Part shown: positions 1 through 12,022 of the stretch, piece by piece
Layout: each line of letters begins with the position of its first letter
Numbering within the stretch: position 1 is the first letter of the stretch
DNA from: Promethearchaeati archaeon
GTDB taxonomy: Archaea > Asgardarchaeota > Heimdallarchaeia > JABLTI01
Assembly: GCA_013166835.1 (NCBI GenBank)
Contig: JABLTI010000081.1
Span: forward strand, 1-12,022
Length of the DNA stretch: 12,022 nt
Direction of reading: 5' to 3'
Notes under the pieces: generated by a model
What the model saw: only the letters and a program-made list of their open reading frames with translations
What the model was told of the DNA's origin: nothing
Databases searched by the model: none
Program-made: the position numbers and the translations under genes

Positions 1-1116
1 TGGGTTGCTTTTCCAGGAATAATTGATGTGCATTGCCATGCAGCTGTTTTCGAAGAAGAGGTTGGTCTCGGTCTACAGGATGGCAATGAATGTACTGATC
101 CAATTACTCCTCATGTTCGTGTTTTAGACGCTATTAATCCAGTTGAAAAAGGTATGAAACGAGCAATTGGTAGTGGTGTTACTTGTGTCTGTATTGCTCC
201 TGGCAGTGGTAATGTTGTTGGAGGTCAAATGACCACCATTAAAACTCATGGGAGAATTGTCGATGATATGGTCATTCAAGAAGTTGCAGGCATCAAATGT
301 GCATTTGGTGAGAATCCAAAAAGAGTTTATGGTGGCATGCAAAGAACTCCCTCAACTCGTATGGGCAATCTTGGCGTTTTCCGTCAGCTTATGATGGAAA
401 CTCAAAATTATATGAACAAATGGGATGAATACAAGAAAAAGCTCAAGCAATACAAAGAAGACTCTAAGGATTATGAGAAGAAGAAAAAAGAAGGCAAAGA
501 TAAGGATCTTAAGAAACCTGTAGAACCCACCATACCCGATAAGAATATTAAATATGATGCAATGGTTCCTGTCTTCAAAAAAGAAATTCCACTCAGAGCA
601 CATGCTCATCAAGACAATGATATTATTTCAGCAGTTCGACTTGCAAAAGAATTTGATGTTAATGTCACAATTGAACATTGTACTTATGGACATAAAATTG
701 TTGATTTCCTTGCAGAAAATAAAATTCCAGCAATTGTTGGTCCCACCTTTGGATTTAGAACCAAGATTGAACTCAAAGATATGACTTGGAAAACATACGG
801 AATTCTATATGATAAGGGTGTTCTCGTTGCTCTAACTTCTGATCATCCGGTTGTTCCATTACAAGAACAAACAGTATATGCAGCGATTGCTCATCGTGAA
901 GGATTGTCCAAACAAGGAGCTTATGAAATTATAACTATTAATGGAGCTAAGATCTTAGGTTTAGATGATAGGATTGGTTCTATAGAAGCAGGAAAAGATG
1001 CTGATATTGCTTTGTGGAATGGTGATCCGCTTCTAGTTCATTCTAAGGTTCAAAAAGTCTTCATCGATGGTGAAATCATCTACGACATTGAAACCGTAAC
1101 TGAAGAAATATTCTGA
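1..1116 (+). CDS. Metal-dependent amidohydrolase (imidazolonepropionase-like group), 5'-partial
   Basis: Frame is open from base 1 (WVAFPGIIDVHCHA), so the GTG at 28 is internal. Motifs: PGxIDxHxH, KCAFGENPKR, RAHAH, IEH, SDHPV, and C-terminal GSIEAGKDADIALW...VFIDG. Stop TGA at 1114-1116. Confidence 0.9.
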   Translation, partial: WVAFPGIIDVHCHAAVFEEEVGLGLQDGNECTDPITPHVRVLDAINPVEKGMKRAIGSGVTCVCIAPGSGNVVGGQMTTIKTHGRIVDDMVIQEVAGIKCAFGENPKRVYGGMQRTPSTRMGNLGVFRQLMMETQNYMNKWDEYKKKLKQYKEDSKDYEKKKKEGKDKDLKKPVEPTIPDKNIKYDAMVPVFKKEIPLRAHAHQDNDIISAVRLAKEFDVNVTIEHCTYGHKIVDFLAENKIPAIVGPTFGFRTKIELKDMTWKTYGILYDKGVLVALTSDHPVVPLQEQTVYAAIAHREGLSKQGAYEIITINGAKILGLDDRIGSIEAGKDADIALWNGDPLLVHSKVQKVFIDGEIIYDIETVTEEIF

Positions 1117-1127
1117 AATAAAGTAAT

Positions 1128-1162
1128 AGCCACAACTCTATGTGGCTTCTTTTTCCTTTTTT
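1128..1162 (+). terminator. Hairpin plus T-tract between convergent genes
   Basis: AGCCACA(1128-1134)-ACTCTA-TGTGGCT(1141-1147) is a perfect 7-bp stem, followed by TCTTTTTCCTTTTTT. It lies just after the amidohydrolase stop. Confidence 0.65.
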
Positions 1163-2775
1163 TAAAGTAATTGTGCAATTTGAGCGAGTTGTATAGCTGT
1201 CGACGTAGATTCACTTTGCGAAGCGATTCCTCCAATCAATGCTAATGCAAGTAAACTCACAATAGACAGAATCGTAATCACAATTCCTTCTAATAAATCA
1301 AATTTATTATCATCTGAAATCATCATGCTCAGTGCAACAGACATGATGAAAATACCACCCATAACAATCGTAATATCCATTGATATTGGAATTCCAATAT
1401 CAAGTATTCCGCTTAAAACGAATGGTATACCAAAGAGAAGGAAGAAAGTCTGATTAATTGCAGATACTTGATGAACCAAACCGACTTCTATTTTTTCTTT
1501 TTCTTTACTTAATAATCCTCTTAAGGTTACAACAAGCTCAGGTGATGAGGCTACTATTCCCACAATTACAGCATAAACTAATACATCTGTTTCAAATCTC
1601 TCAATTCCGTGTTCAATTGATGAAGCTAAAATTTCTCCGCCCCAAATAATTCCACCTGCTCCTACTAAGAAAAGTGCAATTATTATAATCCAAGGAAATC
1701 TACGTAAAGTCGCAAGAGCATCATTTCTATTTCGACGTGATTTCTGAGCATTTCTCCCCATTTTTCTTTTTGAATCATTATTACCATTGACTTCATAAGA
1801 ATCATTTTTATTTATTTGCTTTTTCTTGCTTGCTTTTGCTGGTTTATCACCTATTGTTCTTAATTTTATTTCTGATACAAGTGTAACAGGTTCAATTTGA
1901 ACCAACTCATCTTCATCTGGTAAGAATTCAGTTATAAGAGTTTGTGGAGTTGAAGTTCGTTTCCCAAATCTAGTTATCAAGATTATTACAAAGAAAATAT
2001 AAACTAATATTAAAGCAATACCTATTACGATTTCGAAATACTGATCATAGGTTGTTACAGTTAATCCTTCACCTGTAAATTCAAAATATAACCCGTATAT
2101 CATAATTACAAATGAAAATACCATCATTCCTAAGATTAGATTCGCTTCATAGAAAGTTAATTCCCGTGGTAAACCAAATGGTTTGTCTCGAGACACAAAA
2201 ATCATTGCTATTCCTAAGAAGAAGATATTGATTATAACCGTTGCAAGTATCAAAACAATGGCAGTCGTTGCCATATTATTAGCAGCTACTGTATCACCAT
2301 CTATTCTATATCTATTTGATTTTATTAATAAAATCATAATTACTATCAATTCTGCTAACGCAGCACCTATTGCTTGTAAAATTCCTTCTAAATAAGGATT
2401 CCAGTTCAGCTTATCACTCATACCCTTAACACCGAGTATGATAATCTCAGAAGCTCCAAAAACCAGGAATAATCCTGCTGCAAAACCAATTAACATCTTT
2501 AGAAGTAAATAGCTCCCTTCAGGCAAAACCCTTTCTAGAACAATAAAAGCAACACCAAATAAGAGACCTAGAATTGTTGATATTATTGTTGTTTTGTGGA
2601 TATTTGTGAATATAGTTCCAATTGCTTCTTCTGCTTCAATAATTTCTAGAATATCTGGGGAATCATCATCTTCAGTAATGACCGTAGGTAAATCCCAATC
2701 TTCCGGTTCTTCTAATCCTTCTACGTTTTCTGATTTATTAGGCGGGGGTTCACTGCCCTCGTCATTTTCACTCAT
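1162..2775 (-). CDS. CaCA superfamily (Na+/Ca2+ or Ca2+/H+ exchanger-like) membrane protein, paralog 1
   Basis: 537 aa with two hydrophobic helix bundles separated by a long hydrophilic loop. Alpha-repeat-like segments QAIGAALAELIV and VGIVASSPELVV; C-terminal DDNKFDLLEG. Acidic N-terminal tail; AGAGGT upstream of the ATG. Confidence 0.8.
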   Translation of the reverse strand: MSENDEGSEPPPNKSENVEGLEEPEDWDLPTVITEDDDSPDILEIIEAEEAIGTIFTNIHKTTIISTILGLLFGVAFIVLERVLPEGSYLLLKMLIGFAAGLFLVFGASEIIILGVKGMSDKLNWNPYLEGILQAIGAALAELIVIMILLIKSNRYRIDGDTVAANNMATTAIVLILATVIINIFFLGIAMIFVSRDKPFGLPRELTFYEANLILGMMVFSFVIMIYGLYFEFTGEGLTVTTYDQYFEIVIGIALILVYIFFVIILITRFGKRTSTPQTLITEFLPDEDELVQIEPVTLVSEIKLRTIGDKPAKASKKKQINKNDSYEVNGNNDSKRKMGRNAQKSRRNRNDALATLRRFPWIIIIALFLVGAGGIIWGGEILASSIEHGIERFETDVLVYAVIVGIVASSPELVVTLRGLLSKEKEKIEVGLVHQVSAINQTFFLLFGIPFVLSGILDIGIPISMDITIVMGGIFIMSVALSMMISDDNKFDLLEGIVITILSIVSLLALALIGGIASQSESTSTAIQLAQIAQLL

Positions 2776-2851
2776 TTATTTCCGATTACCTCTGTAGGGA
2801 ACAAAAAAATGTTCAAGACCAAATAGTTGTGATTGTATTTTGTAATCGTTC

Positions 2852-2866
2852 CTTTTAAATTATTTG
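2852..2866 (-). promoter_or_regulatory. Putative TATA-like promoter of exchanger 1
   Basis: Minus strand CAAATAATTTAAAAG, about 75-90 nt upstream of the ATG and downstream of a T-rich tract that follows the aminotransferase stop. Confidence 0.35.
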
Positions 2867-2905
2867 TTTTCACATAATTAATTAGATGAAAATTGGAAGA
2901 AAGAA

Positions 2906-4645
2906 CTATAGTCCTTTTAATAATCCAAAGTACTTTGTAAATTTCAAGAGATATTTGATTCCTTTGATTTTGAGCTTTCCAGTGAGAATTGCTTTTACAG
3001 GTTTAGCTTTTCCTAGTACTAAACCAAAAAATCCTGGTTTCGTTGTAATTATTGCTCCATGACATTCTTTCTTTTCCTTTCTGATATTTTCTTTAGTGTT
3101 TTTTATGGGATGAAAAGCTAATTTTCCATCTTTAATTATAACTTTAACAGCAGTAGTATCATCTTTAGCAACTAAAAGAAGTGAATAGTCATCTAGTTTA
3201 TACTTTTCTGCAAACTCTTTGTTTTTGTTAAGTTGTTTTAGTAAAGTATAAATTATTCCGGAAAAGCCTTCGTAAGGTTTAACTTCTTCGTAAAGAGGAA
3301 GAACCATTTCCATTGCTTTTCTAAAACGAACTAGTATTTCGTCAACAATGGCTTCATCCATAATTGTTGAAAGCATAAAACCAGTAACACCCCGGGATAT
3401 GACATATAGACCTTGTAGAGCCAATGCAACCTGAAGATACTCTGAAAGTTCTAAGAAAGGAATTGTATTAAAGACTACTTGCTGCTTATTCATTGGAACT
3501 CCATCTGGAAATTGGATGAAAGCTATCGATTGAATACCGCCGACATTACATTTTACACCCAATTCAGCCATTATTTTTTTCAAACCTTCTCGTAATCTTA
3601 ATCCTAAGACATCTAATTTCTTAATTGCTGCTTCATCATATAATTCAAGAGCAGCTATCCCAGCAACCATAGACAAAGCATTACCACTAAAAGTTCCTGA
3701 GTGCATAATGTAGCCCTTCTTCAATGGACTAAATTGCTCCATAATTTCTCTTCTACCTCCAAAAGCACCGATTGGTAATCCACCACCAATTGTTTTTCCT
3801 AAGGCAGTAAGATCAGGGATAACACCAGACATTTCTTGTATTCCCCCAGTGGCTACTCGTAAAGTAATCACTTCATCAAAAATCAGAAGTATTTCATATT
3901 TTGTGCATAGTTCTCGTAAACCTTTCATGTATTCAAGAGTAGCTTCGGCAGCGCCCCCGTAACCCATGACAGGTTCAAGGATAAACGCAGCGATTTTCTT
4001 ATGATGCTTTTTCATAATCTTTTCCACGGCTGCTAGATCATTAAAGGGTACAACAAAGACATCTTGGAGCAATGTTTCTGAGATTCCTCTTTCAACGAAA
4101 GGAGTGGGCATTCCCTCCGCAGTCAAATCAGGATCCATATTTATCATTACATAATCGTGAGAACCGTGATATCCTCCTTCAGCTTTAATAAGTCCTCTTT
4201 TTCCTGTAAACCCTCGAGCAGCTCGTATTGTAAACATAGTTGCCTCAGTTCCAGAATTACAAAAGCGTATTTCTTCAATCGAAGGAACTCGATCACATAG
4301 AATTTTGGCAAGCTTGTATTGACTTTCCAAAGGTGCTGAATGAGCTGTTCCACGTTTTGCTTGTTTTTCAAGTGCTTCAGTAATCTTCGGGTGTCCATGT
4401 CCATGCAATAAAACTGTCATATTATTCTGAACATCAAGATACTGATTACCATCCACATCGTACAAGTAATAACCTTCACCTCTATCTATAAAGAATGGAT
4501 ATGGTGGAAAATAGGCTATATTTCGTGTTCCGCCACCTGGCAAATACTTCAAAGCTTTTTCAAATAGCTTTTTCGATTTTGGGTTTCTTTTTTCAAATTC
4601 CTTAATAATATCTTTTTTTACTTCTTCAGAATTCCTAGATGCCAT
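2906..4645 (-). CDS. Class III PLP-dependent aminotransferase (glutamate-1-semialdehyde aminomutase-like) fused to a C-terminal SCP2-like lipid-binding domain
   Basis: Motifs FCNSGTEA, YHGSHD, LIFDEVITLR, PDLTALGKTIGGGLPIGAFGG (PLP lysine) and HSGTFSGN. An extra ~120 aa at the C-terminus contains KPVKAILTGKLKIKG, matching the SCP2 signature PxxAxxxGKLKIxG. Confidence 0.88.
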   Translation of the reverse strand: MASRNSEEVKKDIIKEFEKRNPKSKKLFEKALKYLPGGGTRNIAYFPPYPFFIDRGEGYYLYDVDGNQYLDVQNNMTVLLHGHGHPKITEALEKQAKRGTAHSAPLESQYKLAKILCDRVPSIEEIRFCNSGTEATMFTIRAARGFTGKRGLIKAEGGYHGSHDYVMINMDPDLTAEGMPTPFVERGISETLLQDVFVVPFNDLAAVEKIMKKHHKKIAAFILEPVMGYGGAAEATLEYMKGLRELCTKYEILLIFDEVITLRVATGGIQEMSGVIPDLTALGKTIGGGLPIGAFGGRREIMEQFSPLKKGYIMHSGTFSGNALSMVAGIAALELYDEAAIKKLDVLGLRLREGLKKIMAELGVKCNVGGIQSIAFIQFPDGVPMNKQQVVFNTIPFLELSEYLQVALALQGLYVISRGVTGFMLSTIMDEAIVDEILVRFRKAMEMVLPLYEEVKPYEGFSGIIYTLLKQLNKNKEFAEKYKLDDYSLLLVAKDDTTAVKVIIKDGKLAFHPIKNTKENIRKEKKECHGAIITTKPGFFGLVLGKAKPVKAILTGKLKIKGIKYLLKFTKYFGLLKGL

Positions 4646-4698
4646 TTAAATTCAGCTCTTTTGAATATCTCAATCAACTTATTTACAAAATACTTTGT

Positions 4699-4713
4699 CT
4701 TATAAAAACTTTC
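4699..4713 (-). promoter_or_regulatory. Archaeal-type BRE+TATA promoter of the aminotransferase
   Basis: Minus strand GAAAG-TTTTTATAAG, about 55 nt upstream of the ATG at 4645. Confidence 0.6.
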
Positions 4714-4778
4714 ATTCAGTAATAATAAGAAAAATAAGAAAAAAAGGTAAGAAAATCTTCCTTTAAACAAAAATCAGA

Positions 4779-6236
4779 TTAATTTAGCAAGCCACCTACT
4801 ACGCTTAACGCAAGAAGACTCGTTATTGACGCGAGTAGAATTAACATTCCTTCCACCCGATCAAAGTGATTATCATCAATAATCGTTAGGTGCAATGCGA
4901 GTGAGATCACGAATATTCCCGTAAAGACTAACGTCGTATCTAACGCAACAGGAATATCGACATTTATAATCGATGCAAAGAGGAATGGAAATCCAAAAAG
5001 CAAGAAGAATGTTTGATTTATAGATGAAACTTGGTGGACTAGACCAATTTTAATGTCTTTTTTCTCAGGATCAAGTATTGCTCTCATAGTTATCGTAGCT
5101 TCTGGGGCTGATGAAACAAAACCTACAATAACACTATAGACTAGAATTGGCAAGCTAATGATTCCTAACCCACTTTCTATTGAATCTGAAATCATCGTAC
5201 CTCCAAAAACTATTCCTGATATTCCTACAGCAAAAGCAATTACCAGAATATACCACGGAAATCTTCTGAGTGCTACGAATTGTTCTCCTTCTTCATCTTT
5301 ATGATTGTTTCCGAAAATATTCTTAACAAATTTTTTCAGTTTGCTTTCTTTGATTTCATCATTATTTTTTTCATGTTTCTTCCCATTTTCTTCTGGAAAG
5401 TATTCAGTAATTAATGTTTGGGGACCAATCCTCCCTGTGCTTTTAGCCTTCGCATCTCCTATCATGAAAAGTATGAAGAGTAAGTAGAAAGACAATAAAG
5501 CTACTCCAATTACCCCTTCAAACGCTCTATCAAATTGAGCAATGTTTAGTGAATTATGAGTGAAACCAAATACCATGAGTATTAAAGAGAATATTGTCAT
5601 TGCTAAAACAAGATTTGATTCCGTTTGAGTTAATTGTTGAGGTAATTTGAATGGTTTTTTCCTAGTTATAATTAACATTGTAATTCCCAGTATCAGAGTG
5701 TTTATCAATACTGTTGTGAGGACAAGAGTAATACTAGTGAGAGTTAGATTATTAGCTAAGGCAATATTTTCTGCTAATCCAGTTGCACTTAGTTTTTTCG
5801 CTCGAGTAAGAAGAATAGTAACTACAACCATATCACTGGCATCTGCACCGATAGCTGCAATGATCCCCATAAAATACTCGGACCAATTCAGTTTCTTACC
5901 GATTCCTTTTACTCCGAAAATGATTAAGTCAGAACATCCGAAGACAAAGGCTAAACCTCCACTAAAACCAATAATGATGGTCCAAATCGGGTGACCATCT
6001 AGTACATTAGTAAATGTGATTATGAGTAAAATAATACCTACAATTACAGAAGGAATTGTTAGAGGATTTATTTTTTCAAATAATTCCCCAATTGCTTCAT
6101 CCGCTTCTAGCTGATCAAGCTCAATTTTAGGTAATTCATTATTCTTTTCAGATATTTCTTCAGATGAAGTAGAATTTTCATCAAACAAAGTTAAATCCTC
6201 TTCTATTATCTTAGAATGATTTATTCTTCTTACCAA
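4779..6236 (-). CDS. CaCA superfamily exchanger-like membrane protein, paralog 2
   Basis: 485 aa, TTG start with GAGG upstream. Alpha-like segments AAIGADASDMVV and VGFVSSAPEATI. Shares EAxEAIG, LNW, PQTLITE, ALRRFPW, GLVHQVSxINQTFFLLFG and DDNxFDxxEG with the 1162-2775 protein. Confidence 0.8.
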   Translation of the reverse strand: MVRRINHSKIIEEDLTLFDENSTSSEEISEKNNELPKIELDQLEADEAIGELFEKINPLTIPSVIVGIILLIITFTNVLDGHPIWTIIIGFSGGLAFVFGCSDLIIFGVKGIGKKLNWSEYFMGIIAAIGADASDMVVVTILLTRAKKLSATGLAENIALANNLTLTSITLVLTTVLINTLILGITMLIITRKKPFKLPQQLTQTESNLVLAMTIFSLILMVFGFTHNSLNIAQFDRAFEGVIGVALLSFYLLFILFMIGDAKAKSTGRIGPQTLITEYFPEENGKKHEKNNDEIKESKLKKFVKNIFGNNHKDEEGEQFVALRRFPWYILVIAFAVGISGIVFGGTMISDSIESGLGIISLPILVYSVIVGFVSSAPEATITMRAILDPEKKDIKIGLVHQVSSINQTFFLLFGFPFLFASIINVDIPVALDTTLVFTGIFVISLALHLTIIDDNHFDRVEGMLILLASITSLLALSVVGGLLN

Positions 6237-6300
6237 TTAATTTTTGTGCCTCAAGATTGCTAACAATTATTTGATTACAATTGAAATTTGGTTTTTTATC

Positions 6301-6378
6301 TCTTAAAGCTATGGTATTAAAACATTAATTTTCAAAATATAATTTCATTATAAAATAAAAGCTAGAAAATATTTAAGG
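6301..6378. promoter_or_regulatory. Divergent promoter region (exchanger 2 / pgi operon)
   Basis: Plus strand GAAAATATTTAAGG (6365-6378) upstream of pgi; minus strand AGCTTTAAGA (6301-6310) upstream of exchanger 2. Confidence 0.45.
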
Positions 6379-6412
6379 ATAAAAGAAATATTCTACAACA
6401 AATAATACAAAG

Positions 6413-7228
6413 ATGATTAAAATGGCAACAATAGATTTGAGTAATTTTGTACCATATGAGTTACTGATAGATTCCGAAACAAATAAGGTAGTTAAAGCTG
6501 GAGACATTGAAGCCACTTTTTCTACTCGAAAACTCTTAGATATGAAAGATGTAATATATGATCAAGAATGGTTGGGTGGACAAAAAGAAAATTTTGATTT
6601 ATATTACATGTATCGTGATTTAACTCGAGCAGAAGACAAAGAATTGTTTCAAAATCACAATATAAGATTTGATGTTACAATAATTCCACCAAAATTTCTT
6701 GGAAAAGAATATAATAAAACTGCAGGTCACTTCCATCCAAACGCCAAAGAAGGTTATAGCTTTCCAGAAGTCTATGAAGTGATGCATGGAAAAGGATTAT
6801 ATTTACTTCAAAAACCAAAGAAAGAGTTAACACGAAAAGAGAAAAGAGCTAATGTGCTAAATCCTGTGGAAATTATAGTGATTTCTGCGAAGGCAGGTGA
6901 TCAAGTTATGATTCCACCAGGTTATGGTCACATCACTATAAATCCATCAGAGGATACTCCTCTAATTATGAATAATCTTGTGAGTTCAAGCTTCAACTCT
7001 ATCTATGAACCTATTAAGAAGCAGAGAGGAGCAATTTATCTCTATCATGCTAATAAAACTTGGATACGAAATCCTTCTTACATAGATGATAAAATTCTAG
7101 TTAAAGAAGGAATACCTCAGAAGATTGCAGACAAACCATTCTACGAATCTTTCCTTGAAAACCCAGAGCAATGGAAATTCCTTAATGAACCTTGGATAAA
7201 AGAGAAATGGAAAAGATTAATTCATTAG
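6413..7228 (+). CDS. pgiA: Cupin-type (archaeal) glucose-6-phosphate isomerase family protein
   Basis: Cupin PGI metal-binding motifs KTAGHFHP, PEVYEVMHGKG and IPPGYGHITIN; N-terminal LYYMYRD...IRFDVTIIPP. True start may be the ATG at 6422. Confidence 0.82.
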   Translation: MIKMATIDLSNFVPYELLIDSETNKVVKAGDIEATFSTRKLLDMKDVIYDQEWLGGQKENFDLYYMYRDLTRAEDKELFQNHNIRFDVTIIPPKFLGKEYNKTAGHFHPNAKEGYSFPEVYEVMHGKGLYLLQKPKKELTRKEKRANVLNPVEIIVISAKAGDQVMIPPGYGHITINPSEDTPLIMNNLVSSSFNSIYEPIKKQRGAIYLYHANKTWIRNPSYIDDKILVKEGIPQKIADKPFYESFLENPEQWKFLNEPWIKEKWKRLIH

Positions 7229-7231
7229 GAT

Positions 7232-8245
7232 TTGGATTTATTGTCAAGTGAAAAAGAACTAATCCTTGAAATAAAAGATCTTCATACATATTTTTATGAC
7301 AGAGAGGATATTATTTGGAAAATACTTGATGGTGTTAATTTAAAAATCTATAAGGGAGAAACACTTGGTATATTAGGACCTTCAGGATCTGGAAAATCAG
7401 TTTTAACAAGATCCATTTTAAGATTAGTGGATTACCCTGGTAAAATAGAAAAGGGTCAGATTCTCTTCAAAGGAAAAGATCTTCTTACAATTGATGAAGA
7501 GATTTTCAATAAAATCAGAGGAAAAGAAATTTCTTTGGTTTTACAGAACGCTCCTAGTTCAATTGATCCTCTTAGAGATATGACTTACACCACGAGTGAA
7601 CCATACAGAGAACATATAGAGGAAGATCTTGCTCGTTCGGAAATTAAGATGCTTGTGGTAAGCCAATTAGGTAAAGTGGCGTTACAAGAACCCCTAAAAG
7701 TATCAGACAAATATGCTCATGAATTAAGTGGAGGGGAAAGTCAAAGAGTTAAAATTGCATCTGCAGTAATTAACAATCCAACCTTACTAATTGCAGATGA
7801 ACCTGTAGCAAATTTAGATGCAACTATAGCAAGACAGATATTAGAATTACTACACCAAATGAAAGAAAAATTCAATCTAACAATGATTCTAATTGCTCAT
7901 AATTTAGGTATACTTGCAGAATTATCTGATAAAATTGCTATTCTTTATGCAGGGAAAATCCTTGAATATTCTGATGTTGATACCATCTTCTACCATCCGA
8001 TACATCCTTTCACACAAGGGCTTTTCTATGCATCCCCAAGTATAGCTCCTCGAGGAAAACTAAAACCAATACCAGGAAAAGAACCAGATGCAAGAAGATT
8101 ACCACCTGGATGTCGATTTCATCCCAGATGTGAGTACGCTATAGAAAAATGCAAGAAGGAACTACCAGAATTAGAGGAATTTAAAGAAGGTCATTCCGTA
8201 GCATGCTGGAGAGCAAATGAAATCCCAGAATTCAAGCGAGAATAG
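7232..8245 (+). CDS. Oligopeptide/dipeptide ABC transporter ATP-binding protein (OppD/DppD-like)
   Basis: Walker A GPSGSGKS, signature LSGGESQRV, Walker B LLIADEP, H-loop IAHNL. C-terminal HPIHPFT...PPGCRFHPRC...C...HSVACW four-Cys domain typical of OppD/DppD. Confidence 0.9.
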   Translation: MDLLSSEKELILEIKDLHTYFYDREDIIWKILDGVNLKIYKGETLGILGPSGSGKSVLTRSILRLVDYPGKIEKGQILFKGKDLLTIDEEIFNKIRGKEISLVLQNAPSSIDPLRDMTYTTSEPYREHIEEDLARSEIKMLVVSQLGKVALQEPLKVSDKYAHELSGGESQRVKIASAVINNPTLLIADEPVANLDATIARQILELLHQMKEKFNLTMILIAHNLGILAELSDKIAILYAGKILEYSDVDTIFYHPIHPFTQGLFYASPSIAPRGKLKPIPGKEPDARRLPPGCRFHPRCEYAIEKCKKELPELEEFKEGHSVACWRANEIPEFKRE

Positions 8246-8253
8246 ATAAATAT

Positions 8254-8991
8254 TTGGAAAATCTATACATGATTGAAATGTTGGTCTTTAAAGAAGCAAT
8301 TGAAAAACTGTTAGCTCAAGAAAAAATTGGTAGATGTGACTTTCATACTCATTCATTCTTATCTGATGGAGTTCTTCTGCCTATTGAGCAATTACGAAGA
8401 GCATTTGTTCATGGGCATGCAGGTTATGGCATTACTGATCACGTTAGCTTGTCAACTCTTGATATTATTCCAAAATTAATAGCGGATTGTAAACTAGCAA
8501 CAAAACATTGGGGAATCCTCGCTCTTCCAGGTATTGAAGTAACTCATGTGCCTGTAAATGCAATTGAAGAAGTCATAGAGAAATCAATAGAAAAAGGAGC
8601 ATTAATAATTGTAATTCACGGGGAAACCATAGCTGAACCCGTGGAACCAGGTACAAATCTGAAAGCAGCGGAAAGTAAAAATGTGGATATTTTAGCTCAT
8701 CCAGGTTTACTAACTAAGGATGTTGCTAATCAGTGTAAGAAAAACAATGTGTTCGTAGAGATAACATCCAACAGAACGCATTCAATTACAAATGGTCATA
8801 TAGCTAAAATTGGAAAAGAATCCCAGGTGAAATTCATCCAAAATACTGACACTCATAGTCCAAGAGATATGAAAAATTATGAAGAAGGAGAACGAATACT
8901 TCTTGCGTCAGGATTTACAAAGAAAGAAACCGAAACAATACTACAAGATAATATTCGAGAATTTCTTACAAGAATATATGAACGGTTATAA
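8254..8991 (+). CDS. PHP-domain metal-dependent phosphoesterase (histidinol-phosphatase-like, archaeal type)
   Basis: PHP motifs DFHTHSFLSDG, ITDH, PGIEVTH, IHGET, ILAHPG and NTDTH. Start is uncertain; ATGs at 8269 and 8278 are alternatives to the TTG at 8254. Confidence 0.88.
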   Translation: MENLYMIEMLVFKEAIEKLLAQEKIGRCDFHTHSFLSDGVLLPIEQLRRAFVHGHAGYGITDHVSLSTLDIIPKLIADCKLATKHWGILALPGIEVTHVPVNAIEEVIEKSIEKGALIIVIHGETIAEPVEPGTNLKAAESKNVDILAHPGLLTKDVANQCKKNNVFVEITSNRTHSITNGHIAKIGKESQVKFIQNTDTHSPRDMKNYEEGERILLASGFTKKETETILQDNIREFLTRIYERL

Positions 8992-9034
8992 AGAAAAATA
9001 ATGGAAAAACTAATTCTCAAAATTATTAATTAGA

Positions 9035-9268
9035 AGTGGAACAAGACAGGGAGAAAGTCCCTGTCCGTTTAACGAGTGGGTGCCTTATAAAATAAGTTTC
9101 ACAAGGAGGATGATTGTGGTTTTCAGGCAATCACTCAAGATGTTATTGGGGGAGGTTTTATATGAGATTTGGACTTAATACTGGAGGAATGTGGAAGGAT
9201 TTTAAATGACATTCCTTTTGGAATGCCACTGCAGATTTAAAGTCACCTTATTTCTAGGGGAAATTTAC
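9035..9268 (-). ncRNA. Putative structured small RNA with multiple CCUCC motifs (family not recognised)
   Basis: No long ORF. Helices at 9205-9230, 9074-9085/9125-9136 and 9040-9069; three CCUCC motifs on the minus strand; BRE/TATA-like element at 9289-9303. Boundaries and strand are inferred. Confidence 0.5.
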
Positions 9269-9288
9269 AATATTACTTCTGTTTCCAA

Positions 9289-9303
9289 TATTAAAAGGCG
9301 TTC
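9289..9303 (-). promoter_or_regulatory. Putative BRE+TATA promoter pointing into the ORF-free gap
   Basis: Minus strand GAACG-CC-TTTTAA-TA aligns with the Nudix promoter GAAAG-AT-TTTTAA-AA. ATTGTA follows, with its G (9268) 23 nt past TTTTAA. Confidence 0.45.
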
Positions 9304-9418
9304 TGGAAAATTTCTTCAATTCTTCTAGTAAAATTACTCGTATAAAATCTGAAAGAAATATGGAAAATTATAAAAAATTAAGAAAAAAATAGAATTTCCA
9401 AAGAAAAGGAGAATCCTA

Positions 9419-10285
9419 TTATTGTTCATATATTTCTTGTGATTCAGTTTCTGAGGTTTTCATAGTTGCTGCCTTCGTTCCAACTAGAGTTAAGTTCCAA
9501 ATTAGTATTAGTACTATCGTGAGTAAAAATAATCCGGAAAATATTAGTGCGAACATAAACTGATTACCCGTTTTTTCAAGCAAATCCTGTGCTCTCGTCT
9601 GCCGCGCCAAAGAATTCCATATGATTGGATAATACAGTGCTGGCATCAATAATGAAACTCCACTACAAGTTAAACTTAATTTTTGTATAAATTTGAATGC
9701 TGCGAAGTGTGTTCCTAAGATAATTATTGCTGCAGCAATGAATATTAGAATAGTTACAGCTGGTGAAAAGAAGGTATCTTGTTCACCATAAAGCGGTTTC
9801 AATTCAGATGGTGTTATTGAGGTATCATTGTATGTATGCCCAGCATGAATGGGCCAATCATGTATAGCTGGCCATATCAAGAAGTAATGATTTAAGGAAT
9901 TAACAACAGTTAATGCTGAAGCGGAACCTAAAAGGATTAACAATCGCAAAAAGTTCATTTTCTTACGATCAGATTTGACTATTGAACTAAACACCATTTC
10001 AGCGAAGAATACTATCGCTAGTTCTATCGGGAAATTAAATACCATCATTGTAAAAACAGTATTAAATTTTGGAAGACTTGTTTGATTACCTAGTGGAGGA
10101 TCAATTTCTTGGTTCAGAATTGGAGTGATCTCAGTTTCACCAGGTTGAGCTTCATTGTACATTGGTGTTAGAATATCAACACCTTGTTCAGCTATTAAAT
10201 TGTAGGTTCCGATATTGTAAAGCAAAATTGCTGCTGAAACGATTAGAATAAATGCGGTTTTTTTCATTCCCTGCATACGCATCAT
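9419..10285 (-). CDS. Hypothetical multi-pass membrane protein
   Basis: N-terminal signal/TM segment (MKKTAFILIVSAAILLY) followed by about five more hydrophobic segments. Start moved from the TTG at 10309 to the ATG at 10285 because GGAAGG lies just upstream. No family recognised. Confidence 0.7.
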   Translation of the reverse strand: MMRMQGMKKTAFILIVSAAILLYNIGTYNLIAEQGVDILTPMYNEAQPGETEITPILNQEIDPPLGNQTSLPKFNTVFTMMVFNFPIELAIVFFAEMVFSSIVKSDRKKMNFLRLLILLGSASALTVVNSLNHYFLIWPAIHDWPIHAGHTYNDTSITPSELKPLYGEQDTFFSPAVTILIFIAAAIIILGTHFAAFKFIQKLSLTCSGVSLLMPALYYPIIWNSLARQTRAQDLLEKTGNQFMFALIFSGLFLLTIVLILIWNLTLVGTKAATMKTSETESQEIYEQ

Positions 10286-10400
10286 TTTGTTCCTTCCTTT
10301 ATTATTCAAAAGATTACTATTTCATTATTATATAGAGTTTACGATTACAATGTTCTTTTTAACAATTTCTAAAATTCAAGTAATTTTAACAGTTTTCTAA

Positions 10401-10973
10401 TTAATATGGTTCTTCATGTAAAAGAGAAAGGAATTGCTTCACAATTTCTGCAGTAGCTCCCCATATAATCTTGCTATGGAAATCGAAAAACCAAACATTA
10501 TGCAAAGTATTTTCATCCCTAAATTCCTTTTGAACCCAATTCTTGGCATCAAGAAGTTCCTCTAAAGGCACTTCTAATATTTCCTCAACTTCTTTTTCAT
10601 TTAAAGTTAGCTTAAAGGGATATGGTATAAAGCATAGAAAAACTGAAAGTAAGAAATTAGATGTATGAGTTCTAATCTGATCTAACTCACCCCAAACTTC
10701 TAATGAAGAGGAAGAAAGGCCAATTTCTTCATTCGTTTCTCGTAAAGCAGTTGCAAGTAACGACTCATCATTTCCATCTTTTCTTCCGCCTGGAAATGAA
10801 ATTTGTCCTTTATGAGTTGGGAGATCTTCAGTGCGTTTAGTAAAAAGCATATAGATGTGATTATTCATTTTAAAGATAGGAATAACAACTGCACCCCTAA
10901 TACAACCATCATCTGGCAAATAGGTTGGTTTATGCGAATTGATCTTTGTTTTAATGAATTCCAGATTAAGCAT
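10401..10973 (-). CDS. Nudix hydrolase, CoA pyrophosphatase subfamily (NudL/Pcd1/NUDT7-like)
   Basis: LFTKRTEDLPTHKGQISFPGG (NuCoA-like motif), Nudix box GRKDGNDESLLATALRETNEEIGL, and C-terminal IWGATA. Confidence 0.9.
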   Translation of the reverse strand: MLNLEFIKTKINSHKPTYLPDDGCIRGAVVIPIFKMNNHIYMLFTKRTEDLPTHKGQISFPGGRKDGNDESLLATALRETNEEIGLSSSSLEVWGELDQIRTHTSNFLLSVFLCFIPYPFKLTLNEKEVEEILEVPLEELLDAKNWVQKEFRDENTLHNVWFFDFHSKIIWGATAEIVKQFLSLLHEEPY

Positions 10974-11000
10974 TGTGAGTTCTACAATTATATAGTTCTA

Positions 11001-11064
11001 TGTTTTAAAAATCTTTCAAATCAATTGTTAAATTTTCTTGCACTTAATAAGAAATTAATAAATC
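11001..11064. promoter_or_regulatory. Divergent BRE+TATA promoters (Nudix / TPR gene)
   Basis: Minus strand GAAAGATTTTTAAAACA (11001-11017), about 30 nt from the Nudix ATG, suggesting a very short leader. Plus strand GAAATTAATAAATC (11051-11064) upstream of the TPR gene. Confidence 0.5.
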
Positions 11065-11111
11065 AATAAACACTAATCTAATCAACAAATTCTATCTTGA
11101 GGTAAAAACTA

Positions 11112-12022
11112 GTGAGTGATCTAAAAGAAAAATTCAACGAAAAATTGCAAGCAGGATTAAAAGCCATTTACGATGCTAAATACATTGATGCAGTTGAACT
11201 ACTTACAAAAGCAACAGAACTAGATCCCTCCTCGATAAATGCCTGGTATAACCTTGGAAAAGCTTACTCATCAATGGATAAATGTAAACAGGCAATTCAT
11301 TGCTATACAAAAATTGTCGAGTTAGAGGAAACAGCAACAAATTTCTATAATTTAGCTTGTGAATATTATAGTTGTCAAGAATATGAAGAAGCTATTAAGG
11401 CATATAAAAGAGCGATTAAATTAGACAAGAATTATAGTTTAGCTTTTGATGGATTAGGCAGCTCTTATGGTTTTTTAGAGGATTTTGACAAGGCAATAGA
11501 ATTTTACAAGAAAGCACACAGTCTTGAGAAAGAAAATGCGAAATATCTTAGCCACCTTGGATGGGCGTTGGCATGTAATGGAGAATATGAGATTGCGATT
11601 ATGTACCTTCTGAAAGGCCTTAAAATGGATCCTGAATTAACAGAAGCTCTTTTCAATCTGGGATTTTCTTATTACTATATTGAGGAATATGAAAAGGCAA
11701 TTGATGAATACCAGAAAGCAATAAAGTTTGGATCGGAATCAGCAGATCTTTTTGTTAATATCGCTTATGCTTATGAGGAATTGAAGGAAAAGGAAATGGC
11801 TTGTGAGTTTTTAAAGAAAGCAGTTGATATAGATCCATATAATATAGACAACTTGTTTTTGTTAGGAGCTTGCTTACAAGATTTAGGGAAGACAAAAGAA
11901 GCAATTACGGTTATCAGAAAAATAGTGGATGAGAAACCTTCAAACCTAGATGCTTGGAGAGAATTAGGCATTTGCTACGAAATTATACAAGAATTCGAAG
12001 AAGCAAGTAAGTGTTTTAAACA
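11112..12022 (+). CDS. Tetratricopeptide-repeat (TPR) protein, 3'-partial
   Basis: GTG at 11112 with GAGGT at 11099-11103; frame stays open to the window end. Repeated ~34-aa units such as AWYNLGKAYSSMDKCKQAIHCYTKIVEL, AFDGLGSSYGFLEDFDKAIEFYKKAHSL and ALFNLGFSYYYIEEYEKAIDEYQKAIKF. Confidence 0.9.
   Translation, partial: MSDLKEKFNEKLQAGLKAIYDAKYIDAVELLTKATELDPSSINAWYNLGKAYSSMDKCKQAIHCYTKIVELEETATNFYNLACEYYSCQEYEEAIKAYKRAIKLDKNYSLAFDGLGSSYGFLEDFDKAIEFYKKAHSLEKENAKYLSHLGWALACNGEYEIAIMYLLKGLKMDPELTEALFNLGFSYYYIEEYEKAIDEYQKAIKFGSESADLFVNIAYAYEELKEKEMACEFLKKAVDIDPYNIDNLFLLGACLQDLGKTKEAITVIRKIVDEKPSNLDAWRELGICYEIIQEFEEASKCFK

Follow-up and report, generated by a model that had tools for sequence, protein, structure and literature searches.

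A putative non-coding RNA gene of Heimdall-type archaea, its conserved promoter module and its candidate anti-Shine-Dalgarno motifs

Bacterial small RNAs (sRNAs) of the Hfq type combine a seed region, an A/U-rich tract beside a stem-loop, and a terminal hairpin with U residues behind it. Motifs of the CCUCC type are carried by the alphaproteobacterial "cuckoo" sRNAs. To our knowledge, the regulatory RNAs of Asgard archaea are almost unexplored, and literature searches brought up no described sRNA from Heimdall-type archaea, which is not proof of absence. Among the systems closest in character, staphylococcal RsaE bears a UCCC motif, as it is presented in PMC9266662, and Methanosarcina mazei sRNA41 and sRNA154 (loop 2) are, in the account of PMC5867862, intergenic and trans-acting RNAs whose anti-RBS loops mask ribosome-binding sites.

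The locus analysed here would give rise to an RNA that works most like M. mazei sRNA41 and sRNA154 with their anti-RBS loops. As these two are described, it shares with them an archaeal host, an intergenic position, a promoter of its own, a structured body and an exposed, pyrimidine-rich anti-RBS loop, features that in the present case are predicted. It differs from them, again by description, in belonging to another phylum, in being longer (~250 nt), in containing several C-rich segments of which one is universal, and in possessing an invariant 20-nt block. With RsaE and the cuckoo sRNAs, as far as the sources characterize them, it has in common several unpaired C-rich motifs with the potential to pair with Shine-Dalgarno (SD) sequences. 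Those, however, are bacterial families, and because no Rfam match was obtained at E <= 1 the Heimdall RNA is at most an analogue, and not a member, of either. If the anti-SD reading is true, it would be an archaeal counterpart of the bacterial C-rich sRNAs, with an independent origin. Its predicted general architecture is also that of the bacterial Hfq-type sRNAs, from which it is set apart by its archaeal host, Sm-like proteins being present instead of Hfq in most archaeal lineages.

The window, that is, the whole 12,022-nt stretch of DNA that was analysed, is one complete contig (C218) from a 3.56 Mb bin that is 85% complete. The region of interest is a gap of 427 nt (8992-9418), which a preliminary description had singled out as longer than the other intergenic gaps; the ORF list bears this out, the remaining gaps measuring 46, 130, 133, 176, 91, and 138 nt. 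A sequence check likewise found every element listed in that description at its given place. The gap separates two convergent ORFs, one of 245 residues on the plus strand and one of 296 residues on the minus strand, the latter encoding a membrane protein. The 245-residue ORF shows a weak match to PHP (E 0.0017), below the cut-off, whereas the Pfam search assigned the membrane protein to no family and its Atlas leads were all sub-threshold. The membrane gene is fast-evolving (34-87% identity across loci), and the neighbours of the RNA gene taken together show 34-92% identity among the family genomes. Between the membrane gene and the RNA promoter lies a 3' untranslated stretch on the minus strand (9341-9418), which contains long U-tracts in its sequence. 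In the one metatranscriptome run available as contigs, contigs cover 9305-9560 and parts of the membrane gene, and none covers 9035-9303. ARAGORN detects no tRNA or tmRNA genes over the window.

The genome contains one full copy of the gap, the sole other match being a 28-nt A/T-rich stretch, and this single-copy state excludes a dispersed repeat or MITE, an identity that the preliminary description had wished to see eliminated. The covariance model of the 3' domain (R1) likewise returns one match per genome. Conservation in relatives, on which the same description had made its case depend, was found within the family: DNA searches locate the RNA locus in 11 of the 12 family genomes, and R1 recovers the same 11, the source genome (G000) included; the only family genome that lacks it is 64% complete. 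Over the 71 other genomes of the class (83 in total) R1 yields no credible match. Two weak R1 matches outside the family, in G012 (29.7 bits) and G063 (26 bits), have no match to the 5'-domain model (R2) beside them and were rejected; the former is positioned at the end of a coding region. A metagenome scan with the 15-mer TAACGAGTGGGTGCC gave at least 120 loci, and among those listed a profile search recognizes three relatives, namely L127, which is identical to G006 over the gap, L031, which represents a new lineage, and L090, a partial sequence; 117 are matches by chance. At all 11 genome loci (11/11) the RNA element is located directly downstream of the membrane gene and on the same strand. 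By contrast, the PHP-like gene is missing at the G002 and G011 loci while the RNA element is still present, and the element is therefore independent of it.

Comparison with known families gives no identity. Rfam 15 finds no match in the whole window, and on 8950-9450 its best E-values (1.4-9.9) are far under the gathering scores, which agrees with what the preliminary description expected of a novel RNA. The genome has its SRP RNA elsewhere (C107:26208-26515, 110.5 bits), and the same applies to its RNase P RNA (C163:4201-4533, 109.2 bits), so both identities were rejected. Look-alikes of C/D boxes, a K-turn, an Sm site and the RNase P CR-I, noted by eye, were dropped because their letters vary among homologues. 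Judged from the genomes compared, the RNA family is new and restricted to one archaeal family.

The spacing of the promoter elements is strikingly constant; in the homologue alignment, 45 nt of the upstream region are nearly invariant. In minus orientation, the promoter consensus reads GCGG-N5-TTTTACTAGA-N11-ATTTTCCA(G/C)AA-YGCC-TTTTAATATT-N16-TTGTAAA. The distal half of the module (9324-9340, minus strand) comprises CGAG at 9340-9337, which is GCGG in relatives, and the repeat TTTTACTAGA at 9333-9324, and it stays in register without gaps in all 12 homologous loci. The proximal repeat ATTTTCCAGAAC (9300-9311, minus strand) lies 21 bp from the distal one and abuts the BRE/TATA region, with ATTTTCCA(G/C)AA preserved in 12 of 12 homologues. 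The BRE/TATA-like element reported earlier at 9289-9303 is present, the minus strand reading GAACGCCTTTTAATA from 9303 to 9289. It overlaps a GCC followed by the TATA box TTTTAATATT (9287-9299, minus strand), in which the whole A/T box spans 9296-9287. This A/T-rich box occupies a fixed position in the ten aligned promoters (10/10) with variable letters, and after 16 variable nt it is followed by the initiator region TTGTAAA (9264-9270, minus strand), whose TGTA is unchanged throughout the 12 sequences. Ten promoters align gap-free from GCGG to TTGTAAA, and G011 requires a single gap. Since the letters vary, the place is fixed and the spacer is variable, the A/T box and TTGTAAA behave as a TATA box and an initiator. 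A box of comparable geometry stands ~30 nt ahead of the 5' end of the SRP RNA gene in this genome. Transcription would thus start at ~9268-9266, which we infer from this arrangement; the start near 9268 predicted previously agrees with the conserved spacing between TATA box and TTGTAAA.

Several lines of evidence favour the minus strand as the transcribed one, as the preliminary description had proposed: the promoter, G-U pairs that would be A-C mismatches on the other strand, U-tracts and folding z-scores. When both strands of 9035-9303 are folded, the minus strand gives z = -4.30, with none of 200 shuffles as stable, vs. z = -2.15 for the plus strand; of the 12 homologues, 8 have the lower z-score on the minus strand and 1 on the plus strand, the two strands being about equal in the other 3. 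Stems were counted per sequence by script, with both G-U and A-C allowed, because realignment with the model had left the register of hairpin Ha, and that of hairpin P1 in G008 and G010, unsettled. By this count, 15 G-U cells pair solely on the minus strand (11 in hairpin Hb and 4 in P1), and in these two helices none is of the reverse kind. The tool count for Hb in alignment A2 has 127 of 127 cells pairing on the minus strand, 13 of them G-U. An A-to-G change in the middle of Hb is found in G000, L031, G009, and G011; it is absent from the closest relatives of G000 and hence arose more than once. Downstream of P1, 57-90 nt past the point where CCCACUCGU begins, 10 of 11 loci have a run of at least four U (G011 has none), and the plus strand of the window sequence has no such U-run downstream. 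A few changes are contrary: in the Ha of G000, one position that forms a G-U pair on the plus strand is a C-A mismatch on the minus strand, one such change occurs in helix P2 of G004, and the inner P2 of G009 pairs in full on the plus strand only. These plus-favouring changes are read as single-lineage changes, and on their account P2 is taken as real in its outer GAGUG/CACUC part only.

The predicted RNA opens at its 5' end with hairpin Ha (9244-9260, minus strand), a stem of 5-7 bp present in 11 of 12 homologues, the sequence of which varies (CCCUA/UAGGG, ACUCUA/UAGAGU, CCCUU/AAGGG, UCCCU/AGGGA). In G000 it is weakened by its C-A mismatch, and an alternative AUUUC/GAAAU pairing is possible. 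Hairpin Hb (9205-9230, minus strand) has an invariant stem, GRCAUUCC/GGAAUGUC, and a variable loop of 3-7 nt; the 11-bp form AGUGGCAUUCC-AAAA-GGAAUGUCAUU with two G-U pairs was found at 9230-9205 as previously recorded. It is followed by CCUUCCAC (9191-9198, minus strand), the sole pyrimidine motif shared by all homologues in alignment A2 (CCCUCCAG in G009), and by a G-poor linker (9137-9190, minus strand) that contains CCUCC at 9183-9187 and CCUCCCCC at 9148-9155 and is variable between lineages. The claim of a nearly G-free linker at 9137-9204 is accurate for the minus strand of this window (2 G in 68 nt). In G000 the 112 nt from Hb to the invariant block comprise 9 G and 33 C; the corresponding stretch of G008 has 19 of each. 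Helix P2, with strands 9125-9136 and 9074-9085, and the hairpin H3 that it encloses occupy 9074-9136 of the minus strand; P2 has 10 Watson-Crick pairs out of 12, and H3 (9100-9118) is made up of CACAA-UCAUCCUCC-UUGUG, both as first described. A U-rich tract, ACUUAUUUUAUAAGG (9084-9098, minus strand), and the 20-nt invariant block AAGGCACCCACUCGUUAAAC (9067-9086, minus strand) make up 9067-9098; within them all 12 homologues carry an unchanged CCCACUCGU, and 11 of the 12 an unchanged GGCACCCACUCGUUAAA. The terminal hairpin P1 (9045-9065, minus strand), given earlier as the final stem and here confirmed as GACAGGGA-CUUUC-UCCCUGUC, has a stem of 5-11 bp in all 12 homologues. The pyrimidine-rich tail (9005-9044, minus strand) has U-tracts at 9022-9019 and 9009-9005, and the 3' end of the RNA is likely located at these tracts (9022-9005).

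The alignment is accordingly a mosaic. The upstream region, A/T box, TTGTAAA, Hb stem, CCUUCCAC and AAGGCACCCACUCGUUAAAC are nearly invariant, Ha and P1 are kept in shape only, and the spacer from TATA box to start, the loops and a middle part of 60-110 nt vary freely. On the full-length alignment RNAalifold detects Hb, P1 and part of Ha and no other helix; the variable middle is not reliably alignable. In 8 of 12 homologues the outer P2 pairing GAGUG/CACUC lies ~40 nt from the anchor, and G004 has it with one mismatch; P2 adopts a different register in L031, whereas G006 and G011 either lack it or differ. The preliminary description had asked for covariation of the helices, and here the outcome is divided. 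Two pairs of P1 are changed on both sides, although the covariation score is weak, being reached by 33 of 500 shuffles, whereas among the homologues Hb and P2 contain no compensatory changes; in P2 covariation is not scorable because its 3' strand is invariant. About 7 independent lineages afford little statistical power. The RNA structure is supported by folding and alignment, but not proven.

The idea of a multi-seed anti-SD regulator is drawn from the CCUCC motifs, which are indeed multiple in G000. Of 140,126 strand-specific windows of the genome, with a mean of 0.09 CCUCC per window, 0.10% reach the three copies that are present here in a 235-nt stretch (P ~0.001). The enrichment does not extend to all relatives: the counts per homologue are 3, 3, 4, 2, 3, 4, 1, 2, 1, 0, 0, and 0, so that 7 of 12 have two or more, 2 have one, and 3 (G008, G010, and G011) have none. 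All 12 have at least one C[CU]UCC, and CCUUCCAC itself is able to pair with GGAGG through one G-U pair. At the position of H3, G008 displays a G-rich loop (GCGGGGGGAA) and G010 a G-run in the stem, and only lineages with CCUCC show the strong excess of C over G in the linker. SD sequences are in use in this genome, since, of 2,021 crude start regions, 19% have a 5-mer SD motif between -20 and -4, vs. 2.7% at a control position. An enrichment of pairing at start regions, a kind of test that the preliminary description had called for at SD sites, was not found: the duplex energies of the C-rich segments against 2,020 putative start regions show no difference from shuffled segments (mean of the H3 loop -7.87 vs. 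-7.83 shuffled). Against the 16S loci of relatives, the invariant block and CCUUCCAC pair no better than shuffled seeds, and a genome-wide search found no extended antisense complement (best E 0.72), the inspected matches being in coding sequence. Because of the CCUCC counts, the G-rich H3 loop of G008 and H3 stem of G010, the skew, the universality of CCUUCCAC alone and energies equal to shuffled ones, the multi-seed design is judged to be at best a lineage-specific elaboration, and the notion that it constitutes the conserved core function is not upheld.

The 16S rRNA 3' end had been treated as established. It reads GGAUCACCUCCU in three same-genus relatives, whose SSU genes score ~1,326-1,399 bits against the archaeal model, but neither the window nor the genome contains a 16S gene, so the tail is known for the relatives. 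A resemblance between the RNA and this tail does exist, since the H3 loop AAUCAUCCUCCU differs at one position from the relatives' GAUCACCUCCU.

The promoter module, two direct repeats (TTTaCTAGA) 21 bp apart, is shared with other loci. When only the RNA promoters are used to make a profile, its next best genome matches are C18:1055-1126 (E 1.6e-4) and C156:13472-13416 (E 0.6). The C18 site precedes a non-coding stretch of ~200 nt, which has no match in Rfam and is closed by a hairpin and a U7 run, followed by a CheY-like gene; this arrangement is kept in G003 and G007 and partly in G006. The C156 site is directly upstream of a gene for a 77-residue winged-helix (wHTH) protein with a match to HTH_24 (E 7.5e-9), a gene that was also reached independently, via G010, with the C18 promoter as query. 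The wHTH protein is 95-100% identical across 12 of 12 family genomes, as against the 34-92% of the genes that flank the RNA, and by a strict pattern the two-repeat module is present at 10 of 12 of its loci; G011 shows one clear repeat and G006 was not resolved. Taken from the three kinds of locus, 26 module instances align without gaps. A profile made from them ranks the RNA, C18 and wHTH loci first (E 2e-6 to 1e-5), a ranking that is circular for these loci, and the following genome matches have E 0.06 or weaker. The shared module suggests that the RNA gene, the C18 locus, and the wHTH gene form a small regulon. Most likely, the direct repeats bind a dedicated transcription factor, for which the nearly invariant 77-residue wHTH protein, which would then regulate its own gene too, is the best candidate; it is proposed because its own promoter carries the same module, co-occurrence being the sole basis. 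The locus supplies a well-delimited RNA gene, a precisely conserved promoter module and a candidate cognate regulator, and therefore a testable circuit of transcription factor plus sRNA in a hard-to-grow lineage.

Considered together, these data make it very probable that a real RNA gene is present on the minus strand. The best explanation as a whole is a stand-alone ncRNA gene acting in trans by base pairing, to which we give a little less than even confidence. An RNA of ~230-260 nt would be transcribed from ~9268 to the U-tract at 9022-9005, as deduced from genome comparison, under an archaeal TATA promoter preceded by the repeats TTTTACTAGA and TTTTCCAGAA, 21 bp apart. From 5' to 3' it would consist of Ha, Hb, single-stranded CCUUCCAC, the G-poor linker, and the P2 clamp around H3, whose loop resembles the 16S 3' tail, and then of the U-rich tract, the invariant 20-nt block, the terminator-like P1, and the pyrimidine tail. 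Its unpaired C-rich segments may pair with purine-rich, SD-like stretches of mRNAs and so lower their translation, and the G000 lineage would have added extra CCUCC copies to a conserved core of CCUUCCAC and the invariant block. Such an anti-RBS mechanism is a tentative proposal, clearly short of an even chance. A bolder version, in which the RNA mimics the 16S 3' tail with its loop AAUCAUCCUCCU and its CCUCC and CCUUCC copies and competes genome-wide for SD sites, under the control of a dedicated, almost invariant 77-residue wHTH factor that also governs its own gene and a second ncRNA, is improbable; were it true, a small RNA-based global translation switch would exist in the closest prokaryotic relatives of eukaryotes.

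The main rival of trans-acting anti-RBS pairing, which remains the leading guess, is a protein-binding or scaffold RNA, either part of an RNP or a protein sponge, in which the Hb stem, the U-rich tract, and the 20-nt block would be protein sites and the C-rich linker incidental. The Hb stem and the 20-nt block are invariant while loops and flanks vary, a pattern more in keeping with sequence-specific recognition than with a plain helix or a rapidly evolving seed. The complementarity searches bring out no particular target, and the tract CUUAUUUU beside a hairpin is reminiscent of the U-rich sites of Sm-like proteins. The adjacent genes, however, encode no partner protein, the membrane gene is fast-evolving (34-87% identity), no known RNP RNA family matches, and an invariant block is equally expected of seed pairing with a conserved target; on balance this reading is rather unlikely, if the most serious of the competitors. 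The position of the element next to the membrane gene raises another, namely that the RNA is a processed 3' extension of the membrane-gene mRNA (3'-UTR-derived) and that the upstream motifs act on this mRNA or its termination. The constant placement downstream of the gene on the same strand (11/11 loci) and the metatranscriptome contig that runs from the gene past U-tracts to 9305 would fit, but that contig stops short of the TATA box, several runs of 6-7 U intervene between the stop codon and the module, the TATA box and initiator keep a fixed distance across a variable spacer, and the module with its TATA box precedes two unrelated loci, one of them a protein gene. A 3'-UTR origin is accordingly held to be quite improbable.

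Two further explanations dispense with a minus-strand RNA. The plus strand might be functional, either as a structured RNA or leader or through tiny SD-led ORFs for which GGAGG would be the real RBS. GGAGG motifs do start at 9105, 9151, and 9183 of that strand, with GGAAGG at 9193-9198, and an ATG or GTG lies 0-9 nt behind the GGAGG motifs; the plus-strand fold has its own negative z-score, and the inner P2 of G009 and the Ha of G000 pair better there. As coding sequences, however, these small ORFs were rejected, being 1-31 aa long, without their start in G002 and G004 and frameshifted in G003. The plus strand also has no conserved upstream promoter and no U-tract downstream, its gap before P1 is almost nil in G005 and G004, and its helices would contain the 15 cells as A-C mismatches, all of which renders a plus-strand function very improbable. 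Least probable of all, and hardly credible, is an element acting at the DNA level without any functional RNA, such as operator palindromes, bidirectional terminator hairpins or a replication-origin-like site. The Hb stem is a perfect DNA palindrome of invariant sequence, and the upstream repeats are clearly DNA sites; against this, no orc1/cdc6 gene lies in the window, the Hb loop ranges from 3 to 7 nt, changes in the stem keep RNA pairing on one strand only, and the ~330 nt that are conserved include the asymmetric invariant block.

The promoter module of the RNA gene, two direct repeats lying upstream of its TATA box, recurs elsewhere in the same genome. On contig C156 (G000:C156:13169-13501, L177) the two-repeat module is found about 25 nt further upstream of the TATA box of a gene encoding a 77-residue winged-helix protein (HTH_24 match, E 7.5e-9). 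This protein shows 95-100% identity across the family genomes (12/12), and the strict module pattern is present at 10 of the 12 loci. The winged-helix protein is a candidate for an autoregulated factor acting on the RNA gene.

The same module also precedes a second non-coding locus, on contig C18 (G000:C18:1062-1340, L165/L166), where it reads GCGGATGTTTTTACTAGA-N12-TTTACTAGAAGTC and is followed by a TATA box. After these elements comes a non-coding stretch of about 200 nt, which contains two copies of GCAUCCACU and has at its 3' end a hairpin with a U7 run; a CheY-like response-regulator gene is located downstream. The locus, which has no match in Rfam, is kept in two other genomes of the family (G003 and G007) with 81-85% identity, and the module and CheY-like gene are likewise found in G006. 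Weaker matches to the module (E within 0.06-0.26) occur in G000 at C152:4542-4507, C118:6802-6836 and C209:8901-8875, the first of which also displays a TATA-like box and, further downstream, TTGTAAAT. These sites are possible further members of the module regulon.

Directly upstream of the RNA gene, all 11 genome loci carry a membrane-protein gene, despite its fast divergence (34-87% identity). In the window this ORF (9419-10309, minus strand) encodes a multi-pass protein of 296 residues, for which no Pfam family was found and all Atlas leads were sub-threshold. A metatranscriptome contig of 256 nt, identical to the window at 9305-9560, starts inside this gene, spans its U-tracts and ends at 9305, just upstream of the TATA box of the RNA gene. 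On the other side lies the ORF at 8254-8991 (plus strand), labeled PHP in the preliminary description; its Pfam PHP match is weak (E 0.0017), with a score of 19.1 bits that falls below the cut-off of 26.4. This ORF also shows a faint RNase P p30 match (E 0.071) and is absent from the corresponding locus in G002 and G011.

The complete genome G016, from a sister family, has a degenerate copy of roughly the final 50 nt of 16S rRNA in inverted orientation, ending in GGATCACCTCCT (L015, G016:C1). This copy sits just past the 16S 3' end, some 190 nt downstream of that gene and on the strand opposite to it.
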